A stretch of DNA of 64,000 bases, from positions 492,963 to 556,962 of the forward strand of contig CAVZJG010000003.1 of the NCBI GenBank assembly GCA_963775575.1. The letters run 5' to 3'. Below are positions 1-64,000 of this stretch, piece by piece (the first letter of the stretch is position 1; every line of letters starts with the position of its first letter). Below the pieces are notes generated by a model that was given only the letters and a program-made list of their open reading frames with translations, was not told the origin of the DNA and did not search any database. Origin of the DNA: an uncultured Alphaproteobacteria bacterium (lineage in GTDB: Bacteria > Pseudomonadota > Alphaproteobacteria > Rhizobiales > Beijerinckiaceae). Both the position numbers and the translations under genes were made by a program.

Positions 1-507
1 TGCGCCATCATCGGCGAGGCGCGCGGCGTCTCGGGGGCGCGCGGGACGCCGTTCGTCGCCTGCCCCGTCTCGGGCGCCGTGGAATTTTCCGGCTTGTTCA
101 TCGGCGCGACCCTAGCAAACCCGACCGGGACGCGCACCGGCGGGATTTTGGTTTCCACCGCGAAGCGCGCCGGCGGCGCGTGGGCCCCTATGTGGCCAGG
201 GCGTCCTGGTTCAGACATATGTTGGGCTGGCGCTGGCTTCAGCGTCAGATCTTCATTGATTGCTTGGAGGCGATTATGCGCGAGAGCAATTTGAACTCAA
301 GGACGGCCTGAAAGGCCGCCGCCGGAGGCGGTGCGCTTCGCGCATCCTTGACTTCAAATTGCTCTCGCGCTTCGCTCCGCCAAGCAAACAAGGAAGGAAT
401 CCGCTCTCGTCGGCGAATTCGACATATCGTAAGCCAGGGCCAAAGCCCGTTGCGCCCGGCCGAAGAGAATGCACTGTGCTTTGCATGCTTGCTTCGAGGC
501 GCGCCAG

Positions 508-744
508 ATGAGTCAGATCGCCAAACTGTTCAAGAACGGCCGCAGTCAAGCCGTCCGGCTGCCCGCCAGCTTTCGTTTCGAGGCGCGCGAAGTGTTCATT
601 CGCCGCGACCCCAAGACCGGCGACGTGATCTTGTCGCGACGGCCCGATTCCTGGCAAGGGTTCTTCGCCGCACCCGACGAAGCCGCCGTCCCCGACGATT
701 TCCTCGGCGACGCCGAACGACAGGCCGAGGCGGCCGACCCCTAG
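508..744 (+). CDS. vapB: VapB-type (AbrB/SpoVT-fold) antitoxin
   Basis: Internal ATG 508 of ORF 469..744 gives [34 protein letters not shown]..., the canonical VapB N-terminus. Confidence 0.8.
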
Positions 745-800
745 CGCCGTTCGATTTCATCGTCGCCGGCCTCAAGGTCGAAGACTGGACGCTGACCTGA
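744..800 (+). pseudogene. vapC (PIN toxin) remnant, last ~17 codons only
   Basis: The frame of ORF 348..800 ends ...PFDFIVAGLKVEDWTLT*, resembling only the extreme C-terminus of VapC toxins. No PIN core lies between the vapB stop and the thiD stop. Confidence 0.5.
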
Positions 801-807
801 ACTCGTC

Positions 808-1791
808 TCACGGTCGGCGCGCCTCGCTCAGCGGCAATGGCAACAGCGGTCCCGCGCCGGCGCCGAGCGTCGCGTCCCGCCCCCGCTCGATCGCGCTGCG
901 CACAAATTCCTTGGCCGCCGCGACCGCCTCGGGCAACGACGCGCCCAAGACGACGTGCGCGGCGATCGCGCTCGACAGCGTGCAGCCGGCGCCGTGCAGG
1001 TTGCGCGAGTCTAGGCGCGGCGCGGCGAACCGCCGGACGGCGTCGGCCGTGACCAGCAGATCGACCGCCTCGGCGCCGGGAAGATGCCCGCCCTTCATCA
1101 ACACGGCGCGCGGGCCGAGCTTCACCAGCGCCGCGCCCTGGCGCGCCATCTCCGCTTCGCCCCTTGCCAGCGGCGCGCCGACCAGCGCCGCGGCTTCCGC
1201 GAGATTGGGGGTCAGGCAGTCGACCAGCGGCAGCAACCGGGCTTTGACCGCCTCGATGAGCCCCGCGCCCGCGAGCGCGTCCCCGGACGAAGCGACCATG
1301 ACGGGATCGTAGACGAGGAAGGGCGCCCGCCCCTTCCCCCCTTGCGGGGGAAGGTGGTCAGGCGAAGCCTGGCCGGATGAGGGGTCGCGCCGCGAGGCGC
1401 GCGTTTCGACAACGGCGCTGCCGCGCCGACCCCTCACCCCTAACCCCTCTCCCGCAAGGGAAGAGAGGAGCGGGCGCCCCAAGCTCCTCGCCACGGCCGC
1501 CACCACCGCCGCGCTCCCCAGCATGCCGATCTTGATCGCCGCGACGTCGAAATCGGCCAGCACGGCTTCGATCTGCGCGGCGACGATGTCGGGCGGGCAG
1601 ATGTGGATCGCGTCGACGCCCAGCGTGTTCTGCGCGGTGAGCGCCGTGATTGCGCTCGCCCCGTAGACGCCGAGCGCGGCGAAAGTCTTCAGGTCCGCCT
1701 GAACCCCGGCGCCGCCGCCCGAATCCGAGCCGGCGATCGTCAACGCGATGGGCGTTTGCGCCGTCACGGCGCGCGGGTCGCGGCGATCCAT
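808..1791 (-). CDS. thiD: hydroxymethylpyrimidine/phosphomethylpyrimidine kinase ThiD, carrying a 49-codon in-frame repeat insertion
   Basis: Motifs [33 protein letters not shown] and [13 protein letters not shown]. Start is ATG 1791; an alternative GTG 1767 overlaps the thiE stop as GTGA. The upstream part of ORF 808..1941 is Arg-rich shadow sequence. Confidence 0.9.
1324..1470. repeat. REP/mosaic-type palindromic element, copy inside the thiD coding sequence
   Basis: Shares the modules TCAGGCG, GCCGGATGAGGGG, CCCTCACCCC and CTCTCCCGC-type hairpins with the element at 2372-2500, in opposite orientation. It is 147 nt, exactly 49 codons, in frame. Confidence 0.7.
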
Positions 1792-2369
1792 GCGCGGGCG
1801 CGGCCCTCGGGATCGGGGTTGAGCGTGATGTCGGTGACGACGGCGGCGCTGTCGGCGCCGGCGGCGAGACACGCGAGGGCGCGTTCGAGGTTGAGCCCGC
1901 CGATCGCGACCAGCGGCATGGCGCCGACGCGGCGCTTCCACTCGCCGATCTGCGTCAGGCCCTGGGGCAGATGCGCCATCGCTTTCGTGATCGTCGGATA
2001 GATCGGGCCGAGCGCGACGTAGTCGGGCGCCAGCGCCAGCGCGCGCTCGAGTTCCGCTTCGTCGTGGGTGCTGAGGCCGAGCCTGAGCCCGGCGCGGCGG
2101 ATGGCGCCGACGTCCGCGCCTTCATCGAGATCGCCCTGGCCAAGGTGGACCCAGGGCGCGCCTTCGTCGATAGCGACCCGCCAATAGTCGTTGACCACCA
2201 GGGTCGCGCCTGCGGCGCGGCAGACCGCCAGCGCCGCGCGCGTCTCGCGACCCGCCGTCGCCTCGTCTTTGTCTTTGACGCGCAACTGGATGAGCCGCGC
2301 GCCGACGCCGACGAGCCGGCGGACCCAGTCGGCGGAATCGACGATCGGGTAGAAGCGGTCGAGAGTCAT
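1764..2369 (-). CDS. thiE: thiamine-phosphate synthase
   Basis: MTLDRFYPIVDS..., LIQLRVKD, YVALGPIYPT and PLVAIGG are typical ThiE motifs. Confidence 0.93.
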   Translation of the reverse strand: MTLDRFYPIVDSADWVRRLVGVGARLIQLRVKDKDEATAGRETRAALAVCRAAGATLVVNDYWRVAIDEGAPWVHLGQGDLDEGADVGAIRRAGLRLGLSTHDEAELERALALAPDYVALGPIYPTITKAMAHLPQGLTQIGEWKRRVGAMPLVAIGGLNLERALACLAAGADSAAVVTDITLNPDPEGRARAWIAATRAP

Positions 2370-2371
2370 AG

Positions 2372-2500
2372 GCCCCTCTCCCGCGTGCGGGAGACGGGTT
2401 GGGGTGAGGGCCGCCGGGCGCTCCCCTCATCCGGCCCTTCGGGCCGCCTCTCAGCGAACGAGACGTTCGCCTGACACCCGCAAGCGGGAGAAGGGAAAGA
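2372..2500. repeat. REP/mosaic-type palindromic element, intergenic copy between thiG and thiE
   Basis: Nested hairpins (CTCTCCCGCGTGCGGGAGA, GGGGTGAGGG...CCCCTCATCC, CCCGCAAGCGGG). Same module set as 1324-1470. Confidence 0.7.
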
Positions 2501-2511
2501 AGCCGCGCCGC

Positions 2512-3282
2512 TCACGACAGCGCCGCCTTGCCGACGAACGGCGTCGAGGGCTGGGCGAGGTCGCGCGGCTGCATCGGGCCGGCGCGATGGGCGGCGGCGC
2601 CGGCTTCGACCGCCTCTTTGAACGCGCGCGCCATCGCGACCGGATCGCCCGCCGTGCCGACCGCGGTGTTGAGCAGCACCGCGTCGTAGCCGAACTCCAT
2701 CGCCGCCGCGGCGTGCGACGGCAGGCCGATGCCGGCGTCGACGATCAGCGTCGCCTCGGGATAGCGCGCCCGCAGCAGGCGCAAGCCGAAGGGATTGTTG
2801 AGGCCCTTGCCGGAGCCGATCGGCGCGCCCCACGGCATCAACGTCTTGCAGCCCGCCTCGATAAGCCGGTCGCAGACGATCAGGTCTTCGGTCGTGTAGG
2901 GAAACACCTCGAAGCCGTCTCGAGCGAGGATGCGCGCGGCCTCGACCGTGCCGAAGACGTCGGGCGCGAGCGTATCGCGGTCGCCGATCACTTCGAGCTT
3001 GATCCAGGCGGTGGCGAAAATCTCGCGCGCCATCTGCGCCGTCGTCACCGCCTCCTTGACCGTGTAGCATCCGGCGGTGTTGGGCAGCACGCGCACGCCG
3101 AGGTCGTGGATGATGCGCCAGAACTCCTGCCCCTCGCGAAATTGGCTCAACTCGCGCCGCACCGAAACCGTGACGACTTCCGCCTCCGCCGCCCGCACGG
3201 ACTTGGCCATGAGGTCGAGCGAGGCGTACTTCGACGTTCCGAGCAGCAGCCGAGACTTCAATGCGACGCCATAGACCTTCAT
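2512..3282 (-). CDS. thiG: thiazole synthase
   Basis: 256 aa, [19 protein letters not shown]...VLPNTAGC...[13 protein letters not shown]. Confidence 0.95.
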
Positions 3283-3340
3283 CGCTCAACTCCTCGCCCC
3301 CGCGCCGCCGCCCGCACCCTCGCTCCATCGCGCCGGCGGC

Positions 3341-3538
3341 CTATCCCCCTTGCCGCGGCGCGACGATCTCGATCCGATCGCCTTCGCTTAAGCTCGTCTC
3401 GGCGCGCTTTCGCGCCGGCACGAAGTCGCCGTTGAGCGCGGTGCCGACCAGCGTTTCTGCGTAATCGAGCGCCTCGAGCGCCGCCGCCAAGGTCTCGGCG
3501 ACGACGTCCTGTTCGACGCCATTGACGACGAGCCTCAT
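3341..3538 (-). CDS. thiS: sulfur-carrier protein ThiS
   Basis: 65 aa, MRLVVNGVEQ...IEIVAPRQGG, with the C-terminal GG. It is the tail of ORF 3341..4075. ATG at 3538 lies 11 nt after the thiC stop. Confidence 0.9.
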   Translation of the reverse strand: MRLVVNGVEQDVVAETLAAALEALDYAETLVGTALNGDFVPARKRAETSLSEGDRIEIVAPRQGG

Positions 3539-3549
3539 CTCCGCCTCGC

Positions 3550-5566
<2,017 letters not shown>

Positions 5567-5581
5567 TGAGGGGGATTTTGC

Positions 5582-5606
5582 GGTAGTGGGCCAGTTTGAA
5601 TGTGGC
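5582..5606. repeat. left terminal inverted repeat of the IS1-family element
   Basis: GGTAGTGGGCCAGTTTGAATGTGGC is the exact reverse complement of 9485-9509. Confidence 0.9.
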
Positions 5607-5966
5607 AGGCAAAATGCATAGTGCGATTGAAACAATTCGTCACACCGCGCGACAAACAATGGACGGATGCCCAAAAGCGGGATAAAAAAAATTAGGCATT
5701 CGTTAACAAATTAACATTCCGTTAACGGTTGTTTAACCGACGGAGCATAAATGGGATGCTTGTGGGAGACGGACCATGCAGCGATCGACAAATGGCGACC
5801 GGGTGAACCGCGAGGCCAGTATCGCTACGCGCGGATTATCGGCATCGGGCTCGCCTGCAAAGGGAAACTTACCGGACGATAAAACTAGCATGATTGTTCG
5901 TAACCCGGCACCGGACGGATCGCCGCCGCGTGCCAATTCGGATGTTCGAACATTTTCGGTCAGCAG

Positions 5967-6827
5967 CTAGTTCTCATCCGGTAGCACGTACTCAGCCCAA
6001 CTGACATGCAAAACCCTGGTCGTGCCTCGGAGCGAGACCGGATGGGCTCGACCGTTGGTGAAGTGACCAACGGTCGGCGGATTGTTTGATTCCAAAAGAT
6101 TCAAATCGAAGGTGCTCCCATCCCTCCTAATTCCCGCAGAATCGGAGTCCGTTACGATGCGCACCACGGCCGGCGCATACGTTGCACCGGCTCGGCGAAT
6201 ACCAAGGGCACGGTGAAATCCATTGTGAAGGTAGTAGCGATTGTTATAACAAACAACATGCAAAAACGGCAAGGAGACGGCAAATTGCAGGCCCATAAAC
6301 TGCGCGTTAAAAATTCCCGCCGCAAGTGATCGAAGGTTCAGGTTTTTCGTTTTCAGCAACATGGATTGATTTTGTTGCGTATTGCTATGTTGTAAGACCT
6401 GAAAATTTACAATTTCTGGGTTTGTTGGCAGACATAGAGCTAATAATGTATCAAGACTTGGCGGTTTGTTTAGGTTCGTGCAATGGTAATTGCTGCGATC
6501 ATCATCAATAGTGAATTGATAGGCTAGCAGCGGATCAAGCTCTACTAGCTGAAACGTAACGCCGGCGAGCGTTGTCTGAAATGCCGGTGCGGACCATGGC
6601 GCTGTTAGGACTTGTTGAACGTGGGGATCGTGAGTCGGTGGAATTGGTTGAATATCGGGTATTCCTGCGTTAGCGACTGGGGCGCCAAGTCGTGCTCTGG
6701 CCGCATTCCATTCCGCCAAAATTGCTACGTCGGAAGGGTCAGCAGGAACGCAGGCAGTTCGCAAATGCGCCATTGCCTGTTGCTGATCCATGAAACCGAC
6801 CAACGATAAACCTGGTGTGGCCATCAC
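5967..6827 (-). CDS. hypothetical protein with a possible ParB/Srx(DGQHR)-like C-terminal region, IS passenger
   Basis: 286-aa ORF in low-GC DNA, 18 nt downstream of and co-oriented with the transposase. The segment VVCYNNRYYLHNGFHRALGIRRAGATYAPAVV resembles the beta-strand plus (D/N)G.HR motif of ParB/sulfiredoxin/DndB-type folds. Confidence 0.6.
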   Translation of the reverse strand: MMATPGLSLVGFMDQQQAMAHLRTACVPADPSDVAILAEWNAARARLGAPVANAGIPDIQPIPPTHDPHVQQVLTAPWSAPAFQTTLAGVTFQLVELDPLLAYQFTIDDDRSNYHCTNLNKPPSLDTLLALCLPTNPEIVNFQVLQHSNTQQNQSMLLKTKNLNLRSLAAGIFNAQFMGLQFAVSLPFLHVVCYNNRYYLHNGFHRALGIRRAGATYAPAVVRIVTDSDSAGIRRDGSTFDLNLLESNNPPTVGHFTNGRAHPVSLRGTTRVLHVSWAEYVLPDEN

Positions 6828-6845
6828 TTTTCCCCAACACCATCG

Positions 6846-7700
6846 TTAAGATGTCGCCTCCCACGCTTCAAGCACTGCGACCATATCCGCGACTTCCCAG
6901 AGCCGATCCGTCACGTCGGCAGCCATCGCCGGCGTCGTTTTGAGCGTCTTATGGATACGCACAAAATTGTAATAGAGGAAGTGCAACGCCATCGCGTGCG
7001 CGTGGTTTTCCATCTTTTTTGAAAAGGCATTCGTCAGCCGCGTCATTCGGCGAGAGTGCATGCGAATGTTGAGGTTGTTTCTCTCGGCAAATGATGTGCT
7101 GGCGTATGCCATATCAGGATTGCCCTGAATGCGCGTCTTGCGGGCGCCGAGGCATTCTGCGGGGCTATAGCGTCCGCGTGTAGCCTCGGGCGCGGTCCCG
7201 TAAATCTTGACCAGCATCGCGTAATCGACCTCTCCGCCAAATGCTGCGTCGATGGCGGTCACATACGGCGCGTGGCCGTCGGTTGTGATCTGGACGCAAC
7301 TCGCGAGACGCGAGGCAAGATCGTCGATAAACTCTTGCGCCGCGTCCGCGTCCCGGCTGCCAACGTGCCAGCACGGAACAAGCTTCGTGTCGGCGTCGGT
7401 TGCAAGCCAAAGCCACACATCGCCAGCAGTTCCCGCCGTCTTGGCTTCGTCTGAGGCGTTCTTTGCCTTGGCGCCGACGAAACCCCAGATTTCGTCGATT
7501 TGGAGTTTCTTGCACGAAAGGCTCTGGAAAACGCGGTCCTGATACCAAGCCGCGGCCGTGCCAGCATCGACAACCAACTTGCTAACAGTCGTCTTGGATA
7601 TGCCCGTTAGGCGGGTGATGGCGCGGATGCTCATGCCCTCGCAGAGAAGGTGAAGGGCTTGGGCGCGTTCGGCGGGGCTCAGCTTATTCATACTGGCCAT
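6846..7700 (-). CDS. IS1-family transposase (single ORF)
   Basis: N-terminal HTH (SIRAITRLTGISKTTVSKL), DEIWGFV, TDGHAPY, and FAERNNLNIRMHSRRMTRLTNAFSKK (IS1 signature ER.N...R....R..R.T..FSK). Start MASMNKL at 7700. Confidence 0.88.
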   Translation of the reverse strand: MASMNKLSPAERAQALHLLCEGMSIRAITRLTGISKTTVSKLVVDAGTAAAWYQDRVFQSLSCKKLQIDEIWGFVGAKAKNASDEAKTAGTAGDVWLWLATDADTKLVPCWHVGSRDADAAQEFIDDLASRLASCVQITTDGHAPYVTAIDAAFGGEVDYAMLVKIYGTAPEATRGRYSPAECLGARKTRIQGNPDMAYASTSFAERNNLNIRMHSRRMTRLTNAFSKKMENHAHAMALHFLYYNFVRIHKTLKTTPAMAADVTDRLWEVADMVAVLEAWEATS

Positions 7701-7777
7701 TATGCTTGCGCCTTGACATTTAGTCAAGACCATAAATTCATAGGAGCACATAAATTTATAGCGCACAATAAATAGGT

Positions 7778-9004
7778 GTGACAATGGCCTTGTCGATACC
7801 GCCCTTTGCGAACCCATTTCGACCCGGCGCGGGGCACCGGCCGCCGTATCTGGCGGGCCGGAAACATGAAGAAGGCGAGTTTCGCAAGCTTCTCGCGCAG
7901 AATGTGGTCTTGGACAATTTGGTAATTACGGGCTTGCGCGGCGTTGGCAAGACCGTTCTCGCCGAGAGTTTTAAGCCGACAGCTGTTCATGAAGGATGGC
8001 TTTGGGTCGGGACCGACATGTCAGAGTCCGCGGTCGTAACGGAATCGATACTCGCAGAACGCATTTTGACTGACTTGTCCGTCGTGACAAGTAATATATC
8101 GACTGGTACAACTCATCAATTGTCCTTCGGCTTTGTCAGCAAAGAAAACGCAGGAGAGATCACTCTCGGCTATAACACGCTATCGTCTATATATAAGAAC
8201 GCTCCCGGCCTTGTCTCGGATAAATTAAAAGCGGTCTTTTCCGCGGTTGCACCGCATGTCACGCGTATCGGGAAGAGAGGATTGCTATTCGTATATGATG
8301 AAGCGCAAAGTTTGGCAGATCGGGACGATGCAAAAGAGTATCCCCTTTCAGTGCTGCTAGATATTTTTCAGAGCGTTCAACGGAACGGTATGCCATTTAT
8401 TCTTGTACTTATTGGGTTACCGACGCTGTACCAGAAGCTCGTCGATTCGCGAACATACTCTGAGCGTATGTTTAAGACGCTCACGCTGAAAAAGCTCTCA
8501 GTGGAAGCAAGCCGCGAGGCAATCACCAAGCCAATTTCTGATGCTAAATGCCCGGTAAAATTTTCAGATGAGGCGATCTCGCTAATAATCAAATATTCCG
8601 GTGGATATCCTTATTTTATACAATTCATGTGTCGTGAAGTGTATGATGTATGGATGCAAAAACTTGCAGAGGGGCAGGAGCCAATTGTACCAATGAGCGA
8701 AATTGTGAGAAAGCTAGATAATGATTTCTTTGCCCATCGATGGTATAAGGTGACCGAGCGCTATCACGAGTTGCTACATGTGATTGCACAACTAGACAAT
8801 AGTAACGATGTTTTTACGATTCAAGATATATTAAGACAATCAGTGCGTATCAATGAAACGTTTGGTCGAAGTCGAGTGAATCAAATGCTAGTGACTCTTA
8901 TGGAGCATGGCATCGTATATAAGGATAGACATGGTAAGTACATGTTCGCGGTCCCGCTCTTTGCGGATTTTGTGAGACGCATCAAAGAGACGGGAATTTT
9001 ATGA
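7778..9004 (+). CDS. AAA+/ORC-Cdc6-like ATP-binding protein with C-terminal winged-helix-like region, IS passenger
   Basis: N-terminal NPFRPGAGHRPPYLAGR, Walker A GLRGVGKT, Walker B LLFVYDEAQ, and a C-terminal helical/wHTH-like tail. GTG 7778 or ATG 7784 as start. Confidence 0.8.
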   Translation: MTMALSIPPFANPFRPGAGHRPPYLAGRKHEEGEFRKLLAQNVVLDNLVITGLRGVGKTVLAESFKPTAVHEGWLWVGTDMSESAVVTESILAERILTDLSVVTSNISTGTTHQLSFGFVSKENAGEITLGYNTLSSIYKNAPGLVSDKLKAVFSAVAPHVTRIGKRGLLFVYDEAQSLADRDDAKEYPLSVLLDIFQSVQRNGMPFILVLIGLPTLYQKLVDSRTYSERMFKTLTLKKLSVEASREAITKPISDAKCPVKFSDEAISLIIKYSGGYPYFIQFMCREVYDVWMQKLAEGQEPIVPMSEIVRKLDNDFFAHRWYKVTERYHELLHVIAQLDNSNDVFTIQDILRQSVRINETFGRSRVNQMLVTLMEHGIVYKDRHGKYMFAVPLFADFVRRIKETGIL

Positions 9005-9244
9005 TTTTGACCATCGCTTTGCGGCCGCGATGCGAGCAATTTCAGTACGACGCTCTGGCGAAAGCGCGTTGGCGCGAGCCTTCCCACCGCTGGCGGCGCC
9101 TAACTTGCCATAGTGAGAAAATTGCAACTCATTGACGTCTGTGTCTGCGGTCGGCACATCGTCGCCAGTCTCGCCAGTCGCGATATCGACCATGCGTTTC
9201 GCCCATTGGTTCAAATCGCGCGGGCGCTTGGGAGTCTTAGCCAT
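8999..9244 (-). CDS. small hypothetical protein (81 aa), basic C-terminus ...GGKARANALSPERRTEIARIAAAKRW
   Basis: Low-GC ORF. It overlaps the upstream small ORF by 8 nt, suggesting an operon. Confidence 0.5.
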   Translation of the reverse strand: MAKTPKRPRDLNQWAKRMVDIATGETGDDVPTADTDVNELQFSHYGKLGAASGGKARANALSPERRTEIARIAAAKRWSKS

Positions 9245-9434
9245 ATCGGCCGCCTCGATAGTTTTTGAGCCAGTCGGCCGCTTTAGTGGCGATCCAATCT
9301 CTTGCCCTAGTTTCTGTCTCGAAACCGCTCATTTGGATTTGCTCGCCGTGGGGAAGCGTAATTCGAACATACCATCCCGGTTCGGCCTTTAGCTGGACCG
9401 GCTCAAATTTTGTCTGAGGCTTGGACCTCACCAT
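9237..9434 (-). CDS. small hypothetical protein (65 aa)
   Basis: Low-GC ORF starting about 50 nt inside the right IR. It is followed by 8999..9244 with an 8-nt overlap. Confidence 0.5.
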   Translation of the reverse strand: MVRSKPQTKFEPVQLKAEPGWYVRITLPHGEQIQMSGFETETRARDWIATKAADWLKNYRGGRYG

Positions 9435-9484
9435 GCTCCCATTATGGGGAAAGCCGGGCTACGCCGCTAGCGCAAAATTTCGCC

Positions 9485-9509
9485 GCCACATTCAAACTGG
9501 CCCACTACC
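9485..9509. repeat. right terminal inverted repeat of the IS1-family element
   Basis: GCCACATTCAAACTGGCCCACTACC is the exact reverse complement of 5582-5606. Confidence 0.9.
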
Positions 9510-9662
9510 GATTTTGCCGCCTTCGCATTGCGGAATTCGATTGGCTCTCGCGGCTCGCTCCGCCAAAGCAGGCCAGGGCGGCGCCTGCCTCGTTCTTCTT
9601 CGTGGCGCGAACCCGAAGCGCTCGGCTTGCGCTTCGGCCCGGCCTCATCCTAAAAGCGGCCC

Positions 9663-10187
9663 ATGCGCCGTCTCTTGCTTCTCCGACACGCCAAGGCGAT
9701 GCACCCTGCGGGGCGCGGCGATTACGAGCGCGCCCTGGTCGAGCGCGGGCGGCGCGACGCCGCTCGCATCGGCGCCTTCCTCGCCGAGGCGGGCATGATC
9801 CCGGACCTGGCGATCTTCTCGGGCGCGCTGCGCACGCGGGAAACGGCGGCGATCGTCCTCAAGGCGTGGCCGCAGCGGATCGAAGCGCGCGCGGAGCCGA
9901 GCCTCTACGACGCGACGCGCGCCAGCGTCCAGGCGATCGTTCGCGCCCTTCCCGATACGGCGGCGAGCGTCTTGCTGATCGGCCACAACCCTGGACTGGC
10001 GGATCTGGCCAACCATCTGGTCGGCGGCGGCGCCGAGCGCGATATCGCGCGCATGGTCGGCAAGTTCCCGACCGCGGGCCTGGCGGCGCTCGAATTCGAC
10101 TTCAACCGCTGGCGCGAGGTCGCGCCCGGTTCGGCGCGGCTCGCCCGCTTCGTCACGCCCGACGATCTGAGCGTCGCCAGCGGGTGA
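9663..10187 (+). CDS. SixA-like histidine phosphatase
   Basis: MRRLLLLRHAKA (RHG/RHA catalytic motif), ..RTRETA.., LLIGHNPGL. Confidence 0.85.
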   Translation: MRRLLLLRHAKAMHPAGRGDYERALVERGRRDAARIGAFLAEAGMIPDLAIFSGALRTRETAAIVLKAWPQRIEARAEPSLYDATRASVQAIVRALPDTAASVLLIGHNPGLADLANHLVGGGAERDIARMVGKFPTAGLAALEFDFNRWREVAPGSARLARFVTPDDLSVASG

Positions 10188-10326
10188 GCGGGCGTGATTT
10201 CCCGAGTGGAACCGGCGAAGTCGCGCGGACACATCGCCCCTGCGCCGTCAAGCGGCTAGCGCCGCTCCTCCGCTGCGCTACGGCCGCTTCGCGGTGACCG
10301 CGCCGGAGCGATGCGTCATTGGGCAT

Positions 10327-10490
10327 CCAAGGTCTTGTTGCGACTTCCGGCCCATCGGGCCGGAATGCGCAACAAGACCTTGGAAGCGAAAACGCCCGAA
10401 CCGCGCACAGCGGTCAAGCCTCGCATTTCGCGACCGCGTCAGCGGCGCTTTGCTCGTCAGAGCAAAGCGGGCTTGACGGCGAGCGCGGTT
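10327..10490. repeat. partial third copy of the structured repeat family (57-nt perfect hairpin plus the CTTGACGGCGA tail)
   Basis: CCAAGGTCTTGTTGCGACTTCCGGCCCATCGGGCCGGAATGCGCAACAAGACCTTGG (10327-10383) has the same architecture as the hairpins at 19388-19445 and 24289-24355. The GGCTTGACGGCGAGCGC tail is shared with 19571-19590 and 24424-24440. It lies between the convergent sixA-like and alaS genes. Confidence 0.6.
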
Positions 10491-10514
10491 CGGGCGCGCG
10501 GAGGGCGCCGCGCC

Positions 10515-13187
<2,673 letters not shown>

Positions 13188-13309
13188 GAACGCTCCGCCT
13201 CGGGGCTGGATTCTCTCGGCTGGCGTTCTAGAGCATGACGGGGGAAAGGCAAACCCGGCGCGAACGGCGGCATTGCGGAGCGGGCGCGGCCGGCGGCGCG
13301 CCCGATGCG

Positions 13310-13345
13310 GCGCGGCCGCGCGCGCCTAGGCTCGCGCGGCCGCGC
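13310..13345 (-). terminator. GC-rich hairpin downstream of recA (possible terminator or REP)
   Basis: 13-bp perfect stem GCGCGGCCGCGCG / CGCGCGGCCGCGC with a 10-nt loop. There is no clear U-tract. Confidence 0.3.
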
Positions 13346-13429
13346 CCGATCGCTCGACGACTTTCCGTCTCCTTGGCGGGTGGGCGCGCTTCTCGTAAGG
13401 GGGACGCCGGCGCGCCCAACGGAGAGGGT

Positions 13430-14518
<1,089 letters not shown>

Positions 14519-14851
14519 CCTTCTCTCACGGTCGGCGCGGTCGAGGCAACTGCCGCCTCGGGCGACCCCCTGGAAAAGAGATATGTGCATGTTTTGTTCT
14601 CCTGCGCAAGTTCTTTTTTGTCCCGATTATGCACTTGACATAATGAGGGCAAAATGTTAGCTAGGTCAACAGAATCGAACTTTCCTGAAACCACAAGCCG
14701 AGGCATCTCGGTTGTTGCGGAGTGCTATCTAGGATTGCAGTGCTCTCAACGCGCGCTCACGTTGGCGGCACTCGCGGCGAATCGTGGTGCTAGGAATCAA
14801 GACATATTAGCGGCTTTTATGGCCGAGTGGGCGAAGGCGCTCTTCGATGAT

Positions 14852-15331
14852 TCATTTGTTGAGAACAAGCTTCAGGAGTTCCATAGAGGCGTTACCTATA
14901 TCTGAAAACACTTCGTCAATGTCCGTTACTGACAATGGGGTAATGGATGTCTTAAGTTTGCCGCGCGAAGAGAGTTGTAGCATGACAACCTGATCGTCTT
15001 GATATGCCAATTTGTTGTGAGCCAATTTATTACGACCGTCTTGTGCTTTCTTCAACATGATTCGTACATTAGGGAATCTTTGCAGATGGGGATAATCGTC
15101 TGCTAATAGGGTTACGAGACTTTCTAAGATATCCATTCGTTGTGGCCACGAGAGATGGGCAACAATTATTGCCGATTTTGGGTCAAATGGGTCGAGGGCC
15201 ATCAATTTGGTAATCGCCAACTCCACAACCAATTCGAGGCCGCCCCAGATATAGGTGACTTTCCCAAGAGCTATCAGGTATGGTTCGGGAAGCGTCGTTC
15301 GCGTCGGATCGAATGGAGGATATTCGTCCAT
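14852..15331 (-). CDS. hypothetical Rx4H (HEPN-like) protein, IS passenger, copy A
   Basis: 159-aa low-GC ORF with helix-rich-looking sequence. The RNKLAH motif (R-x4-H) lies in the C-terminal half. Paralogous to 18351..18839. Confidence 0.6.
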   Translation of the reverse strand: MDEYPPFDPTRTTLPEPYLIALGKVTYIWGGLELVVELAITKLMALDPFDPKSAIIVAHLSWPQRMDILESLVTLLADDYPHLQRFPNVRIMLKKAQDGRNKLAHNKLAYQDDQVVMLQLSSRGKLKTSITPLSVTDIDEVFSDIGNASMELLKLVLNK

Positions 15332-15398
15332 GGCAACCCCTAGCGACTCCTCGTCTAGAGCCGGCGATCAATTTGGAGCCGAAGAGACGGAGCGCCGC

Positions 15399-15536
15399 AT
15401 GAATGACGCTCTTCGCCGCGCACTTAACACGCCCCCCAGGCCGCTCAAAGAGATTGTCGGCAAGGGGGAGCGTGCGACAGCGCAGCGCGAGAGTCGAGTC
15501 AGAAAAGCTGCTCGATCAAAGCCAAAATCGCCCTGA
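15399..15536 (+). CDS. small basic protein, partner of the Rx4H protein, copy A (ORF open from ATG 15330)
   Basis: Core MNDALRRALNTPPRPLKEIVGKGERATAQRESRVRKAARSKPKSP is conserved with copy B, and several differences are synonymous. GGAG lies 6 nt upstream of ATG 15399. The longer start at 15330 overlaps the divergent gene start as CATG. Confidence 0.55.
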   Translation: MNDALRRALNTPPRPLKEIVGKGERATAQRESRVRKAARSKPKSP

Positions 15537-15553
15537 TCTTGGCGCGGTTCCTG

Positions 15554-16513
15554 TTAAACCGCGCGAGCCTGTTGCGCTGAACGAGACGGTCGATAGGTCA
15601 ACCGCTTCCCTTCCGCGCCCTTGACCGCGCGCCGAGCGCGTTCCGTGTCGTCAACGCCAAGGCCGATGCGGTTCGAATAGCGGAAGTCGAATTCGCTCAA
15701 ATACGCCGGCAAATGGTTCTCGCCGCAGTGCTGGTAAATGCCGGTCATGCCGCGCTTGAAGATGCTAAAGAAGCCCTCGACCGTGTTCGTCGTCGTCTCG
15801 CCGCGCGCGTATTCACCCGATCCGTGATTGACAGCTTCATGCTCGGCAAACTTCTTGCCGATCGGCTTGTAGAACTGCGCTTCGTCCGTGTTGAGTGTCG
15901 AGTCCAAGACGACGTGTTTGCCGATAACGGTCTTAAGCGTCTGGACGGTCAAATCCTCGACCTTCACGGACACGGCACGGCCACGGCGCTCGACCATCGT
16001 CAGCACCTTGCGCTTGGTCGCCGTCCCGCGCTTGCCCATCCATCCCTTGCCGGAAACGAAGGTCTGATCGGGCTTGCCAATGAACGTCTCGTCAATCTCG
16101 ACCGTCTTGCCTTTGCCGCCCAAAGGCTCCGGATCGCGATCGGCCATCGCTTCGCGAACGCGATGCGCAAGAAACCACGCCGAACGATAGGAGCCGAGCC
16201 CGAGCGTCCGCATGAGTTGATGCGCCGAAACGCCCTTCTTGCTCGCCGCCATCAAACGGAACGCCAGCGCCCATTTGTGCAACGGGACGTGACTGGACTC
16301 CATGACGGAACCGATCGTCACCGTGAACGGCTTTAGACAGGCGTTGCACTGGTACATGCCGGGCCGATGCGAGCCGCCCTTGATGAGGGTCGCCTGCCCG
16401 ATGACGCCGCAATGCGGGCAAACGGGCTTGCCGTCTGGCCAGCGGATCGACTCGAAATAGACGCGAGCCGCGTCTTCGTTGTTGAAAATCGGATTGGTGA
16501 GATCGAAGGCCAT
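15554..16513 (-). CDS. IS1595-family transposase
   Basis: N-terminal zinc ribbon (FESIRWPDGKPVCPHCG...YQCNAC) and a DDE_Tnp_IS1595 core (VEIDETFIG, LNTDEAQFY, TTNTVEGFFSIFKR). Confidence 0.9.
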   Translation of the reverse strand: MAFDLTNPIFNNEDAARVYFESIRWPDGKPVCPHCGVIGQATLIKGGSHRPGMYQCNACLKPFTVTIGSVMESSHVPLHKWALAFRLMAASKKGVSAHQLMRTLGLGSYRSAWFLAHRVREAMADRDPEPLGGKGKTVEIDETFIGKPDQTFVSGKGWMGKRGTATKRKVLTMVERRGRAVSVKVEDLTVQTLKTVIGKHVVLDSTLNTDEAQFYKPIGKKFAEHEAVNHGSGEYARGETTTNTVEGFFSIFKRGMTGIYQHCGENHLPAYLSEFDFRYSNRIGLGVDDTERARRAVKGAEGKRLTYRPSRSAQQARAV

Positions 16514-16680
16514 CGGAAACTCCTATGACCCGAACAATAGCAGAACGCGCGTATTATGTCAAGTGCATAATCGCCTTTTTTGTTCACGTTGCGCGTGGCG
16601 TAGCGAGGACAAACTAGGGATTTGCCCATGTCAAAGAGTTCAACGAAATCAGGACTGGACGGCCCTATCAACGGAGAATT

Positions 16681-18203
16681 GTAACTCCCAAGGCGTGGTG
16701 AGTCTGGAATGCCACAGTGTTTGGGAAACGGCATTGATATGCGGATTGTGGGAGACGGCGGCACGAGACTGTGAATCAAGGGTGGGATGGTTCTTCCCGC
16801 CGAAGTCGAGGAGTTGATAGCGTCTCTGAGGGCGGAGATCGCGGCGTTGCGGGCCGAGGTGGCCGATCTTCGTCGGCAATTGGGGCGGGACAGCTCGAAC
16901 AGTTCGCAACCGCCTTCGAGTGACGGGCTGCGGAAGAAACCGCGTATTGGAGGCAGTCTGCGCGGCCGTTCGGGCAAGACGAGCGGCGGCCAGACGGGTC
17001 ATAAGGGCGGCACGCTGCGGCAGGTCGCCGATCCCGATTGCGTGGTTGGGCACGCGGCGTGCGCATGCGGCCATTGCGGTTGGCCTCTCGAGGCGGGGTC
17101 GGCGATAGGGGTCGAGAAGCGGCAAGTGTTCGACCTTCCCGAGCGCCCGCTGCGGGTCACGGAACATCAGGCCTCGATTTACCGCTGCGCGCATTGCCGG
17201 GGCGTGACGAAGGCGGTTTTTCCCGAAGGCGTGGTCTCGCCTGCCCAGTATGGCGAGCGCATCAAGGCCGCGGCGATCTATCTCAATGTCCAGCAACTCA
17301 TCCCCGAGGATCGGACCGCGCAAGCGCTGAGCGATCTGTTCGACGCGCCGCTGATCTGTCCGGCCAGCCTTGTCGCTTGGATCGCCAAGAAGGGACAAGA
17401 GTTGCGGCAAGTTTACCAGGCCATCGGCGAGCGCGTGGCCGAGGCGAAGGTTCGCCATCTCGACGAGACGGGATATCGCATCGCCGGTAAGCTGCAATGG
17501 CTGCATACGACTTCGAGCCAAGCCTTCACCTTCTATCGCGCCGACGAAAAGCGCGGCGCGATCCCGCAGGATTTGAAGGGGGGCGTCGTCGTGCACGACC
17601 ACTTCCTGCCTTATCGTCGGCTCGACGCGGTCGAACACGCCTTCTGCAACGCCCATATCTTGCGCGAACTCCAGTGTTTGATCGAGTTCGACAAGGAGCC
17701 GTGGGCCGAACTCATGCGCGACACGCTTCGGGCGGCGAATATCGCCGTTCATGAGGCGCGCGAGGCGGGCGCGAAGGCGCTGGAGCCCAAAGTCATCGCG
17801 GCCTTCGTCGACCAATATTGGGCCGCGGTTCGGCTCGGCCTCGCTTTCCATCGCCAGTTGCCCGCACTCCACGCCAAGGCCAACGCGAGCGGACGAACAA
17901 AGCAGCGCCCCGGCCGCAATCTGCTCGAAAGGCTGAAGACGTTCAAAGTCGAAACGCTGCGCTTCCTCACCGACTTCGACGTGCCCTTCACCAACAACCT
18001 GGCCGAACAGGACCTCAGGATGATGAAGGTCAAAATGAAAATCTCGGGCTCGTTTCGAACCCTCGACGGCGCCCAAAGCTTCGCGCGCCTCAGGTCAGTC
18101 GTCTCAACCGCGAGAAAACAGGGGGCCAACATCCTCAAAACCCTCGCCGACCCGCCAACACAGATCGCGCTCGCCCTCAACGCCTAGACGGCTTGGGAGT
18201 TAC
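16681..18203 (+). mobile_element. IS66-family (ISBst12-like, single-ORF) insertion sequence, 1,523 bp
   Basis: Terminal IRs GTAACTCCCAAG (16681-16692) and the reverse complement at 18192-18203. An 8-bp direct repeat GGAGAATT flanks both ends (16673-16680 and 18204-18211). Confidence 0.88.
16787..18187 (+). CDS. IS66-family transposase
   Basis: 466 aa with an N-terminal coiled coil (LRAEIAALRAEVADLRRQL), cysteine pairs, and HLDETGYRIAGKLQWLH, typical of IS66 TnpC. Confidence 0.9.
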   Translation: MVLPAEVEELIASLRAEIAALRAEVADLRRQLGRDSSNSSQPPSSDGLRKKPRIGGSLRGRSGKTSGGQTGHKGGTLRQVADPDCVVGHAACACGHCGWPLEAGSAIGVEKRQVFDLPERPLRVTEHQASIYRCAHCRGVTKAVFPEGVVSPAQYGERIKAAAIYLNVQQLIPEDRTAQALSDLFDAPLICPASLVAWIAKKGQELRQVYQAIGERVAEAKVRHLDETGYRIAGKLQWLHTTSSQAFTFYRADEKRGAIPQDLKGGVVVHDHFLPYRRLDAVEHAFCNAHILRELQCLIEFDKEPWAELMRDTLRAANIAVHEAREAGAKALEPKVIAAFVDQYWAAVRLGLAFHRQLPALHAKANASGRTKQRPGRNLLERLKTFKVETLRFLTDFDVPFTNNLAEQDLRMMKVKMKISGSFRTLDGAQSFARLRSVVSTARKQGANILKTLADPPTQIALALNA

Positions 18204-18350
18204 GGAGAATTTGACGCTCACGCCGATGTGGTCGGCGGCGACGGCGTCAGGGGTTCGATTGCCCTGGCGATGATCAAGGCTGGGGTAGGCTCGCTCTTGG
18301 AAACGGAATCGGGCAGGAATTTTTCCGTGATGGAAACGGAAGTTTATGTT

Positions 18351-18839
18351 TTAGATATTCTTGAAGCGTGTCTCCCTCAGTATCGCGCTACAAATATGTA
18401 GCTCAAATATATCTATCAACTTACGTATCTTGAAAATCGTTCTCTCAAGTTGGTCCAGCGTCACCTCCTCCCTCTCCATGGTAAGTGATGATTTTGCTGT
18501 AACGGTATTCTTATATATTCTTTCCCCTGTTAATTCGTTAAATTGCATATGCCACGAATCATGAACTATACAATTCCTTTGTTCACCCACGCCTCGCGCA
18601 AATTTCTTGAACTCTGATAGGTCTTCTATTAGCGTTCGAGGAAAGCCTTTTTCTGCGCATAGCGAAATTAGAGCTTGTAGCCTTGGATTCGGTCCAATCA
18701 TCTGCGCAGTAAGACATGCAGTTAAGCGTTGTGGCGCTCCGCATAGGTTCCATATTTGCGCGTCAATTCTTGCCTCCAAAATTGCCCATTCGACCGCGAT
18801 TTTCCCTATGTAGGCGTATTGGGCGGCGTCTTCGGGCAT
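18351..18839 (-). CDS. hypothetical Rx4H (HEPN-like) protein, copy B (ORF open upstream to 19082)
   Basis: Aligns with copy A: GKIAVEWAILEARIDAQIWNL vs GKVTYIWGGLELVVELAITKL, and QRNCIVH vs GRNKLAH. The start at 18839 gives 162 aa, like copy A. Alternative starts are 18878 and 18971. Confidence 0.55.
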   Translation of the reverse strand: MPEDAAQYAYIGKIAVEWAILEARIDAQIWNLCGAPQRLTACLTAQMIGPNPRLQALISLCAEKGFPRTLIEDLSEFKKFARGVGEQRNCIVHDSWHMQFNELTGERIYKNTVTAKSSLTMEREEVTLDQLERTIFKIRKLIDIFELHICSAILRETRFKNI

Positions 18840-19017
18840 TGGCGTGATGCTTGTTATCGCTCCGGGATGCCCGATCATCACGGCCCTAACGCCGCTTCGC
18901 TTCTTGCGGAGTTCGGTTGGGTCTGGCAAGTTTGAGAACTTGGCGAAATACTTATCAATGTCGCTAATCATGAAAAATGTGCCCCAAGATTTCTCCGATG
19001 GAGAAATCACACGCCGC

Positions 19018-19155
19018 ATGAACGCTGGCATCCGTCGCGCGCTGAGCCCGCCGCCGTCCCCGACGAAGGAACTCGTCGGCAAGACGGAGCGTGCGACAGC
19101 GCAGCGCGAGAGTCTAGTCAGAGAAGCGTCTCGATCAAAGCCAAAATTGTCCTGA
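19018..19155 (+). CDS. small basic protein, copy B (ORF open from ATG 18970)
   Basis: MNAGIRRALSPPPSPTKELVGKTERATAQRESLVREASRSKPKLS is homologous to copy A. Confidence 0.5.
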   Translation: MNAGIRRALSPPPSPTKELVGKTERATAQRESLVREASRSKPKLS

Positions 19156-19159
19156 ATCT

Positions 19160-19232
19160 TTCGCGGTTTCCGTTAGACTGCGCCAACTGCCAGCATCCGC
19201 TAAACGGCAACAGTCTGCGCTCCCTTCCCCCC
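19160..19232 (-). pseudogene. relic of the 3' end of an IS1595-type transposase gene
   Basis: DNA similarity to 15538-15625 (GCGGTT.C.GTTA.AC.GCGC ... GCT.AACG...CCCTTCC) stops where repeat copy A begins. Confidence 0.4.
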
Positions 19233-19240
19233 TCCCGGGG

Positions 19241-19600
19241 CTAGCGGATTCACACATCCAAGTTCGATATCTTCCGGGTCCGCTGTGCCTGATCCGTGCT
19301 CGGCGTCAAGGCCAAGCCCGTTTCACGGGTCGCTCGCTCACGCTCGCGAGCCTTGACTCCTGCGCGCGGCTCAGGCTGTCGGCTACTGTGATCATTGCTG
19401 CGCAAGCCGGCCATGCGGCCGGCTTCGCTCAGCAACGATCGCAGTAGCAAGACCGCCGCCGGAACGGCGCTGGCGCCTCAAGGCGAACGCGTAGCGTTCG
19501 TCCGGGCGAAGCGGGCGAAGCGCAGCGGAGCAGCCGCGGAACGGCGGCCGAACGCTACGCGTTCGCCTGGACTTGACGGCGACGCGCCGATGCGGCCGTC
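19241..19600. repeat. structured ~330-bp repeat, copy A
   Basis: Aligns with 24142-24455. A long identical stretch is CTTCCGGGTCCGCTGTGCCTGATCCGTGCTCGGCGTCAA. Several hairpins carry compensatory changes. Confidence 0.75.
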
Positions 19601-19616
19601 GGCGCTCGCGCTTCTC

Positions 19617-20726
19617 TCACGCGCGCGCCGCGACGCACGGCGGCGGCGCCGCCTCGTCGAACTTGCCCACGAACGCCCGGTTGCGGCCGGCGTGCTTGGC
19701 CCGGTAGAGGGCGGCGTCGGCCGCGGCGATCAGGCGCTCGGGATTGACCTCCCGGCCGACGGCGACGACGCCGCCGATGCTCAAGGTGACGTTCTTGGCG
19801 GCGGCGGAGTCGGTGTGGACGATGTGCAGCGCCTCGATCGCCATCCGCAGACGCTCGGCGATCAACATGGCGCCCGAGAGCGGCGTGTTGGGCATGACGA
19901 CGGTAAATTCCTCGCCGCCGTATCGCGCGCAAAAATCGGTCTCCCGCCACAGCGTCGCCGCGATCGCCTGGGCGATCGCGCGCAGGCATTCGTCGCCCTT
20001 CTGATGGCCGTTGGAGTCGTTGTAGAGCTTGAAAAAATCGACGTCCATCATCAGCAGCGACAGGGGCGCGCAGTCGCGCGTCGCGCGCTTGGCCTCTTCG
20101 GCGAACTTGACGTCGAACGATCGCCGGTTCGCCAGTCCGGTGAGGCCGTCGCGGGTCGCCAGCGCCTCCAGATCGGTTTGCGCTTGTTTCTGGGCGGTGA
20201 TGTCGCGCAGCGTTTGCACCACCGCGATCAGCTCGCCCGCGTCGTCGTAGATCGGCCCGGCGTCGATCGCCAGATACAGCCGGTGGCCGAGTCTCGGCAT
20301 CAGGCACCAGTTTTCCGCGGAAACGCCGAAATCGCTCAACCCGAGGCTGCCGTCGCCCTGATAAAGCGCGCGGATTTCGTTGAAACGGCGCGCCAGCAGC
20401 AGATCGGACAGGCACGGCCGACGTTCGGGGTAGAAGGCTCGCCAGTGCTCGGACGTGCCGACGACCTCCTCGGCGGGCACCCCGGTCAACCGTTCGCAGG
20501 CTTTGTTCCAAATCAGCACACGGCGATCCGCCCCGATGACGAAAGTCGGAACAATGAGATGCTCCATCAAGCTGATGGCAAAGCCGTGGTCCCTCTCCGG
20601 AACCATCGACCGAATTGCTAGCTTCTCCGGCAGCGGGGGCATAGAGGCGATGTTAGCGCAAAAACTGGTTAAGGATTGATCAAAAGCGCCGCTGAATTGG
20701 CCGCTGTCGCGCGATGCGCGCGCCAT
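19617..20726 (-). CDS. PAS-GGDEF diguanylate cyclase
   Basis: PAS-like N-terminal part (VLIWNKACERLTG), then RDGLTGLANRR, DVDFFKLYND, YGGEEF, RAKHAGRN. The start is uncertain: 20726, 20642 or 20567. Confidence 0.85.
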   Translation of the reverse strand: MARASRDSGQFSGAFDQSLTSFCANIASMPPLPEKLAIRSMVPERDHGFAISLMEHLIVPTFVIGADRRVLIWNKACERLTGVPAEEVVGTSEHWRAFYPERRPCLSDLLLARRFNEIRALYQGDGSLGLSDFGVSAENWCLMPRLGHRLYLAIDAGPIYDDAGELIAVVQTLRDITAQKQAQTDLEALATRDGLTGLANRRSFDVKFAEEAKRATRDCAPLSLLMMDVDFFKLYNDSNGHQKGDECLRAIAQAIAATLWRETDFCARYGGEEFTVVMPNTPLSGAMLIAERLRMAIEALHIVHTDSAAAKNVTLSIGGVVAVGREVNPERLIAAADAALYRAKHAGRNRAFVGKFDEAAPPPCVAARA

Positions 20727-20799
20727 GGCGTGCGGCCGGCCGGGAGCGGCGCGGCGCCTCGCCGCCCGAGACGGATATGGCGCGGCGTCGGACCGATCG

Positions 20800-22386
20800 T
20801 CATAATGCCGGCGCCGTTCGCCCGACCGACTCGTAAACGTCATACGAGTCGGCCTCGCCCGCCACGTGAGCAAGAAGACGATAGGAACGCGCGAGAGCGT
20901 CGTCGACGACGAGCCAGTTCGCGGTGAGCTCGCAATAATATCGTTGTCTGCGATCGGCGACGACGACGTAACGAGGCCGGGTCGCCAGAGCTTCGGCAAG
21001 GCGGCCGAGGCCGGCGTCGGGGAAATCGCAAATCATGTGCATCGGGAAAAAGCGCGCCGTCGGCGGCGACAAATTCGTCGCCGTATAGAGCCAGACGCCG
21101 CGATTGACGACGAAGAGCTTGTCGCCCGGCGCTGGCGCGCTGGCGCGGATGGCCTCGGCGGCCTCGGCGATCGCGCGCGTCTCTGGGCGCGCCTTGAGTT
21201 CGCCGGCGCGAATATAGAGCGCCGCTGCGACCGTTGCGAGCCCGACCATCGCAAGGCGGGCCGCTGGCGCGATCCGCGCCAAGGCCGGAAGCGCGAAGAT
21301 GACGAGACCGCCCGTCAGCAACAGGCCCGGCGCCAAGGTCGGCCCGAGATAGTTTTCGTTGATCGAGCGCTGAATCGCCACGGAAAGGCTGGCGAGCGCG
21401 AACCACAGCCCGAGAGCGCCGACGGGAACGCCCGGCGCCGCCCTGGCGAGCGCGCTTCGGCGCATCAACGCGAGGCAAGCGAGGCCGAATATCGGCATCA
21501 CGCTCCGCTGAAGCGGCAGCCACCGCATGAGGCCCGCCGCGAAGGAAATATCCTCGACGTCGCTCGCGGGACGGCGCAAGGCGTTGACAATCGTGTCGGC
21601 GATCAACGGGCCGGCTGCGCCGCGCCAGGCGAAATAGAGGAGAAAGCCCAGCGGCGCGACGAGCGCGGCGAGCGCGAACGCCGCCGCAACCTCAATCCTG
21701 CGGGGCGCGGCGTCCGGCGCGCGCAGCACAATCGCCAGCAGCGCGATGGCCTCGAAGGCGGCGGTCTGCTTGACCGCGCCGGCCGCGCCGATGGCGAGGC
21801 CCGCCAGCGCGGCTCTCTTAAGGATAGGCAATGGCGACAGCGCGGCCAGGAACGCCAGCGTCGTCAGCGCGGCGAGCGGCGGATAGGCGTCGTTGCCCGC
21901 CACGGCCTCGGAAAGGAACGGGTAGAGGATCGCGGCGAACATGCCGAGCGTCGTGGAGCCGAAGCGACGGCCGAGAAAAAACAAGTTCGTCGCCGCGACG
22001 GCGTCGCTGAAGATCGCGACCGCCCGCAACGCGTCGAGACTAGGGCCGAGCCACAATTCGGCGACCGCGACAAGCGCGAACAAGCCCGGCGGCTTGACGT
22101 CGAAAGCGCCGACATAGGGCGGCGCCCCGCGCGCCCAGAGATGGCCGACCTCGATGTAGAAGGGGGCGTCCGGACCATCCAGTCGCCACAGCGGCAGGCG
22201 CAGCGCGGCCGTCCAGACCAGCGCGGCGCCGAGGACCGCGAGCGCGAAGCCGACGCGGCCGACGCGCGGATACGGGCTTCGACGAGCGGCAAAGGCCGTA
22301 TCGTCGATCGAACCGACGGGAGGCGCGCTTGCGGGCGCGTCGCGAACGCGCCGACGAGCCGTCGTTGCAAGTCCGCGAGCGCTCAT
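20800..22386 (-). CDS. polytopic membrane protein, GT-C/ArnT-PMT-like glycosyltransferase (paralog 1)
   Basis: 528 aa from MSARGLATT. Many hydrophobic segments. The first loop is LPLWRLDGPDAPFYIEVGHLWARGAPPYVGAFDVKPPGLF. ATG 22386 overlaps the upstream stop as ATGA. Confidence 0.7.
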   Translation of the reverse strand: MSARGLATTARRRVRDAPASAPPVGSIDDTAFAARRSPYPRVGRVGFALAVLGAALVWTAALRLPLWRLDGPDAPFYIEVGHLWARGAPPYVGAFDVKPPGLFALVAVAELWLGPSLDALRAVAIFSDAVAATNLFFLGRRFGSTTLGMFAAILYPFLSEAVAGNDAYPPLAALTTLAFLAALSPLPILKRAALAGLAIGAAGAVKQTAAFEAIALLAIVLRAPDAAPRRIEVAAAFALAALVAPLGFLLYFAWRGAAGPLIADTIVNALRRPASDVEDISFAAGLMRWLPLQRSVMPIFGLACLALMRRSALARAAPGVPVGALGLWFALASLSVAIQRSINENYLGPTLAPGLLLTGGLVIFALPALARIAPAARLAMVGLATVAAALYIRAGELKARPETRAIAEAAEAIRASAPAPGDKLFVVNRGVWLYTATNLSPPTARFFPMHMICDFPDAGLGRLAEALATRPRYVVVADRRQRYYCELTANWLVVDDALARSYRLLAHVAGEADSYDVYESVGRTAPAL

Positions 22387-23864
22387 GGCGCCGGCGCCGG
22401 CGCCGGCGCGGTCGCGCCGACCGCTTGGTAAACGTCGTACGAATCGACCTCCCCCGCCGCGTGCGCGATCCGGCGATAGGAGCGCTTCAGCGCGGCGTCG
22501 ACGACCCGCCAGCGGTCCTTCTGTTCGCAGACGTAATGGAGGCGCTGGTCGGCGACGACGAGATAGCGCGGCGCGGTCGCGAGGACCTCCTCGAGCAGGC
22601 CCGGGCCGTTCTGCTGGAAGTCGCACAGCGTGTGGCCGGGAAAGAAATATCGGGTCGGCGGCGCCATTTCGAGCGCGCCGTAGAGCCAGGCGCCGCGATT
22701 GACGACGTAGAGCGCATCGCCGAGCGTCGGGCCGCTCGCCCGGATCGCCGCCGCCGCCGCGGCGAGCGCGCGCGACTCCTGGCGAGCCGAGAGGTCGTTG
22801 CCGGGAAGCGCGAGCGCGGTCGCGAGCGAAGCCAGGCCGAGCGCGGCGAGGCGCATCGCCGCGGGGATCGGATCGAGTTCGGGCGCCGCTTTGGTCAGGC
22901 ACAGCCCCGCCAGAAGCAGGCCCGGGGCCAGCGTCGGGCCGAGATAGGTGATCGCGATCGCGCGCTGGGCGAGGATCGACAGCGACGCGAGCGCGAACCA
23001 GGCTTCGAGCGCGCCAAGCGGCGCGAGGGGAAGCGCGTCTCTGAGCGCGCGCCGTCTCAGCAGCGCCAGGCCGGCGAGGCCGAACATCGCGACGACGCTC
23101 TTCTGCAAGACGAAGTAGCGGCCGACGCCGTCGATGAAGGAGAGGCCCTCGCTGGCGCTTGCCGGGCGGCCGAACGCGCCGAGCAGCGCGTCGTCGATCA
23201 GCGCTTGCGCCGCGCCATGCCAAGCGAAATAGATGAGAAAGCCGAGCGGCGCGACGCTCGCCGCGAACACGAAGACGAGCGCCGCGCGGCCGCGCCCGCC
23301 CGCGCCGTCGGGCGCGCTGATGAGAATGAACAGCAGCGCGACGGCCTCGAAGCCGGCGGTCTGCTTGATCGCGCCCGCCGCGCCGATGAGCAGCCCGGCG
23401 AGCGCGGCGCGCTTCATCAGGCTCAGCGGCGACAGCGCGGCGAGGAAGGCGAGCATCGTCAGCGCGGCGAGCGGGCAGTAGGCGTCGTTGGCGGTCACCA
23501 GTTCGCTGAGGATCGGGTAAAGGATCGCGGCGAACAGGCCGAGCCGAGCGCCGCCGAAGCGGCGGCCGAGAAAGAACATCGCCGCCGCGGCGAGCGCGTC
23601 GAAGGCGACCGCGACCGCGCGCAGCGAACCGAGGCTCGGCCCCAGCAGCGTCTCGGCGCCGGCGAGGATGGCGAAGAAACCGGGCGGCTTGACGTCGAAG
23701 GCGCCGACATAGGGCAAGACGCCGCGGGTCCACAGATGCGCGACCTCGACGTAGAACGCGTCGTCGAGGCCGTCCATCCGCCACAGCGGCAGGCGGACGA
23801 CAACCGTCCACGCCAGCGCCGCGCCGTAGACGGCCAACGCGGCGATGACGGGAGACTCGATCAT
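22383..23864 (-). CDS. polytopic membrane protein, GT-C/ArnT-PMT-like glycosyltransferase (paralog 2)
   Basis: Collinear similarity to paralog 1 (LPLWRMDGLDDAFYVEVAHLWTRGVLPYVGAFDVKPPGFF ... YDVYQAVG). Start taken at MIESP (23864). The ORF is open to 24164 but would then enter repeat copy B. Confidence 0.65.
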   Translation of the reverse strand: MIESPVIAALAVYGAALAWTVVVRLPLWRMDGLDDAFYVEVAHLWTRGVLPYVGAFDVKPPGFFAILAGAETLLGPSLGSLRAVAVAFDALAAAAMFFLGRRFGGARLGLFAAILYPILSELVTANDAYCPLAALTMLAFLAALSPLSLMKRAALAGLLIGAAGAIKQTAGFEAVALLFILISAPDGAGGRGRAALVFVFAASVAPLGFLIYFAWHGAAQALIDDALLGAFGRPASASEGLSFIDGVGRYFVLQKSVVAMFGLAGLALLRRRALRDALPLAPLGALEAWFALASLSILAQRAIAITYLGPTLAPGLLLAGLCLTKAAPELDPIPAAMRLAALGLASLATALALPGNDLSARQESRALAAAAAAIRASGPTLGDALYVVNRGAWLYGALEMAPPTRYFFPGHTLCDFQQNGPGLLEEVLATAPRYLVVADQRLHYVCEQKDRWRVVDAALKRSYRRIAHAAGEVDSYDVYQAVGATAPAPAPAP

Positions 23865-24141
23865 TCGTCGCGCCAGCGGCGGCGCCGGGCGCGCGCGCAA
23901 GGGCGGGAGTTCGTCCGCGACAGAAGTCAATCGAGCGATCCAAGCCGAGGCGCCGGCTTCCGGTCGGAGCGAGGGGCGGCGCGCCGGCAAAGTAACCGCC
24001 AAATCGTGAAGCGGCCGTAAAGGGCGCCAATCCTCGCCGTCATCGAGGAGGAAGCAGCCGCCATGACGGCGGCGAACGAGCGCTTCGAGGCGAAGCGCGC
24101 GAAGAAATAGGTCTGATGTCAGATCGACCGCGGCCCGCCCC

Positions 24142-24455
24142 CTAGAGCTACCGGATTCACGCATCGCAATTCGATGCCTTCCGGGTCCGCTGTGCCTGAT
24201 CCGTGCTCGGCGTCAATGTCGAGCCCGCTTCGCGGGTTGCTCGCTTCGCTCGCAAACATATGACCCCTCCGCGCGGCTCAGGCTCTTCGTTTCCATGATC
24301 TTTGTTGAGCAGGCCGGCCCTGTGGGCCGGCCTGCTCAACAAAGATCATGGAAACAAAACCGCCGCATCGGCGCGTCGCGGTCACCGCGGGGCGGGCGTA
24401 GCGCAGCGGAGCAGCCGCGCAGCGGCTTGACGGCGACGCGCCGATGTGGCCGCCG
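24142..24455. repeat. structured ~330-bp repeat, copy B
   Basis: Same orientation as copy A. Contains a perfect 31-bp-arm hairpin at 24289-24355. Confidence 0.75.
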
Positions 24456-24659
24456 GCCAAGAGAAGATGTGTCAATGGGATAGCCCACCAGGGGGCGGGT
24501 GTGGGAGTCCTACCCACCGTCCCCCGCCACCTCCCCGTGGCGATGGTGCGCAAGCGCGCAATTCCATTTGATGCAGTGCGGCAGGAGCTCACAAACCCAA
24601 ATCGTTGTCGTAACCAATTGGCTCGTCGAGACGGTGTGCGTGACGAAATGGAATTGTTG

Positions 24660-24688
24660 TTGACTTTCTGAGCGCGACGGTTTATATC
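24660..24688 (+). promoter_or_regulatory. candidate sigma70 promoter (TTGACT-17-TATATC)
   Basis: Near-consensus hexamers with 17-nt spacing, about 50 nt upstream of the 24740 start. Confidence 0.4.
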
Positions 24689-24739
24689 ATCGGCCGTACC
24701 GCTCGGATTTGCCGACGGACAATTAGAAGGTCGACGAAA

Positions 24740-25444
24740 ATGGCAAACCGCCTGGATGGACTCACCGAAACGGTTAAGTGGCACCTGATGGTGGAGGCTG
24801 CTAAGCAGGGAGCAAAGTCCCAGGGCTACGCGCTCGAACGCTTGCCCGGCCGAGGGCTCTCCAATATTTGGACGATTACCAAGGACGGGAAGAAACAACG
24901 GGCGGCGATCCGAACGACGCGCGATCGCTGGATTGCGTTCCCTCCCCTCGCCAAGGGAACCAAATGGAAAACGCTCGACGAGGTCGACGTGGTCATCGTT
25001 GCAAGCGTGGACTCCAAGGAGGACCCGGAGAACATCGAGGTCTTCATCTTCCCCGCCGACGAGGTGCGCAAGCGCTTCGACGCCGCTTACGCCGCACGCA
25101 AGCAAACGGGGCACGTCATACGCGAAAACTTCGGAATGTGGGTGGCGTTAGATTACCCCAAGCGAACCCCGCGAGACGCGCCGATTGCCGTCGGTTCCGG
25201 GATCGCTGACAAACATAAGCGCATTGCGGTCTACTCGATCGAGAAGCTCCTCGCCGAAAATGCCGACAGTCTCGCCGCAGCGAGCGAAGACGCTGAAGAG
25301 GCGGAGGCGCTCGAACGGGCCGAAGCCTCGGAGCCGCGCTTCACAACGATTGCTCAGGTTATGGCGTGGACGCGCGAGCAGATAGCGGAAATCGCCGGCG
25401 TAAGAGTCGAAGCCGTCAAACTCGATCTGAGGGTCGAATATTGA
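24740..25444 (+). CDS. hypothetical protein (234 aa)
   Basis: ORF with moderate GC. The N-terminal half has a D...(D)SK pattern (LDEVDVVIVASVDSKEDPENIEVFIFP) faintly reminiscent of PD-(D/E)xK nucleases. The linker is acidic. Confidence 0.55.
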   Translation: MANRLDGLTETVKWHLMVEAAKQGAKSQGYALERLPGRGLSNIWTITKDGKKQRAAIRTTRDRWIAFPPLAKGTKWKTLDEVDVVIVASVDSKEDPENIEVFIFPADEVRKRFDAAYAARKQTGHVIRENFGMWVALDYPKRTPRDAPIAVGSGIADKHKRIAVYSIEKLLAENADSLAAASEDAEEAEALERAEASEPRFTTIAQVMAWTREQIAEIAGVRVEAVKLDLRVEY

Positions 25445-25532
25445 TGTCGGCCGCCAACTGGGCGCGGAGAGGAATCGGCCGCGCCCAGTCACGTAGCAAC
25501 ACGAACGTTTGCGTGACACCAGAAACTCTCCC

Positions 25533-25613
25533 CTCATAGGCTACATGCGCGTCTCGAAAGCCGACGCCTCGCAAGTGCTCGACCTGCAACGCGACGCGCT
25601 CATAGCCGCCGCC
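25533..25613 (+). pseudogene. serine recombinase/resolvase, N-terminal ~25 codons only
   Basis: LIGYMRVSKADASQVLDLQRDALIAAA matches the resolvase N-terminus with the catalytic Ser in RVS. Homology ends at 25613 and a stop follows at 25635. Confidence 0.55.
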
Positions 25614-25620
25614 ATTACCA

Positions 25621-25731
25621 TTACGCCATTACGGTGACGGGGTGGACGGCGCCTCGAGGGCTCCGCTCGTCGAGATATCCGAGGATTTTCGCGAGGTCGT
25701 CTTGCGCGCGCCGCGAATAGCGGACGATCAT
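25621..25731 (-). pseudogene. ParE/RelE-family toxin, truncated after ~28 codons
   Basis: MIVRYSRRAQDDLAKILGYLDERSPRGA is a typical ParE N-terminus. It then runs into unrelated sequence and a stop. The start overlaps the antitoxin stop as ATGA. Confidence 0.5.
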
Positions 25732-25955
25732 AGGCCGTGTCGCTTCCACAACGCGGCGATTTCCGCGTCGGAAGCGAATTCCCCGCGTCTTGCTTGCGCC
25801 AGACCTTCGTCGATGGCCGCAGCGGTTTCCTCGTCGAGCGGAGTCGGAGCGCCCCGCGTCTCGACAGCCCACAGCAGCATTTCCGCCGTCTCGTCCTGAT
25901 CCGCCTCCGGCAGTTTGCGGACCTTTTCAATCGCTTGATCGAGGAGCTTGGTCAT
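25728..25955 (-). CDS. type II antitoxin (ParD/addiction-module-antidote type)
   Basis: 75 aa, MTKLLDQAIEKVRKLPEADQDETAEMLLWAV...GEFASDAEIAALWKRHGL, immediately upstream of the toxin stub. Confidence 0.7.
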   Translation of the reverse strand: MTKLLDQAIEKVRKLPEADQDETAEMLLWAVETRGAPTPLDEETAAAIDEGLAQARRGEFASDAEIAALWKRHGL

Positions 25956-26083
25956 CTGCTTACTTTACCATAAAGAGGCCAGTCGGGACAGACTTTGTGT
26001 CAAACGAAGGCGGCCATTGCAATCGCGGCGCAATCGTGATGGCGTCGCGACCGCCGCGTCCCGCGGCATAGCAAGGAACCGTC

Positions 26084-26506
26084 ATGTCGCCTGGATCTCT
26101 CGCCCTCGTTCTCGCCGCCGCGTTTTCCGGCGCCGCGCTCTACGTCAATCTGGTCGAGCAGCCCGCGCGCCTGGCGCTCGAGGATCAGGCCATGCTCAAC
26201 GAATGGGCGCCGAGCGACCGGCGCGGCGTCGCGCTGCTGGCGGGCCTGGCGCTGCTCTCGGCGGCGCTCGGCCTGGTCGCCTATTTCACCAGCCAGGACG
26301 TGCGCTGGGCGATCGGCGCGCTGATCGTCATCCTGAGCTGGCCCTACACGTTCTTCGCCATGGCGCCGCTCAACGACCAGATTCTGACGCTGGCGCCGCG
26401 CGACATCGGCGCGGCGCGCGTCCTGGTGCGCCAATGGGGCCTGTTCGAATGGGGCCAGACGGGCATCGGCGTCGCCGCCTGCCTGGTGTTCCTGTGGGCG
26501 CTGTGA
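26084..26506 (+). CDS. DUF1772-like membrane protein
   Basis: 140 aa with four hydrophobic segments. YVNLVEQPARL and WGLFEWGQTGIG are typical of the family. Confidence 0.6.
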   Translation: MSPGSLALVLAAAFSGAALYVNLVEQPARLALEDQAMLNEWAPSDRRGVALLAGLALLSAALGLVAYFTSQDVRWAIGALIVILSWPYTFFAMAPLNDQILTLAPRDIGAARVLVRQWGLFEWGQTGIGVAACLVFLWAL

Positions 26507-26556
26507 GGCCGCGCGCCGGCGCCGCATGGACAGGCGCCGCGGCGCGGGAGTAGGAA

Positions 26557-27390
26557 TTGGCCATGTTCGACGCCTCGACCCGCTCCGCCCTCATCGCCCG
26601 CGCCTGGCGCGACCTTCTCGACGCCTGGCGCTATTTTTCACGCCTGCCGGCGCCGTCGTCCGGCGCCGCGAGCGACGCGGCCGCGGGGGCGGGCCCCGAT
26701 CTGGCGCGCTTCTCCTGGGCTTGTCCGATCGCCGGCGCCCTGATCGGCGCGGTCGGCGCCGCCGCGTTCGGCCTTGCCGCCCTGCTCGGCCTGCCGCCGC
26801 TGCTGCGCGCGGCGTTCGCCGTGGCGACGGTGATCGTGGCCGCCGGCGCGATGCACGAGGACGGCCTCGCCGGCGTCGCCGACGGCTTCCGCGGCGGTCA
26901 AACCCGCGAATCCGAGCTCGCGATCGAGCGCGACGGCCGCATCGGCGTCTGGGGAACGCTGGCGCTGATTCTTTCGCTGATCGTGCGCGTCGGCGCGCTG
27001 GCGGCGCTGGCGCGCGGCGGCTTCGTCGTCGCGGCGGCGAGCCTGATCCTTTCCGGCGCGGTCTCGCGCGCGGGCGCGCTCATTCCCTTGGCGCCGCCGC
27101 CCGCCGCCGGCGCCGACGGCGCCGACGCGGGCGCCGGCCGCCTGGAGGCGAAAGATCTGATCGCGGCCGGCTTCGCCGTCGTCGGCGTCGCGTTGGTCGC
27201 CGGGCTCGTCGCGCTCGGGGTCATGCAGGCGCTGTTCGCCTGCGTCCTCGCCGCGGCGGCCGCGTGGGGGACGAGCGCGCTGGCGCGCCGCCGGATCGGC
27301 GGCCAGACCGGCGGCGTCGCCGGCGCGGCGCAGCAGGCGGCCGAAATCGCCTGCCTCGTCGCTCTTCTCATCGGCGGCCGCGCGCCTTAA
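26557..27390 (+). CDS. cobS: adenosylcobinamide-GDP ribazoletransferase
   Basis: Polytopic membrane protein with WRYFSRLP and HEDGLAGVADGF motifs. Confidence 0.85.
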   Translation: MAMFDASTRSALIARAWRDLLDAWRYFSRLPAPSSGAASDAAAGAGPDLARFSWACPIAGALIGAVGAAAFGLAALLGLPPLLRAAFAVATVIVAAGAMHEDGLAGVADGFRGGQTRESELAIERDGRIGVWGTLALILSLIVRVGALAALARGGFVVAAASLILSGAVSRAGALIPLAPPPAAGADGADAGAGRLEAKDLIAAGFAVVGVALVAGLVALGVMQALFACVLAAAAAWGTSALARRRIGGQTGGVAGAAQQAAEIACLVALLIGGRAP

Positions 27391-27399
27391 ATCAGGGCC

Positions 27400-27606
27400 A
27401 TGGATCTTTCCGTTCCGCCGCCCAGCCCCTGCGTGCGAATCTGCGTCGTCGACCCCGATTCGGGCCTGTGCGTCGGCTGCGGCCGGACGATCGAGGAAAT
27501 CACGATGTGGGGCGAACTCGACGCCGACGAGCGACGCGCGATCGTCGCCGGCCTCGCGCGCCGTCCCGAAGCGGCGCGCTCGCGCCCCGCGCGCAGGCGC
27601 GCCTGA
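27400..27606 (+). CDS. DUF1289 (YdhL-like Fe-S) protein
   Basis: SPCVRICVVDPDSGLCVGCGRTIEEITMW. Confidence 0.8.
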   Translation: MDLSVPPPSPCVRICVVDPDSGLCVGCGRTIEEITMWGELDADERRAIVAGLARRPEAARSRPARRRA

Positions 27607-27607
27607 A

Positions 27608-28303
27608 TTGGCCGTCGCCCTCCCCCTCGCCCTGCTCGCTGCGGCGGTGATCGCGCTGTTGCTCGTCCCCGAGAACACGCCGCTCTTCGGGCTCGATCAC
27701 GGCGGTTTCGCGCAGCTCGCCTTCGCCGTCGCCGTTCTGGCGTGGCTGGGCCTGAGTTTGGCGCGGCGCGCTGGGCCAGCAGCGTTGGCGCGCGTCCTCG
27801 GCGGCGCCGCGATCTGGGCGGCGATCATCCTCGGCCTCGTCGGCCTTTACGCCTATCGCTTCGAGGTCGCCGAGGTCGCCGACCGGACGATGGCCGAACT
27901 CTTGCCCGGCGAGCCGCAAATCGGCAAGGGCGGCGAGGTCATCATCGCCCAGCGGCGGGACGGCCAATTCGTCATCCCCGCCAGGGTCGACGGCGCGCGG
28001 GTGGCGTTTCTGTTCGACACCGGCGCTTCGAGCGTCGTGCTGCGCGCCGAGGACGCCAAGCGGATCGGCGTCGACGCCGCCGGGCTCGACTTCGACGTCA
28101 GCGTCGTCACCGCCAACGGCGCGGCGATGGCGGCCGAGACCCGCATCGGCGAGATCGCACTCGGCCCAATCGTCGTGCGCAACGTGCGCGCGCTGGTCGC
28201 CCGGCCCGGCGTTCTCGACCAGAGCCTGATCGGCATGAGCTTTTTGGAGCGGCTGCAGAGCTACACGGTCGAGCGCGGGCGGCTGATCCTGAAGGGGCGG
28301 TGA
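27608..28303 (+). CDS. membrane-anchored retropepsin-like (clan AA) aspartic protease
   Basis: N-terminal TM segments, FLFDTGASSVVL, GMSFLERL. TTG start. Confidence 0.75.
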   Translation: MAVALPLALLAAAVIALLLVPENTPLFGLDHGGFAQLAFAVAVLAWLGLSLARRAGPAALARVLGGAAIWAAIILGLVGLYAYRFEVAEVADRTMAELLPGEPQIGKGGEVIIAQRRDGQFVIPARVDGARVAFLFDTGASSVVLRAEDAKRIGVDAAGLDFDVSVVTANGAAMAAETRIGEIALGPIVVRNVRALVARPGVLDQSLIGMSFLERLQSYTVERGRLILKGR

Positions 28304-28309
28304 ACCGCC

Positions 28310-29305
28310 TCACACCGCCTCGGCGAGCGGCGCGCGCGCGACTCGCGCGACCGCTTCGCGCAGCGCTTCGACGCCCGCGTCGGGGCGCACGGCGAGCGTC
28401 GCCAGCGTTTGACGAAAGCGCCGCGCGCCGGGACGGCCGGCGAACAGGCCGAGCATGTGGCGGGTGATTTCATTGAGGCGCGCGCCGCGCGCCAGTTCGC
28501 GCGCGACATAGGGAAAATAGGCCTCGACCGCCTCGAAGGCGTCGGCGAACGGCGCCGGCTCGCCGAAGATTTCCGGGTCGACGCCGAGCAGCATTTCCGG
28601 ATTGTGATACGCGGCGCGGCCGACCATCGCGCCGTCGACCCAGCGCAAATGGCCGCGGACGGCCTCGAGATCGCCGATGCCGCCGTTGACGACGACGGCC
28701 AAGTCGGGATGGGCCGCCTTCACCGCGTAGACGAGCGGATAGTCGAGCGGCGGGACCGTGCGGTTGTCCTTCGCGTTCAGACCTTCGAGCCACGCCTTGC
28801 GCGCGTGGACGACGACGCCGGCCGCGCCCGCCGCCTCGATCGTCTCGACCAGCGCGAACAGGGCCTCGCGCGGCGCCTGCTCGTCGACGCCGATGCGGCA
28901 CTTGACGGTGACGGGGATTGTCGTCGCCGCCGCCAACGCCGCCACGCATTCGGCGACCAGCGCCGGTTCGCGCATCAGGCAGGCGCCGAAACGGCCGGCG
29001 CGCACGCGATCGGAAGGGCAGCCGCAATTGAGGTTGATCTCGTCGTAGCCGAATTCGGCCCCGATGCGCGCCGCCTCGGCGAGCCGACGCGGTTCGGCGC
29101 CGCCGAGCTGCAACGCGATCGGACGCTCGCACGGGTCGAAGCCGATCAGCCGCTCGCGCTGGCCGAACACCACCGCGTCCGCCGCGACCATCTCGCTGTA
29201 GAGCCGCGCGCGCCGCGTCAGCAAGCGATGGAAGACGCGGCAATGCCGGTCGGTACAGTCCATCAGCGGCGCAACGCTAAATCTAAATGATTGATCTGGC
29301 TGCAT
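28310..29305 (-). CDS. dusA: tRNA-dihydrouridine(20/20a) synthase
   Basis: 331 aa, FSVAPLMDCTDRHCRVFHRLLT..., LNCGCPSDRV. Confidence 0.93.
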   Translation of the reverse strand: MQPDQSFRFSVAPLMDCTDRHCRVFHRLLTRRARLYSEMVAADAVVFGQRERLIGFDPCERPIALQLGGAEPRRLAEAARIGAEFGYDEINLNCGCPSDRVRAGRFGACLMREPALVAECVAALAAATTIPVTVKCRIGVDEQAPREALFALVETIEAAGAAGVVVHARKAWLEGLNAKDNRTVPPLDYPLVYAVKAAHPDLAVVVNGGIGDLEAVRGHLRWVDGAMVGRAAYHNPEMLLGVDPEIFGEPAPFADAFEAVEAYFPYVARELARGARLNEITRHMLGLFAGRPGARRFRQTLATLAVRPDAGVEALREAVARVARAPLAEAV

Positions 29306-29417
29306 TTTTCCTGTAGTCTCAACTCACTAGGTCGGGTCGTGTGCACTCTTTTTTACGCCATCATGCGACCCTTTACGCGGCAGTTCGACGGCTCGGTGCA
29401 CACGGAGCGCACACCCT

Positions 29418-30479
29418 TTGGCGACGTTCACGAAGCTCAATTCCGGTTCCTGGCGAGCCCAGGTGCGGCGGAAAGGAAAATATGTCAACGAGACTTTCCT
29501 TCGCCGAAAGGACGCCGAGGAATGGGCGCTCGATATCGAGCGGCGTATCGATCGCGGCGAACCCGCCCTGGCGCGAAGCTCCCGCAACGCGAAGACATTC
29601 GGCGATTTGATTAAGCTGCATCGCGAGGACCTTCAAGAGGTGGGCAAACCCATCGGACGATCGAAGGCTGCGAGCCTCACCCTTCTCGAGCACAGACTGG
29701 GGCAACTGCGGACCCCAGAACTCGATCGCGGACGGCTCATCCAATTTGGGAAGGAGCGGGCGCGCGAAGGCGCAGGTCCCGTCACTCTCAGTATTGATAT
29801 CGGATATATCAAGACCATCCTGTCGCACGCGGCCGCCGTTCATGGCGTGATACTCTCGGCCGAACCCATCGTTCTCGCGCGAATTGCGCTCGCGCGCCTT
29901 GGTCTCGTTGGGAAAGGGAACGAGCGCGACAGACGACCGACGCAGGACGAGTTGGATCGCCTTGTCGCTGCTTTCGAAGCAAATCCCTACCAACAAATTC
30001 CGGTCGGACGGATCATCCGCTTTGCTGTCGCGACCGCGATGCGCCAGGACGAAATCAGCCGAATTGAATGGGCCGATTTCGACCTGCAGAAGAAGATGCT
30101 CCTCATCAGAGATCGCAAGGATCCGCGAAGGAAGAGCGGGAACAACCAGCGCATTCCTCTGTTAGACGTCACAGGCTACGACGCCTGCGCAATCATCGAA
30201 GAGCAACGATCTCGTGTCGGCAAGAACGGTGGCCGCATCTTCCCCTACAATGGAAGGTCCGTCGGAACGGCGTTCCGGCGCCAGTGTCGCGAGCTCAAGA
30301 TCGAAGACCTTCACTTTCATGACCTCAGGCACGAAGGCACAAGCCGCCTCTTCGAAGCCGGCTTTTCCATCGAGCAGGTCTCGCTCGTCACTGGCCATAA
30401 AGATTGGAAGATGCTCCGACGCTACACGCATCTAAATCCCGAGACGCTGCACCAGCCGCATGTTCGGCGAGTGGCCTAA
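29418..30479 (+). CDS. tyrosine integrase (dusA-associated type)
   Basis: MATFTKLNSGSWRAQVRRKGKY... The C-terminal catalytic region is HFHDLRHEGTSRL...GHKDWKMLRRYTH. TTG start. Confidence 0.9.
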   Translation: MATFTKLNSGSWRAQVRRKGKYVNETFLRRKDAEEWALDIERRIDRGEPALARSSRNAKTFGDLIKLHREDLQEVGKPIGRSKAASLTLLEHRLGQLRTPELDRGRLIQFGKERAREGAGPVTLSIDIGYIKTILSHAAAVHGVILSAEPIVLARIALARLGLVGKGNERDRRPTQDELDRLVAAFEANPYQQIPVGRIIRFAVATAMRQDEISRIEWADFDLQKKMLLIRDRKDPRRKSGNNQRIPLLDVTGYDACAIIEEQRSRVGKNGGRIFPYNGRSVGTAFRRQCRELKIEDLHFHDLRHEGTSRLFEAGFSIEQVSLVTGHKDWKMLRRYTHLNPETLHQPHVRRVA

Positions 30480-30616
30480 AGGTTATCCTTGACCGCCATG
30501 AACGTGCTCCGCGCCGGCGGGGCCCTTCTTGGTAATATATCGCGATCTGGCCACCTTCATCACCCCGATCATTGTTATTCATCCTATCCGACAGGAATTG
30601 AGCTCCCGATCGGCGC

Positions 30617-31531
30617 TTACCCAAGCAGCCGCTTCAGTGCGTCCGATTGCTCGGCGAACTTTCGGGCATTGGTCTTCCGCAGCCGTTCCAGGTTTTGCAG
30701 CTTCCAGCGCGGGCCAGGGAGTTGCTCAAGATGCGGCACACCAAGCAGCGACCATTCGGGCTCCGCGGCGACCAGTGACAGCAGGAACCGGCGCTCATCG
30801 GCGCTCAGACCTTCCTGGAGCTCACGCATCATGCGCACGCGCACCGTCAGGAGCGCGTCGAGATCGACGGGTTTGGCGGTCATGCCTGTAAAATTGTGCT
30901 CGAACTCCTGGCGGATGTCGCGCAGCGACGGAAACAGGACCTCGTGCACCGGCCGGTTATGGCTCGCGAGATAGACGACGAAAGCCCGACGAATGCCGGC
31001 GGTGATTCCCTCATGCGCGAAGAGCTGCAGGACGTCGAACAGATCGCGGGGATGCTGGCGGTCCATCGCCGCGACCAGCTTGCCGCCATACACGTCCTCG
31101 AGCGACACGACCGGGATTTCGAGATCAGCATGCAGCGTCTGCCGCGCATTCTGTGTCAGCGACGCCATGCGCACCGGTTGGACGGTGCCGCGCATGACGA
31201 AGTTGACCTCGATCTTGACCTCGATGCGGCTCCGTCGCACCAGCAGCTTGGTCTCGCCGGACTCCACCGCGGCCGGCGCATGGGTCTGGAAGCCTTGCTT
31301 CCGCAAGCGTGCGGCGGACTGGCGAATAGCCTCGTTGATGCGCCGGAGCGCCTGATCGCGCGGCAGCGCGTGGTCGGGAAACACCAGATCGAGATCGACG
31401 GAAAGGCGCGGCATGTTGCGCAGGAACAGGTTGATCGCTGTGCCGCCCTTGAGCGCGAACGTGTCGTCGACAAGCACCAGCGGCGCGACGCGCGTCAGCA
31501 GCCGTGCACTGTCGAGATAGATCTGGTTCAT
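30617..31531 (-). CDS. abiEii: AbiEii/AbiGii-family nucleotidyltransferase toxin (type IV TA)
   Basis: FALKGGTAINLF...PRLSVDLDLVF. The start overlaps the upstream stop (ATGA). Confidence 0.85.
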   Translation of the reverse strand: MNQIYLDSARLLTRVAPLVLVDDTFALKGGTAINLFLRNMPRLSVDLDLVFPDHALPRDQALRRINEAIRQSAARLRKQGFQTHAPAAVESGETKLLVRRSRIEVKIEVNFVMRGTVQPVRMASLTQNARQTLHADLEIPVVSLEDVYGGKLVAAMDRQHPRDLFDVLQLFAHEGITAGIRRAFVVYLASHNRPVHEVLFPSLRDIRQEFEHNFTGMTAKPVDLDALLTVRVRMMRELQEGLSADERRFLLSLVAAEPEWSLLGVPHLEQLPGPRWKLQNLERLRKTNARKFAEQSDALKRLLG

Positions 31532-32265
31532 GGTTTCAGCACCAGGAGCCCGTCACCGGAACGGGACACCCATGGCCGGTCGCTGCCCTTGGGCAATTGA
31601 GACGGATCGAGCTTAGCGGCCCAGGGCTGGGAGAGTTCGCGGCCGAGCTGCAGGCACAGGCGCACGGTCTTGACGCTGGTGCAGCGCTTGAGCAGGTCGC
31701 GCAGCACGTCGGCGCGCAGGCTGTAAGTGCTCTCGACCAGTTCGCGTGCTTCCTGCAGCGGCTGCCGGACGCCGACTTCGCTCAGCACCTCCAGCAGTGC
31801 GCGCTCCGGCGCCGAGACGAGCGGGCCGCCCTTGCGGTTCTCGAAGGGTCTAACATGAAGCAGCGCGCCGGGCTGCTCCTTGAACAGCCGCTTGCGGTGG
31901 TGCTCGGCCGGGAAGCGCTGGGTGAACCACTCCGGAAGGCGCCCAGCTTTCCAGCCATAAAGCTGTAGGACAGGCCGTTGGGACAGGTATTGGCGTATGC
32001 CATGCCAGTCGAGCGCGGACTTGCCGCCGACATGCAATCCATCGAAGCTCCGCTGCAGCAGAGCGAGGCTCGGATGCAAGGCGGGCGGATCGTTCGGCCG
32101 GCAATAGACGCCGCGCGCCAGCCGTTGCAGCCAGCCGGCACGGACATAGTGGACGGCGAGATCAGCCGATATCCCCAGGGCGGCGAGGTCCTCGGAGATC
32201 AGCGGCGTGCCCGGCGCCAAGCGGGTATAAAGCCGATTTAGCTTGTTCCTATGAGTCGTAGGCAT
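31528..32265 (-). CDS. abiEi: AbiEi-family antitoxin/transcriptional regulator
   Basis: LISEDLAALGIS...YVRAGWLQRLARGVYCRP. Start MPTTHRNKL at 32265. Confidence 0.8.
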   Translation of the reverse strand: MPTTHRNKLNRLYTRLAPGTPLISEDLAALGISADLAVHYVRAGWLQRLARGVYCRPNDPPALHPSLALLQRSFDGLHVGGKSALDWHGIRQYLSQRPVLQLYGWKAGRLPEWFTQRFPAEHHRKRLFKEQPGALLHVRPFENRKGGPLVSAPERALLEVLSEVGVRQPLQEARELVESTYSLRADVLRDLLKRCTSVKTVRLCLQLGRELSQPWAAKLDPSQLPKGSDRPWVSRSGDGLLVLKP

Positions 32266-32460
32266 ACTACGATTATAGCAACAATTCGAAAGCCGGGCCA
32301 GGTTTGGATTCAGTGCCGCCATCGTAGCCCAGATACGATAATTCGTACTATCTCAAATGGACGGGGAAAGCCTTCCCCTGCGGCCGAGCCTACGGTCTCG
32401 GCCGACCCCTTCTGCGGGGACACCCCGCAACGCCCCGAGAGCCAGAGTGCGGACGGGTTT

Positions 32461-32511
32461 GCCGTGACGGGTTTGAGATCGCGAGAGAGGCTCGCGGCGC
32501 CCGTCGCGGAG
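32461..32511 (+). promoter_or_regulatory. conserved hairpin motif, copy 1 (upstream of ardC)
   Basis: CCGTGACGGG-TTTGA-GATCGCGAG-agag-GCTCGCGGC-G-CCCGTCGCGG-AG ends 7 nt before ATG 32519. Confidence 0.6.
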
Positions 32512-32518
32512 ATCCGCG

Positions 32519-33482
32519 ATGTCCAGACATGACCGCAGCGCCCGTTCCGGCCCCGACCGGACGAGCCTCTACGACGAAATCACCGACAAGATCATCACCG
32601 AGTTGGAGGCCGGCCGTGCGCCATGGGTCCAGCCTTGGGGCACGGCGGCGGCGAAGGCGCCGCTCGCCATGCCCAGGAACGCCTCTACGCACCGCCGCTA
32701 CTCGGGCATCAATGTGCTGATCCTCTGGGGCGCTGTCGTCGAACGCTGTTTCTCGGGCCAGAGTTGGTTGACCTTCCGCCAAGCGCTGAGCCTTGGCGGC
32801 CACGTGCGCAAGGGTGAGCACGGCACGACCGTCGTCTATGCTGATCGCTTCACGCCCGATGACGAACGGCGGCGCGCGGCAGAGACGGGCGAAGAGGCGC
32901 AGGCAATCCCGTTCCTGAAGCGCTTCACCGTCTTCAACACAGCACAATGCGAGGGCCTGCCGGACGAGATGGCGGCGGTGGCGCCGCCGGTCGAGACCGG
33001 CCTCGTCCTCCCGCAAGCGGAAGCGCTGATCCGGGCGACCGGCGTGGATTTCCGAATCGGCGGCGAGAGGGCATTCTACGACCCACGGCATGACTTCGTG
33101 CAGGTCCCACCTCCGCAGGCCTATTTCGAGGCGATCAACTGGCACAGGACCGCGCTGCATGAACTTGGGCGCACGCAAGTGGAGCAGTCCACCGACTGAA
33201 CCGCGAACTCTCAGGCTCCTTCGGCACGAAAAAGTATGCCTTCGAGGAATTGGTCGCCGAAATGAACGCCGCCTTCTGCTGCGCCTCGCTCGGTATCGCG
33301 CCAACCGTCCGTCATGCCGACTACATCGCCTCCTGGCTCGAGTTCTGCGCGAGGACAACCGCGCCGTCGTCCGCGCCGCCTCACAGGCGAGCAAGGCCGC
33401 CGACTACATCCTCGGCTTCCTGCCGGAGGATCAGCGGCCCGCCGCTATGGCCTCCGACAGCGATGAGCGAAAGGCTGCATGA
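32519..33482 (+). pseudogene. ardC: ArdC-like antirestriction protein (ssDNA-binding domain plus zincin metallopeptidase), disrupted by two frameshifts
   Basis: The N-terminus is intact (LYDEITDKIITELEAGRAPWVQPW). HELG is followed by a 2-nt insertion near 33170. The next frame reads ...HRLNRELSGSFGTKKYAFEELVAEMNAAFCCASLGI...ASWLE. A 1-nt deletion near 33343 shifts to the third frame, LREDNRAVVRAASQASKAADYILGF. Confidence 0.8.
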
Positions 33483-33580
33483 TGCGGCGCCGCCGAAACG
33501 TGAAACCGCTCCTGCGTGCTACGCTTTTCCGGCTTTCCGGGTCTGCGGCCCGCGAGAGAGTAAGAGGGCTGCGCCGGTTT

Positions 33581-33631
33581 CCGTGACGGGTTGGAGGTCG
33601 AGAGAGAGTCTCTCGACCGCCCGTCGCGGAG
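33581..33631 (+). promoter_or_regulatory. conserved hairpin motif, copy 2 (upstream of the parB-like gene)
   Basis: CCGTGACGGG-TTGGA-GGTCGAGAGA-gag-TCTCTCGACC-G-CCCGTCGCGG-AG ends 9 nt before ATG 33641. Confidence 0.6.
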
Positions 33632-33640
33632 ACTACCCCG

Positions 33641-35764
33641 ATGGCTGCTGCCGTTCAGAAGATCACCTTGTCGTCGTCGCGCGACATTCCCTTCAACAAG
33701 CTCATTCTCAGCCAGTCGAACGTCCGGCGTGTGAAGGCCGGCGTTTCGATCGAAGAGTTGGCCGAGGATATCGCCCGGCGCACGCTCCTGCAGAGCCTCA
33801 GCGTCCGGCCGGTGCTCGACGCCAAGGGTCAGGAGACCGGTATGTTCGAGATTCCGGCCGGCGGCCGTCGCTACCGGGCGCTCGAATTGCTGGTCAAGCA
33901 GAAGAGGCTCGCAAAGACCGCCTCGGTCCCTTGCGTCGTGCGCGAGGGCGGCGTCGCCGAGGAAGACTTTTTGGCCGAGAACGTCCAGCGTGCGCCGCTT
34001 CATCCGCTTGACCAGTTCCGCGCTTTCCAGACGCTGCGTGAGCGAGGCGAGTCCGAGGAGGAGATCGCCGCAGCCTTCTTCGTTGCGGTGAACGTAGTGA
34101 AGCAGCGGCTGCGCCTCGCCGCCGTCTCGGAAAAGCTCCTCGCCATCTATGCCGAAGATGGCATGTCGCTGGACCAGCTCATGGCCTTCGCCGTGACGAC
34201 CGATCACGCCCGTCAGGAGCAGGTTTGGGACGCGGTCCAGCGCTCCTACGGCAAGGAGCCCTATCAGATCCGGCGCATGCTGACGGAGCGCACCATTCGG
34301 GCCTCCGACAAACGCGCTCTGTTCATCGGCTTCGCCGCCTATGAGGCGGCCGGCGGCGGCGTCATGCGCGATCTCTTCCAGCAGGACGATGGCGGCTGGC
34401 TGGAGAATGTCGCCCTCCTCGACGGCCTGGTCGCCGAAAAGCTGAAGGCCGAGGCGGCGACCATCGCCGCCGAAGGCTGGAAATGGATCGAGGCAGCCGT
34501 CGACTTCCCCTATGGCCACGCCCACCATCTGCGCGAGCTGGAAGGCGCGACGGCGGACCTCACGGCCGAGGAGCAGGCAACGATCGACGCCTTGAACGCC
34601 GAACATGCCAAGCTCGAAGCCGAATACGAAAACGCCGACGAGTTGCCTGACGGGGTGGACGAGCGGCTCGGCGAGATCGAGACGGCGCGCGCCGCGTTCG
34701 AGGATCGTCGGGTCAGCTATGATCCGGCTGAGATCGCCCGCGCCGGCGTCTTCGTCAGCATCGACGCAGATGGCAAACTTTCCGTCGATCGCGGTTATGT
34801 TCGGCCCGAAGATGAGGCGCCCGTCACAGTGGACGGCGGCAGCGAAACGGTAGCCGATCGCGGTCTGCCTGAAGGCGTCGAACCGTCCTCCCCCGACGTA
34901 CACCGCGCCGTCATCACCATCGGGGGCCGGTCCGAGCCGGAAGAGGACGAGGACGACGTCATCAGACCGCTGCCCGACCGGCTCGTCAGCGAACTGACTG
35001 CGCATCGGACGCTGGCGCTGCGCGACGCCGTGGCGAACAATCCGCACGTCGCAATGACGGCGCTCCTGCACAAACTCTGCCTCGACACCTTCCAGCCCAG
35101 CGCATCTGGCGCCTGCCTGGAAGCCTCGGTCCGGCACGTCTTCTTCCCCGTCCAGGCGCCGGACCTCAAGGACAGCCCGCCCGCCAAGGCGGTCGCCGAG
35201 CGACACGAAGCCTGGAAGGCCGACCTGCCGAAGGACGAGACCGCGCTCTGGGATTGGCTCGCCGCTCTCGACGAAGCCAGCCGAGGCGCCCTCCTGGCGC
35301 ATTGCGTGTCGTTCGGCGTCAACGCCCTCTATGAGAAGGGCGATCGCTATGGCGGCCCGGGCGTCTCCGTCCATGGCGTCCACCGCCGTCTCGCCCAGGC
35401 CGATCGGCTCGCGCAGGCGGTCGGGCTCGACATGATGGAAGCCGGTTGGCGGCCGACGGTCGACAACTATCTCGCGCGCGTCACCAAGCCCCGCATCCTC
35501 GAAGCGGTGCGCGAGGCCAAGGGCGAGCAGTCGGCGCAACTCATCGGCCACCTCAAGAAGGCCGACATGGCTAAGGAGGCCGAACGGCTGCTCGAGGGCA
35601 CGGGTTGGCTGCCCGAGCCGCTGCGCCTGGCCGTCAGCGAGCCGGCGCCCGACGCGCATACCGATGAGGTAGAGGCGCTGCCGGAGTTCCTCGCGGGCGA
35701 CGACGATGCGGCCTCTGCCGAGGAGGCAGACGAGCCACAGCCACGCGCCGTCGCCGCCGAGTGA
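33641..35764 (+). CDS. large ParB/Srx-domain protein (ICE ParB-like nuclease/partition protein)
   Basis: The N-terminus IPFNKLILSQSNVRRV...EIPAGGRRYRALELL is the ParB N-terminal domain. 707 aa. Confidence 0.85.
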   Translation: MAAAVQKITLSSSRDIPFNKLILSQSNVRRVKAGVSIEELAEDIARRTLLQSLSVRPVLDAKGQETGMFEIPAGGRRYRALELLVKQKRLAKTASVPCVVREGGVAEEDFLAENVQRAPLHPLDQFRAFQTLRERGESEEEIAAAFFVAVNVVKQRLRLAAVSEKLLAIYAEDGMSLDQLMAFAVTTDHARQEQVWDAVQRSYGKEPYQIRRMLTERTIRASDKRALFIGFAAYEAAGGGVMRDLFQQDDGGWLENVALLDGLVAEKLKAEAATIAAEGWKWIEAAVDFPYGHAHHLRELEGATADLTAEEQATIDALNAEHAKLEAEYENADELPDGVDERLGEIETARAAFEDRRVSYDPAEIARAGVFVSIDADGKLSVDRGYVRPEDEAPVTVDGGSETVADRGLPEGVEPSSPDVHRAVITIGGRSEPEEDEDDVIRPLPDRLVSELTAHRTLALRDAVANNPHVAMTALLHKLCLDTFQPSASGACLEASVRHVFFPVQAPDLKDSPPAKAVAERHEAWKADLPKDETALWDWLAALDEASRGALLAHCVSFGVNALYEKGDRYGGPGVSVHGVHRRLAQADRLAQAVGLDMMEAGWRPTVDNYLARVTKPRILEAVREAKGEQSAQLIGHLKKADMAKEAERLLEGTGWLPEPLRLAVSEPAPDAHTDEVEALPEFLAGDDDAASAEEADEPQPRAVAAE

Positions 35765-35896
35765 TGCCGGGAGCGGGGCGGCTTCAACCGCCCCGCTTCC
35801 TTCTCGACCTCCCGTTCCACCCGACAGCCCGGCCATCTCCAGGCGATTGCTTGCAATCGTCCGCGCGCCGGGCTTTCGCCTTCCTGGAGAAACCAC

Positions 35897-36658
35897 GTGG
35901 CCGACTACTTCTCTCCCACTGTCATTCAGCAGACGATACCGAACGCGGATATCACGCCGTTGGAACGTCTCCTGCTCACCCGAATCTTCAGCGCCGAACC
36001 CGACGGTGACGGATTGTATTTCTTTGCCGACGAGCGTCCGGCTGACATGATTTCGGTGAGTCACGCCGAACTCGAGGCCGCGCTCGCCGGGTCCGCATTG
36101 GCCGACAGCGAAGTGAACGCCCATGTCGCGGGGCAGTTCGCGAAGGCGCGCACAGACGCCGACGAGATCGAACTCGATCTCAGCGGCATGTCCTGGGAGT
36201 TCATCCTGCAGGACATCGTGCGCCGATCGTCCACGCTCCGCTACGTCACCGCGATCACGTCCTTCACTTGTTCGAAGATGCGGCCGGACGGCTTCGGCGG
36301 CATGGCGGTGCTGATCACGGCGGACGCGATCAAGGGCAAGTCGACCAGCGACATCCTGGAAGACTTCCTCTCGCAGATGGAAGACGACAGCCCCGCGCAC
36401 CAAACGCATGTTCTCCTCGACCTTCGCGAGCACGCAGTCAGAGAACAGATCGGCCAGGTAATCGAAACCGACCCGACGCTTACTCGGCTGACGGCCGAGG
36501 CCATCAGCGACGCCGACATCCATGCGGCATGCATTGCCATAGCGGCGCAGAGCGAGCTGTCGGAGGAACGCGGCGCTGCCGAGTTTCGCGCCGCGCTCGC
36601 AGCGATCGGAGAAGCGGAGCGCCGACAGGCCGTGCGCGGCATAGGAGGCGCGCGATGA
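35897..36658 (+). CDS. hypothetical ICE protein (253 aa)
   Basis: Coding-like ORF with ATG start. Its stop overlaps the next start (ATGA). Confidence 0.6.
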   Translation: MADYFSPTVIQQTIPNADITPLERLLLTRIFSAEPDGDGLYFFADERPADMISVSHAELEAALAGSALADSEVNAHVAGQFAKARTDADEIELDLSGMSWEFILQDIVRRSSTLRYVTAITSFTCSKMRPDGFGGMAVLITADAIKGKSTSDILEDFLSQMEDDSPAHQTHVLLDLREHAVREQIGQVIETDPTLTRLTAEAISDADIHAACIAIAAQSELSEERGAAEFRAALAAIGEAERRQAVRGIGGAR

Positions 36659-36885
36659 GCATCCCCGACCACGCTCGCGCGAATTTCCAGACGCTGTTGC
36701 GCGCCGCGGCCTCCGGCGATCTCGCGCTCATGGAATGCAGCGACGGCGCGACGGGCGAGCCCCGTTACGTCATCTGCGCGGTGGGCCGCGACGGCGCGGA
36801 TTTCGTGTTCGCGCCTTTCGGCCATCTCGCCGACGGCAACCCCTACGACGCCTATCTGCCGCCCTCCGAAACCCTGCCGGGATGA
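36655..36885 (+). CDS. hypothetical small ICE protein (76 aa)
   Basis: MSIPDHARANFQTLLRAAASGDLALMEC..., translationally coupled to the upstream gene. Confidence 0.55.
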   Translation: MSIPDHARANFQTLLRAAASGDLALMECSDGATGEPRYVICAVGRDGADFVFAPFGHLADGNPYDAYLPPSETLPG

Positions 36886-37047
36886 TCCCCAACCTGATCC
36901 GTTTGTCGCGGCCTGACTTGTCTGGGCGCGGCGGTTCGCCGGTCAACGGGCAAGCCGTTCCCGCATCGTCTGGCGCCGATGCGTGACCCGCGAAGCCTGG
37001 ACCGCGCCCGCTCGCCAGTCCGCCGCGACACGCGGGATCAGGAGGCG

Positions 37048-37374
37048 ATGAGCGATATGCAGGGCTCTCAACAAGCATAAGGCGGGCCCGCCGGCGGGGC
37101 CGTCACTATCAGCCGCGACGGCAAGTGGGGCAATCCGTTCCGCATCGGTTCGGACGGCGATCGCGCCGCCGTCATCGCGAAACACGCACGCTGGCTTCGC
37201 GACCAGCATCATCTGCTGTGCGCGCTCGACGAGCTGCGCGGCCGCGATCTCGTCTGCTTCTGCGCGCCGCTCGCCTGTCATGGCGATCTGCTGTGGCTCT
37301 CCAACGCCACGCGCGACGAGCGGATCGCATGGTGGCGCGGCCTCGTCGGGCCGAGCCGGTGGGCGTGCGCGTAG
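37048..37374 (+). pseudogene. DUF4326-family gene with an in-frame TAA at codon 11
   Basis: AGGAGG lies 2 nt upstream of ATG 37048. TAA at 37078-37080 is in frame. Downstream in the same frame is ...ISRDGKWGNPFRIG...LVCFCAPLACHGDLL (DUF4326 signature). No start codon lies between the stop and the motif. Confidence 0.6.
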
Positions 37375-37429
37375 CGCGTCCGCGCACGACCGGCGCCGCA
37401 ATACCTGCGCCGTGAGAGGGAGAGGGCGG

Positions 37430-37499
37430 CCGGGACGGATTTGAGCCGGTAGGATCGAGAGAGAGCGCCCCTCGGCTCGATCCGTCCTCGCTCTCCCGG
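37430..37499 (+). promoter_or_regulatory. conserved hairpin motif, copy 3 (upstream of the methylase-helicase gene)
   Basis: GGGACGGAT-TTGAGCCGGTAG-GATCGAG-...-CTCGATC-CGTCC is a more diverged version. It ends 11 nt before ATG 37511. Confidence 0.5.
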
Positions 37500-37510
37500 G
37501 GTTTACCACC

Positions 37511-40500
37511 ATGTTGACATCCTCCGCCACGGCGGCCGCGTGCGCGGCTGCGCCGTTCTCCGCGATGCCCGCCAGCACGGCCCTTGCCGCCCGCATCGCC
37601 GACGCCGCGCGTCTTCTTCTCCCCGATCTCGAACGCGGCCGCCGCATCGACGCGGCCACGCTTCGCGCCGCGATGGAGCGCGCCTTCGGCGGTTCCGATG
37701 CGGAAGGCGCCTGGGACTGGAAGACCGCCTATGACGCCTGCGAGGCGGCGACGGTGCTCTTTCTTCGCAAGTTCGGCCCGGCCATTCGCTTGCACGCCGC
37801 GTCGCCCGCCGCCATGCTGCCGATGCTAGCGAAGATCGCGGGCCTCCTCCCCACCCATACGCGGCGCTCCGAGGAGAGCCAGGCGCTCCAGCAATTCTCG
37901 ACGCCGGTCGCCCTCGGCCTCGCGGCGAGCGCCGCCGCCGCAATCACCTCGGCGGATCGCGTGCTGGAGCCTTCGGCCGGGACCGGCCTGCTCGCGATTC
38001 TCGCGGAGCTCGCCGGCGGCGCGCTCGTGCTCAACGAGCTGGCGGGCGCCCGCGCGGCGCTCCTCGGCCATCTCTTTCCGGGCGTCACGGTCACCCGGTT
38101 CGACGCGGCGCAGATCGATGATCATCTCGATGCCGACAATACGCCGAGCGTCGTGCTGATGAACCCGCCCTTCTCGGCGATGGCCCATGTCGATCGCCAC
38201 ATGGCGGACGCCACGCTCCGTCACATCAATTCCGCTCTCGCGCGCCTCGCCGAAGGCGGTCGCCTCGTCGCCATCACCGCGGCGAGCTTCGCGCCGGACA
38301 ACCCGGTTTGGACCGACGCCTTCGTCCGGCTGCAGCAACGCGGCCGCGTGGTGTTCTCGGCCGCGATCGACGGCGCGGTCTACGCCAAGCACGGCACGAC
38401 CATCGACACGCGGCTGACCGTGATCGACAAACGGCCGGCCGACGATCCCACGCTCTTCCCGACATCGCCGGGGATCGCGCCTGACGCTGCGACGCTGCTC
38501 TCCTGGGTGATGCAGCACATTCCCACGAGGCTGCCGATCGCCGCGGCCGTCGCGGTTTCCCCGGTCGCGCGTCCGGCCATTCCCCGGACTGCGCGCGCAT
38601 ACGCCATGCGCCCGTCCTCCATTCCCGCTAGTACGGTAGAGCCCGAGGCGATCGAGCTCGCCTATGAGACCGTCGACTGGACGCCGGCCGAAGGCGGCGG
38701 AATCACCGATGCGCTTTATGAAGAATACGGATTGCAGTCGATCCGTATTTCCGGCTCTCAGGCGCATCCCACCAGACTGGTGCAGTCAGCGGCGATGGCC
38801 TCGGTCGCGCCGCCGAAGCCGAGCTATCGACCGCATCTCTCAGCGAACATCGTCTCGGGCGGCCTGCTGTCAGACGCGCAGCTCGAATCCATCGTCTATG
38901 CCGGCGAGGCCCATTCGGACTTCCTCGCGGGATCGTGGATGGTGGACGCTGCCTTCGATGTCGTATCCGCCGCACGGGAAGACGCCGAGAACGCCTTCCG
39001 CTTCCGCCGCGGCTGGTTCCTCGGCGACGGCGCCGGCGCCGGCAAGGGCCGCCAGGTCGCCGGCATCTTGCTTGATAATTGGCTGAAGAGCCGTCGCCGC
39101 GCCGTCTGGGTGTCGAAGTCGGACAAGCTGATCGAGGACGCCCAGCGCGATTGGTCGGCGCTCGGCATGGAACGCTTGCTGGTGACGCCGCTGTCGCGCT
39201 TCCGTCAGGGCACGCCGATCCGTCTGACGGAGGGCATCCTATTTGCGACCTACGCCACGCTACGGTCCGACGAACGCGGCGAGAAGGCTTCCCGCGTGAA
39301 GCAGATCGTCGAATGGTTGGGCTCCGATTTCGACGGAGTGATCATTTTCGACGAGAGCCACGCCATGCAGAACGCCGTCGGCGGCAAGGGCGAGCGCGGC
39401 GACCAAGCGGCATCGCAGCAGGGCCGCGCCGGACTTCGCCTCCAGCACGCGCTGCCGAACGCGCGCGTCGTCTACGTCTCCGCGACCGGCGCCACCACCG
39501 TTCACAATCTCGCCTACGCCCAGCGTCTCGGCCTCTGGGGCGGCGAAGATTTCCCCTTCGCCACCCGCGCCGAGTTCGTCGAAGCCATCGAGGCGGGCGG
39601 CGTCGCGGCGATGGAGGTGCTGGCGCGCGACCTCAAGGCTCTCGGTCTCTATGCCTCGCGCTCCCTCAGCTACGAGGGCGTCGAATACGAGTTGCTCGAG
39701 CACCAGCTCACCGACGAGCAGATCCGCATCTACGATGCCTTTGCCGGGGCGTTCTCGATCATCCACAACAATCTCGCCGCGGCTATGGAGGCCGCGAACA
39801 TCACCGGCGAGACCGGCACGCTGAACGCGCAGGCGAAGTCCGCCGCACGCTCCGCCTTCGAGAGCGCCAAGCAGCGCTTCTTCAATCACCTCATCACCGC
39901 GATGAAGACGCCCTCGCTGATCCGCTCGATCGAGCGTGATCTGGAGGCGGGCCGTGCCGCCGTCATCCAGATCGTCTCCACCGGCGAAGCGCTAATGGAG
40001 CGCCGGCTTGCCGAGATCGCGACAGAGGAATGGGGCGACGTCCAGGTCGACATCACGCCGAGGGAATACGTTCTCGATTACCTCGCCCATTCCTTCCCGG
40101 TGCAGCTCTACGAACCGTTCACCAACTCCGAAGGCAATCTCTCGTCTCGGCCGGTCTATCGCGAAGGCCAGCCGGTCGAGTGTCGCGAGGCCGTCGCCCG
40201 CCGCGACCGACTGATCGAGAAGCTCGCTTCTCTCGCGCCCGTTCCCGGCGCGCTCGACCAGATCGTGCAGCGTTTTGGCGCCGACGTCGTCGCCGAGGTG
40301 ACGGGACGCAGCCGTCGGATCATCCGCAAGGGCGACCGCCTCATGGTCGAGAACCGCGCCGGTTCGGCCAATCTGGGCGAAACGCAAGCCTTCATGGACG
40401 ACGTGAAGCGCATCCTCGTCTTCTCCGACGCGGGCGGCACCGGGCGCTCCTACCATGCCGAGCGATCGGCGAAGAACCGGCGGCTGCGCGTCCACTATTT

Positions 40501-41845
40501 GCTGGAGGCCGGATGGAAGGCCGACGCCGCGATTCAGGGGCTGGGCCGGACGAACCGCACCAACCAGGCGCAGCCGCCGCTGTTCCGGCCGATCGCGACC
40601 AACGTGAAGGCGGAGAAGCGCTTCCTCTCCACCATCGCCCGCCGTCTCGACACGCTGGGCGCGATCACCCGCGGCCAGCGTCAGACCGGCGGTCAGGGGC
40701 TGTTTCGCCCCGAGGACAATCTGGAGAGCCACTATGCGCGCGACGCCCTGCGCCAGCTCTATCATCTGCTGGTCAAGGGCAAGATCGAGGGTTGCTCGCT
40801 CGGGCTGTTCGAGGATACGACCGGGCTGAGGCTCACCGACTCGAACGGCATCAAGGACGAACTGCCGCCGATCACGACCTTCCTGAACCGGTTGCTGGCG
40901 CTCACCATCGACCTGCAGAACGTGTTGTTCACGGCGTTCGAGCAATTGCTGACCGCCCGCATCGAAGGCGCGATCGCCAGCGGCGCCTATGACGTCGGGC
41001 TGGAGACGCTGCGGGCCGAGAGCTTCATCGTCACCGACAGGCGCACGATCTATTCCCATCCCGGCACGGGCGCTGAGACCCGGCTGCTCACCGTCACGCA
41101 GCGCGAGCGCAACCGGCCGGTGACGCTCGTTGAGGCCCTGGATCGTCGCTCCGACCGCCGCGCCGTGTTGGTGATCAATGAGCGCTCTGGCCGGACGGCC
41201 GTGCAGGTCCCCGCGCCCAGCCTCATGCTCGACGACGGCGAGATCGAACGGCGCGTGCGGCTCATCCGTCCGATGGAAGCGCACAACGTCCCGCTGAAGA
41301 TGATGGCGGAAAGTCATTGGGTCGAGGCTGACCGCGAGGCTTTCGCCGCCGCGTGGCAAGCAGAGCTTGCCGACGTGCCGGAGTTCACGGACAGCACGAT
41401 CCACATCGTCGCCGGGCTGCTGTTGCCGATCTGGAAACGACTGCCAAACGAAGGCGCGCGGGTTTACCGGCTCCAGACAGATTCCGGCGAACGCATCATC
41501 GGCCGCAGGGTCTCGCCCGCGTGGGCCGCGGGCGCGGCAGCGACGGGCGCGCCCGCGTTGACGCCGGACCAGGCGTTCGCCGCGCTGATGGACGGTGGCG
41601 CCATCCTCAACCTCGCCGAAGGACTTCAGCTCCGCTGCGTCCGCGTCATGGGCGCGAGCCGCATCGAATTGTCGGGCTTCACCGACGCGATGCGCGATCG
41701 GCTGCGCGCCGATGGCCTCTTCCATGAGATCATCTCATGGAAGCTTCGGATGTTCGTTCCGACCGACGCCAGCGGCGTCGCCATCCTGGCGAAGCTGCTG
41801 GAGCGCTACGCAATCGAGCGCGTCGCGGACCGCGGGGCCGCCTGA
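37511..41845 (+). CDS. N6-adenine methyltransferase fused to a strawberry-notch-like helicase (1444 aa)
   Basis: LEPSAGTGLL and VLMNPPF (SAM and NPPF motifs), then GDGAGAGKGRQ (P-loop), IIFDESHAMQNA (DExH), and a Sbno-type C-terminal domain. Confidence 0.9.
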   Translation: MLTSSATAAACAAAPFSAMPASTALAARIADAARLLLPDLERGRRIDAATLRAAMERAFGGSDAEGAWDWKTAYDACEAATVLFLRKFGPAIRLHAASPAAMLPMLAKIAGLLPTHTRRSEESQALQQFSTPVALGLAASAAAAITSADRVLEPSAGTGLLAILAELAGGALVLNELAGARAALLGHLFPGVTVTRFDAAQIDDHLDADNTPSVVLMNPPFSAMAHVDRHMADATLRHINSALARLAEGGRLVAITAASFAPDNPVWTDAFVRLQQRGRVVFSAAIDGAVYAKHGTTIDTRLTVIDKRPADDPTLFPTSPGIAPDAATLLSWVMQHIPTRLPIAAAVAVSPVARPAIPRTARAYAMRPSSIPASTVEPEAIELAYETVDWTPAEGGGITDALYEEYGLQSIRISGSQAHPTRLVQSAAMASVAPPKPSYRPHLSANIVSGGLLSDAQLESIVYAGEAHSDFLAGSWMVDAAFDVVSAAREDAENAFRFRRGWFLGDGAGAGKGRQVAGILLDNWLKSRRRAVWVSKSDKLIEDAQRDWSALGMERLLVTPLSRFRQGTPIRLTEGILFATYATLRSDERGEKASRVKQIVEWLGSDFDGVIIFDESHAMQNAVGGKGERGDQAASQQGRAGLRLQHALPNARVVYVSATGATTVHNLAYAQRLGLWGGEDFPFATRAEFVEAIEAGGVAAMEVLARDLKALGLYASRSLSYEGVEYELLEHQLTDEQIRIYDAFAGAFSIIHNNLAAAMEAANITGETGTLNAQAKSAARSAFESAKQRFFNHLITAMKTPSLIRSIERDLEAGRAAVIQIVSTGEALMERRLAEIATEEWGDVQVDITPREYVLDYLAHSFPVQLYEPFTNSEGNLSSRPVYREGQPVECREAVARRDRLIEKLASLAPVPGALDQIVQRFGADVVAEVTGRSRRIIRKGDRLMVENRAGSANLGETQAFMDDVKRILVFSDAGGTGRSYHAERSAKNRRLRVHYLLEAGWKADAAIQGLGRTNRTNQAQPPLFRPIATNVKAEKRFLSTIARRLDTLGAITRGQRQTGGQGLFRPEDNLESHYARDALRQLYHLLVKGKIEGCSLGLFEDTTGLRLTDSNGIKDELPPITTFLNRLLALTIDLQNVLFTAFEQLLTARIEGAIASGAYDVGLETLRAESFIVTDRRTIYSHPGTGAETRLLTVTQRERNRPVTLVEALDRRSDRRAVLVINERSGRTAVQVPAPSLMLDDGEIERRVRLIRPMEAHNVPLKMMAESHWVEADREAFAAAWQAELADVPEFTDSTIHIVAGLLLPIWKRLPNEGARVYRLQTDSGERIIGRRVSPAWAAGAAATGAPALTPDQAFAALMDGGAILNLAEGLQLRCVRVMGASRIELSGFTDAMRDRLRADGLFHEIISWKLRMFVPTDASGVAILAKLLERYAIERVADRGAA

Positions 41846-41846
41846 G

Positions 41847-42887
41847 ATGGCCCGCGATGCAGCCGAACTGGCGCGTCGTCTCGCGCGCGATGCCGAGACG
41901 GTGTGCCGATACTATCTTTCCAACGGTCGCCTCGAGGGCCGCTATTGGCTGGTCGGCGACGTTCGCAACACACCCGGCCGCTCCTTGTTCGTTCGGTTGA
42001 AGGGGCCGGAGACCGGCAAAGGCGCAGCCGGCAAATGGACCGACGCCGCCACCGGCGAGCACGGCGATCTCCTCGACGTTATCCGCGAGAGCCGCGGCCT
42101 TGCCGACTTCCACGACGTCGCCGACGAGGCCCGGCGCTTCCTCAGCCTGCCGCGACCGGAGCTGGACCGAGTTTCGACGCGTCGATCAGCTCCGGCGCCG
42201 GCGGGATCGTCGGAATCGGCGCAGCGGCTGTTCGCGATGTCGCAGCCGATTTTGGCCACAGTCGTAGAAACGTATTTGCGCAATCGCGGCGTTACTGCTT
42301 TGCAAGGAATCGGAAGCCTGCGCTTTCATCCCCGCTGCTACTATCGCCCGGACGCCTGGTCGCCGACCGAGACCTGGCCGGCGATGATCGCCGCGGTCAC
42401 CGATCTCGACGGCAAGATCACCGGAGCGCATCGCACCTGGCTCGACCCTTCTGGCGACGACAAGGCGCCAATCGACACGCCGAGGCGAGCGATGGGCCAT
42501 CTCTTAGGGCACGCCGTCCGCTTCGGCGTGGCAGGCGAAGTGATGGCGGCCGGCGAAGGCATCGAAACCATGCTGTCGCTCAGATGCGTCATCCCCACCA
42601 TGCCGATGGCGGCGGCGCTCTCGGCCGCGCATCTCGCCGCCATCCTGTTCCCGGAGACGCTGCGCAGGCTCTACATCGCTCGCGACGACGATCCGGCTGG
42701 CGACAGCGCGATGGCGACTCTGATCGACCGAGCGCAGGAGACCGGGATCGAGGCGCTCCCACTCTCGCCGCGGCTCGGAGACTTCAACGAAGATCTTCGC
42801 ACGCTCGGCATTGACGCCCTTCGGGCGGCCATCCGGGTTCAGGTCGCGCCGCAGGACGTCGCGCGCTTCATGGAATTGGCGGCGTGA
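41847..42887 (+). CDS. Toprim-domain (primase-like, DUF7146) protein
   Basis: ATG lies 1 nt after the upstream stop. Contains AAGEGIETMLS and YIARDDDPAGD (Toprim E...DxD). Confidence 0.8.
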   Translation: MARDAAELARRLARDAETVCRYYLSNGRLEGRYWLVGDVRNTPGRSLFVRLKGPETGKGAAGKWTDAATGEHGDLLDVIRESRGLADFHDVADEARRFLSLPRPELDRVSTRRSAPAPAGSSESAQRLFAMSQPILATVVETYLRNRGVTALQGIGSLRFHPRCYYRPDAWSPTETWPAMIAAVTDLDGKITGAHRTWLDPSGDDKAPIDTPRRAMGHLLGHAVRFGVAGEVMAAGEGIETMLSLRCVIPTMPMAAALSAAHLAAILFPETLRRLYIARDDDPAGDSAMATLIDRAQETGIEALPLSPRLGDFNEDLRTLGIDALRAAIRVQVAPQDVARFMELAA

Positions 42888-43215
42888 TCCGGAACTGTGC
42901 TGTGGGATCGGCGGCGGCGCCGATTTCGCGTCGTGTCGGATTGCGCGGCCTACCCTGGTCGGAGAGGACCGCGCCCACGGCCTTCTGAGAGGGCGACATT
43001 TGCGGCAAACGGCCCGGCCCGGCAATGGCTTCGCCCGGCTATTTTCCGCCGCCCCTTCGGGACTTTGCAGCGCGAAACAAAATAGCCGGTCTCCGCCATC
43101 CTCCGCTTCGCTTCGGCCCTTCGCTTCGCTCCGGGTGCAGGTCCGGTCCGCCCGCCGCCTTTCGTCGCCACGAAGGCCGCGATGGGCGCGGCCGATCCGA
43201 CGAAGGAAAGCATCG

Positions 43216-44154
43216 ATGACAACCGACCACGACGACGCCGGCTACGAACCGCCGCACGCCTCATCCCCGACCGATCACGTCCTCGCCGAACTTCAGCTCT
43301 ACGGCTACCGCCCCTTCCAAGACGAGCCCGACCCGAGACCGCTGCCCGAAGCTCAGACCGTCGCCGGCGCCGTCGCCGACATCTTCGACGCTCTAGTCGC
43401 TAGCCTTGGCGACACCCGCCTCGAACCCGACCTCGAGAATCTGCTCTGGTCGAGCGTCAACATCTTCCACCGCGCCGTCGGCCGGATCGAACGGGAACTC
43501 GACGACAACGAGCAGGCGCAGCGTCGCAGCCAGAAGGAACAGGACGGCTCGGAAATCCGCTCGGTCGAACTGGAGCGCCTCACGGCGGAGGGACAAACGC
43601 TCATCGAGCGCAGGAACAGCATGGAGTTCTTCCGCGACCAGGCCGCCGAACAATTCGGGCGCCACACCGGCTCATCCTGGCGGCCGCGCTCAGGCTCGAA
43701 AGTCAACCACCGCACGCTGACCTCGGCCATGATCGACAGCCGCGACTTCCTCGCCGCCAAGCGCCGGGCCGAAAACGAAGTGCTATTGCCCGCGGGACCC
43801 AAGATCGCCTTCACCGGCGGGTTCGACTTCAACGATCACAAGCTGATCTGGGACAGGCTCGACAAGGTCCACGCCAAGCACCCCGACATGGTGTTGCTGC
43901 ACGGCGGATCGCCCAAGGGCGCCGAACTGATCGCCGCCAAATGGGCCGAAAACCGTGAGGTGCCGCAGATCGCCTTCAAGCCCGACTGGACGAAGCACGC
44001 CAAGGCCGCGCCGTTCAAACGCAACGACCAGATGCTCGAAATCCTGCCGATCGGGGTCATAGTCTTCCCCGGCACCGGCATTCAGGAAAACCTCGCCGAC
44101 AAAGCCAAAATGCTCGGCATCCCGGTTTGGAGGTTCGGCAATGGCGGCGCGTGA
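43216..44154 (+). CDS. DUF2493 (SLOG-fold) domain protein
   Basis: The C-terminal part is MVLLHGGSPKGAELIAAKWAENREVPQIAFKPDW...PFKRNDQML. Start MTTDHDD at 43216. Confidence 0.75.
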   Translation: MTTDHDDAGYEPPHASSPTDHVLAELQLYGYRPFQDEPDPRPLPEAQTVAGAVADIFDALVASLGDTRLEPDLENLLWSSVNIFHRAVGRIERELDDNEQAQRRSQKEQDGSEIRSVELERLTAEGQTLIERRNSMEFFRDQAAEQFGRHTGSSWRPRSGSKVNHRTLTSAMIDSRDFLAAKRRAENEVLLPAGPKIAFTGGFDFNDHKLIWDRLDKVHAKHPDMVLLHGGSPKGAELIAAKWAENREVPQIAFKPDWTKHAKAAPFKRNDQMLEILPIGVIVFPGTGIQENLADKAKMLGIPVWRFGNGGA

Positions 44155-44561
44155 GCGCCGCCGCAACTCTGCGGAGACGCAAACCCGCGCATCCATAGAA
44201 GCGTATTCCCGCGTTTACTCAAAGCCGCATTTCAGTCCGGATTGCACATGACGCCAACCCGGGCCACGCCCGTGTAGCGCTCTGGGCCGGCCATCCCGCC
44301 GTTCGATCGCGAGGACTTTCTTCGCGTGGCGCCATTCGCTGCCGGCAAACGCCGCCAACACATCCACAACCAACAGTTCCGCAATGCAGCCGGGAGCTCA
44401 CGTCCTGATTCGAGCCGGCCTCGCTTACGACACGCCGGATCAGGCGAAATGTGCAGCGGCGCCGGATTCCAAACCCTCGACACTTGGGCTATCGTGAAGC
44501 CCGCGCCGTGGTGGTGGTGGAAGGCGCGGCCGTCTGACCTTTTGTCACGAAGGCTTCCACC

Positions 44562-45038
44562 ATGCTTATTCCAGGCATCGTTCTCAGCGTTGTCGGCGTC
44601 GGCTTCTTCTGCTGGCTGCTGTTCACGCTGGCCGTCTACGCGCTCCCCTTCTTCGCGGGGCTGACCATAGGTCTCGACGCCTTCCACGGCGGCTCGGGCG
44701 TTATCGGCGCGCTTGTCATTGCCGTCTTGGCCGGCGGCGCAATCCTGGCGATCGGACAGATCGCTTTCGCATCGGCGCCAACGCCGCTCATCCGCGCCGT
44801 AATCGCGCTCGTCTATGCCGTGCCGGCGGCTACCGCCGGCTATCACGCCACGCTCGGACTCGCGCTCGTCGCCGTCCCCTCCGAAGGCTGGCGCGAGGCG
44901 TTCGCCGTTGTCGGCGCCATTCTCGTCGGCGGCACGGCTTTCGCCCGCATGTTTTTGTTCGTCCCGCCGACGGTCGGGCGGCGCGTTGCAGGCCCGGTTC
45001 AATCATTGCCTCTGGCGCCAGCGGTCAGCGAGAGCTGA
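44562..45038 (+). CDS. hypothetical membrane protein (158 aa)
   Basis: Four to five hydrophobic segments and an ATG start. Confidence 0.5.
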   Translation: MLIPGIVLSVVGVGFFCWLLFTLAVYALPFFAGLTIGLDAFHGGSGVIGALVIAVLAGGAILAIGQIAFASAPTPLIRAVIALVYAVPAATAGYHATLGLALVAVPSEGWREAFAVVGAILVGGTAFARMFLFVPPTVGRRVAGPVQSLPLAPAVSES

Positions 45039-45673
45039 GCCCGCGCCGTCCTCGTCGCTCGGTTGGATATCGGCGCCACGACCGCTCGTCCGCGCGATCG
45101 AGAACGTCGCCGCACTTGGAGCGCTCGGGTCCGTCAGCGCCTCTGAGCCCGCCGAGATGCGTTCCAGCGGCAGGGTCGTTGTCGTCGTCCCGGTTGGAAC
45201 AGATCAGGGCGCCATCCTTTCTATCCGCCACGGCTCCTTTTTCTTCGCCTGGTAGGCCGGACCTCTTGTGCGCGGCGCTCGACGTCCGCCACGTCTTTTC
45301 CTGAGGATGCTGTTCGGCGCGCGGACCACACGGCCTCTCTATGGCTTGATCTGGCCGAAGGACGGCTTCGCCTCGATCGCCTGAGCCGCAACGGCGCCGG
45401 ATCGACTTTCTTCCCCTGGGCTTGCCACCCCGCGGGGCAGGCCCCGTGGGGACCCCGGTTCGCCCATTCCTCGCGAGGCAAGAAAGCATGCCCCCGCGAA
45501 GGCGGGGGTCTCCCCTTCGCCATCCTCCGCTGCGCTCCGGCCCTTAGGCCACCCCATCGCGAAAAAGCGCGACGAGGACCCTGGCCGTCGGGTGCGGCGT
45601 CGATCGCCTTCGGCTTCCCGATCGCCATCGAGGCCGCGGTGGTCGCGAGCCCGAAAGCTCTAGGAGAAGTGTC

Positions 45674-45997
45674 ATGGCTAACATCGGTTCCTTCAAGAAG
45701 TCCGGCAGCGAGTTCCAGGGCGAGATCGTCACCCTGAGCGTCCAGGCCAAGGGCGTCCGCATCGTCCCCGAGACCAACCGGGCCAACGACAACGCCCCCA
45801 GCCATCGGATCTATGTCGGCCGCGCCGAGATCGGGGCCGCCTGGTCGAAGCGCTCCAGCGAGGGCCGCGACTATCTCTCGGTCAAACTGGACGACCCGAG
45901 CTTCAACGCGCCGATCTACGCCAACCTCTTCGACGACGAGGACGGCGAAGGCTACACCCTCATCTGGTCCCGCAGCCGCAAGGCCAACGGCGACTGA
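45674..45997 (+). CDS. DUF736 protein
   Basis: MANIGSFKKSGSEFQGEIVTLSVQAKGVRIVPE...YLSVKLDDPSFNAPIYANLF is a typical DUF736 sequence. Confidence 0.9.
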   Translation: MANIGSFKKSGSEFQGEIVTLSVQAKGVRIVPETNRANDNAPSHRIYVGRAEIGAAWSKRSSEGRDYLSVKLDDPSFNAPIYANLFDDEDGEGYTLIWSRSRKANGD

Positions 45998-46451
45998 GCC
46001 GGACCTGCAAACGCTCCGCCCGGTCCTCCGGGCGGGGCTTTCCCGTCTTCACGGTCTTTCGCCGACCGCGGAGAACAAAACAGCGGCGCGCTCCCTCGCC
46101 CGCGGTGCTCAAGAAGGCAATACGCGCGCGCAATCGCATGCTCGACGAATTGCGCTCTCGGATCGAGCCAACAAGAACGCGCCGCGACCGCGACGCCCGG
46201 TCGCGCCCTTCGACGCGCGAGCATGACATCAGATCGTCGCGGGGGCGGCGTAACATCGCACCTACTCACCGAGGTGGCCGATGATGGCGTCAATAGCGCC
46301 ACAGCATGGCTGTCACGCTGGTCGCCACTCGCGTTCTCGTTTCGACGAAAGGCTTCGTGCTCTGGCCGCGCCAGGCACAGGAGCGTTTCACCCCAGCGCC
46401 CGTCGGTGTCGCGTTGATTTGCGCGGATCCGGCTTTGCGGAACCGTGGTTT

Positions 46452-46706
46452 TCAGGATTTGCGTTTCGACGCCTTTGCGCCTTCATTGCGCGCCTCGTCG
46501 TCCGGCGTGACCAGATCGATGTGACTGACGCCAAGCGCGCTGGCGAGATGAAAGAGCGTCACGACAGTCGGGTTGCGCCGTCCCCGTTCCAGATCGCTCA
46601 CATATTGCTGCGTGAAGCCCGAGACCTCGGCGAAACGCTCCTGGGTGAAGCCCTTCTCCCTGCGAAATCTCCCGAAATTCCGGCCCACGAGTTTGCGCAT
46701 GTCCAT
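46452..46706 (-). CDS. XRE-family HTH regulator (QseC-like)
   Basis: GFTQERFAEVSGFTQQYVSDLERGRRNPT. Divergent from the small DUF2285 gene. Confidence 0.85.
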   Translation of the reverse strand: MDMRKLVGRNFGRFRREKGFTQERFAEVSGFTQQYVSDLERGRRNPTVVTLFHLASALGVSHIDLVTPDDEARNEGAKASKRKS

Positions 46707-46724
46707 ATGCGCACGTTGGGGCTT

Positions 46725-46758
46725 TACATACTATGAGGTTTATCTCCTATAATATGTA
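46725..46758. promoter_or_regulatory. imperfect palindrome in the AT-rich divergent promoter region (candidate operator)
   Basis: TACATACTATGAGG-tttatct-CCTATAATATGTA between the XRE gene and the DUF2285 gene. Confidence 0.4.
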
Positions 46759-46870
46759 TTCTCGACCCATGCTCTCGCGCTATCTAAAATAAGGCTAAAC
46801 TTTGGCGAATGTGTCGTAAGCCAGCGCACGTTCGTTGGTGGGAGCCCATTCTTTGTCACGCAGGATCCCA

Positions 46871-47149
46871 ATGCGGAAACCACCGCTCAATTCCGATGTC
46901 GCCGATGTCGCGCCGACCGATCCGGCGCTGGCGACGTACGACGAACAGCACCTGATCACTTACCTGCGGCTTCTCGACGCAGACGCCGAAGGCGCCGATT
47001 GGCGAGAAGTTGCGACGATCGTGTTGCACATCGATCCGGATCGCGAGCCAGGACGCGCACAGCGCGCCTTCGAAAGCCATCTGGCTCGGGCCAAGTGGAT
47101 GATAGAACACGGTTATCGTCATCTGTTGCGCGGCGGAGCGCCGGATTGA
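46871..47149 (+). CDS. small DUF2285-like protein (QseM-like antiactivator candidate)
   Basis: LITYLRLLDADAEGADWREVATIVL...HGYRHLL parallels the C-terminal DUF2285 region of 47499..48080 (LALRALDARNEGATYRTIAEGLF...GGYRKLL). AGGA lies 6 nt upstream of ATG 46871. Confidence 0.65.
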   Translation: MRKPPLNSDVADVAPTDPALATYDEQHLITYLRLLDADAEGADWREVATIVLHIDPDREPGRAQRAFESHLARAKWMIEHGYRHLLRGGAPD

Positions 47150-47263
47150 AGCAGATCGTCGTTCGCGGCGCCGAAGTCGAAATTGTTCGCACCTCAACGA
47201 TCGCTTCTGTGCATCGCGTGATGCACAATTGAGGACTTCCCTCAACTCATCATCGCCAAAATC

Positions 47264-47506
47264 ATGGCGCCGTCATCAATTACCGCTCACGCCGAAAGGG
47301 AAAACGACGCGATGCCCCATTTTGATTGGCGATCACCGGAGACATACGACCGCGCCGCGGAACTCGAGCCGACGGGCCTTGCTTGGGAATGTCTTCGTCG
47401 AAATCCGGATTATCGTCGGGATCATCACGAACTCGCACATTCAGACCCTGAAACCAACGTGAGCGCGATGTTCAGAAAGCGCTGGGGCCTCTGTTTTCGC
47501 CGCTGA
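47264..47506 (+). CDS. DUF6499 ORF, the 5' part of an FseA-like activator
   Basis: DWRSPETYDRAAELEPTGLAWECLRRNPDYRRD. The ORF ends ...KRWGLCFRR*. Confidence 0.75.
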   Translation: MAPSSITAHAERENDAMPHFDWRSPETYDRAAELEPTGLAWECLRRNPDYRRDHHELAHSDPETNVSAMFRKRWGLCFRR

Positions 47507-48080
47507 CCCAGGACTATCTTCGCACGATCAAGCGATATTCTGGGCGCCGGAAGTTCTGCCGACAATTGTTCCAATCGTTCGAACCCTCACCGGCGCCGCC
47601 GAGAATGTCCTCGATCTGGCGGATTTGTTCGCGGACGAGTCACGGCGAGCGTCTGACGGTTGGCATGTTCTTTTCCGCCTTTGCGGGATCGAGCACCGGG
47701 TCTTTTTGAAAGAGGCGCCGGTCATCGGCGAGTCTTACGCCGTCGAACTGCCGTTCGACGATGTCTTCGATATTCGCGTGCATGCCGCGCGCCGTCTCTG
47801 GCGCGCGCTCAATGGGCGTTGTGCTGGCCCGGCTTTCCATCAGCTTTCTCGACAGCGCCGACAGCGGCTGGCGCTGGCGCTCCGCGCCCTTGACGCCCGA
47901 AACGAGGGCGCCACTTATCGGACGATCGCCGAGGGTCTGTTCGGAGCCAAACGCATTCCCGAACGAGCCTGGAAGACCCACGACTTGCGCAACCGGACCA
48001 TTCGCCTTGTGCGAAGTGGTTTGGCGCTGATGCGCGGCGGCTACCGCAAACTGCTGCACCTGTCGCGTCGAAAGCAGTAG
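47499..48080 (+). CDS. DUF2285 region in the +1 frame, the 3' part of an FseA-like activator (probably expressed by +1 frameshift)
   Basis: The +1 frame is open from 47463 and reads FAADPGLSSHDQAIFWAPEVLPTIV... with no ATG or RBS before the conserved part. The track's start at 47625 is a TTG. Confidence 0.65.
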   Translation, partial: AADPGLSSHDQAIFWAPEVLPTIVPIVRTLTGAAENVLDLADLFADESRRASDGWHVLFRLCGIEHRVFLKEAPVIGESYAVELPFDDVFDIRVHAARRLWRALNGRCAGPAFHQLSRQRRQRLALALRALDARNEGATYRTIAEGLFGAKRIPERAWKTHDLRNRTIRLVRSGLALMRGGYRKLLHLSRRKQ

Positions 48081-48221
48081 CGAACCGTTCCCGCTGAGAG
48101 GGGGCGCCACAAATCCACCCCCTCATATTCGGCATCCCCCTTCGCCGTTCTGCTCCGCCAACGTGACCTCCAACGCTCCGCTGACCTCGGCGGCGCTCCA
48201 CGAGATCACGGAGGCCCTCAA

Positions 48222-48506
48222 ATGCCCGATCCCCTGGCCGGTTTGCCGCCGCGCTTTCTCAGAACGCCCGAAGCCGCGCGCTTCCTCGGTCTATCCGGTC
48301 GCACGCTGGAGAAGCACCGCACCTACGGCACGGGTCCGAAGTACCGCAAGATCGGCGGCCGCGTGGTCTATGCGCTCGACGACCTCCAGGCTTGGGCCGA
48401 TGTCGGCGCCAAGAGTTCGACCTCCGATCCCGGCGTCGGAACCGTCTTTCCCGCCAAGCGCCATGGCGCCGTCCCCCTGGCCTATGCCGGCCGGCCGCGG
48501 CGCTGA
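48222..48506 (+). CDS. excisionase-family (MerR-like) HTH protein, RdfS-like RDF candidate
   Basis: FLRTPEAARFLGLSGRTLEKHRTYGTGPKYRKIGGRVVYALDDLQAW. Strong GGAGG RBS. Confidence 0.75.
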   Translation: MPDPLAGLPPRFLRTPEAARFLGLSGRTLEKHRTYGTGPKYRKIGGRVVYALDDLQAWADVGAKSSTSDPGVGTVFPAKRHGAVPLAYAGRPRR

Positions 48507-48511
48507 CTCTC

Positions 48512-49414
48512 ATGTCGAGCAAGCGCGTGTTTCCCCATCATCGCGAGAATTCGGCGCGTGAACAGCTCGATCTGTTCCGCGCGCTTCCCGGCGATCTCGC
48601 GCCGCGCGACGCGCAGGACCTCATGGCCTATCCCTTCTTCTCCCTCGCCAAGTCGAAGCGCCTGGCCCCGATTGATTTCAGGGCGGGCCCGATCTCTATC
48701 CGCGTGGAGGCCGTCCCAGAGCATGGCATGGCGACCATCTGGGACGCCGATGTGCTGATCTGGGCGGCGTCCCAGATCGTCCACGCGCGAGACGCCGGCC
48801 TCAAGACCTCCCGCCTGATGGCGGCGACGCCATACGAGATCCTGACCTTCGTCGGCCGCGGCGCCAGCGCCCGCGACTATCAGCGGCTCAAGGCCGGGCT
48901 CGACCGGCTCCAGTCCACCACGGTCGCGACCTCGATCCGGCAGCCGGCCGAACGTCGTCGTCATCGCTTTTCCTGGATCAACGAATGGAAGGAGACGTCC
49001 GACGCCCACGGCCGCGCGCTTGGGATCGAGATGATCCTGCCCGACTGGTTCTACGTCGGCGTCCTCGATGACGCGCTCGTTCTCACCATCGATCGAGACT
49101 ATTTCGCACTGACCGGCGGCATCGAGCGCTGGCTCTATCGCCTCGTGCGCAAGCATGGCGGCCGTCAGGAATATGGCTGGAGCTTCAACTTCGCCTATCT
49201 GCACGCCAAGTCCGGCAGCCTCTCGCCGATCAAGCATTTCGCATACGACCTGCGCGACATCGTCCGCCGCCAGCCCTTGCCCGGCTACAGCCTGGCGATC
49301 GAGCGCAACGCCTCTGGCGGAGAGCGGCTCGAGTTCAAACCGTCATCCATTAATCCGCTCGCGCAGCCCTTGCGGCGTTTTCAGCGCGCGGCCTGCCCTG
49401 GGGATAACCTGTGA
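48512..49414 (+). CDS. replication initiator protein A (RepA-like)
   Basis: QLDLFRALPGDLAPRDAQDLMAYPFFSLAKSKR... Confidence 0.85.
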   Translation: MSSKRVFPHHRENSAREQLDLFRALPGDLAPRDAQDLMAYPFFSLAKSKRLAPIDFRAGPISIRVEAVPEHGMATIWDADVLIWAASQIVHARDAGLKTSRLMAATPYEILTFVGRGASARDYQRLKAGLDRLQSTTVATSIRQPAERRRHRFSWINEWKETSDAHGRALGIEMILPDWFYVGVLDDALVLTIDRDYFALTGGIERWLYRLVRKHGGRQEYGWSFNFAYLHAKSGSLSPIKHFAYDLRDIVRRQPLPGYSLAIERNASGGERLEFKPSSINPLAQPLRRFQRAACPGDNL

Positions 49415-49625
49415 ATCCCTTCGTGCCATCAAGGACCACAGCTCCCGTGCCATCGGGGACCCGATCCCCGTGCTATCGCGGACCGAATTCGGGCGAAAAG
49501 CCATGGCGCTCAATAGATTGCGGAGCCCGTAACTTATCTAACCTAGAATCCTTCGGATTCTTTCTAACGGAAAGCGCGTTCTTTGCCGTTGAGGACAATT
49601 GTCCGCCAGCAGCGGGGAGCGCGCC

Positions 49626-50264
49626 ATGATCGTCGCGCTCCTCAATCAGAAAGGCGGCGTCGGCAAGACGACGCTGGCGCTGCATCTCGCCGGCGAATGG
49701 GCTCGGCAGGGCAAGCGCGTCACCCTCATCGATGCGGACCCGCAAGGCTCGGCGCTCGACTGGTCCGAACAGCGCGCGAAAGAACGCCTCCCACGCCTGT
49801 TCGGCGTCATCGGCCTCGCTCGCGACACGCTCCACCGCGAGGCGCCGGAGATTGCGCGTGACGTCGATCATGTCGTGATCGACGGGCCGCCGCGTGTCGC
49901 ATCGCTGATGCGCTCGACATTGCTCGCGGCCGATCTGGTGCTGGTTCCCGCGCAACCGTCGCCCTTCGACGGCTGGGCTTCCGGCGAGACGCTGAAACTG
50001 ATCGACGAGGCGCGCATCTTCCGCTCCGAGCTCGCAGCGCGCTTCGTCCTCAATCGTTGCGCCATGCGCACCGTGATCGCACGCGAGACCGCCGCGGCGC
50101 TCGCCGATCATGAGCCGCCGGTGCTCGCTTCCCGCATCGGTCAGCGCGTCATCTTCGCCGACGCCGCACGCACCGGCCGGCTTGCCGGCGAGCTGGAGGC
50201 AGTCGGTCCCGCGACACGCGAGATCATGGCGCTCACCGCCGAAGTCGGGGCGCTCGCGCGATGA
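49626..50264 (+). CDS. parA: ParA-family partition ATPase
   Basis: MIVALLNQKGGVGKTTLALHLA (deviant Walker A). Confidence 0.9.
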   Translation: MIVALLNQKGGVGKTTLALHLAGEWARQGKRVTLIDADPQGSALDWSEQRAKERLPRLFGVIGLARDTLHREAPEIARDVDHVVIDGPPRVASLMRSTLLAADLVLVPAQPSPFDGWASGETLKLIDEARIFRSELAARFVLNRCAMRTVIARETAAALADHEPPVLASRIGQRVIFADAARTGRLAGELEAVGPATREIMALTAEVGALAR

Positions 50265-50515
50265 GCGGCCGCGATTCCAAACGCGCCTTCGTCGCGCGGC
50301 CGACCGACCCGGAGGCATGGGTTCGGCGACCCGATCCGGTCGCAACGAACGACGGCAAGGGCGACGTGTTCACGGCCCAACTCACCATCGACGTCACTCC
50401 AGAGCTGCGCGGGCGCATCAAGGTCGTCGCCTTCCAGCGCGGGGTGACCGTCGCCGACATGCTGCGCGAGCTCTTCGCGCGCGAATTCCCGGACAAAGCA
50501 GGAGGCGCGTCGTGA
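50261..50515 (+). CDS. ribbon-helix-helix partition/regulatory protein
   Basis: 84 aa. The C-terminal part LTIDVTPELRGRIKVVAFQRGVTVADMLRELF is RHH-like. Overlaps the parA stop. Confidence 0.6.
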   Translation: MSGRDSKRAFVARPTDPEAWVRRPDPVATNDGKGDVFTAQLTIDVTPELRGRIKVVAFQRGVTVADMLRELFAREFPDKAGGAS

Positions 50516-50988
50516 GCGATATCGCTGCGAACTTTACTCACGTCGAACTCACCTGGCTCGAGAAGCGGATCGAGCACTGGATCAGGTTCGGCAAAATTGT
50601 CTCCGACAAGATCCTCGATCGCCACCGGCGCATCGTCAGCTTCGCGCCTGGCAGCATTTTCGCCTTCGTCCGCTGGGCGTCGAACGACTTCGGCACCGTC
50701 GTTTCGCGCATCGATGTCATACGCGCGGTCGCGCCGGGCGAAGCGTTCTCGACCCTGCCTTTCGTCCGCCCCGGCGGCGACATCCTTCTGCGCACCGCCG
50801 GCTGGCCCAAGGTCGAACGCGTGCTCCAGACGATCGACGCCATGGAGGCCGCTGGCATCGATCCCAGCGACGCCGCGCCCGACCACTGGCGACATGTCCA
50901 CAACCGCCTGACCGCCGGCGAGGAGCCGCGGCCTTACACGCCGGCTCGCCACAACGCCTGGCTTCTTCGGCAGAGAGCGGGCGCATGA
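50512..50988 (+). CDS. DUF2840-like protein
   Basis: The GTG start overlaps the upstream stop (GTGA), with AGGAGG 6 nt upstream. Its position matches Tn4371-type backbones. Confidence 0.6.
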   Translation: MSDIAANFTHVELTWLEKRIEHWIRFGKIVSDKILDRHRRIVSFAPGSIFAFVRWASNDFGTVVSRIDVIRAVAPGEAFSTLPFVRPGGDILLRTAGWPKVERVLQTIDAMEAAGIDPSDAAPDHWRHVHNRLTAGEEPRPYTPARHNAWLLRQRAGA

Positions 50989-51500
50989 CCGGCCGCGCCG
51001 CCATGCTCGTCGCCACGGTGTTGGGCGTCTCCGCCGCCGCGCTTCCGTCCGCAATCGACCGGTGTCCACGGTTCATCTGGAACGCGAGCGCGAGCGCGCC
51101 GATCGGTCTTTATATCGTCGGGCGAGCGACCCAAATCCAGATCGATGATTTGGTGGTCGTCACGCCGCCCGAAGACGTCGCGGCGTTCCTTGCCGATGGC
51201 GGATACCTGCCGCGCGGCGTGCCGCTGTTGAAGCGCGTTCTGGCGCTCCCCGGTCAAACCGTCTGCCGTATCGGCCGCACGATCACCGTCAATTCCATAG
51301 CGGTCGGAGACGCGCGCGAGCGCGACAGCCATGGCCGCGCGCTACCCCTTTGGCAAGGCTGTCGCGTCGTCGCCGAAGGCGACGTCTTCCTCATGAACCG
51401 ACAGTCCGCCAACTCCTTTGACGGTCGGTATTTCGGGCCGCTGCCCATCGCCTCTGTCGTTGGCCGCGCGAAGCCACTTTGGATCGTCAGGGAGGACTGA
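50985..51500 (+). CDS. traF: S26-family signal peptidase-like conjugal transfer protein TraF
   Basis: IWNASASAPIGLY...LLKRVLALPGQ...SFDGRYFGP. Confidence 0.85.
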   Translation: MTGRAAMLVATVLGVSAAALPSAIDRCPRFIWNASASAPIGLYIVGRATQIQIDDLVVVTPPEDVAAFLADGGYLPRGVPLLKRVLALPGQTVCRIGRTITVNSIAVGDARERDSHGRALPLWQGCRVVAEGDVFLMNRQSANSFDGRYFGPLPIASVVGRAKPLWIVRED

Positions 51501-51661
51501 CCATGCCGCCGCTCTGCGAAGCTTACGTCCCTCTTCCGATCGATCGGGAATCGAACCCCTCCTCCGTCCCGGCCAAGATCGACACCGCCGTTACGCACGG
51601 CGGTCGTCCTGGACGAACGCCCAGCCGGCGCATCAACCACTCACTCAGACCGGGCGCTAGC

Positions 51662-52411
51662 ATGGCCGCGCGTTTGCCATCGCTCTGGGAAATCATGTTC
51701 ATCGCATCGATCTATGCGACATCAATGATGTTGGCGAGCGGCACAGCCCACGCCGAGCCGGCGTCCCCGACGTCGCGAACGACGTCGATACATCCCACCG
51801 ATCGCTTCGCGGATTTTATTACCGAAGCGTCGCGTCGGTTTGACGTGCCGGCGCATTTGTTACGCGCTGTGATGCATCTCGAGAGTGGCGCCCATGCGCG
51901 AGCCTTGTCGCCCAAAGGCGCCATGGGCCTGATGCAGATCATGCCCGCGACCTACGCCACGTTGCGCGCCCGCTATGCTCTCGGCGCAAACCCCTGCGAT
52001 CCACGCGACAACATATTGGCCGGCGCCGCGTATCTTCGCGAGATGCTTGATCGCTACGGCGCGTCGGGATTCCTCGCGGCCTACAATGCGGGACCGCGTC
52101 GATACGAGGAGCATCTGCGCACCGGTCGACCGCTGCCCATCGAGACTCAGCAATACGTCGCAATGCTGGCGCCGATCATCGGCGGCAGACAGTTCGACGA
52201 TAGGCCTCTCGTCGTCGCTGACGCCGCCGCTTGGCTGCGAGCGCTGCTGTTCCCCGTGCAGGCCGAGAGCGAGCCAGCCGACGATCGGTCATCACCCACA
52301 TTGCAGCCGGAACGCAGACCGACCGACCGCGCAATTGTCGATCTGTCGGGCCTCGCGCCACAGTCGGGCGACCTCTTCGTGCGTCGCATCGCGGCGCTTC
52401 GGCCGCAATGA
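51662..52411 (+). CDS. lytic transglycosylase (SLT domain)
   Basis: Signal peptide, then VMHLESGAHARALSPKGAMGLMQIMPAT...AYNAGP. Confidence 0.85.
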   Translation: MAARLPSLWEIMFIASIYATSMMLASGTAHAEPASPTSRTTSIHPTDRFADFITEASRRFDVPAHLLRAVMHLESGAHARALSPKGAMGLMQIMPATYATLRARYALGANPCDPRDNILAGAAYLREMLDRYGASGFLAAYNAGPRRYEEHLRTGRPLPIETQQYVAMLAPIIGGRQFDDRPLVVADAAAWLRALLFPVQAESEPADDRSSPTLQPERRPTDRAIVDLSGLAPQSGDLFVRRIAALRPQ

Positions 52412-52658
52412 TTCAAATCGCACTTCCTCGCAGCTTGTCGGGGATCATCGCATGTTCGGCGGCGGGGCATCGGGAGCTCGGGGACACGGGCCACGGACGG
52501 CAAGATAAAAGCGCCGACTGGCGTCGGACGCATGTGGTTGGTTGGGTTGGATATTTTTGGCGTCGGAGCAACAGGGCCTGCTGGCGCTTGCGGCAAAAAT
52601 TCCAACAATCTCAATCCTTCGAGCGCCATCGCGCGGATTTGACAATGGTCCCACGACC

Positions 52659-54413
52659 ATGACGACCCGTGACGACGAGTTCCACATCCAGCCCGGCCGC
52701 ATCCGACACGGCGCCCAGGGGGCCAAGCGTCCGAAGTCGTTTGTCGGCGAGGCGATGCGGGCGGCCAAGAAGGCCGGCCACACGGGGAAGAACTTCGGCC
52801 GAACCACCGGCGGCAAGCAGCGCTCGACCTTCGGCCGAGGACGCAGCGCCGCTCTCGCCCTGTCATCGCGATCACGCGCCCGGCGTGTCGTCGTCATGGC
52901 CCGGATCGTACGCCACCACGGCAAGCGATTCGCCTCGGCGCCGCTGACAAGGCACATCGCTTATCTCAAGCGCGAGGGAGTAACGCGGGACGGAACGGAC
53001 GCACGGATGTTTGGCGCGGACTCCGATGCGGCCGATACGCAAGCCTTCGCCGAGCGATGCGAAAATGACCGGCATCATTTCCGGTTCATTGTTTCTCCAG
53101 AAGACGCCGCCGAGCTCGAGAGCGTTGGCGCCTTCACGCGCGAACTGATGGCGGATGCCGAGCGGGACCTCGCAACGAAGCTCGACTGGGTCGCTGTGGA
53201 CCACTGGAACACCGACAATCCGCACGTCCATCTCCTGATCCGCGGTCGCGCCGACGACGGCCAGGACCTCGTCATCAGTCGCGACTACATCAGTCGGGGC
53301 TTCCGCGATCGCGCCGCCGAGCGCGTCTCCTTGGAGCTCGGCCCGCGCAGCGAGCAGGAAATCCGATCGTCCCTGGAGAAGGAAGTCGAGGCCGAGCGCT
53401 GGACCAGCCTCGATCGGGCGCTGCGGAACATCGCCGACGACTGCGCCGGCGTCGCGAATCTACGACTTGGCGCGTCGGACGAAGACCCCGAGCTGCGCCG
53501 GCTTATGCTAGGCCGCGCGGCAAAGCTCGAACGGCTCGGGCTCGCCGAGAAAGTCGGCACGGCGTGTTGGACGTTGAAGCCCGGCGCCGAGCAGACGCTG
53601 CGCGACCTTTCAATCCGCGGCGACATCATCAAAACCATGCACCGCGCGATGATCGGCGCCGGCCGTGAACCGGATGTCTCCGGCTTCGCCTTGCACGGCG
53701 ATGACCCAGCCGCTCCTGTCCTCGGCCGGCTGGTCGCGCGCGGGCTGCACGACGAGCTGAAGGGATCGGCATACACGATTGTCGAGGGCGTCGATGGCCG
53801 GACCCATCATCTGCGCTTTCCCGACTTGGAAATGACCGGCGACGCCAGACCCGGCGCGATCGTCGAGGCGCGATCGTATGAAGATGCGAGCGGGCGGAAG
53901 CGGCTGTCCCTTGCTACGCGTTCGGACCTCGCTATTGAGGCGCAGGTCACCGCGTCAGGCGCGACCTGGATCGACCGTCAGCTTCTCGCGCGCGAACCGG
54001 CGAACAGCGGCGGAGGATTCGGCGCCGAAGTTCGCGAGGCAATGGAGCGTCGTGTCGATCACCTCGTTGAGGAGGGCATGGCGCGCCGGCAGGGCCAGCG
54101 GGTCGTATTCGCGCGCGATCTGCTCGACACCCTGAAGCAGCGCGAGCTGGGCGAGGCATCTGCAAAACTCGCGGCTGAAACCGGCCTCGCGCATCGCCCG
54201 TCTGCCGAAGGCGAGCACGTCGCCGGCGTCTATCGCCAGCGTGTCACGCTCGCCTCGGGGCGGTTCGCCATGATCGATGATGGTCTCGGTTTCCAGCTCG
54301 TGCCCTGGCGGCCCGCGCTGGAGCGGCAACTCGGAAGAGAAGTTTCAGGCGTAATGGCGCCCGGTGGAACGGTTGAATGGAATTTTGGGCGCAGAAGGGG
54401 AATAGGAATGTGA
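52659..54413 (+). CDS. relaxase/mobilization nuclease (RlxS-like, DUF3363)
   Basis: HIAYLKREGV..., HFRFIVSPED, HWNTDNPHVHLLIRG (histidine triad). Confidence 0.85.
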   Translation: MTTRDDEFHIQPGRIRHGAQGAKRPKSFVGEAMRAAKKAGHTGKNFGRTTGGKQRSTFGRGRSAALALSSRSRARRVVVMARIVRHHGKRFASAPLTRHIAYLKREGVTRDGTDARMFGADSDAADTQAFAERCENDRHHFRFIVSPEDAAELESVGAFTRELMADAERDLATKLDWVAVDHWNTDNPHVHLLIRGRADDGQDLVISRDYISRGFRDRAAERVSLELGPRSEQEIRSSLEKEVEAERWTSLDRALRNIADDCAGVANLRLGASDEDPELRRLMLGRAAKLERLGLAEKVGTACWTLKPGAEQTLRDLSIRGDIIKTMHRAMIGAGREPDVSGFALHGDDPAAPVLGRLVARGLHDELKGSAYTIVEGVDGRTHHLRFPDLEMTGDARPGAIVEARSYEDASGRKRLSLATRSDLAIEAQVTASGATWIDRQLLAREPANSGGGFGAEVREAMERRVDHLVEEGMARRQGQRVVFARDLLDTLKQRELGEASAKLAAETGLAHRPSAEGEHVAGVYRQRVTLASGRFAMIDDGLGFQLVPWRPALERQLGREVSGVMAPGGTVEWNFGRRRGIGM

Positions 54414-54655
54414 TTGGTGTCGAATTGGGGAAACGAACGGTGGCCCGAGCCTCCGGCCCCGGGGTGGTTGACTGCTGCGCCTGACCCCGAGCGGCCTATT
54501 GCGACCTGAGCCGCGAGCGTCCGGGCTGGGTGCAGGCTATGTGAATGCGAATCGGCCCCGCAACTCGACCCCGATCGAGTCAATTATTTCAATTATTGCG
54601 CCGATCGGCGTTGGAACCCCGCACGTTTCACACGCTGGGCGGCCATGGCTGCGCG

Positions 54656-56500
54656 TTACCGCGCGAAGGCGGCGGATCGCTCGGTCACGATGGCGATCAC
54701 CTTGTCTTGCGCGGCTCGGGCACTGTCCGATCGACCCGCAAAATCGGGCAGGCGCAACGATGCGGCGCGCGCCGCGAGACGCGACGCAAGCTCAACCACC
54801 GTCGCCTCGGCTTCGCCCGTCGGCAGACCGATCGTGCGCGCCAGTGCGAGGAAGTCTTGCAGGCTCAGCCGGTCGTCCTTGCCATTGAGCTTCAACGCCA
54901 TCCGGTCCCCGCCCAACCCCGGAAAGACGCGCGTGGTGACGGCGTCATAGAGCGGCGCAAACCGGACGGACGTGAACGCTTTGGCTCCAGCGTCGGCCGT
55001 TTTGAGCATGGCGAGGTTCTTAAGGTGCATGTCGCCATCAGCAATCAGCCAGGCGAAGACGGCCCGCTTAAACAGGATTTCAAGGTCAGCCGCAGGTTCG
55101 GTCGACAGCGGCCGCAGGCCCCTGGCAATGCGTTCGATCGTGCCGTCGTATTTTGCCGAAGCCGGAAGATCCAGGATCGAGCAGAAGTCCTCCAGCGCAA
55201 GGCGGCGTTGGTCCTTGGGACCGCGCCGGATGTCGAAACGCTCGACCACCAGCGCCGGCGACATGCCATCGGGCATTTCAATGAGCGCCGCTGCCGGGGC
55301 GTCAAAACCGGCCGCACGTCCGAACTCGAGACAGAGCCACTCCACGACGGGCAACGCCGCGAACCCGGCCGTACCGGCCGGTTTGAGAATGTGCGTGAAC
55401 GGCTGGTCGATGGCCGGGACGAGAGCGCCGTCGGCGGCAAGGCTCATCGGCGCCTTGATCTGGACGCCCGACAGGCGGGGCGTCTCGGCGCGCGCGAAGA
55501 TGCGCGCGAGATTCTGCTCGAAAGTCTCCTCGATCTCCCCGCGCGCCGGTCCGGCATAGCGTCCGGTGAACCGGCCTGCATCGGTGAAGGCAGCGAGCGG
55601 CGCGGCGAGGACGTCGGCCGGCAACGCGGCCAGTTCCTCGCGGCTTTCGACGATGGCGATGTTCGACATATAGCGCCGGCCGCGGCGAAGCGCCTCGCGT
55701 TCGTCGCGTTCATGCAGAACCTGCGCGAGCCAGCCTTCGGGCAGGAGCGACTCGATGAAGGCCGGAAGCTTTCCCGGCGTGGTCTCCCGCACCAGCGCCG
55801 GCCCAACGCGCTTTTGCGGTTTCCATCGCCATTCGAAACCGTCATGCGTCAGCCGTCCGAGCGGGTCGCCGTGCCAGGCGACGAGAAGGTCGAGCGCCGC
55901 CTTGTTGACTGGAGCCTTGGCCGTTCCCGGCTGGGCCAGGAGGTAGCGCTCGGCGCCCTCGCCTTCGCGATACCAAGCATTCTCGCGAGCCAGCGCCCAG
56001 ACCGCGCCGGCCGCAGCCTGCGGGGACCCATGCTCTTCGACCAGACGCGCCGCCATCTGAGTTCGCATGTCCACGGTGACCGCGCTGGCGTGCTCACTCC
56101 TCAGCCGAAAGGCTTCCAGGAATCGCTGGCGCGGCGACGACACATCGATACGCAACTCCCCCAGATCGTCGCCGATCACCGCTATCGCCGTCGACGGATG
56201 CGGCGGCGCCTCGTTCTGGACGATCTCAAGGGTGCGCAGGCGGGTGCGTTGATTGCGCCGGCCGCTAATGAAAAGTCTTCCGTCCGGCGTGGGCGCCAGG
56301 AGAACCGCGCTCGCGGACGACAAATAGGCCTTTGGGTAGAGATAATGGGCGATGCGGACGGCATGGCCGAGGATCGCGGCCTCCGCGTCCCCGTCGTGAT
56401 CGACATAAACGCCGCGGACAAGCTGGATCAGCTCGCCCGCTTGGGCCCGAAGGTGCGCCCGCTTGGCGTCGATGGTTTCGCCGACAAGATGGATGGTCAT
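54656..56500 (-). CDS. HipA-family Ser/Thr kinase fused to an AbiEi-like N-terminal domain
   Basis: The C-terminal ~400 aa carry LLPEGW, SGVQIKAPM, DGDMHLKNLAML and FAPLYDAVTT (HipA N-terminal plus kinase core). The N-terminal ~230 aa carry AGELIQLVRGVYVD...AYLSSASAVLL, like AbiEi antitoxin domains. Start at 56500, alternative 56515. Confidence 0.8.
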   Translation of the reverse strand: MTIHLVGETIDAKRAHLRAQAGELIQLVRGVYVDHDGDAEAAILGHAVRIAHYLYPKAYLSSASAVLLAPTPDGRLFISGRRNQRTRLRTLEIVQNEAPPHPSTAIAVIGDDLGELRIDVSSPRQRFLEAFRLRSEHASAVTVDMRTQMAARLVEEHGSPQAAAGAVWALARENAWYREGEGAERYLLAQPGTAKAPVNKAALDLLVAWHGDPLGRLTHDGFEWRWKPQKRVGPALVRETTPGKLPAFIESLLPEGWLAQVLHERDEREALRRGRRYMSNIAIVESREELAALPADVLAAPLAAFTDAGRFTGRYAGPARGEIEETFEQNLARIFARAETPRLSGVQIKAPMSLAADGALVPAIDQPFTHILKPAGTAGFAALPVVEWLCLEFGRAAGFDAPAAALIEMPDGMSPALVVERFDIRRGPKDQRRLALEDFCSILDLPASAKYDGTIERIARGLRPLSTEPAADLEILFKRAVFAWLIADGDMHLKNLAMLKTADAGAKAFTSVRFAPLYDAVTTRVFPGLGGDRMALKLNGKDDRLSLQDFLALARTIGLPTGEAEATVVELASRLAARAASLRLPDFAGRSDSARAAQDKVIAIVTERSAAFAR

Positions 56501-56504
56501 CGGA

Positions 56505-56588
56505 TTATCTCGCATCTCAGATGCGCGTTGATCCTGCTCCAGGCTTAAACAGTCAAGAATTATCTCGCATCTGAGATACGAGATATTG
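56505..56588. promoter_or_regulatory. two copies of the TTATCTCGCATCT(C/G)AGAT operator-like palindrome upstream of or over the hipA-like start
   Basis: The copies lie at 56505-56522 and 56560-56577. The distal copy is part of a 13-bp-arm palindrome TATCTCGCATCT-G-AGATACGAGATA. Confidence 0.55.
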
Positions 56589-56705
56589 CCGTCATCACGC
56601 TGACCCACAAGCCGTCCGAATCCTTCGCCGCCCTATCCTGAAACGCGCCCGCCAGCAATTCGGGCTTGAACGCGCCATAGAAGGGTCTCTTGATCCCCCT
56701 GCGCC

Positions 56706-58691
56706 ATGAATGCGACGAAAATCCTCTGGGGCCAGGTGCTCCTTGTCAGCGCCGTCGTGCTCGCCTTCCTGTGGGCGGCGACGGAGTGGACAGCGTGGCG
56801 GCTCGGCTTCCAACCACAGCTCGGGCGCCCTTGGTTCGAGCTGTTCGGCTGGCCCTTCTACCATCCACCCGCCTTCTTCTGGTGGTGGTTCGCGTTTGAC
56901 GCTTACGCGCGGGGCATCTTCGTCGAGGGCGCCTATATCGCGGCGTCCGGCGGAATCGCCGCAGTCGTTGTGGCCGTCGCGTTGTCGGTGTGGCGCGCGC
57001 GGGACGTCAAACGGGTCACGACCTACGGCTCCGCACGCTGGGCCGAGGCGCGTGAAGTCCGCGAGGCCGGCCTACTTGATCACGATGGCGTGCTTCTCGG
57101 CCGTTGGCGCGGCGACTACCTGCGCCACGATGGCCCCGAGCACGTGCTTTGCTTCGCGCCGACCCGGAGCGGCAAGGGCGTCGGCCTGGTCGTGCCGACG
57201 CTGCTGACCTGGCCGGGCTCGGCGATCGTTCACGACATCAAGGGCGAGAACTGGTCGCTGACCGCCGGATGGCGGGCGCGGTTCGGCCGCGTGCTGCTTT
57301 TCGATCCGACCAATGCGCAGAGCGCCGCCTACAATCCTTTGCTTGAAGTGCGCCGCGGCGAATGGGAGGTGCGCGACGTCCAGAACATCGCGGATGTGCT
57401 GGTCGATCCGGAAGGCGCGCTGGAACGGCGGAACCATTGGGAGAAAACCAGCCATTCGCTGCTGGTCGGCACGATCCTGCATGTCCTCTACGCCGAGCCC
57501 GACAAGACGCTCGCCGGCGTCGCCAGTTTCCTCTCCGATCCCAAGCGCCCGATCGAGACGACGTTGCGCGCGATGATGACGACGCCGCATCTGGGCGAAC
57601 GCGGCGTGCATCCCGTCGTCGCCAGCGCCGCGCGCGAGCTTCTGAACAAGAGTGAGAACGAACGATCTGGCGTGCTGTCGACCGCCATGTCGTTCCTTGG
57701 CCTCTATCGCGATCCCGTGGTAGCGGCCGTGACGCGCCAGTGCGATTGGCGCATCCGCGATCTTGTCGAAGACGCTCGGCCCGCGACCCTCTACCTCGTC
57801 GTGCCGCCCTCGGACATCAGCCGCACCAAGCCGCTCATTCGGCTGATCCTCAACCAAATTGGCCGACGGTTGACGGAAGAACTGGAGTCGAAGCGACGGC
57901 GCCATCGCCTGCTGCTGATGCTCGACGAATTTCCGGCGCTGGGCCGCCTCGATTTCTTCGAGAGCGCGCTGGCCTTCATGGCTGGCTACGGCCTGAAGAG
58001 TTTCCTCATCGCACAGTCGCTGAACCAGATCGAGAAAGCCTACGGCCAGAACAACTCCATCCTCGACAACTGCCATGTGCGCGTGAGCTTCGCGACCAAC
58101 GATGAGCGGACCGCCAAGCGCGTGTCCGACGCGCTCGGCGCCGCCACCGAGATGCGCGCGATGAAGAACTATGCCGGCCATCGCCTGAGCCCGTGGCTCG
58201 GCCACCTGATGGTGTCGCGCCAGGAAACCGCGCGACCGCTGCTGACGCCAGGCGAGGTCATGCAGCTCCCCCATGACGACGAACTGGTGCTGGTCTCCGG
58301 CTGTCATCCGATCCGCGCCAAGAAGGCGCGCTACTTCGAGGACCCGCAATTGCAGTCGCGCATTCTACCGCCGCCCAAGTGGTCCCGCGCGATCGAAGCC
58401 GTCAGCCAACCCGGCCCAGCGCGTCCAGCGCGCAGCGACGATTGGGCGGAGTCGATCGTGGCGCCGCCACCGGCGCAGATCGAAGATCCGGACAATTCCG
58501 GCATCCGCCGCGAACCCGAACTCCCCGCGCATGAGGAGATCGTTCCCGAGCCACGTCAGCCCGCACAGGAGTTCGAATTGGGGGAAGACGAACCGGACGA
58601 CGATGCGCAGCGCCTTCGCGTGATGCAGCGGCAGGTCCGCACGATCGCCCGGCAGGTCTCGCTCGATCCTGCCGACGACATGGGGCTGTGA
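56706..58691 (+). CDS. traG: type IV coupling protein TraG/VirD4
   Basis: 661 aa with N-terminal TM segments and FAPTRSGKGVGLVVP (Walker A). Confidence 0.93.
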   Translation: MNATKILWGQVLLVSAVVLAFLWAATEWTAWRLGFQPQLGRPWFELFGWPFYHPPAFFWWWFAFDAYARGIFVEGAYIAASGGIAAVVVAVALSVWRARDVKRVTTYGSARWAEAREVREAGLLDHDGVLLGRWRGDYLRHDGPEHVLCFAPTRSGKGVGLVVPTLLTWPGSAIVHDIKGENWSLTAGWRARFGRVLLFDPTNAQSAAYNPLLEVRRGEWEVRDVQNIADVLVDPEGALERRNHWEKTSHSLLVGTILHVLYAEPDKTLAGVASFLSDPKRPIETTLRAMMTTPHLGERGVHPVVASAARELLNKSENERSGVLSTAMSFLGLYRDPVVAAVTRQCDWRIRDLVEDARPATLYLVVPPSDISRTKPLIRLILNQIGRRLTEELESKRRRHRLLLMLDEFPALGRLDFFESALAFMAGYGLKSFLIAQSLNQIEKAYGQNNSILDNCHVRVSFATNDERTAKRVSDALGAATEMRAMKNYAGHRLSPWLGHLMVSRQETARPLLTPGEVMQLPHDDELVLVSGCHPIRAKKARYFEDPQLQSRILPPPKWSRAIEAVSQPGPARPARSDDWAESIVAPPPAQIEDPDNSGIRREPELPAHEEIVPEPRQPAQEFELGEDEPDDDAQRLRVMQRQVRTIARQVSLDPADDMGL

Positions 58692-58697
58692 GCGGAA

Positions 58698-59138
58698 ATG
58701 CGCACCAAGCATACTTTCCGCCTGCCGCCGGATCTCGCCGGCAAGCTTACCGACTACGCCGCCAGGAAGCGGATCCCGCAGGCGCTGGTCGTGGAGACGG
58801 CGCTGGCCTCGCATTTATCTCCCGACGGCGCCGATCGGTTGGAAGCCGCGCTCGCCCGGCGGCTCGATCGCATGACTCGGCAGATCGAGCGGCTCGAACG
58901 GCACGTCACCATCTCGAACGAGGCGCTGGCGCTGTTCGTGCGCTTCTGGCTGACCAGCACCCCGCCCTTGCCGGATACCGCCCAAGCGGCGGCGCAGGCG
59001 AAGGGCCGGGAGCGCTATGACGCCTTCGTCGAGGCCTTGGGTCGACGACTGGCGCGCGGTCGAACGCTCGCCGATGAGATCGTGTCCGACGTCGACGCCG
59101 CCGGCTTGGCCAAGACCCCGGAGAACCCGAAGTCATAA
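58698..59138 (+). CDS. CopG/ribbon-helix-helix family protein
   Basis: TFRLPPDLAGKLTDYAARKRIPQALVVETALASHL. Confidence 0.7.
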   Translation: MRTKHTFRLPPDLAGKLTDYAARKRIPQALVVETALASHLSPDGADRLEAALARRLDRMTRQIERLERHVTISNEALALFVRFWLTSTPPLPDTAQAAAQAKGRERYDAFVEALGRRLARGRTLADEIVSDVDAAGLAKTPENPKS

Positions 59139-59280
59139 GTATCGACTTCGCCGTTTCCCTGTCTTTCTACGCCACAGCCTTACGATCCCATCAAGCTTGT
59201 TGCGCTTGCCCGGTTCCCGCTCTTTCTAATCGACCCCGCTGATCCATCCGCCTCGATGAGGCGAGTTTGCGGGGCGCGTA

Positions 59281-60246
59281 ATGCCGACAGTTCCCTTCCC
59301 GTCCGAGGCCTTCGCCCGCGGCGCGCGCATGTTGCGCACCGCGCTTGGACCGGCGATCGCCGGCTATCTCGAAGACCCTGGGATTGTCGAGGTGATGCTC
59401 AATCCCGATGGCCGGCTCTGGATCGACCGGCTGTCGGGCGGATTGGAAGATACCGGTCGCCGCGTTGCGCCCGCTGACGCCGAGCGGATCGTCCGGCTCG
59501 TCGCCCATCATGTCGGCGTCGAAGTGCATCCCGGCTCTCCCCGCGTTTCCGCCGAGCTGCCGGAAAGCGGCGAGCGGTTCGAGGGCCTCGTGCCTCCGGT
59601 TGCCGCGGCGCCGTGCTTCGCCATTCGTCGTCCGGCCGTCGCCGTGTTCACGCTTCATGATTATGTCGAGGCCGGCGTCATGTCCGGCGCGCAGGCGGAG
59701 TTGCTGCGTGTCGCGGTCCGAGAACGCAAGAACATTCTCGTCGCCGGCGGCACATCGACCGGGAAGACCACCCTGGTCAATGCGCTCCTCGCCGAGGTCG
59801 CCAAGACCGGCGACCGCGTGGTGCTGATCGAGGATACCCGCGAGTTGCAATGCGCCGCGCCGAACCTCGTGGCGCTGCGCACCAAGGACGGCGCCGCCTC
59901 GCTTTCCGATCTCGTGCGCTCCGCGCTTCGCCTCCGGCCCGACCGCATCCCCATCGGCGAGGTTCGCGGCGCCGAGGCGCTCGATCTTCTGAAGGCCTGG
60001 GGCACCGGCCATCCCGGCGGCGTCGGCACGCTGCACGCCGGTTCCGCGATCGGAGCGCTCCGACGGCTCGAGCAACTCATCCAGGAAGCGGTCGTCACCG
60101 TCCCGCGCGCGCTGATCGCCGAGACCATCGACCTGATCGCCGTCCTTGTCGGCCGCGGCTCGGCCCGCAGGCTCGCCGAACTCGCCGCGGTGACGGGTCT
60201 CGGCCCGACCGGCGACTACGTCCTCACCCCAGCAGGAGAACCGTGA
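59281..60246 (+). CDS. trbB: P-type conjugative transfer ATPase TrbB (VirB11-like)
   Basis: [13 protein letters not shown] (Walker A), [23 protein letters not shown]. Confidence 0.93.
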
Positions 60247-60572
60247 TGCCGCCGTTTCAAACTCTACGTTATCGCGTCGCGACGGCCTGCGCCTTCGCCT
60301 TCTTCGCCCTCGCCACGGCGCCCGCCTGCGCCGCCGGCTCCAACATGCCCTGGGAGCAGCCGCTCAACCAGATCCTGGAATCCATCCAGGGCCCGGTCGC
60401 CAAAGTCATGTCGGTGATCGTCATCATCGTCACCGGCCTGGCGCTCGCCTTCGGCAAATCCTCCGGCGGGTTCCGGCGGCTGATCCAGATCGTCTTCGGC
60501 CTGTCGATCGCCTTCGCCGCGTCGAGCTTCTTTTTGTCGTTCTTCTCCTTCTCCGGCGGAGCGTTGATCTGA
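60246..60572 (+). CDS. trbC: TrbC/VirB2 pilin
   Basis: 108 aa with a signal peptide and two TM segments. ATG overlaps the trbB stop. Confidence 0.85.
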   Translation: MPPFQTLRYRVATACAFAFFALATAPACAAGSNMPWEQPLNQILESIQGPVAKVMSVIVIIVTGLALAFGKSSGGFRRLIQIVFGLSIAFAASSFFLSFFSFSGGALI

Positions 60573-60841
60573 TGGATCAGGCTGAGCCCGTCATCGGATT
60601 CTACGCGCCCGTCCACCGCGCGCTGACCGAGCCGATCCTGTTAGGGGGCGCGCCGCGCGCCGTGGCGATCCTCAACGGCACGCTCGCCGCCGCCGTTGGT
60701 TTGGGCCTCCGCCTCTGGATCGTCGGCGCCGTCATCTGGCTGATCGGCCATCTCGCGGCGGTCTGGGCCGCCAAGCGCGATGCCGCCTTCGTCGACGTGG
60801 TGCGCCGGCACCTGCGCTACCCCCAGCACATGATTGCATGA
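60572..60841 (+). CDS. trbD: TrbD/VirB3
   Basis: 89 aa, PVHRALTEPILLGGAPR. ATG overlaps the trbC stop. Confidence 0.85.
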   Translation: MDQAEPVIGFYAPVHRALTEPILLGGAPRAVAILNGTLAAAVGLGLRLWIVGAVIWLIGHLAAVWAAKRDAAFVDVVRRHLRYPQHMIA

Positions 60842-60851
60842 GGGGCCGCCG

Positions 60852-63287
60852 ATGATGAACCTCGCCGAATATCGCCGCCGGTCACAGACCCTCGCCGACT
60901 TCCTGCCCTGGGCGGCGCTGGTCGAGAAGGGCGTCATCCTCAACAAGGACGGTTCGTTCCAGCGCACGGCTCGGTTCCGCGGTCCTGATTTGGACTCGGC
61001 GACGCCCGCCGAGCTCGTCGCGATCACCGGGCGGCTCAACAACGCCCTGCGTCGCCTGGGATCCGGCTGGGCGATTTTCATCGAGGCGCAGCGTCAGCCT
61101 GCCAACATTTATCCGCGCAACCAATTTCCGGACGCCGCCTCTGGCCTCGTCGATGCGGAGCGCCGCGCTCAGTTCGAAGAAGAAGGCGCGCATTTCGAGA
61201 GCGGGTATTTCCTGACGCTGCTCTGGCTCCCGCCCGCCGAGGACGCCTCGAGGGCCGAGAGCTGGCTCTATGAGGGCCGCTCGCGCGATCGCGCCGACTG
61301 GCGCATGGCGCTCGATGGCTTCATCGACCGAACGAATCGCGTGCTGGCGTTGATCGAGGGCTTCATGCCCGAGGCCGACTGGCTCGACGATGCCGACACG
61401 CTGACCTATCTCCATTCCTGCGTCTCGACCCGCCGCCAGCGCGTGCGAATCCCTGAGACGCCGATGCATCTCGACGCCATCCTCACCGACGAGGAACTGA
61501 CCGGCGGTCTCGAGCCGAGGCTCGGCCGCATGCATCTGCGCACGCTCACCATCATGGGATTCCCTTCGCAGACCTGGCCCGGCCTGCTCGACGAACTCAA
61601 CCGGCTCGCCTTCCCCTATCGCTGGTCGACGCGCGCGATCTGTCTCGACAAGACCGACGCGGCTAAGGCGCTCGCCCGCATCCGTCGCCAGTGGTTCGCC
61701 AAGCGCAAGTCGATCATGGCGATCCTGAAGGAGGTGATGACCAACGAGGCGTCGGTGCTGATGGACAGCGACGCCGCCAACAAGGCGCTCGACGCCGACG
61801 CCGCGCTCCAGGAGCTGGGCTCGGACTTGGTCGGGCAGGCCTATGTCACCGCGACCGTAACCGTCTGGGACGAGGACCCCAACATCGCCGACGATCGCCT
61901 GCGCCTGGTGGAGAAATCCGTTCAAGGCCGCGACTTCACCTGCATGCGCGAGACGGTCAACGCGATCGAAGCGTGGCTCGGCAGCCTGCCGGGTCACGTC
62001 TACGCCAATGTCCGCCAGCCGCCGATCTCGACCCTCAATCTCGCGCATATGATGCCGTTCTCGGCAGTCTGGGCCGGGCCGGAACGGGACGAGCATTTCC
62101 AGGCGCCGCCGCTGTTCTTCGCGCAGACGGAAGGCTCGACGCCGTTCCGGTTTTCCCTGCATGTCGGCGATGTCGGCCACACGCTGATCGTCGGTCCGAC
62201 GGGCGCGGGAAAAAGCGTGCTGCTCGCGCTGATGGCGCTGCAGTTCCGCCGCTATGCGGGCGCTCAAGTTTTCGCGTTCGACTTCGGCGGCAGCATCAGG
62301 GCCGCCGCGCTTGCCATGGGCGGCGACTGGCACGATCTCGGCGGCGCGCTCGGCGACGATATCGCCGAGCCCGCAGCTCTCCAGCCGCTCGTTCGCATCG
62401 ACGGCGCGAGCGAGCGCGCCTGGGCGGCCGAGTGGATCGCGACGCTGCTCGCCCGCGAGGCCGTGTCGATCACGCCCGAACTCAAGGAGCATCTGTGGTC
62501 GGCGCTGACTTCGCTAGCCTCCGCCCCCGTCGCGGAGCGGACGATCACCGGCCTGTCGGTGCTCCTGCAGTCGAACGCCCTGAAGCAGGCCTTGCAGCCC
62601 TATACGATCGGCGGGCCCTGGGGACGATTGCTGGATGCCGAGACCGAGCGCCTCGGCGAGGCCGACGTCCAGGCATTCGAGACAGAGGGCCTCATTGGCG
62701 CCAGCGCCGCGCCGGCGGTTCTTTCCTATCTCTTCCACCGTATCGAGGACCGCTTCGATGGGCGCCCCACCCTGCTCATCATCGACGAGGGCTGGCTCGC
62801 CCTCGACGATCGCGGCTTCGCCGGCCAGCTTCGCGAATGGTTGAAGACGCTACGTAAGAAGAACGCCAGCGTCATCTTCGCCACCCAGTCGCTCGCTGAC
62901 ATCGACGGCAGCGCCATCGCGCCCGCCATCATCGAGAGCTGTCCCACACGCGTGTTCCTGCCCAACGAGCGTGCGCTCGAACCCCAGATCGCGACCATCT
63001 ACCGCCGCTTCGGCCTGAACGATCGTCAGATCGAAATCCTCAGCCGTTCGACGCCCAAGCGCGATTACTACTGCCAGTCGCGTCACGGCAATCGCCTGTT
63101 CGAACTCGGCTTGAGCGAGGTCGCGCTGGCCTTCACCGCCGCCTCTTCCAAGACCGACCAGACGGCCATCGCCGAGACGATCGCGGCACACGGTCGTGAG
63201 GGATTCGCCGCCGCATGGCTGCGCGGCAAGGGCCTCGATTGGGCCGCCGAAATGCTCGTCAACCGCAGTGAGGAGATTTCCGGATGA
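60852..63287 (+). CDS. trbE: TrbE/VirB4 ATPase
   Basis: HTLIVGPTGAGKSVL (Walker A), LLIIDEGW (Walker B). Start MMNLAEY. Confidence 0.93.
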   Translation: MMNLAEYRRRSQTLADFLPWAALVEKGVILNKDGSFQRTARFRGPDLDSATPAELVAITGRLNNALRRLGSGWAIFIEAQRQPANIYPRNQFPDAASGLVDAERRAQFEEEGAHFESGYFLTLLWLPPAEDASRAESWLYEGRSRDRADWRMALDGFIDRTNRVLALIEGFMPEADWLDDADTLTYLHSCVSTRRQRVRIPETPMHLDAILTDEELTGGLEPRLGRMHLRTLTIMGFPSQTWPGLLDELNRLAFPYRWSTRAICLDKTDAAKALARIRRQWFAKRKSIMAILKEVMTNEASVLMDSDAANKALDADAALQELGSDLVGQAYVTATVTVWDEDPNIADDRLRLVEKSVQGRDFTCMRETVNAIEAWLGSLPGHVYANVRQPPISTLNLAHMMPFSAVWAGPERDEHFQAPPLFFAQTEGSTPFRFSLHVGDVGHTLIVGPTGAGKSVLLALMALQFRRYAGAQVFAFDFGGSIRAAALAMGGDWHDLGGALGDDIAEPAALQPLVRIDGASERAWAAEWIATLLAREAVSITPELKEHLWSALTSLASAPVAERTITGLSVLLQSNALKQALQPYTIGGPWGRLLDAETERLGEADVQAFETEGLIGASAAPAVLSYLFHRIEDRFDGRPTLLIIDEGWLALDDRGFAGQLREWLKTLRKKNASVIFATQSLADIDGSAIAPAIIESCPTRVFLPNERALEPQIATIYRRFGLNDRQIEILSRSTPKRDYYCQSRHGNRLFELGLSEVALAFTAASSKTDQTAIAETIAAHGREGFAAAWLRGKGLDWAAEMLVNRSEEISG

Positions 63288-64000
63288 ACGCTCGTCGCCT
63301 TCGCGCGGCGCTCGCCGCAAGCGTCGCCTTGACGCTCGCGACCGCCGCGGTCCCCGCCCGCGCGCAAGTGATCGTCTACGATCCCAGCAATTTCTCGCAG
63401 AACGTGCTCACCGCCGCGCGGGCTCTGCAGCAGGTCAACAACCAGATCCAGAGCCTGGAGAACCAGGCCAACATGCTCATCAATCAGGCCAAGAACCTGG
63501 CGAGCCTGCCGTATTCGTCGCTCTCCCAGCTCGAGCAGTCGATCAACCAGACGGAGCAGCTCCTCACCCAGGCCCAGCGCATCGCCTACAACGTGACAAC
63601 GATCAATCAGGCATTCACGCAGACCTATCCGCAGAGCTATTCCAGCTCGACCTCCTCGCAGCAGCTCCTCGCCGGCGCTGAGACGCGTTGGCAAAACTCG
63701 CTCGCCGGCTTCCAGGACGCCATGCGCGTGCAGGCCGGCGTGGTGCAGAACCTCAACAGCACCAGCACGCAGATCCAAGCGCTGATCACCTCGAGCCAAT
63801 CGGCCTCGGGGGCGCTCCAGGCTGCCCAGTCCGGCAACCAGCTCGTCGCGCTCCAGACCCGGCAGCTTGCGGATCTAACCGCCGTCATGGCGGCGATCTC
63901 GCGCGCCCAGAGCCTTGAAGGCGCCCGCAATGTCGCGAACCAGGCGCAGGCGCAGCAGCAGCTCACCAGTTTTCTCAGCTACGGCCAGAGCTACCAGCCC
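63284..64000 (+). CDS. trbJ: TrbJ/VirB5-like protein (partial, runs off the window)
   Basis: MNARRLRAALAASVALTLATAAVPARAQVIVYDPSNFSQNVLTAARALQQVNNQIQSLENQ. ATG overlaps the trbE stop (ATGA). Confidence 0.85.
   Translation, partial: MNARRLRAALAASVALTLATAAVPARAQVIVYDPSNFSQNVLTAARALQQVNNQIQSLENQANMLINQAKNLASLPYSSLSQLEQSINQTEQLLTQAQRIAYNVTTINQAFTQTYPQSYSSSTSSQQLLAGAETRWQNSLAGFQDAMRVQAGVVQNLNSTSTQIQALITSSQSASGALQAAQSGNQLVALQTRQLADLTAVMAAISRAQSLEGARNVANQAQAQQQLTSFLSYGQSYQP

Follow-up and report, generated by a model that had tools for sequence, protein, structure and literature searches.

Positions 5582-9509 of the window (the whole stretch of DNA that was analysed, 64 kb long) form a single unit of 3,928 bp bounded by inverted repeats (IRs) and flanked by an 8-bp target site duplication (TSD). 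Inside lie a transposase gene with its predicted promoter, a gene coding for an AAA+ ATPase, a second large gene, orfA, and two small ORFs, s81 and s65 (Table 1). The single-ORF DDE enzyme is the only transposase inside the element. G+C content is ~0.52 within the unit (range 0.39-0.61) versus ~0.70 in the flanks (0.65-0.75), and the ATPase segment is the lowest of the element.

Table 1. Features of the element and of its target site (window coordinates).
Feature	Position	Strand	Evidence
Left TSD copy, GATTTTGC	5574..5581	.	read from sequence; single copy at empty site L025
Terminal IR, slot-2 (orfA) end, GGTAGTGGGCCAGTTTGAATGTGGC, tip GGTAGTG	5582..5606	+	sequence reading, repeat scan
orfA, cargo slot 2, 285-286 aa, orphan family	5967..6827	-	AF2, Foldseek, profile search
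IS1-family transposase, single ORF, 281 aa	6846..7691	-	Pfam, NCBIfam, BLASTP
Predicted transposase promoter: TTGACT (7727-7722), 17 nt, CATAAT (7704-7699)	7699..7727	-	scan match 10/12
AAA+ ATPase, cargo slot 1, 406 aa, C-terminal winged helix	7784..9004	+	Pfam, PHROG, AF2 model, Foldseek
s81, 81-aa backbone protein	8999..9244	-	conserved position in relatives
s65, 65-aa small ORF, IR-proximal position	9237..9434	-	positional ORF comparison
Terminal IR, s81 end, perfect complement of 5582-5606	9485..9509	-	sequence reading, repeat scan
Right TSD copy, GATTTTGC	9510..9517	.	sequence reading; empty-site alignment

The terminal 25-mer GGTAGTGGGCCAGTTTGAATGTGGC, searched with up to 3 mismatches, is limited in the 64-kb window to the two ends of the element and was absent from all of 100 shuffles. 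In 10 further genomes, different genera among them, the exact 25-mer likewise marks the ends of elements. An apparent one-base outward extension of the IR complementarity (C5581/G9510) is explained by duplicated target bases, as the IRs of relatives begin at GG and their TSDs are always 8 bp long.

A search for the empty site, proposed beforehand, was successful. Metagenome contig Ga0182014_10023918 (L025) carries a single GATTTTGC; it aligns to positions 4518-5581 (95.7%) and then runs straight into 9510-10187 (92.4%), so that all 3,928 bp plus one 8-bp target copy are missing. The perfect 25-bp IRs and 8-bp TSD of the preliminary description are thus borne out both by the sequence reading and by the empty site. 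The insertion is at thiC/sixA and adjoins a thiamine gene.

The transposase, for which an alternative start (ATG at 7700) would give 284 aa, consists of an N-terminal HTH followed by a DDE domain (DEIWGF ... TTDG ... AERNNLN). It passes the gathering threshold of Pfam PF03400 (DDE_Tnp_IS1; 37.1 bits versus 24.1), and scores 66.5 bits (E 3e-18) against NCBIfam transpos_IS1 (NF033558), which is under the cut-off of 100. In BLASTP it matches InsAB' of IS1B from plasmid R100 (E 1e-6; 22% identity to IS1), with an alignment that begins at IS1 residue 50, in the HTH, and spans the HTH and the motifs DE.WG.VGAK / TDG / ER.NLN.R. Neither the sequence nor this alignment reveals a zinc finger, an N-terminal Cys motif or a frameshift. 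Judged by its sequence, the enzyme is therefore homologous to IS1 InsAB', and its score below the NCBIfam cut-off together with the missing zinc finger and frameshift make it a distant member of the IS1 family. More than 8000 homologs exist, annotated at source as "IS1 family transposase". The earlier claim of a single-ORF IS1-type DDE gene as sole transposase is supported by PF03400 and by the InsAB' alignment, and the GGnnnTG tips with an 8-bp duplication, put forward as IS1-family hallmarks, are present at both ends: the tips are GGTAGTG here versus GGTGATG/GGTAATG in IS1B, with GGTnnTG in common, and IS1 duplicates 8-9 bp of its target.

The predicted transposase promoter ends 7 nt ahead of the ATG at 7691, which suggests from sequence a leaderless or very short-leader mRNA. 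This arrangement is kept in 8 related elements, and the sequence upstream of the -35 box is not conserved.

Compared to canonical IS1 of Enterobacteria (IS1A/IS1B), to which the transposase is related over the HTH and the catalytic core, the element differs in several respects. It is 3.9 kb long instead of 768 bp; IS1 has insA and insB' joined by a -1 frameshift and an N-terminal zinc finger, whereas here a single ORF has neither; an insert of ~45 aa lengthens the stretch of the transposase from the second D to the E; and a conserved 81-aa gene and two cargo slots are added. IS1-family elements departing from the two-ORF design are known, in the single-ORF and ISMhu11 subgroups. The ISMhu11 group ranges from ~0.9 to 4.6 kb, which implies extra genes, but its listed design has two ORFs and a frameshift, and this would be at odds with the single-ORF transposase found here. 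The architecture matches exactly that of the transporter IS (tIS) of ISfinder/TnCentral, with one transposase, IRs and passenger genes: the passengers lie within the IRs of one transposase, and the whole unit is missing at the empty site. As a tIS, this element is of the IS1 family and has fixed cargo positions. We conclude, with a probability of about 0.9, that 5582-9509 is a genuine and intact transposable element of the IS1 family carrying passenger genes.

The perfect IRs had also been read as a sign of recent arrival. This argument fails, because the exact 25-mer is identical across genera and the perfection of the IRs is therefore uninformative on age. A count of further copies in this genome had been suggested as well: no second copy was found in the window or in the assemblies found. 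The four assemblies of the organism all have this insertion, and neither an excision product nor a polymorphic insertion was seen among them. The element might thus be a fixed relic, no longer moving, whose perfect IRs come from family-wide conservation, as its single-copy state, the insertion shared by the four assemblies and the identity of the 25-mer in different genera would suggest. However, the transposase ORF is full length with every family-invariant residue, its promoter is intact, the IRs and the TSD are free of mismatches, and the element inserted after the split from a relative with 92-97% identical flanks. We consider a fixed relic unlikely, while giving it real weight.

For an active element, the transposase would be expressed from its conserved promoter, its HTH would bind the GGTAGTG... 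ends, and the DDE site would link both 3' ends to target DNA at positions staggered by 8 bp, so that all DNA between the IRs would move along. Eleven other insertions whose IRs are the same or similar, and whose TSDs are likewise 8 bp long, were collected (L005, L009, L010, L021, L022, L026, L027, L031, L033, L034 and L061), a sample that is small and not randomly drawn; no target consensus is evident among the 12 TSDs. These related elements are built on a common backbone: beginning at one IR, it runs through a small ORF, the 81-aa protein, slot 1 (whose genes mostly lie on the opposite strand), the transposase and slot 2 to the second IR. Where the inner genes on this backbone differ, every such relative is flanked by an 8-bp TSD of its own. 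Cargo would probably be exchanged when different elements recombine through their conserved s81 and transposase segments.

The s81 protein is recognized by an N-terminal motif, KRPRDLNQWAKRMVDIATGE, and a C-terminal one, GGKARA..LSPERR.EIA..AA.KRW. Its start lies 263-286 nt from the IR in every full-length relative examined, and the short derivatives L005, L009 and L010 keep its N-terminal part. It has no match in Pfam or in the PDB. Since it is found at the same place in every related element examined, s81 belongs to the backbone and is not a passenger. Closer to the IR, an ORF of 60-75 aa starting 49-77 nt from the IR was found in five full-length elements and in the short derivative L009; this position is always filled, by at least three unrelated sequence types, and a conserved CATAnT motif lies immediately upstream. 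The four passenger genes initially counted are thus only partly confirmed: the ATPase and the 286-aa ORF are clear cargo, but s81 is a conserved backbone gene, and s65 occupies a position that is always filled.

The ATPase has an AAA+ core with Walker A motif GLRGVGKT, a lid and a C-terminal winged helix (AF2 model, pLDDT 86.4). Foldseek retrieved archaeal structures 2qen and 2fna (E 2e-11) and Orc1/Cdc6 (1e-10 to 1e-9), with TM up to 0.56. Two Pfam families, ATPase_2 (PF01637; 18.9 bits versus 33.2) and AAA_16 (30.4 versus 32.6), stay under threshold, and the generic AAA_22 alone passes gathering (28.7 versus 27); PHROG 6841 is matched with E 8e-55, and a weak MCM_C/wHTH match was also seen. 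In the predicted model the fold is Orc1/Cdc6-like or of the archaeal PF01637 type, so that the proposed "ORC/Cdc6-like ATPase" holds at the fold level. Core, lid and winged helix are shared with Orc1/Cdc6 and with archaeal PF01637-type ATPases (PABY2304, 2qen; SSO1545, 2fna), whereas sequence identity is 14-17%. Unlike Orc1/Cdc6 initiators, the cargo ATPase is the product of an accessory gene that stands alone, whether in bacteria, in phages or in this IS, and nothing hints at a replication-origin role. The family has more than 7000 homologs. Those with 50-64% identity stand alone, with no transposase nearby, in phages and, as low-GC genes, between housekeeping genes. Homologs lie in 19 viral contigs devoid of any IS1-type transposase, where the gene is for example inserted in opposite orientation between those for the portal and the head protease.

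The product of orfA (AF2 model pLDDT 91.7) has no Pfam domain. A weak ParB/Srx-like core lies in its C-terminal half and includes an HNGFHR motif, a region weakly matched by PF23719. In Foldseek, the top 19 PDB matches and most of the leading BFVD matches are ParB/Srx, at E 0.02-2.5 over 35-75 residues. A profile search gathered 1427 clusters, with none bridging to ParB among the 150 listed. The label "ParB/Srx-like" is therefore weakly supported: all top Foldseek matches agree with it, but none has E below 0.02 and no Pfam ParBc match was found among 43 family members.

We compared this cargo with that of the relatives. In close relatives (transposase 75-81% identical), slot 1 holds P63C, ParA-like, ABC ATPase, Rosmer or restriction-modification (R-M) genes, and the slot 2 position holds genes differing from orfA. 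Several elements carry anti-phage systems: Rosmer in L033 (RmrT 1e-97, RmrA 3e-191), a type II R-M system in L061 (REase 2e-150, MTase 1e-121), a PD-Lambda-2_B-like gene in L031 (2e-49), HEC-04 (4e-45) with a trypsin-like protease in L027, a PD-T4-5/AbiD-like gene in L021 (2e-15) and DCD, dCTP-deaminase-like, in L001 (3e-34). No cargo-less element was found among the full-length relatives examined, slot 1 being filled in all. Against PADLOC-DB 2.0, orfA, s81 and s65 gave no match, and the ATPase nothing convincing (best E 0.006 for PDC-S01 and 0.018 for BrxD).

As relatives carry known anti-phage systems in the same two positions, the uncharacterised passengers may be defence genes as well. 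By this analogy, and given that phage head modules, too, contain genes of the ATPase family as single inserts on the opposite strand, the ATPase and orfA would most likely serve in conflict or defence, each independently, as passengers of the IS and not as transposition factors, a reading to which we attach roughly even odds. The cargo of the window matches no known defence family, so that its defence role is one we infer.

The ATPase and orfA might instead be the two halves of a single system, separated by the transposase and selected jointly. Both are within one element, the slot-1 ATPase and slot-2 protease of L027 can be read as a pair, and an orfA gene 73% identical to this one lies elsewhere, again downstream of a decayed IS1-type transposase. 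However, the two families were not found near each other elsewhere: orfA is absent at 19 viral and 2 chromosomal ATPase loci, and the ATPase is absent at the orfA loci L014, L057 and L058. Such a pair is improbable. Still less credible is an ATPase belonging to the transposition machinery, where it would choose targets or regulate, in the manner of TnsC, MuB or IstB, within a two-protein transposon. ATPase and transposase are divergently transcribed, 83-92 bp apart, TnsC structures appear at ranks 26, 40 and 43 of the fold matches, and weak matches to AAA_22, IstB and PHROG "DNA transposition protein" (E 0.04-0.09) point the same way. Yet unrelated genes fill slot 1 in close relatives, the homologs described above stand alone among housekeeping genes and in phages, and the best folds are Orc1/Cdc6 and archaeal PF01637-type ones, not TnsC.

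Finally, the 25-bp sequence might have been a repeat scattered through the host genome and unrelated to the transposase, next to a coincidental 8-bp repeat. This notion is refuted: both window copies coincide exactly with the edges of the G+C drop, the 25-mer elsewhere always terminates elements that encode this transposase or are derived from it, again flanked by 8-bp TSDs, and nothing of the DNA between the repeats is present at the empty site.

The kind of element is already known, as IS1 family and as transporter IS; the lineage pattern of slots and cargo is the interesting part. Tentatively, the clade could be a widespread, mainly alphaproteobacterial, IS1-family shuttle for defence genes, with a conserved chassis (IRs, small ORF, 81-aa protein, and transposase with its promoter) and two swappable slots preferentially occupied by anti-phage genes; the cargo families would be new single-gene defence or conflict genes, and s81 a new IS1-type transposition accessory factor. 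We hold this broader proposal to be possible, at somewhat less than even odds. If true, the ATPase and orfA (~1400 clusters) would represent new defence or conflict families, and the cargo of the clade would offer a source of discoveries on a par with integron cassettes or Tn7 cargo. Tn7-like transposons are reportedly carriers of defence systems (so Benler et al. 2021), and likewise constitute a transposon lineage with variable, defence-rich cargo. They are large, multi-protein (TnsABC plus a target selector) and site-specific, whereas the element described here is a minimal IS with one transposase.

Taken alone, the element at 5582-9509 of the window is one more IS1-family insertion and quite ordinary; its value lies in its family context. 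The IS1 family includes members of up to about 4.6 kb in the ISfinder family table, so that the element itself is of an already known kind, and it fits the definition of a "transporter IS" of this family. The lineage to which it belongs shows a more novel pattern: a fixed chassis, an extra conserved gene, and two slots with defence systems.

The limits of the element were re-read on the sequence, and the inverted repeats (IRs) and abutting 8-bp direct repeats were correct throughout as given in the preliminary description. A 25-mer, GGTAGTGGGCCAGTTTGAATGTGGC (5582-5606), recurs as its perfect reverse complement at 9485-9509, and the 8-mer GATTTTGC adjoins both ends (5574-5581 and 9510-9517). 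These are the only two copies of the 25-mer with at most 3 mismatches in the 64-kb window, and none was found in 100 shuffles. G+C content is 0.65-0.75 in the flanks versus 0.39-0.61 within the element, and is lowest in the 3' half of the ATPase gene. The same description had proposed a search for the empty site, and the 22-mer it predicted was used as a query against metagenome contigs. Three matches were obtained, two of which (L023 and L024) lack homology to the window and were discarded as chance 22-mer matches. The third contig, Ga0182014_10023918 (L025), is the sole true empty site: it is 95.7% identical to window positions 4518-5581 and then runs straight into 9510-10187 at 92.4%, its two alignments overlapping by exactly the 8 bases of the duplication. 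A related strain thus has the target uninterrupted, and the window has gained 3,928 bp and one extra 8-mer. The element is therefore a separate inserted unit: its transposase is of the IS1 type, its ends are typical of the family, and an 8-bp duplication flanks it.

An empty site was not found in the other assemblies with an identical flanking gene, GCA_049288155.1 (99.97% identity) and two Logan contigs, all three of which carry the element. All four assemblies have the insertion, fixed and as a single copy; no further copy was found in the window, nor on contigs whose ATPase is identical or whose transposase has a single residue changed. Three Logan contigs, short-read assemblies from the same organism (L012, L013, L037), end within the element: the breaks fall at 9384, at 9238 and in the ATPase gene, which could reflect low coverage, or backbone-sharing elements elsewhere in those samples. 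The insertion is younger than the split from the lineage of the empty-site contig (flanks 92-97% identical). The perfection of the IRs had been read as a sign of recent insertion, an argument that does not hold: the exact IR is conserved across genera, so that its perfection carries no information on age. The ORF, promoter, IRs and duplication of the element are all intact, and present-day activity is possible from its sequence.

The sole transposase is encoded on the minus strand by an ORF whose end is at 6846. It has more than 8000 homologs. Homologs measure 280-295 aa, so that the mechanical ORF call of 323 aa overstates its length; conserved promoter spacing favours a start at ATG 7691, giving 281 aa. 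Eight related elements share the promoter-like site upstream, which stops 7 nt short of a conserved ATGAAYAAG; with this spacing the transcript would be leaderless or nearly so. The sequence upstream of the -35 is not conserved among related elements. The assignment to the IS1 family, with a single-ORF DDE transposase, was borne out by several lines of evidence. Pfam DDE_Tnp_IS1 scores 37.1 bits (gathering score 24.1), HTH_23 and HTH_38 match the N-terminus, and the NCBIfam IS1 model gives an E-value of 3e-18, yet 66.5 bits against a cut-off of 100. The InsAB' fusion of genuine IS1B from plasmid R100, taken as comparator, is 22% identical (E 1e-6) over an alignment spanning the HTH through DE(Q/I)WG(Y/F)VGAK, TDG and ER(H/N)NLN(L/I)R. 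Unlike IS1B, the window transposase lacks the first 49 residues, which carry the zinc finger, and from its second D to the E it is longer by about 45 residues; the IR tips read GGTAGTG, versus GGTGATG/GGTAATG in IS1B. Given these scores, the alignment and the IR tips, the element is, on sequence criteria, a distant, single-ORF member of the family.

The exact 25-mer was found in ten other species-level genomes, mostly Hyphomicrobiales MAGs and one Methylobacter MAG. Further elements were gathered from these matches and from the surroundings of transposase homologs, yielding eleven further insertions with both ends and an 8-bp duplication, summarized in the table below. Such elements exclude the alternative that the 25-mer is a host repeat unrelated to the transposase, and from these relatives it follows that everything bounded by the IRs moves as one unit. 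The plasmid copies and the IMG/VR copy are more distant relatives, and an obvious consensus is absent from the 12 duplications compared. Three insertions (L005, L009, L010) are short, non-autonomous derivatives of 1.1-1.5 kb without an intact transposase, all of which keep the 5' part of s81 and hence the N-terminal part of its product. The presence of L010 in a gammaproteobacterial MAG points to mobilisation in trans and to transfer between classes. Elsewhere (L008, 4625-6606), a solo or truncated IR copy precedes part of a phage-type methyltransferase-like ORF, which the next gene, an ISAzo13-like DDE transposase gene (5341-6606), may interrupt.

Features of the window element and its host locus, related elements with their cargo, and loci with ATPase homologs (TSD, target-site duplication; slots 1 and 2, variable cargo positions either side of the transposase gene)
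Feature	Source	Position	Strand	Length	TSD	Details
thiC	window		minus			flank of the element
TPP riboswitch RF00059	window	5429-5533	minus			72.5 bits; precedes thiC
TTGACA	window	5566-5561				candidate thiC -35
orfA	window	5967-6827				slot 2
Transposase promoter-like site	window	7727-7722; 7704-7699	minus			TTGACT, 17 nt, CATAAT; promoter scan
ATPase gene	window	7784-9004				slot 1
s81	window	8999-9244				
s65	window	9237-9434				IR-proximal small ORF
SixA-like histidine phosphatase gene	window	9663-10187				flank of the element
alaS	window					flank of the element
Element L005	alphaproteobacterial MAG	2853-4112		1,260 bp	GCCTGGCG	
Element L009	alphaproteobacterial MAG	1893-3413		1,521 bp	GACGAGCG	
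Element L010	Methylobacter MAG	366-1478		1,113 bp	AAAACCTC	
Element L021	Rhizobiales bacterium GAS113	3366-6680		3,315 bp	CAGCGTTC	slot 1: P63C-domain protein; slot 2: PD-T4-5/AbiD-like 2e-15
Element L022	alphaproteobacterial MAG	4327-8442		4,116 bp	CTTAGACG	slot 1: ParA-like ATPase; slot 2: two ORFs without assignment
Element L026	ENA/NCBI assembly contig	4379-7780		3,402 bp	AAGCAGTT	slot 1: P63C-domain protein; slot 2: 232-aa protein without assignment
Element L027	ENA assembly contig	3850-7574		3,725 bp	GGAACGGC	slot 1: HEC-04 ABC-type ATPase 4e-45; slot 2: trypsin-like protease
Element L031	Mesorhizobium loti plasmid	1796-5165		3,370 bp	CGCTGGTG	slot 1: PD-Lambda-2_B-like HTH/M78 protein 2e-49 and 159-aa partner; slot 2: none identified
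Element L033	Hoeflea plasmid	1555-5778		4,224 bp	GATGATTG	slot 1: RmrT 1e-97 and RmrA 3e-191, complete Rosmer system; slot 2: weak PD-T4-9_A-like
Element L034	Acidiphilium plasmid	2267-4900		2,634 bp	AAGCCGAG	slot 1: SDH/ClpP-like protease; slot 2: empty
Element L061	IMG/VR contig	1815-5786		3,972 bp	ATCGGTTT	slot 1: type II restriction enzyme 2e-150 and methyltransferase 1e-121; transposase abuts IR
Truncated element L001						dCTP-deaminase-like gene (DCD, 3e-34) adjoining IR
ATPase homolog	L017	6001-7209				
ATPase homolog	L019	6001-7218				
ATPase homolog	L041, phage contig	4986-6227				

All full-length elements were oriented from the s81 end before comparison. They share one order: IR, small ORF, s81, slot 1 (a variable segment, usually on the opposite strand), transposase promoter and gene, optional slot 2 (a second variable segment), and the other IR. 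At the s81 end a conserved stretch, ATTTT...CTAGCG...CATAnT, comes after the IR. The IR-proximal small ORF, of 60-75 aa, starts 49-77 nt from the element end; this position is filled in every full-length element by one of at least three unrelated sequence types, s65 being the window version, and may be a third exchangeable position. The small ORF is zinc-ribbon-like (CxxC...CxxC) in L027 and L009, with equivalents also in L021, L022 and L026. Next comes an ORF of about 80 aa, s81 in the window, starting 263-282 nt from the end and strongly conserved at its N-terminus (KRPRDLNQWAKRMVDIATGE) and C-terminus (GGKARA..L.PE.R.EIA.KAA..RW). No relative of s81 was found in Pfam, NCBIfam or PDB, and one plasmid copy is annotated "histone H1". 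The count of four passenger genes therefore has to be reduced: the ATPase gene and orfA are clear cargo, whereas s81 belongs to the backbone, because it is conserved at the same position across full-length related elements, and s65 lies in a conserved position.

Judged from the slot contents of L033, L061, L031, L027, L021, L001 and others, recognised or suspected anti-phage genes appear to dominate the cargo of the clade, among the elements compared. An IS with one transposase can thus spread immunity genes, since fixed-chassis IS1-type elements carry complete Rosmer, restriction-modification and other systems; those carrying defence genes range over Hyphomicrobiales, Acetobacteraceae and even a Methylobacter MAG. 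The lineage pattern is akin to that of Tn7-like transposons (PMC8649781), but here it occurs in a one-transposase IS. A limited literature search found no description of such an IS1-type defence-carrying lineage. A RES-toxin/Xre-antitoxin pair (L034, 4883-5721) lies directly outside the Acidiphilium element, and Shedu nuclease and UvrD/AAA genes (L032, 464-1642) adjoin the Methylocapsa element, which has no matching duplication and an IS5 alongside; elements of this type seem to sit in defence-rich neighbourhoods.

For the window cargo itself, no convincing match to PADLOC models was found (best E 0.006). From guilt by association and the moron-like distribution of the ATPase, we put the probability that this cargo is defence-related at about one half, and the two large unannotated families, ATPase and orfA, are thereby marked as candidate defence functions.

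The 406-aa ATPase has the Walker A motif GLRGVGKT. In Pfam, AAA_22 is above threshold, AAA_16 and ATPase_2 are below, and a C-terminal MCM_C/wHTH match is weak; PHROG 6841 matches at 8e-55, and nearly all of the more than 7000 homologs are annotated hypothetical. The best structural matches of its AlphaFold model (45 sequences, pLDDT 86.4) are 2qen and 2fna (E 2e-11, TM 0.53-0.56), both archaeal ATPases of the Walker type. Orc1/Cdc6 proteins come next, at 1e-10 to 1e-9, so that the designation "ORC/Cdc6-like" is right at the level of the predicted fold; TnsC ranks much lower. Solitary homologs of lower G+C (50-60% identical) lie between housekeeping genes with spacers of 5-90 bp and no IS nearby, and 19 IMG/VR contigs encode homologs without an IS1-type transposase. 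On one phage contig (L041) the portal and head protease genes enclose the homolog, which is encoded on the opposite strand; such a location is typical of morons. A role as TnsC/IstB-like helper was rejected, slot content varying among relatives and homologs being solitary.

Close homologs of the 286-aa product of orfA number 337, and in the representative library its family makes up about 1427 clusters. It has no Pfam domain, only a weak VapB-like match (PF23719), found in 39 of 43 family members at HNGFHR (residues 201-206). This nearly invariant motif resembles the (D/N)GxHR motif of the ParB/Srx superfamily. The model is confident (pLDDT 91.7) and has no significant match in either Foldseek library; the top 19 PDB matches and most leading viral ones belong to the ParB/sulfiredoxin family (E 0.02-2.5, over 35-75 residues), which makes "ParB/Srx-like" plausible for the predicted structure. 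A PDB profile search gave 0 matches, and a profile search against 1.84 billion representatives gave family members only among the 150 matches listed. A 73%-identical homolog (L058) lies downstream of a decayed IS1-type transposase, and more distant ones stand alone. Homologs of orfA and the ATPase co-occur at no other locus compared, and an obligate pair was rejected on that ground.

By analogy with DDE transposases and IS1, the transposase would bind the IRs via its HTH, cleave the 3' ends and join them to the target at positions staggered by 8 bp; repair would then yield the duplication. As the only conserved non-transposase protein, s81 may bind DNA as an accessory or regulatory factor, possibly an unrecognised one in this IS1-family branch. 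Cargo would probably be exchanged when different elements undergo homologous recombination in their conserved s81 and transposase segments. The slot boundaries fit this proposal: one is at the stop of s81, the other at the -35 of the transposase. In the window, the s81 stop overlaps the ATPase stop by 6 bp. A palindrome, CTTGAC-ATTTA-GTCAAG (7712-7728), contains the transposase -35 on the minus strand and a plus-strand TTGACA facing the ATPase gene, and a similar TTGACAGTTAGTC lies upstream of the solitary homolog of L019; it may be a shared regulatory site. A scan of the spacer (7713-7783) reported no sigma-70 promoter for the ATPase, and this TTGACA has no suitably spaced -10 on the plus strand.

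thiC and the SixA-like gene diverge from the intergenic region in which the element is inserted. The insertion point is 8 bp upstream of a hexamer that is plausible as the thiC -35, so that the core promoter was probably spared and any upstream elements displaced; expression of the thiamine genes of this TPP-riboswitch-controlled operon may be altered. The window also has two copies of an intergenic repeat of roughly 190 bp (10225-10416 and 24261-24453), inverted relative to each other and 76% identical. The repeat holds a long hairpin, CCAAGGTCTTGTTGCG...CGCAACAAGACCTTGG (10323-10387), and a 33-bp piece of it recurs at 19506-19538; it resembles a REP or MITE and seems to have no relation to the IS.

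Follow-up and report, generated by a model that had tools for sequence, protein, structure and literature searches.

A small gene and a head-to-head RNxxxH cargo gene in an IS1595-family transporter insertion sequence upstream of recA

Transporter insertion sequences (tIS), defined by the passenger genes located between their inverted repeats, are confined, according to a TnCentral preprint, to the IS1595 and IS66 families, and cargo-carrying insertion sequences are a known and little studied class. Genes for RNase-type toxins are also found beside transposition genes in Tn3-family transposons, in which such modules (PIN, Gp49 and, in one case, HEPN) have been acquired independently several times (Lima-Mendez et al. 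2020, PMC7157771).

The window considered in the following, i.e. the whole stretch of 64,000 nucleotides that was analysed (contig CAVZJG010000003.1 of an uncultured Beijerinckiaceae bacterium), carries two copies of a divergent gene pair, each formed by a large gene for a HEPN-like protein and by a small gene. A preliminary description had presented the pair as a divergent partnership that may be of the toxin-antitoxin type. The present analysis leads to a different view, namely that the small gene is probably a conserved part of the IS backbone and the large protein one of many that occupy an exchangeable slot, with no cognate toxin-antitoxin pair being formed.

An intact element at recA and an older remnant

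The intact element, which contains copy A, consists of the following features.

14622..16575, minus strand: intact IS1595-family tIS, 1,954 bp, with transposase, small gene and cargo gene inside
14614..14621, no strand: target-site duplication, left copy TTTTTTGT, recA side (flank ...GTTCTTTTTTGT, then the IS)
16576..16583, no strand: target-site duplication, right copy TTTTTTGT (the IS, then flank TTTTTTGTTC)
14622..14644, plus strand: IRR, inverted repeat at the cargo end
16553..16575, minus strand: IRL, inverted repeat at the transposase end, including the TTGACA of the tnp promoter-like site
15554..16513, minus strand: IS1595-family transposase, 319 aa, Zn ribbon and DDE domains (Pfam)
16532..16546, minus strand: GTTCTGCTATTGTTC, a GTTC-N7-GTTC direct repeat that overlaps the -10-like hexamer of the tnp promoter-like site
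14852..15331, minus strand: cargo gene A, 159 aa, helical, HEPN-like, with RNKLAH (R100, N101, H105)
15330..15536, plus strand: small gene A (putative backbone gene), 68 aa
15329..15332, no strand: CATG, divergent start codons overlapping by 2 nt, read from the sequence

The element is inserted about 100 nt upstream of recA, and its termini read CCCGATTATGCAC... and GGCGATTATGCAC...; the inverted repeats are 21 nt long and 100% identical (14624-14644 and 16553-16573), TTTTTTGT flanks the element on either side as an 8-bp direct repeat, and the empty target site is reconstructed as GTTC-T6-GTTC. The transposase matches DDE_Tnp_IS1595 (PF12762, E 6.4e-34) and Zn_ribbon_IS1595 (PF12760, E 7e-13), and each match exceeds its curated cut-off. 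Siguier, Gagnevin and Chandler reportedly described in 2009 the ISNwi1 and ISNwi1+ groups of IS1595, their size classes and the end consensus GGnnATTAT; judged against this consensus, the ends of the present element, GGCGATTAT and CCCGATTAT, are presumably ISNwi1-like. The two ORFs of the pair are found between the inverted repeats, as the definition of a tIS has it, and the copy A pair is the passenger half of an IS1595-family tIS; the same order of transposase, small and large genes, with inverted repeats, recurs in two related loci (L001 and L004). Cargo gene A looks foreign by its GC content, which is 42-45% as compared with about 60% for the transposase gene and 65-73% for the host.

As to the site of insertion, the IS subclade of this element is found repeatedly inserted in the recA SOS box, and the promoter of its transposase bears a repeat resembling an SOS box. 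A role of the small protein as target-site selector was considered and set aside, since subclades with different flanks (ACAAAAAA as opposed to TCCGGAT) both carry it.

Copy B comprises three features.

18351..18971, minus strand: cargo gene B, 206 aa, with RNCIVH, distant homologue of cargo A
18970..19155, plus strand: small gene B, 61 aa
19156..19183, no strand: remnant of the tnp 3′ end, at which similarity to copy A stops, the remaining transposase gene being missing

The proposal that the pair travels as an IS passenger thus stands for copy A, enclosed by inverted repeats and the TTTTTTGT duplication, whereas copy B has neither a transposase nor a recognisable IS end: neither an inverted-repeat pattern with 3 mismatches nor local alignment with the IS66 element taken out gave a convincing one beside it. 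The only long DNA repeat between the copies pairs 15393-15564 with 19012-19183 (172 nt at 76%), and the sole Rfam match within 13000-21000 was a spurious miRNA one, to a hairpin at 19485-19564. Copy B represents a second and older element from the same clade; transposase and ends are lost, the small gene and the cargo kept. Its large gene was initially taken to start at 18839 (162 aa), in keeping with a size of about 160 aa for both large proteins; this size is right for copy A, but cargo gene B starts at 18971, because two homologues of its product (P0014 and P0015, 201 aa) keep the N-terminal 45 residues.

The small gene and the slot facing it

The small protein of copy A consists of an acidic N-terminal part, a helix with the pattern RRxxAxRRALxTPPxP and a basic tail ending in RSKPKSP, and its ORF has an internal ATG at 15399. 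It is identical to that of copy B in 35 of 54 residues (BLASTP E 1e-21) and has at least 296 homologues of 56-110 aa, nearly all of 56-91 aa, which belong to no known family. Purifying selection acts on both the small and the cargo genes. The most conserved DNA shared by the two copies continues past the stop codon of the small gene into the tnp 3′ end, the two genes being convergent with only 17 nt between their stop codons, as could be expected if the small ORF did not specify a functional protein and the conserved entity were DNA or RNA at the tnp 3′ end, such as an antisense regulator. Such an explanation is nevertheless extremely improbable when confronted with the dN/dS of the small gene (0.40 between copies A and B, as computed following a suggestion in the preliminary description, with a median of 0.33 over 201 pairs from related loci), with a sense frame that is open in 23/23 full-length copies while the antisense frames are open in 8-9/23, with the number of homologous small proteins, with a conservation that persists at the protein level despite DNA divergence (L001, L048, L050-L053), and with the absence of any Rfam match or significant RNA fold. 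The earlier conclusion that a protein, and not just DNA, is conserved is in this way borne out.

The large gene and the first ATG of the small ORF do overlap as CATG at 15329-15332, as originally noticed for copy A, and the divergent architecture described as common to the two copies extends to this detail, the CATG overlap being present also in copy B, as well as in L001, in L047/L051 and in the diverged L050. Each promoter would have to fall inside the coding region of the other gene, so that small gene and cargo presumably share a control region and have antisense 5′ ends. A scan for sigma-70-type promoters detected none in the head-to-head region, and the stretch separating the small gene from tnp yielded no conserved terminator hairpin (z-scores -1.2 to -0.2).

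How far the two genes belong together can be judged from the 40 genome loci that form the set found with a small-protein profile. An IS1595 transposase gene lies 3′ of the small gene in 33 of them, being convergent and within about 80 nt in 28 of these, and inverted repeats enclose elements of 1.9-3.3 kb in most related loci. The ORFs that face the small gene are, instead, heterogeneous: an HMM of the large family detects only seven, and nine reach a probability of at least 70% in hhalign. The motif RN...H is found in 11 of 20 cargo ORFs, as against 4% of background ORF segments; Pfam and PADLOC gave nothing above threshold for the cargo of related elements (20 proteins), with zero matches to PADLOC defence models for ten of them. 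The slot of related elements holds diverged RNxxxH proteins of the same family, other RNxxxH proteins and unrelated proteins.

That the small and the RNxxxH proteins form a dedicated toxin-antitoxin, abortive-infection or IS-addiction module, with the small protein as cognate antitoxin and the start overlap as its regulatory logic, is unlikely. It would account for the head-to-head small gene kept by close homologues of both cargo types (L001, L004, L047/L051), for the persistence of CATG even in L050, for a small gene that never occurs without cargo between itself and the IS end (the slot is empty in 0/40 loci), for the survival of small gene and cargo after transposase loss (copy B of the window, L007, L014, L018), and for related IS1595 tIS, on Roseomonas and Methylobacterium plasmids, which carry PIN/VapC toxins with a 61-62-aa protein having a similar R-x-KPK tail. 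However, the similarity of the small proteins is uncoupled from that of the cargo: copy B and L001 have small proteins that are 75% identical and cargo that is only 28% identical, whereas with L004 the cargo is 60% and the small protein only 45% identical. Identity among the small proteins goes with the lineage of the element. Furthermore, what faces the small gene in most loci is a non-homologous partner, and the large family is found without the small protein in several settings, i.e. in phage-like contigs (L002/L003), on Pseudomonas syringae plasmids downstream of a gene for a 228-aa protein and in other IS1595 elements (L046, L054, L057-60), while among PLSDB plasmids the large protein is present on seven and the small one on none. 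No antitoxin-type domain, MNT or other, was found in the small protein, and the two genes run divergently from overlapping start codons instead of being co-transcribed as in type II modules. The dedicated partnership proposed earlier is contradicted by the uncoupled similarity, the unrelated cargo and the large family without small protein; as to synteny, the head-to-head layout does recur in diverged relatives (L001, L047/L051, L050), and in most loci the small protein has unrelated cargo opposite to it. In annotation, the small protein should not be labelled as the antitoxin of a HEPN toxin.

With the small gene as backbone and the cargo as exchangeable, the order of the element is IRL with the tnp promoter, transposase, a convergent gene for a basic protein of 60-70 aa, the head-to-head cargo and IRR, the start codons of the small gene and of the cargo overlapping or lying within about 20 nt. 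The small protein, whose basic tail is typical of nucleic-acid binders, may be a generic regulator that controls the slot, also via convergent transcription of the transposase, without being a cargo-specific antitoxin. A slot that is never empty and transposase-less copies that retain small gene and cargo fit a functional unit at least as well as a small gene that is purely backbone, and the correlation of small-protein with transposase identities is only weak (rho 0.32).

The direct repeat on the transposase promoter has the GTTC-N7-GTTC form of the alphaproteobacterial LexA box (PMC3091678), and 13 related loci keep it in the corresponding place. Taken with the insertion at the recA operator, this LexA-type box suggests that transposition and the host SOS response may be coupled. 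A more far-reaching scheme, which is decidedly unlikely, would see the element as an SOS-wired cassette shuttle, with a LexA-type operator on the tnp promoter, homing to the LexA operator of recA, a hot-swappable slot for stand-alone RNase-like effectors and the small protein as a generic regulator or neutraliser. Effectors of the RNxxxH family and others would then be expressed from the divergent control region with its overlapping start codons, and the small adaptor would let very different toxic cargo be carried; if true, this would amount, in function, to an IS-based miniature counterpart of the integron cassette platform.

The cargo proteins and their relation to HEPN domains

Pairwise BLASTP does not relate cargo A to cargo B significantly (21% over 99 aa, E 0.22), and the initial statement that the large proteins align along their length holds in a comparison of profiles instead: hhalign aligns the two families over 137 columns with 94% probability (E 1.1e-7, 19% identity), R-N-x3-H is aligned between them, and their models have one secondary-structure order in common, which makes the two proteins, as judged from these alignments, distant homologues. 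Both are members of an unnamed family (954 clusters) in which the RNxxxH motif is nearly invariant; cargo A has 12 close homologues. The R-x4-H motif reported as kept between the copies (RNKLAH and RNCIVH) is the most conserved feature of this family: across a diverse set of 103 members, H105 never varies, and conservation reaches 90% or more for R100 and N101. The window's own cargo proteins have no match in Pfam, NCBIfam, PADLOC or PHROGs. As for genomic context, 12 of 16 metagenome loci with A-type homologues have an IS1595 transposase gene just upstream, the others being cut by contig ends, and the large protein is, by this measure, a recurrent IS cargo.

The AlphaFold models (pLDDT 88.5 for cargo A and 74.2 for cargo B) have four helices and a three-stranded sheet inserted before the last one. 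The third long helix (H81-104 in A, H112-137 in B) terminates in the motif, with the sheet intervening before the final helix, and the conserved acidic E33 is in the first long helix. In HEPN domains, which are four-helix up-down bundles with an Rx4-6H motif, the motif is placed where the third core helix ends or the loop leading to the fourth starts, and the conserved acidic residue in helix 2 (Anantharaman et al. 2013, PMC3710099). Among Pfam families only HEPN_Cthe2314 is matched repeatedly, by 12 of the 103 members (best E 4.8e-4), always below the gathering score; L040, for example, reaches 15.2 bits with a cut-off of 27.1. A Foldseek search of the PDB, which the preliminary description had proposed, returned no solved HEPN structure for either protein: there was no match at E 0.001 or better and no HEPN entry in the top 50, with a best E of 0.14 for model A (top TM-score 0.34 among the matches listed) and of 0.073 for model B. 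In BFVD a single neighbour was found, an unnamed phage protein (TM 0.66), and searches of PDB sequences by profile or sequence (A5, A6, L010, L040) gave chance-level matches only.

With no solved HEPN structure and no PDB profile matched, the RNase assignment rests on the motif. This, together with its helix position and the sub-threshold HEPN_Cthe2314 matches, hints at HEPN membership, and the ribonuclease signature recognised at the outset is upheld as far as the motif goes, but not by any significant profile or solved-structure match. It is somewhat unlikely that the large protein is not a nuclease at all, RNxxxH serving in ligand or nucleic-acid binding, regulation or anti-defence within a new fold with no HEPN ancestry. 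To such a fold would correspond the helices-plus-sheet topology on which both models agree, the phage protein as only structural neighbour, the position of E33 and the Pfam scores under threshold. However, the motif is exactly the common HEPN R-N-x3-H, it is the sole invariant feature of the 103 members and its place in the models resembles that described for HEPN domains; the only Pfam family matched repeatedly is a HEPN one; and Foldseek is weak for short helical bundles. The RNxxxH cargo is, on the strength of the motif, probably a stand-alone HEPN-type RNase, and it may pay for retention of the element by serving as an effector of abortive infection or addiction.

Comparison with known systems

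The architecture of a conserved 60-70-aa gene with an exchangeable slot recurs in many soil Alphaproteobacteria, and gives a clear genomic context to two unannotated families, large and small. Should the RNxxxH cargo prove to be an RNase effector, such genes would be moved at the scale of a single IS, which would possibly represent a mini-vehicle for toxin or defence genes. No prior description of IS1595 with a recA/SOS box or with HEPN passengers was found in the literature.

With the published IS1595 tIS (ISNwi1 and ISNwi1+) the element shares DDE_Tnp_IS1595 with an N-terminal zinc ribbon, short inverted repeats, the 8-bp duplication and internal passengers, whereas no published account was found of the small gene between transposase and cargo, the head-to-head slot with overlapping starts, the RNxxxH cargo and the insertion in the recA operator. 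The toxin-antitoxin modules of Tn3-family transposons resemble it in that genes of the RNase-toxin type adjoin the transposition genes and are not ordinary passengers (PMC7157771); those modules are, however, co-directional type II systems with known antitoxins (MNT in the case of HEPN), while here the 60-70-aa partner is without family, divergent and independent of the cargo. HEPN-MNT systems of type II/VII are similar in that a mobile element carries a HEPN RNase toxin (about 130-200 aa), which the large protein may be, but the present locus has no MNT nucleotidyltransferase and no co-directional operon, and the toxin candidate and its partner vary independently of each other. The HEPN Cthe_2314-like family (PF18730), for which Anantharaman et al. 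(2013, PMC3710099) give ‘no contextual association detected’, likewise has R-N-x3-H, which in the models also closes a third helix within a helical domain; the matches of the large family to it are all sub-threshold, those of the window proteins none, and a three-stranded sheet separates the motif from the last helix. Finally, AbiD/F, AbiU2 and AbiV are single-gene HEPN effectors on mobile DNA with no dedicated antitoxin (PMC3710099), and the large proteins differ from them in having no sequence match to those families or to any PADLOC model.

A transporter insertion sequence around copy A

The two head-to-head pairs of a large and a small ORF (copies A and B) lie in the following neighbourhood of the window.

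10515-13187, minus: alaS
13430-14590, minus: recA
14852-15331, minus: large ORF A, 159 aa, in a low-GC stretch
15330-15536, plus: small ORF A
15554-16513, minus: IS1595-family transposase
16681-18203: separate IS66-family element, between copies A and B
16787-18187, plus: IS66-family transposase
18351-18971, minus: large ORF B
18970-19155, plus: small ORF B
19617-20999, minus: GGDEF-type ORF

The preliminary description, which reported such a pair twice, with conserved small ORFs and as an insertion sequence (IS) passenger, is confirmed as an observation, and its coordinates of copy A are exact. Copy A is enclosed in an intact element of 1,954 bp (14622-16575) with perfect 21-nt inverted repeats and the 8-bp direct repeat TTTTTTGT flanking both ends; the transposase carries an IS1595 DDE domain and a zinc ribbon, and a promoter-like TTGACA-17-TATTGT lies within the transposase-side inverted repeat. 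The gene order transposase, opposite-strand small gene, large gene and inverted repeat is also found on unrelated metagenome contigs, where the large gene resembles that of copy A (A-type; locus L001) or that of copy B (B-type; L004). Transporter ISs (tISs), with passenger genes within the inverted repeats, are known from the IS1595 and IS66 families (TnCentral preprint), and element A is a tIS of the IS1595 family.

Copy B has lost the transposase except for its last few codons, and no element end is recognisable. Its divergent layout stands as first described; the start of its large gene, initially placed at 18839, is corrected to 18971 because the N-terminal 45 residues of the resulting 206-aa protein are conserved in its two homologues. 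With this start, the ATG overlaps the upstream ATG of small ORF B as CATG, like in copy A. The IS66 element is bounded by 16-nt inverted repeats (GTAACTCCCAAGGCGT) and flanked by an 8-bp target duplication (GGAGAATT, at 16673-16680 and 18204-18211); it encodes a single 466-aa transposase with DUF6444, zf-IS66 and DDE_Tnp_IS66 domains, with no accessory tnpA/tnpB genes between 16681 and 18203. The GC content of both large genes (41-45%; 14850-15150 and 18300-18750), compared with approximately 60% in the transposase and 65-73% in the flanking chromosome, points to a lower-GC source of these genes. A 45-nt inverted repeat with 78% complementarity and a 40-nt spacer (19460-19589) covers the 3' end of the GGDEF-type ORF; its below-threshold Rfam miRNA match, on both strands, is spurious.

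The small gene as backbone and the large gene as cargo

Small ORFs A and B encode proteins identical at 35 of 54 residues (E 1e-21) and contain a 172-nt DNA repeat (76% identity), the sole long one in the region. The conservation of a protein, previously argued from synonymous differences, is borne out by a dN/dS of 0.40 between the copies (median 0.33 over 201 pairs) and by a sense frame that is open in 23/23 full-length relatives, whereas the antisense frames are open in just 8-9. For the large genes the non-synonymous difference is 0.27-0.28, with synonymous sites saturated (0.81-0.83); purifying selection is acting on both genes.

With a profile of the small protein, at least 296 unannotated proteins are retrieved, nearly all of them 56-91 aa long within an overall range of 56-110 aa; domain and family searches assign no family, no plasmid in PLSDB encodes the protein, and the sole resemblance, a non-significant one (E 0.09), is that of its basic tail to the rRNA-binding tail of ribosomal protein bL21m. 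In 33 of the 40 genome loci obtained with this profile an IS1595 transposase lies 3' of the small gene, convergent and within about 80 nt in 28 of these, and the elements (1.9-3.3 kb) are bounded by inverted repeats. The gene facing the small ORF varies: it belongs to the large family in seven loci by HMM and in nine by hhalign (probability at least 70%), three further genes share the RNxxxH motif with no detectable relation to that family, and the others, Cys-rich HNH-like proteins among them, are unrelated. An RN...H motif occurs in 11/20 cargo ORFs versus 4% of background ORF segments of similar length.

Seen from the large gene, an IS1595 transposase is directly upstream in 12 of 16 metagenome loci with A-type homologues, the others being cut by contig ends. 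The small ORF is recognisable in L047 and L051, and diverged yet present (TPPxPH motif) in L048, L050, L052 and L053, but absent from L046, L054 and L057-60, from phage-like contigs with B-type homologues and from Pseudomonas syringae plasmids, which carry a 176-aa member with no IS. On plasmid pPs6-9 and six similar ones (L045, 3950-4480) this member (34% identity) follows a hypothetical gene of 228 aa at a distance of 15 nt and lies near genes for an SOS-response-associated peptidase and a tyrosine recombinase.

The preliminary interpretation, of which the IS passenger and protein conservation are supported, also took the two genes as dedicated partners, and a cognate toxin-antitoxin pair is still the main rival explanation, to which a cargo slot that is never empty and the retention of both genes in some transposase-less copies lend some support. 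However, their divergence is uncoupled, and each is often found without the other. Indeed, copy B and L001 share small proteins that are 75% identical, with cargo of different types (28% identical), whereas copy B and L004 share B-type cargo (60%) with small proteins just 45% identical, the L004 transposase also being more distant (59-60% versus 78%). Small-protein identity thus goes with the element lineage and not with the cargo; therefore, the small gene travels with the element as its backbone, and the large gene is exchanged as cargo.

In diverged relatives, too, the start codons of small gene and cargo overlap or come close to doing so. The promoter of each gene would then lie inside the other, so that the 5' ends would be antisense or the transcripts leaderless, which may couple or oppose their expression. 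We infer that the small protein is not a cargo-specific antitoxin; it may regulate the slot in a generic way, and perhaps also the transposase gene convergent with it, while the cargo would be a stand-alone RNase-type effector giving the element addiction or defence value.

The large protein as a HEPN-like family

Large proteins A and B, stated earlier to align along their length, show no significant similarity in BLASTP (E 0.22), but their family profiles align over 137 columns (94% probability, E 1.1e-7). In a joint alignment LPE, G, W..LE and R-N-x3-H coincide. The family comprises 954 clusters at E <=0.001 among 1.84 billion representatives; across 103 diverse members H105 is invariant, and G23, E33, R100 and N101 are conserved in at least 90%. 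The two proteins have no match in Pfam, NCBIfam, PADLOC or PHROGs; sub-threshold matches are to HEPN_Cthe2314 in 12 of the 103 relatives (best E 4.8e-4) and to HEPN_LA2681 in one, and the RNNIIH region of the cargo protein in L040 aligns to the former model. In the confident AlphaFold model of protein A (pLDDT 88.5, pTM 0.80), four helices (16-43, 51-58, 62-76 and 81-104) precede three strands (107-132) and a final helix (135-157), an order repeated in the model of protein B. In both models the motif lies at the end of the third long helix, the position it has in HEPN domains (Anantharaman et al., PMC3710099). With either model Foldseek matched no solved structure, the sole structural match being an unnamed phage protein in BFVD (TM 0.66). 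Therefore, the HEPN signature first noted is retained as a motif, and the protein is termed HEPN-like rather than filed as a HEPN member.

Insertion beside recA and relation to known elements

In the window, as in 14/40 genome loci from different species (recA-upstream loci listed: L005, L007, L008, L013, L016, L017, L018, L021, L022, L024, L026, L029, L031, L032, L047), the element lies immediately upstream of recA. The recA-side flank reads GTTC T6-7 GT and the opposite one TTTTTTGTTC (14590-14625 and 16576-16590 in the window); therefore, the empty site is GTTC-N7-GTTC, with T6 (N6) in the window and T7 in the others, i.e. the LexA-binding consensus of Alphaproteobacteria (PMC3091678). Because RecA identity correlates with transposase identity (rho 0.46), vertical inheritance may account for part of this pattern, while the opposite orientation in three loci and the differing cargo argue for several separate insertion events. 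A promoter-like TTGACC-18-CATTAT (14640-14669, minus), just inside the cargo-side end and pointing outward to recA, might serve as a promoter of recA, or add to its transcription, once the operator is split.

A second GTTC-N7-GTTC repeat, GTTCTGCTATTGTTC (16532-16546, minus), overlaps the -10-like hexamer of the promoter-like site of the transposase gene. It occupies an identical position in 13 related loci, where its half-sites are invariant and its spacers vary; subclades with other end sequences lack it. These sequence features suggest that transposase expression may be LexA-repressed and SOS-induced. The sister subclade L010, L028, L030, L046 and L048, with ends GGCGATTATATACTTGACA, is without this box, and its flanks are TCCGGAT-type, not ACAAAAAA; therefore, target preference seems subclade-specific. 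The pair itself is of moderate interest, and the SOS-related features merit separate study.

More distant IS1595 tISs occur on plasmids of Roseomonas marmotae (L062, 2934-5529) and Methylobacterium oryzae (pMOC1, L063), with cargo that follows the transposase in the same direction. This cargo encodes an unknown protein of 266-288 aa, a member of the PIN/VapC family and a protein of 61-62 aa; the last of these has a tail (ARQKPKG..., ARHKPKESSP) similar to RSKPKSP, the tail of the small protein, and is not detected by the small-protein HMM. Literature searches returned no publication describing the conserved small gene or a divergent, start-overlapping cargo slot. Among known kinds of element the IS1595-family tIS comes closest, and the nearest concept is that of Tn3-family transposons, where toxin-antitoxin modules are embedded next to transposition genes (PMC7157771); unlike these, the present element combines a conserved, family-less small gene with a divergent, start-overlapping slot.

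Follow-up and report, generated by a model that had tools for sequence, protein, structure and literature searches.

A sequence-only reading of the window, by which we mean the entire 64,000-nucleotide stretch of DNA analysed here, had pointed to a covarying hairpin repeated immediately upstream of ardC, a parB-like gene and a methylase-helicase gene, which raises the question of what this element is, on which molecule its structure matters and what it might do for the genes behind it. For conjugative elements beyond the enterobacterial F/IncI models, the timing of anti-restriction and establishment genes is largely unknown, and since the signal is short, sharply defined and covarying, the question is open to test with small reporter constructs.

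Judged from the surrounding genes, the window carries a conjugative element of the ICEMlSymR7A type (PMC11963761). Its gene order starts with an AbiE toxin-antitoxin pair on the opposite strand, followed by ardC, the parB-like gene, a variable stretch and the methylase-helicase gene, continues with genes for a DUF7146-Toprim protein, a SLOG protein, a DUF736 protein, a DUF2285 (FseA-like) regulator, RepA, ParA and an RHH protein, and then reaches those for the S26 peptidase TraF, a lytic transglycosylase, a DUF3363 relaxase, HipA, TraG, TrbB and TrbE. The same ardC/parB/methylase-helicase/toprim cluster is located on the Mesorhizobium japonicum conjugative plasmid pMLb, which holds two type 1 copies of the motif described below and whose intergenic DNA within this cluster bears no annotation. 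The three genes preceded by the hairpin in the window are the following:

32519–33482, plus strand: ardC (ArdcN and zincin-like metallopeptidase domains), from Pfam matches on two separate reading frames.
33641–35764, plus strand: gene for a ParB_N-domain protein of 707 aa, from a domain match; motif-bearing in every related locus.
37511–41845, plus strand: gene for a Strawberry-notch-type helicase of 1444 aa (AAA_34, Helicase_C_4), from domain matches.

Compared with an intact 317-aa orthologue, ardC is broken by two frameshifts, with 2 nt extra near 33172 and 1 nt missing near 33340. The N-terminal methyltransferase region of the 1444-aa helicase rests on weak NCBIfam matches and on its pMLb orthologue, which is annotated as a bifunctional methyltransferase/helicase.

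Searching the 64-kb window for the pattern CCGTGACGGG-N(15-45)-CCCGTCGCGG returned exactly two matches (32462–32509 and 33581–33629) against a chance expectation of 0. Folded as sense RNA, copy 1 reached −38.5 kcal/mol (z = −4.0) and copy 2 −46.3 kcal/mol (z = −6.4), whereas the antisense strands of both gave far weaker folds. A covariance model built from orthologous loci, R1, matched copy 1 at 32426–32521 (70.3 bits, E = 1e-16) and copy 2 at 33545–33643 (105 bits). The parts of both copies were assigned as follows:

32437–32447, plus strand: purine box of copy 1 (GAGAGCCAGAG), which corresponds in the alignment to the family's nearly invariant AGAG..AGAGG box.
32455–32515, plus strand: type 1 hairpin, copy 1, from fold and R1 match.
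33554–33568, plus strand: purine box of copy 2 (GAGAGAGTAAGAGGG), predicted unpaired.
33576–33634, plus strand: type 1 hairpin, copy 2, from fold, R1 match and covariation.

In the basal helix of copy 1, 32455–32472 pairs with 32499–32515, followed by a bulge UUUGAG and an upper helix formed by 32477–32485 with 32491–32498; the Shine-Dalgarno GGAG (32508–32511) is paired, and the ardC ATG lies at 32519. Copy 2 is built in the same manner, with a basal helix (33576–33591 with 33619–33634), a bulge UGGA, an upper helix (33596–33605 with 33609–33618), a loop GAG, and a paired Shine-Dalgarno GGAG at 33628–33631 ahead of the parB-like ATG at 33641. Both copies thus run into a GGAG Shine-Dalgarno as had been proposed, the GGAG being part of the 3' strand of the basal helix. 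The hairpin was also found at the originally delimited position (32461–32511 for copy 1), but the element as a whole is longer, as the two copies are alike from about 25 nt 5' of the hairpin, where the similarity begins at the purine box. No R1 member was detected in the non-ICE half of the window and no motif copy ahead of the window's other ICE genes, and a minus-strand R1 match within the relaxase gene (52780–52875, 14.9 bits) was treated as chance.

A scan covering one genome per species yielded 80 loci encoding an orthologue of the ParB-like protein (66–82% amino-acid identity), and a type 1 element was present directly 5' of the parB-like ATG in 80/80 of these genomic loci. The conservation in related ICEs, which the sequence-only reading had proposed to examine with a covariance model, was found together with retained pairing, and R1 gave 145 matches across the 80 genomic loci, every one in gene orientation (+). 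Aligning 69 distinct type 1 sequences revealed a common order of parts: a nearly invariant purine box (AGAGgaAGAGG), about 12 variable nt, a 13-bp basal helix (yUUCGUGACGGG / CCCGUCGCGGAGa) with GGAG invariant within its 3' strand, a one-sided internal loop UUGGAGG, and a 10-bp upper helix with the nearly invariant 5' strand GAGAGAG and the loop GAG. GAGAGAG is near-constant, and it is its pairing partner that changes (UCUCUC, UCUUUC, GCUCCC). On the hand-drawn type 1 structure, 93.2% of cells were standard pairs compared with 43–51% when the 3' partners were slid, and double changes occurred at 11/23 pairs; 0/500 shuffles attained this level. With 130 distinct sequences, in an alignment that was fitted to the model structure and is hence biased towards it, double changes were observed at 17/23 pairs, and the inner helix between the arms covaried too. 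RNAalifold on plain MAFFT alignments recovered type 1 in part and type 2 almost not at all because the 3' arm was misaligned; structures were instead hand-drawn or MFE-derived and were assessed with covariance models and pair counts.

The copy in front of the methylase-helicase gene turned out to differ from the other two:

37414–37497, plus strand: type 2 element, copy 3, from R2 match, fold (−48.8 kcal/mol) and covariation of the type 2 structure.

Its match to a second covariance model, R2, spans 37399–37513 (107.6 bits, E = 2e-33), while the R1 model of type 1 gave 18.6 bits only. Here the purine box (37414–37426) pairs with CGCUCUCCC (37489–37497), GGGACGGAU with AUCCGUCC, and GAGCCGG with UCGGCUC, the apical GAGAGAGAG is unpaired, and a weak Shine-Dalgarno GGGG (37498–37501) is located outside the helix ahead of the ATG at 37511. 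About 75 loci conserve the sequence 5' of the methylase-helicase gene, with the layout GAGAGGGAGAGG-ACGGCCGGGACGGGUUUGAGCCGG-..-GGUCGAGAGAGAGCGCC-..-CCGGCUCG-CCCGUUCCCGCUCUCCC-GAGG-N9-AUG, and the conserved type 2 pairs are GAGCCGG/CCGGCUC and purine box/CGCUCUCCC. Individual type 2 sequences folded with a mean of −48 kcal/mol, mostly with the purine box paired to CGCUCUCCC and the GA apex unpaired. In a type 2 alignment that was likewise fitted to, and so biased towards, the model structure, 85% of cells were paired compared with 35–56% for slid partners, and double changes were present in 16/25 pairs. R2 gave 89 matches in gene-oriented genomic loci, all on the plus strand. The two types have in common a 5' purine box (GAGAGnnAGAGG), a GACGGGUUKGAG arm [GACGG(G/A)UU(U/G)GAG] and a GAGAGAG apex, and their models cross-match weakly.

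Copies 1 and 2 are thus members of a single family (type 1), and copy 3 is a firm member of a distinct sister family (type 2). The original proposal of three copies with common outer arms holds for copies 1 and 2 (CCGTGACGGG/CCCGTCGCGG) but has to be revised for copy 3, which lacks these arms and has GGGACGGA/UCCGUCC in their place. An inner stem that varies and yet pairs agrees with the covarying type 1 inner helix, while other loci do not retain the GATCGAG/CTCGATC stem that had been suggested for copy 3. The covarying hairpin itself is supported by fold z-scores, slid controls, double changes and R1/R2 matches, and we are dealing with a real, widely conserved and apparently undescribed structured RNA motif family with two sister types.

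We then asked which strand carries the selected structure. The type 1 alignment contains 452 G-U cells and 46 A-C cells, with several wobble pairs at fixed positions. Neutral decay of a DNA palindrome would generate both kinds of mismatch equally, and the G-U excess therefore places the selection for pairing on the sense strand. Whether RNA or DNA parameters were used, the sense strand was more stable than the antisense strand in 129/130 sequences of type 1 and 62/69 of type 2, although the antisense strand still folds (means of −22 and −38 kcal/mol for types 1 and 2 with RNA parameters, and −10.5 and −18.7 kcal/mol with DNA parameters). In ICEMlSymR7A, oriT is located between the rdfS-traF-msi107 operon and rlxS (PMC11963761), a position that corresponds to about 52.4–52.5 kb in the window, and the lagging region is where relaxase genes are usually found (PMC11541004). 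From the layout of oriT and relaxase gene we infer that the transferred strand is the antisense, i.e. template, strand of the motif genes. The structure thus appears to be selected in the sense transcript and not in the strand that is presumably transferred, so that it is most simply an RNA structure.

These data bear directly on two explanations at the level of DNA. In the first, the inverted arms would be half-sites of a double-stranded DNA operator for an element-encoded repressor, which is absent in a fresh recipient and whose absence would cause a burst of expression. Such an arrangement has a precedent in Reg and EGeRS2 on plasmid p576 (PMC8708921), the element does encode ribbon-helix-helix proteins, and the highly conserved arms change jointly (GACGGG/CCCGTC to GACGGA/TCCGTC), as co-evolving half-sites would. 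However, a DNA palindrome offers no reason for asymmetries that are nearly all sense-strand G-T (452 against 46) and in part fixed in position, nor for a spacer between the arms that forms a covarying helix of its own. A distance of about 38 bp would also separate the half-sites, neither the element nor its immediate surroundings yielded a promoter, and a gap of 22–31 nt as found in some loci is too small to hold one. We therefore regard a palindromic DNA operator, whether of KorB or Reg type, as very improbable.

The second explanation, favoured by the kind of genes involved, places a single-stranded DNA element on the strand that is transferred, either an Frpo/ssi-like promoter or a priming site for the complementary strand, that would function while the incoming DNA is still single-stranded. 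Genes of this kind are typically found in leading regions (PMC11541004), the motif genes lie on the leading side and point towards oriT with the transferred strand as their likely template, and some folding is retained by the antisense strand. The pairing, however, is selected on the sense strand, which would not be the transferred one, the cluster is situated 15–20 kb away from the presumed oriT, and the exact registration of the element to start codons would be left without an explanation. Sequences resembling −35/−10 or UP elements are missing from it; moreover, at about 25 bp the helix is short, and because the Shine-Dalgarno is part of it, a transcript begun inside would have no ribosome-binding site. 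The Frpo/ssi-like promoter put forward in the sequence-only reading consequently finds no support, given the sense-strand selection, the lack of −35/−10-like hexamers and the Shine-Dalgarno within or abutting the hairpin, and we consider a single-stranded DNA element of either kind very improbable.

As to the downstream genes, the type 1 copies in the 80 genomic loci precede genes for the ParB-like protein (80), ArdC (39), a protein of about 398 aa with a weak DUF932 match (19), a 182-aa family (3) and RadC (1). Another 80 loci from metagenomes, retrieved by an exact core pattern with at least 120 matching stretches in metagenomes, show the same families and additionally a 128–131-aa family, while the same exact pattern gave 0 matches in IMG/VR viral contigs. 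Among unoriented metagenome loci, 122/136 matches end at an ATG opening an ORF of at least 40 codons. Additional type 2 copies in the variable stretch from parB to the methylase-helicase gene precede genes for an ArdB/KlcA-type anti-restriction protein (PF03230) and for 123-, 90- and 333-aa families. The assignment of the downstream genes to establishment and anti-defence is supported, with the set widening to DUF932-like, RadC, ArdB/KlcA-type and several unknown small genes. Three copies are present in the window and two or more per locus elsewhere, the carriers being ICEs and plasmids of Mesorhizobium, Bradyrhizobium, Agrobacterium, Paracoccus, Sphingomonas and others. Judged from this distribution, the motif appears to mark establishment and anti-defence genes of a large alphaproteobacterial family of conjugative elements, and through guilt by association it may help to find anti-defence genes not yet recognized in the variable island that separates the parB-like from the methylase-helicase gene.

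From the same distribution, an origin as a REP/MITE-like palindromic repeat, whether selfish or neutral, or as the remnant of a terminator, with no role for the downstream genes, is highly improbable. A GC-rich palindrome with two or three copies per element would suit such an origin, but synteny and a single orientation were seen in all loci examined, the distance to the start codons is fixed with an invariant Shine-Dalgarno inside, and compensatory changes keep the pairing across genera. A dispersed REP/MITE repeat was rejected as all matches are sense-oriented at gene starts and none lies outside the ICE part of the window, i.e. none in its non-ICE half, and no T run follows the hairpins of the motif.

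In every case, the hairpin ends a few nt 5' of the start codon, and the hairpins as first delimited do end 7, 9 and 11 nt ahead of the ATGs at 32519, 33641 and 37511. In type 1, GGAG is paired in 93–100% of sequences, against a conserved YUUC tract, whereas the type 2 helix ends 1–2 nt 5' of the Shine-Dalgarno. The median cost of opening the Shine-Dalgarno amounts to 7.4 kcal/mol for type 1 and 2.2 kcal/mol for type 2, compared with 4.7 kcal/mol for seven other genes of the window. As the hairpin includes or abuts the Shine-Dalgarno, the start of the mRNA must lie upstream of it. Scanning both strands of 32200–37600 for −35/−10 hexamers gave 0 sigma-70-like sites, inspection of the conserved type 1 columns gave no −35/−10-like hexamers, and a terminator scan of 32200–37600 returned a single terminator-like site at 36786–36799. 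The distance from the upstream stop codon to the purine box shrinks to 22–31 nt in some loci. This pattern would fit a single transcription unit in which each major cistron has its own element. What agrees less readily with simple co-transcription is a terminator-like hairpin with a T run that some loci carry 15–25 nt 5' of type 2.

A separate conserved segment was recognized in front of copy 1:

32363–32436, plus strand: block of about 75 nt with three short hairpins (GGGGAAAGCCTTCCCC; GGCCGAG..CTCGGCC; CCCCTTCTGCGGGGaCACCCCGCAACGCCCC), from conservation.

The block is found only ahead of the first motif-bearing gene of the cluster, is highly conserved 5' of ardC or the DUF932-like gene among the loci listed, and its core pattern occurs once per locus in 36 matching loci. 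Conservation begins sharply at GGGGAA, the middle hairpin covaries, and folding is without strand bias; the block is a candidate promoter or regulatory region of the operon. An upstream mini-ORF or leader peptide was considered as well and rejected: a GTG..TGA frame in ardC-type copies is not kept in parB-type copies, and indels exclude coding.

The position between cistrons brings in a further explanation at the RNA level, namely a processing or stability site at which RNase III or another nuclease would cut the 23-bp (type 1) or approximately 35-bp (type 2) helix, splitting a polycistronic transcript into cistron-sized mRNAs and freeing or stabilising the downstream ribosome-binding site. 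The 13-bp lower helix, the one-sided 5' internal loop of 5–6 nt and the 10-bp upper helix together amount to about two turns, the element is intercistronic within an apparent operon, and selection on the sense strand is as expected; in addition, both types would share one function despite their unequal Shine-Dalgarno accessibility. On the other hand, a single cut would leave the type 1 Shine-Dalgarno held in the GC-rich 13-bp basal helix, and the sequence conservation of the invariant purine box and of GAGAGAG would not be accounted for. We consider processing unlikely, but it is a serious rival, partly compatible with rather than exclusive of a leader or operator, and of the options named in the sequence-only reading, a translational operator and a processing or stability element remain the two best.

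Starting from the structure, covariation, strand, position and gene set established for the motif, we infer its action on translation, the role of its GA tracts and the co-transcription of the cistrons. The reading we favour, with confidence evenly divided for and against it, is that the motif would act in cis in the mRNA, as a leader or as an intercistronic operator, and would gate the translation of an 'establishment' operon. One copy would stand ahead of each major cistron in the sense mRNA of the establishment operon of the ICEMlSymR7A-like element, and a GC-rich hairpin would form in the transcript. In type 1 (ardC, parB-like, DUF932-like, radC and other genes), the basal helix would hold the GGAG through U-G, U-A and C-G pairs with the YUUC tract, and in type 2 (methylase-helicase, ArdB-like and other genes) the helix would stop 1–2 nt short of the Shine-Dalgarno, the hairpin in either case setting the ease of ribosome start on its cistron. 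The GA-rich tracts (purine box, UUGGAGG bulge, GAGAGAG apex) look Shine-Dalgarno-like, and at least one of them is predicted unpaired in each type, with two in type 1. They may be the handle through which a common reader opens or overrides the gate, and this reader, a 30S subunit in standby or an RNA-binding factor or nuclease, would switch all motif-bearing genes together. As the opening cost of type 2 (2.2 kcal/mol) lies under the background, the two types may differ in mechanism, or occlusion may not be the point. In the search for a reader, tblastn with E. coli query sequences found no CsrA, ProQ or Hfq homologues in the window and the loci, and, apart from the 3' strand of type 2 itself, the window offered no CU-rich site that could pair in trans with the GA tracts.

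More tentatively, and with confidence clearly on the lower side, the motif may define a dedicated post-transcriptional establishment regulon of a large alphaproteobacterial ICE/plasmid family, in which a reader of the GA tracts co-switches anti-defence and establishment cistrons near transfer. This reader could be a protein, the 30S subunit as such, or a nuclease that attacks GGAG in the way T4 RegB does. If such a regulon exists, the motif-bearing genes, including the 90-, 123-, 131-, 182- and 333-aa families, would be candidates for new anti-defence or establishment functions.

In line with the earlier remark of knowing no described element with this sequence, an Rfam scan gave no family match and a literature search yielded no description of the motif. 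With Rfam release 15 and gathering thresholds, the only match in the whole window was a TPP riboswitch at 5429–5533, while at E ≤ 10 the region 31500–38500 gave three chance-level matches to unrelated families and neither the radC motif (RF01754) nor STAXI. Among known repeats, the FseA box, two inverted hexamers 15–16 bp apart beside a −35 (PMC10359603), is dissimilar to the motif, and the Rhizobiales-1 motif (Weinberg 2010) is an unrelated genome-wide hairpin repeat.

The closest concept is that of EGeRS1 and EGeRS2, the establishment gene regulatory sequences of the pLS20/p576 plasmid family of Bacillus (PMC8708921, PMC6294495), in which a repeat defines an 'establishment regulon' (PMC8708921), as the motif may do here. 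EGeRS1 contains many inverted repeats and no sigma-A promoter, was judged to be no ssDNA promoter, and blocks read-through by a mechanism that is still open (PMC8708921, PMC6294495). It differs in its length of 420–750 bp compared with about 100 nt here and belongs to another phylum, so that no sequence relation is expected; EGeRS2 relies on a promoter between operators of the Reg repressor, whereas the evidence for the present motif points to a single covarying RNA hairpin at the Shine-Dalgarno. The Frpo/ssi elements of F and ColIb-P9 are similar in being hairpin-dependent and 5' of leading-region anti-defence genes that are templated by the transferred strand (PMC11541004); in contrast to the motif, which has no such hexamers, Frpo hairpins rebuild −35, −10 and UP elements on that transferred (template) strand (PMC11541004).

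Closer at the RNA level, the radC RNA motif (RF01754) is a candidate cis-regulatory RNA of unknown function in 5' UTRs of Proteobacteria (PMC2864571 and supplement). It precedes radC, integrase, DNA methyltransferase and anti-restriction genes, and one type 1 copy also precedes radC; however, its Rfam model gave no match, and the element described here is a simple two-helix hairpin with a purine box. STAXI, too, is structured and repeated and occurs in mobile DNA close to genes for ssb, topoisomerase, anti-restriction and integrase functions; its authors weighed an RNA against an ssDNA function and inclined to RNA from the structure (PMC2864571). Unlike STAXI, a tandemly repeated pseudoknot, the motif forms a single hairpin per gene that is fused to the ribosome-binding site.

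Finally, the early transcript of phage T7 carries RNase III sites that are paralogous internal-loop hairpins just 5' of early cistrons, including the anti-restriction gene, and the hairpin of the lambda N leader impedes ribosome binding until it is cut by RNase III. Although the helices of the motif are far more GC-rich and its purine box and GA apex have no counterpart there, the T7 and lambda sites resemble it as internal-loop hairpins placed just 5' of early cistrons of invading DNA.

A very conserved block of about 75 nt, comprising three short hairpins, was present only 5' of the first motif-bearing gene, either ardC or a DUF932-like gene; conservation of the backbone starts abruptly at GGGGAAAGCCTTCCCC. 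The block and the gene that follows it in the window are located as follows:

32363-32436, + strand: conserved three-hairpin block
32519-33482, + strand: ardC, broken by two frameshifts relative to intact orthologues of 315-320 aa

Covariation was detected in the middle hairpin of the block. Folding of the block revealed no strand bias, and no Rfam family was matched. As its left neighbour in the window, the AbiEi gene, is divergent, any ardC promoter must be located in or adjoining this block. The AbiEi gene belongs to an AbiEii/AbiEi type IV toxin-antitoxin pair (30617-32322, - strand) directly next to the conserved cluster. The relaxase gene is separated from traG by an inserted HipA-like kinase gene (54656-56608, - strand), which, like the toxin-antitoxin pair, lies on the strand opposite to the backbone. 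Comparison of ardC with its intact orthologues located the frameshifts to a GC insertion near 33172 and the absence of one G near 33340; the gene in the window is either a pseudogene or affected by assembly errors.

A TPP riboswitch (RF00059; 5429-5533, - strand; 72.5 bits), 5' of a gene encoding 636 aa (3550-5460, - strand), lies outside the ICE and is part of the ordinary chromosomal content. A near-perfect palindrome at 24295-24349, whose arms span about 22 bp (GATCTTTGTTGAGCAGGCCGGCC..), gave weak matches to the hairpin model on both strands (11.6 and 10.7 bits); it has no relation to the motif and may be a bidirectional terminator.

In some of the related loci encoding a ParB-like orthologue (L065, L072, L073, L076, L079, L080), a hairpin and T run resembling a rho-independent terminator directly precede the type 2 element, 15-25 nt 5' of its purine box. 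In others, the stop of an upstream ORF ending in ..IAWWRGVKAAA coincides with the purine box.

The parB-like gene is separated from the methylase-helicase gene by a stretch of variable content:

35765-37400: variable island in the window

Across this stretch of the window and of loci L004, L005, L018, L022, L055, L072 and L073, the island holds from none to about 10 small genes, some of which are preceded by their own type 2 element. These include an ArdB/KlcA anti-restriction gene (PF03230) as well as uncharacterised families of 90, 123 and 333 aa, and we regard the island genes carrying a type 2 element as candidate new anti-defence genes.

What the first reader, a model, noticed from the sequence alone, without database searches (positions are those of the whole stretch)
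47463..47506. Candidate +1 programmed ribosomal frameshift joining DUF6499 and DUF2285 ORFs (FseA-type activator)
ORF 47264-47506 (DUF6499) ends ...KRWGLCFRR*. The +1 frame is open from 47463 and continues without any ATG or RBS as FAADPGLSSHDQAIFWAPEVLPTIV... into the DUF2285 domain; the ORF track's start at 47625 is just a TTG.

In single-ORF homologues, as far as I recall, WGL.F is followed directly by ..DP....A...FW.P. So the two frames together reconstruct one protein of about 270 aa.

The overlap contains U-UUU-C (47494-47498), where tRNA-Phe could re-pair from UUU to UUC, followed by CGC CGC UGA.

In ICEMlSymR7A the excision activator FseA is known to be produced only by +1 frameshifting between msi172 and msi171.
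Basis: partly seen in the sequence, partly recalled or inferred. Interest (0 to 1): 0.65.

Follow-up and report, generated by a model that had tools for sequence, protein, structure and literature searches.

The report
FseA-type +1 frameshift gene on ICE
Two overlapping reading frames in a mobile element of an uncultured soil or peat bacterium most likely encode one transfer-activator protein, made only when the ribosome slips forward one base at a conserved UUU-C; this device is already known and widespread, so the case is ordinary.

Summary

- **Frames.** ORF 47264-47506 (DUF6499, PF20109) ends RWGLCFRR*. The +1 frame is open from 47463 to 48080 (DUF2285, PF10074) and has no ATG, GTG or TTG before 47625.
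- **Junction.** Joining the frames after Phe (TTT 47495-47497, skipping C 47498) gives a protein that aligns without a gap to single-ORF homologues.
- **Not an error.** Contigs from eight independent metagenome runs show no indel at the site.
- **Conserved.** In 75 of 81 loci (80 genomes plus the window) the two halves are offset by +1, with exactly one base skipped after this Phe codon. All 67 distinct split genes have TTT followed by C or T. Six distant plasmid homologues also have TGG GGN NNN NNN TTT C.
- **No conserved own start.** The second half has no conserved start codon of its own.
- **Context.** The gene sits in an ICE backbone. A QseC-like and a QseM-like gene (PDB 7UQT, E 9e-19) lie upstream. 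An RdfS-like gene with a conserved inverted repeat lies downstream, followed by transfer genes.

Published work reports this +1 frameshift for FseA of ICEMlSymR7A and for about 61% of 4709 homologues. This is a new member of a known kind, of low interest.

Corrections: the true start is probably ATG 47312, giving 255 aa, and no quorum-sensing genes were found nearby.

The parts
46452..46706 (-). QseC-like Cro/C1-type HTH regulator gene, divergent from the qseM-like gene
   Evidence: PF01381 HTH_3, E 6.1e-15. Found upstream on the minus strand in 72 of 81 related loci.
46871..47149 (+). QseM-like antiactivator gene (DUF2285 domain only, no DUF6499). The mechanical ORF starts at TTG 46835; ATG 46871 is the likely start.
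   Evidence: PF10074, E 5.2e-10. Matches PDB 7UQT (molecule named 'Quorum sensing master protein'; taken here as the QseM NMR structure of PMC10359603) at E 9.1e-19 over 77 residues. Net charge -5. Upstream and co-oriented in 79 of 81 loci.
47312..47506 (+). ORF1 in the 0 frame (msi172-like): DUF6499 domain with the AWECLRRN motif. Unshifted translation ends at TGA 47504-47506. The mechanical ORF starts at ATG 47264.
   Evidence: PF20109, E 3.4e-23. Met17 is the invariant start in alignment A1. A 1-nt indel at 47278 in five other contigs argues against ATG 47264.
47483..47488 (+). G-rich, Shine-Dalgarno-like UGGGGC that encodes the conserved Trp-Gly, seven bases upstream of the slip codon
   Evidence: TGG GGN is invariant in 67 distinct split genes and in six distant plasmid loci. 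PMC10359603 describes it as an RBS-like UGGGGG. Most Bradyrhizobium relatives also have AGGAGG just upstream; the window has AGAAAGCGC instead.
47495..47498 (+). Slip site UUU-C. tRNA-Phe on UUU (0 frame) re-pairs with UUC (+1 frame), giving the junction ...RWGLCF|AADPG...
   Evidence: TTT in 67 of 67 distinct split genes, against 38% TTT at other Phe codons of the same genes. The next base is C in 59 and T in 8. Truly fused homologues L002 and L065 have TTC here. tblastn shows exactly one base skipped in 75 of 81 loci.
47504..47506 (+). 0-frame stop UGA that ends the unshifted DUF6499-only product (64 aa from Met17)
   Evidence: TGA lies two codons after the slip codon in 66 of 67 close relatives, but at variable distance in distant ones.
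47499..48080 (+). ORF2 in the +1 frame (msi171-like): middle domain plus the DUF2285 helix-extended-turn-helix DNA-binding domain, ending at TAG 48078-48080
   Evidence: PF10074, E 7.2e-35. There is no start codon before TTG 47625, although residues D81, P82, Q89, W93, A94, P95, E96 and L98 upstream of it are invariant. The last 90 residues have net charge +17.
48106..48133 (+). FseA-box-like inverted repeat: GCCACA, 16 bp, TTCGGC, upstream of the rdfS-like gene
   Evidence: The consensus GCCGAA-N16-TTCGGC sits at the same place in the upstream regions of the 79 loci that have an rdfS-like gene downstream. The geometry matches the published FseA box, two inverted hexamers 15-16 bp apart (PMC10359603). 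The left hexamer in the window matches only 4 of 6. An overlapping GAGGGGG/CCCCCTC repeat lies at 48098-48124.
48222..48506 (+). RdfS-like HTH_17 (excisionase-type) gene, the presumed target of the activator
   Evidence: PF12728, E 3.6e-08. Found downstream of fseA in 79 loci.

Best explanation
The two ORFs form one gene for an FseA-family transcriptional activator of an integrative and conjugative element (ICE).

Proposed mechanism:
1. Translation starts most likely at ATG 47312 and reads the DUF6499 domain in the 0 frame.
2. With UUU (47495-47497) in the P site, a minority of ribosomes let tRNA-Phe re-pair one base forward on UUC (47496-47498).
3. Decoding continues in the +1 frame (GCC GCU GAC CCA...) through the middle domain and the DUF2285 DNA-binding domain to TAG 48080. 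This gives a 255-aa protein with the junction ...RWGLCF-AADPG....
4. Ribosomes that do not slip stop at UGA 47504 and release a 64-aa DUF6499-only peptide.
5. The full-length protein would bind the inverted repeat upstream of the rdfS-like gene and switch on excision and transfer.
6. The QseM-like protein encoded just upstream would hold it in check by binding its DUF6499 domain.

Shown here: the frame structure, its reality in independent assemblies, colinearity with fused homologues, conservation of the exact site, the absence of a conserved independent start, and the ICE context.

Inferred from published work on ICEMlSymR7A: that the event is ribosomal, its low efficiency (4-13%), and the roles of FseA, QseM and RdfS.
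For: - **Frames and domains:**
- **Colinearity:** gap-free alignment of the fused product to single-ORF homologues P0002, P0074, P0103 and others, with F78, D81 and P82 invariant.
- **Real sequence:** no indel at 47463-47506 in contigs of eight independent runs. A minor variant in X2 has 47491 C>T (synonymous in frame 0) and 47501 C>A (synonymous in frame +1).
- **Conserved offset:** in 75 of 81 loci the N part ends at the Phe codon and the C part starts two bases later.
- **Conserved site:** TG[CT] TTT [CT] in all split genes. TTT occurs in 67 of 67 genes, against 38% at other Phe codons.
- **Codon phase:** the least-conserved codon position moves by +1 at the site.
- **No own start:** in 53 of 67 genes the first possible +1-frame start lies after the conserved FWAPE motif, and the positions are scattered. 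Gene callers chose different starts.
- **Distant homologues:** plasmid loci at 33-42% identity in Mesorhizobium, Ketogulonicigenium, Sinorhizobium, Methylocystis, Paracoccus and Niveispirillum all have TGG GGN NNN NNN TTT C followed by F|[AP]x[DN]P in the +1 frame.
- **Neighbours:** QseM-like matches PDB 7UQT at E 9e-19. A conserved repeat lies upstream of the rdfS-like gene. The ICE backbone is present.
- **Literature:** PMC4755241 (UUUC, tRNA-Phe, 4-13%, upstream G-rich region) and PMC10359603 (about 61% of 4709 homologues are split at the conserved +1 PRF site; WGL is encoded by an SD-like UGGGGG).
Against: - No protein-level evidence exists for this locus.
- The primary paper with the mass-spectrometry data (PMC4386382) is not held, so it could not be read.
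- The window lacks the AGGAGG that most Bradyrhizobium relatives have upstream of UGGGG, so the stimulator may be weaker.
- The 0-frame codon after UUU is CGC (59 of 67 relatives). Its usage was not measured here, so no slow or hungry A-site codon has been shown.
- The left half of the FseA-box-like repeat is degenerate in the window (GCCACA against the consensus GCCGAA).
- The AlphaFold model of the fused protein was too poor to use (pLDDT 57).
Confidence: 0.88

Rival explanations
1. Assembly or sequencing error: a base was wrongly added, and the real gene is a simple fused ORF.
For: Only the general fact that metagenome assemblies contain homopolymer errors. The window does differ from other contigs by a 1-nt indel elsewhere, at 47278.
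Against: Contigs of eight independent runs (X1-X6, X11, X16) agree with the window across 47463-47506 with no indel. The same one-base offset is present in 74 other genomes, including complete chromosomes.
Confidence: 0.01
2. Pseudogene: a frameshift mutation inactivated a formerly fused fseA gene, and neither half has a function now.
For: Decayed copies do exist. L001, L006, L045 and L051 carry a second frame disruption besides the conserved site.
Against: - The break is at the identical codon in 75 of 81 loci whose proteins are only 45-75% identical.
- Both halves keep coding-type conservation in their own frames.
- TTT is fixed at the site.
- Both Pfam domains are intact with strong scores.
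- The window shows no other disruption.
Confidence: 0.03
3. Two separate proteins: the DUF6499 peptide and a DUF2285 protein are translated independently, the second from TTG 47625 or by reinitiation, and act as a two-subunit regulator without any frameshift.
For: - A 151-aa product from TTG 47625 would still contain the whole Pfam DUF2285 domain.
- PMC9601964 claims that the Azorhizobium caulinodans homologues have individual start and stop codons.
- The closest clade has a GTG right after the slip site.
Against: - The 42 codons between the junction and TTG 47625 contain no start codon, yet they hold eight invariant residues: D81, P82, Q89, W93, A94, P95, E96 and L98.
- Candidate starts in relatives are scattered, and in 53 of 67 genes they lie after FWAPE.
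- Conservation in the +1 frame begins exactly at the base after TTT-C.
Confidence: 0.05
4. Transcriptional slippage: RNA polymerase drops one U in the T-run, so a fraction of mRNAs carry a fused ORF and the ribosome does not shift.
For: The site contains a T-run, TTTT at 47494-47497 in the window. The outcome (a fused protein) would look the same as a ribosomal shift.
Against: - The run is only three T in 64 of 67 relatives (C TTT C). By general knowledge, known slippage sites need longer runs.
- A metatranscriptome contig (X26, 47386-47590) is identical to the DNA through the site. Contigs would hide a minority form, though.
- The published analysis of R7A calls the event ribosomal (PMC4755241).
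Confidence: 0.03

Closest known systems
FseA (msi172-msi171) of ICEMlSymR7A, Mesorhizobium japonicum R7A, and the FseA family with the conserved +1 PRF site
   Same: - DUF6499 and DUF2285 in two ORFs offset by +1.
- The junction follows the WGL motif directly.
- UUU-C slip codon with UGGGG upstream.
- AWE.LRRN motif.
- A QseM homologue and a QseC-like C-protein gene next to it.
- An rdfS-like gene preceded by two inverted hexamers 16 bp apart.
- traF, an SLT-domain gene, a DUF3363 protein gene (the putative relaxase) and trb genes on the same element.

(PMC4755241, PMC10359603)
   Different: - The qseM-like gene is immediately upstream and co-oriented with fseA. In R7A, qseM is convergent with traI2-msi172-msi171 (PMC8789080).
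- No traR/traI was seen among the ORFs scanned.
- repA (RPA) and parA lie between the rdfS-like gene and traF.
- AGGAGG is absent upstream of UGGGG.
- The direct relation to the R7A protein was not measured. Identity to the M. japonicum pMLb homologue is only about 34%.
RovC, type VI secretion activator of Yersinia (PDB 6XZ5)
   Same: Same two-domain architecture. Weak but two-sided sequence match: AWECLRRNP in the N domain and the DUF2285 region in the C domain, E 7.6e-06.
   Different: RovC matches as one continuous 252-residue chain. By the literature it is a single-ORF, hexameric activator of type VI secretion genes, not an ICE regulator (PMC10359603 and its reference 30).
prfB (release factor 2) +1 programmed frameshift
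   Same: A +1 slip of a P-site tRNA on a U-rich codon, with an upstream Shine-Dalgarno-like element.
   Different: By general knowledge, in prfB the slip happens at CUU-U with the in-frame UGA in the A site and the SD-like element 3 nt upstream. Here the A-site codon is a sense codon (CGC), the stop lies two codons further on (and further still in distant homologues), and the G-run ends 7 nt before UUU.

Membership tests
FseA family, two-ORF variant with +1 PRF | N-terminal DUF6499 domain with the AWEFLRRN-like motif | tested here: met
   PF20109, E 3.4e-23, covering the whole profile (1-60 of 60). The motif is AWECLRRN.
FseA family, two-ORF variant with +1 PRF | C-terminal DUF2285 (helix-extended-turn-helix) domain with a positive charge | tested here: met
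   PF10074, E 7.2e-35, profile positions 2-107 of 107. Net charge +17 over the last 90 residues. No usable surface model was obtained.
FseA family, two-ORF variant with +1 PRF | The two domains lie in ORFs offset by +1, and the joined product is colinear with single-ORF members | tested here: met
   gap-free alignment across the junction, and one base skipped.
FseA family, two-ORF variant with +1 PRF | Conserved slip site UUUC right after the WGL-coding G-rich sequence | tested here: met
   The window has TGG GGC CTC TGT TTT C. The same pattern is found in 67 of 67 distinct relatives and in six distant plasmid loci.
FseA family, two-ORF variant with +1 PRF | The full-length fusion protein is produced by ribosomal frameshifting | not testable with these tools
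   This needs mass spectrometry, western blots or reporter assays. The only indirect point is an RNA contig identical to the DNA at the site.
FseA family, two-ORF variant with +1 PRF | Measurable sequence similarity to the archetype Msi172/Msi171 of R7A | not tested
Surrogates: 33.6% identity to the homologue on M. japonicum MAFF303099 plasmid pMLb, and a shared Pfam family.
FseA-QseM-RdfS excision control module of ICEs | A DUF2285-only antiactivator (QseM) with negative charge, encoded nearby | tested here: met
   ORF 46871-47149 matches PDB 7UQT (molecule named 'Quorum sensing master protein'; taken here as QseM) at E 9.1e-19. Net charge -5.
FseA-QseM-RdfS excision control module of ICEs | An rdfS-type gene preceded by an FseA box (two inverted hexamers 15-16 bp apart) | tested here: inconclusive
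   The geometry is met and is conserved across the 79 loci with an rdfS-like gene (GCCGAA-N16-TTCGGC). The window's left hexamer is GCCACA. The published hexamer sequence could not be retrieved for comparison. Binding was not tested.
FseA-QseM-RdfS excision control module of ICEs | Quorum-sensing input (traR/traI, tra box) as in ICEMlSymR7A | tested here: not met
   No LuxR- or LuxI-type domain was found in the 29 ORFs scanned, which cover most of 28.3-63.3 kb. A few small ORFs there were not scanned. The gene directly upstream is qseM-like. This is a feature of the R7A circuit, not of the FseA family.
FseA-QseM-RdfS excision control module of ICEs | Located on a conjugative element | tested here: met
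   Integrase, ArdC, a DUF3363 protein (the putative relaxase), TraG coupling protein, TraF, SLT, TrbB, VirB3 and TrbE are in the same window.
prfB-type +1 frameshift | In-frame stop codon in the A site at the moment of the slip | tested here: not met
   The codon after UUU is CGC. The UGA lies two codons downstream, and at variable distance in distant homologues.

The most novel reading that the evidence does not exclude
In this Bradyrhizobium-type ICE family the antiactivator gene (qseM-like) lies directly upstream of fseA in the same orientation. No terminator-like site and no promoter-like site was found between them, and no quorum-sensing genes were seen.

If the two genes are co-transcribed, the frameshift would do more than dampen noise. 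It would fix a large excess of antiactivator over activator from a single mRNA. The abundant unshifted 64-aa DUF6499 peptide could then act as a decoy that titrates QseM. Together these would give a quorum-sensing-independent threshold switch for ICE transfer.
Probability: 0.2. Interest if true: 0.45.

Novelty: new member of a known kind. Interest (0 to 1): 0.15.

Why it matters
**For annotation.** The two ORFs should be joined as one recoded gene, an FseA-family activator. They should not be called a DUF6499 protein plus a truncated DUF2285 protein, or a pseudogene. The public plasmid records inspected annotate such pairs as separate proteins.

**For biology.** The gene marks the element at about 29.4 kb to beyond 63 kb as an ICE with an apparently intact transfer switch, in an uncultured soil or peat alphaproteobacterium.

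The case adds no new principle. The mechanism and its wide distribution are already published.

Tried and rejected
- **Primary paper.** PMC4386382 (mass spectrometry of the junction) is not held.
- **Structure.** The AlphaFold2 model of the fused protein, from a 9-row alignment, had mean pLDDT 56.8 and pTM 0.46. It is too poor to judge interdomain contacts, so no fold search was run.
- **FseA box sequence.** A search of the supplement of PMC10359603 for the hexamers found nothing. The box could be compared by geometry only.
- **RNA structure.** Nothing stands out downstream of the slip site (z-score +0.84).
- **Terminators and promoters.** No terminator-like site in 46300-48600. One promoter-like site at 46762-46790, upstream of the qseM-like gene.
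- **tRNA genes.** None in the window that could mark an attachment site.
- **First motif search.** A strict-regex search for frames missed 31 loci and was replaced by tblastn.
- **Rejected readings.** Assembly error, pseudogene, independent initiation and transcriptional slippage; see the rival explanations.

Full report
**1. The observation**

- ORF 47264-47506 ends ...KRWGLCFRR*.
- Its last codons are TGG 47483, GGC 47486, CTC 47489, TGT 47492, TTT 47495, CGC 47498, CGC 47501 and TGA 47504.
- The +1 frame has a stop at 47460-47462 and is then open to TAG 48078-48080.
- The first ATG, GTG or TTG in that frame is the TTG at 47625, 42 codons after the proposed junction.
- Pfam assigns ORF1 to PF20109 (DUF6499, E 3.4e-23) and the +1 part to PF10074 (DUF2285, E 7.2e-35). 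The joined protein carries both domains.

**2. Is the joined protein real?**

Joining the frames after Phe78, with base C 47498 skipped, gives ...RKRWGLCF-AADPGLSSHDQAIFWAPEVLP.... This aligns without any gap to single-ORF homologues from the protein database. Examples are P0002 from Bradyrhizobium shewense (RRRWGSAFAHDPQRSFDEQTIFWAPEVLA) and P0074/P0103 (RQRWGFLFAADPDQAFDAQTIFWAPEVLP). F78, D81, P82, Q89, W93, A94, P95, E96 and L98 are invariant.

These conserved residues lie upstream of any possible start codon in the +1 frame. Ribosomes must therefore reach them from the 0 frame.

The same alignment shows that Met17 (ATG 47312, MPHFDW) is the common start. Five independent metagenome contigs have a 1-nt deletion at 47278, which puts ATG 47264 out of frame. 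The product is thus most likely 255 aa.

**3. Not an assembly error**

Near-identical sequence is held by many soil, peat and permafrost metagenome runs. Contigs of eight runs (X1-X6, X11, X16) cover the overlap and show no inserted or missing base there.

A low-depth variant in X2 differs at 47491 (C>T, synonymous in frame 0) and at 47501 (C>A, synonymous in frame +1). This is what a frame change between these two positions predicts.

**4. Conservation**

A scan of one genome per species returned 80 related loci, mostly Bradyrhizobium and Afipia. The counts below include the window as locus 81.
- By tblastn, in 75 of 81 loci the N part ends at the Phe codon and the C part begins two bases later. 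That is a +1 offset with exactly one base skipped, at protein identities of about 45-75%.
- Two loci (L002, L065) are truly fused and read ...TTC GCC... at this point.
- Four loci (L001, L006, L045, L051) carry the conserved site plus a second disruption. They look decayed or mis-assembled.
- Among 67 distinct simply split genes, the Phe codon is TTT in all 67. Elsewhere in the same genes the count is 209 TTT to 336 TTC.
- In those 67 genes the next base is C in 59 and T in 8, the preceding codon is TGC in 64 and TGT in 3, and a 0-frame TGA follows two codons later in 66.
- The least-conserved codon position is the third position of frame 0 upstream of the site and the third position of frame +1 downstream of it.
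- Six distant plasmid homologues at 33-42% identity all read TGG GGN NNN NNN TTT C, with the +1 frame continuing F|[AP]x[DN]P. They come from Mesorhizobium japonicum pMLb, Ketogulonicigenium, Sinorhizobium, Methylocystis, Paracoccus and Niveispirillum. Their 0-frame stop lies at variable distance.

The conserved core is therefore UGGGG, seven bases, then UUU-C. The U before UUU and the nearby UGA are not part of it.

**5. No own start for the second half**

In 53 of 67 relatives the first possible start codon in the +1 frame lies after the conserved FWAPE motif, and the positions are scattered. Gene callers picked many different starts for the DUF2285 proteins: VTDPA..., LRHSEPDGG..., MIAPGNW..., MIFWAPE... 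and others.

Only the clade closest to the window has a GTG directly after the slip site, as part of a UUU-U-GUG variant.

**6. RNA**

One metatranscriptome contig (X26, 47386-47590) crosses the site and is identical to the DNA. The locus therefore appears to be transcribed in peat, and the dominant RNA form is unedited. A minority form cannot be excluded from contigs.

No unusual RNA structure follows the site. By general knowledge, +1 frameshift sites usually need none.

**7. Context**

The gene sits in an ICE. In order, the ORFs are:
- tyrosine integrase (29418-30479)
- AbiE toxin-antitoxin pair
- ArdC
- a ParB_N-like protein
- a 1444-aa Strawberry-notch-type helicase
- a YspA SLOG protein
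- DUF736
- QseC-like HTH gene (46452-46706, minus strand)
- QseM-like gene (46871-47149)
- the split fseA
- RdfS-like HTH_17 gene (48222-48506)
- replication initiator RPA
- ParA
- an RHH protein
- TraF (peptidase S26)
- an SLT transglycosylase
- a DUF3363 protein, the putative relaxase
- HipA
- TraG coupling protein
- TrbB, VirB3 and TrbE

The QseM-like protein matches PDB 7UQT at E 9.1e-19. The depositors call that molecule 'Quorum sensing master protein', and I take it to be the QseM NMR structure of PMC10359603. The QseM-like protein has net charge -5, against +17 for the DUF2285 end of the activator. This fits the published contrast between a negative antiactivator and a positive DNA binder (PMC10359603).

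Upstream of the rdfS-like gene, related loci share the inverted repeat GCCGAA-N16-TTCGGC. The window has GCCACA-N16-TTCGGC at 48106-48133. The geometry equals that of the published FseA box, but the published sequence could not be retrieved for comparison.

The order qseC(-), qseM, fseA, rdfS, RPA is kept in 72-79 of 81 loci.

**8. Mechanism**

The best-supported reading is a +1 programmed ribosomal frameshift. tRNA-Phe decodes UUU in the P site and re-pairs with UUC one base ahead. By general knowledge bacteria have a single tRNA-Phe, with anticodon GAA, so UUC is its Watson-Crick codon. The upstream SD-like UGGGG may stall or strain the ribosome.

Most ribosomes stop at UGA 47504 and release a 64-aa DUF6499 peptide. 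A minority make the 255-aa activator. The rate (4-13%), the ribosomal nature of the event and the downstream roles are taken from work on ICEMlSymR7A (PMC4755241, PMC10359603, PMC8789080). None of them was tested here.

**9. Comparison with what is known**

This is the FseA device. PMC10359603 reports 4709 unique FseA homologues across proteobacteria, about 61% of them split at the conserved +1 PRF site and routinely mis-annotated. A profile search of 1.84 billion cluster representatives found 2295 related clusters at E <= 0.001. By my own count of its best 150 hits, about 40 span both domains and about 49 begin near the junction.

Differences from the R7A archetype are regulatory:
- The qseM-like gene is upstream and co-oriented rather than convergent.
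- No quorum-sensing genes were seen.
- repA and parA are inserted after the rdfS-like gene.
- The window lacks the AGGAGG that most relatives have before UGGGG.

It differs from the prfB frameshift in that no stop codon sits in the A site.

**10. Verdict**

The locus is a new member of a known kind and of low interest. Its practical value is correct annotation of the gene and of the ICE.

The most novel reading left open is that co-transcription of qseM-like and fseA makes the frameshift a device that sets the antiactivator-to-activator ratio, with the short peptide acting as a QseM decoy.

Noticed in passing
window 29418-63287 (and beyond the window end): A whole ICE backbone: integrase, AbiEii/AbiEi, ArdC, a ParB_N-like protein, a 1444-aa Strawberry-notch-like helicase (37511-41845), YspA SLOG, DUF736, RPA, ParA, TraF, SLT, a DUF3363 protein (the putative relaxase), HipA (54656-56608, minus strand), TraG, TrbB, VirB3 and TrbE. 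A dus gene lies just left of the integrase (28310-29305). There is no tRNA gene in the window, so the attachment site is not a tRNA here.
   Followed up: partly
window 47278: A 1-nt indel separates the window from contigs of five other metagenome runs (X3, X4, X5, X6, X11). It lies upstream of the conserved Met17 start, so it probably falls in the 5' leader and not in coding sequence. All eight runs that cover it also read G instead of A at 47244.
   Followed up: partly
window 48098-48133: Two overlapping symmetric elements lie upstream of the rdfS-like gene: GAGGGGG/CCCCCTC (13 nt apart) and GCCACA-N16-TTCGGC. Both are conserved in related loci (consensus GGGGTGCCGAAAATCGCCCCCTCNATATTCGGCATCCCCCT). 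Which one the activator reads is open.
   Followed up: partly
L001, L006, L045, L051 (around positions 3000-3800 of each locus): These Bradyrhizobium copies keep the conserved TTT-C site but have a second frame disruption elsewhere in the gene. They are either decaying copies or draft-assembly errors.
   Followed up: partly
L005, L011, L012, L017, L047, L072, L079, L003 (junction region): The clade closest to the window has TTT T GTG/GCG instead of TTT C GCC. That makes a UUU-U slip site (identical re-pairing), and in most of these loci a GTG codon sits right after it. Gene callers use that GTG as a start, giving 193-aa 'DUF2285 proteins'.
   Followed up: partly
window 46707-46870: The qseC-like/qseM-like intergenic region has an AT-rich inverted repeat TACATACTAT/ATAATATGTA (46725-46758), TGCGCA palindromes at 46694-46713, and one sigma-70-like promoter match at 46762-46790 facing the qseM-like gene. 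These are candidate operators of the QseC-like repressor.
   Followed up: no
window 46400-48470: Peat and bioreactor metatranscriptome contigs cover parts of the qseC-like, qseM-like, fseA and rdfS-like genes at low depth. The module or close relatives may therefore be transcribed in situ, although DNA carry-over cannot be excluded.
   Followed up: partly
window 48392-48512: The mechanical RPA ORF (TTG 48392) overlaps the rdfS-like gene. The likely real start is ATG 48512 (MSSKRV...), six bases after the rdfS-like stop, which suggests an rdfS-repA operon.
   Followed up: no
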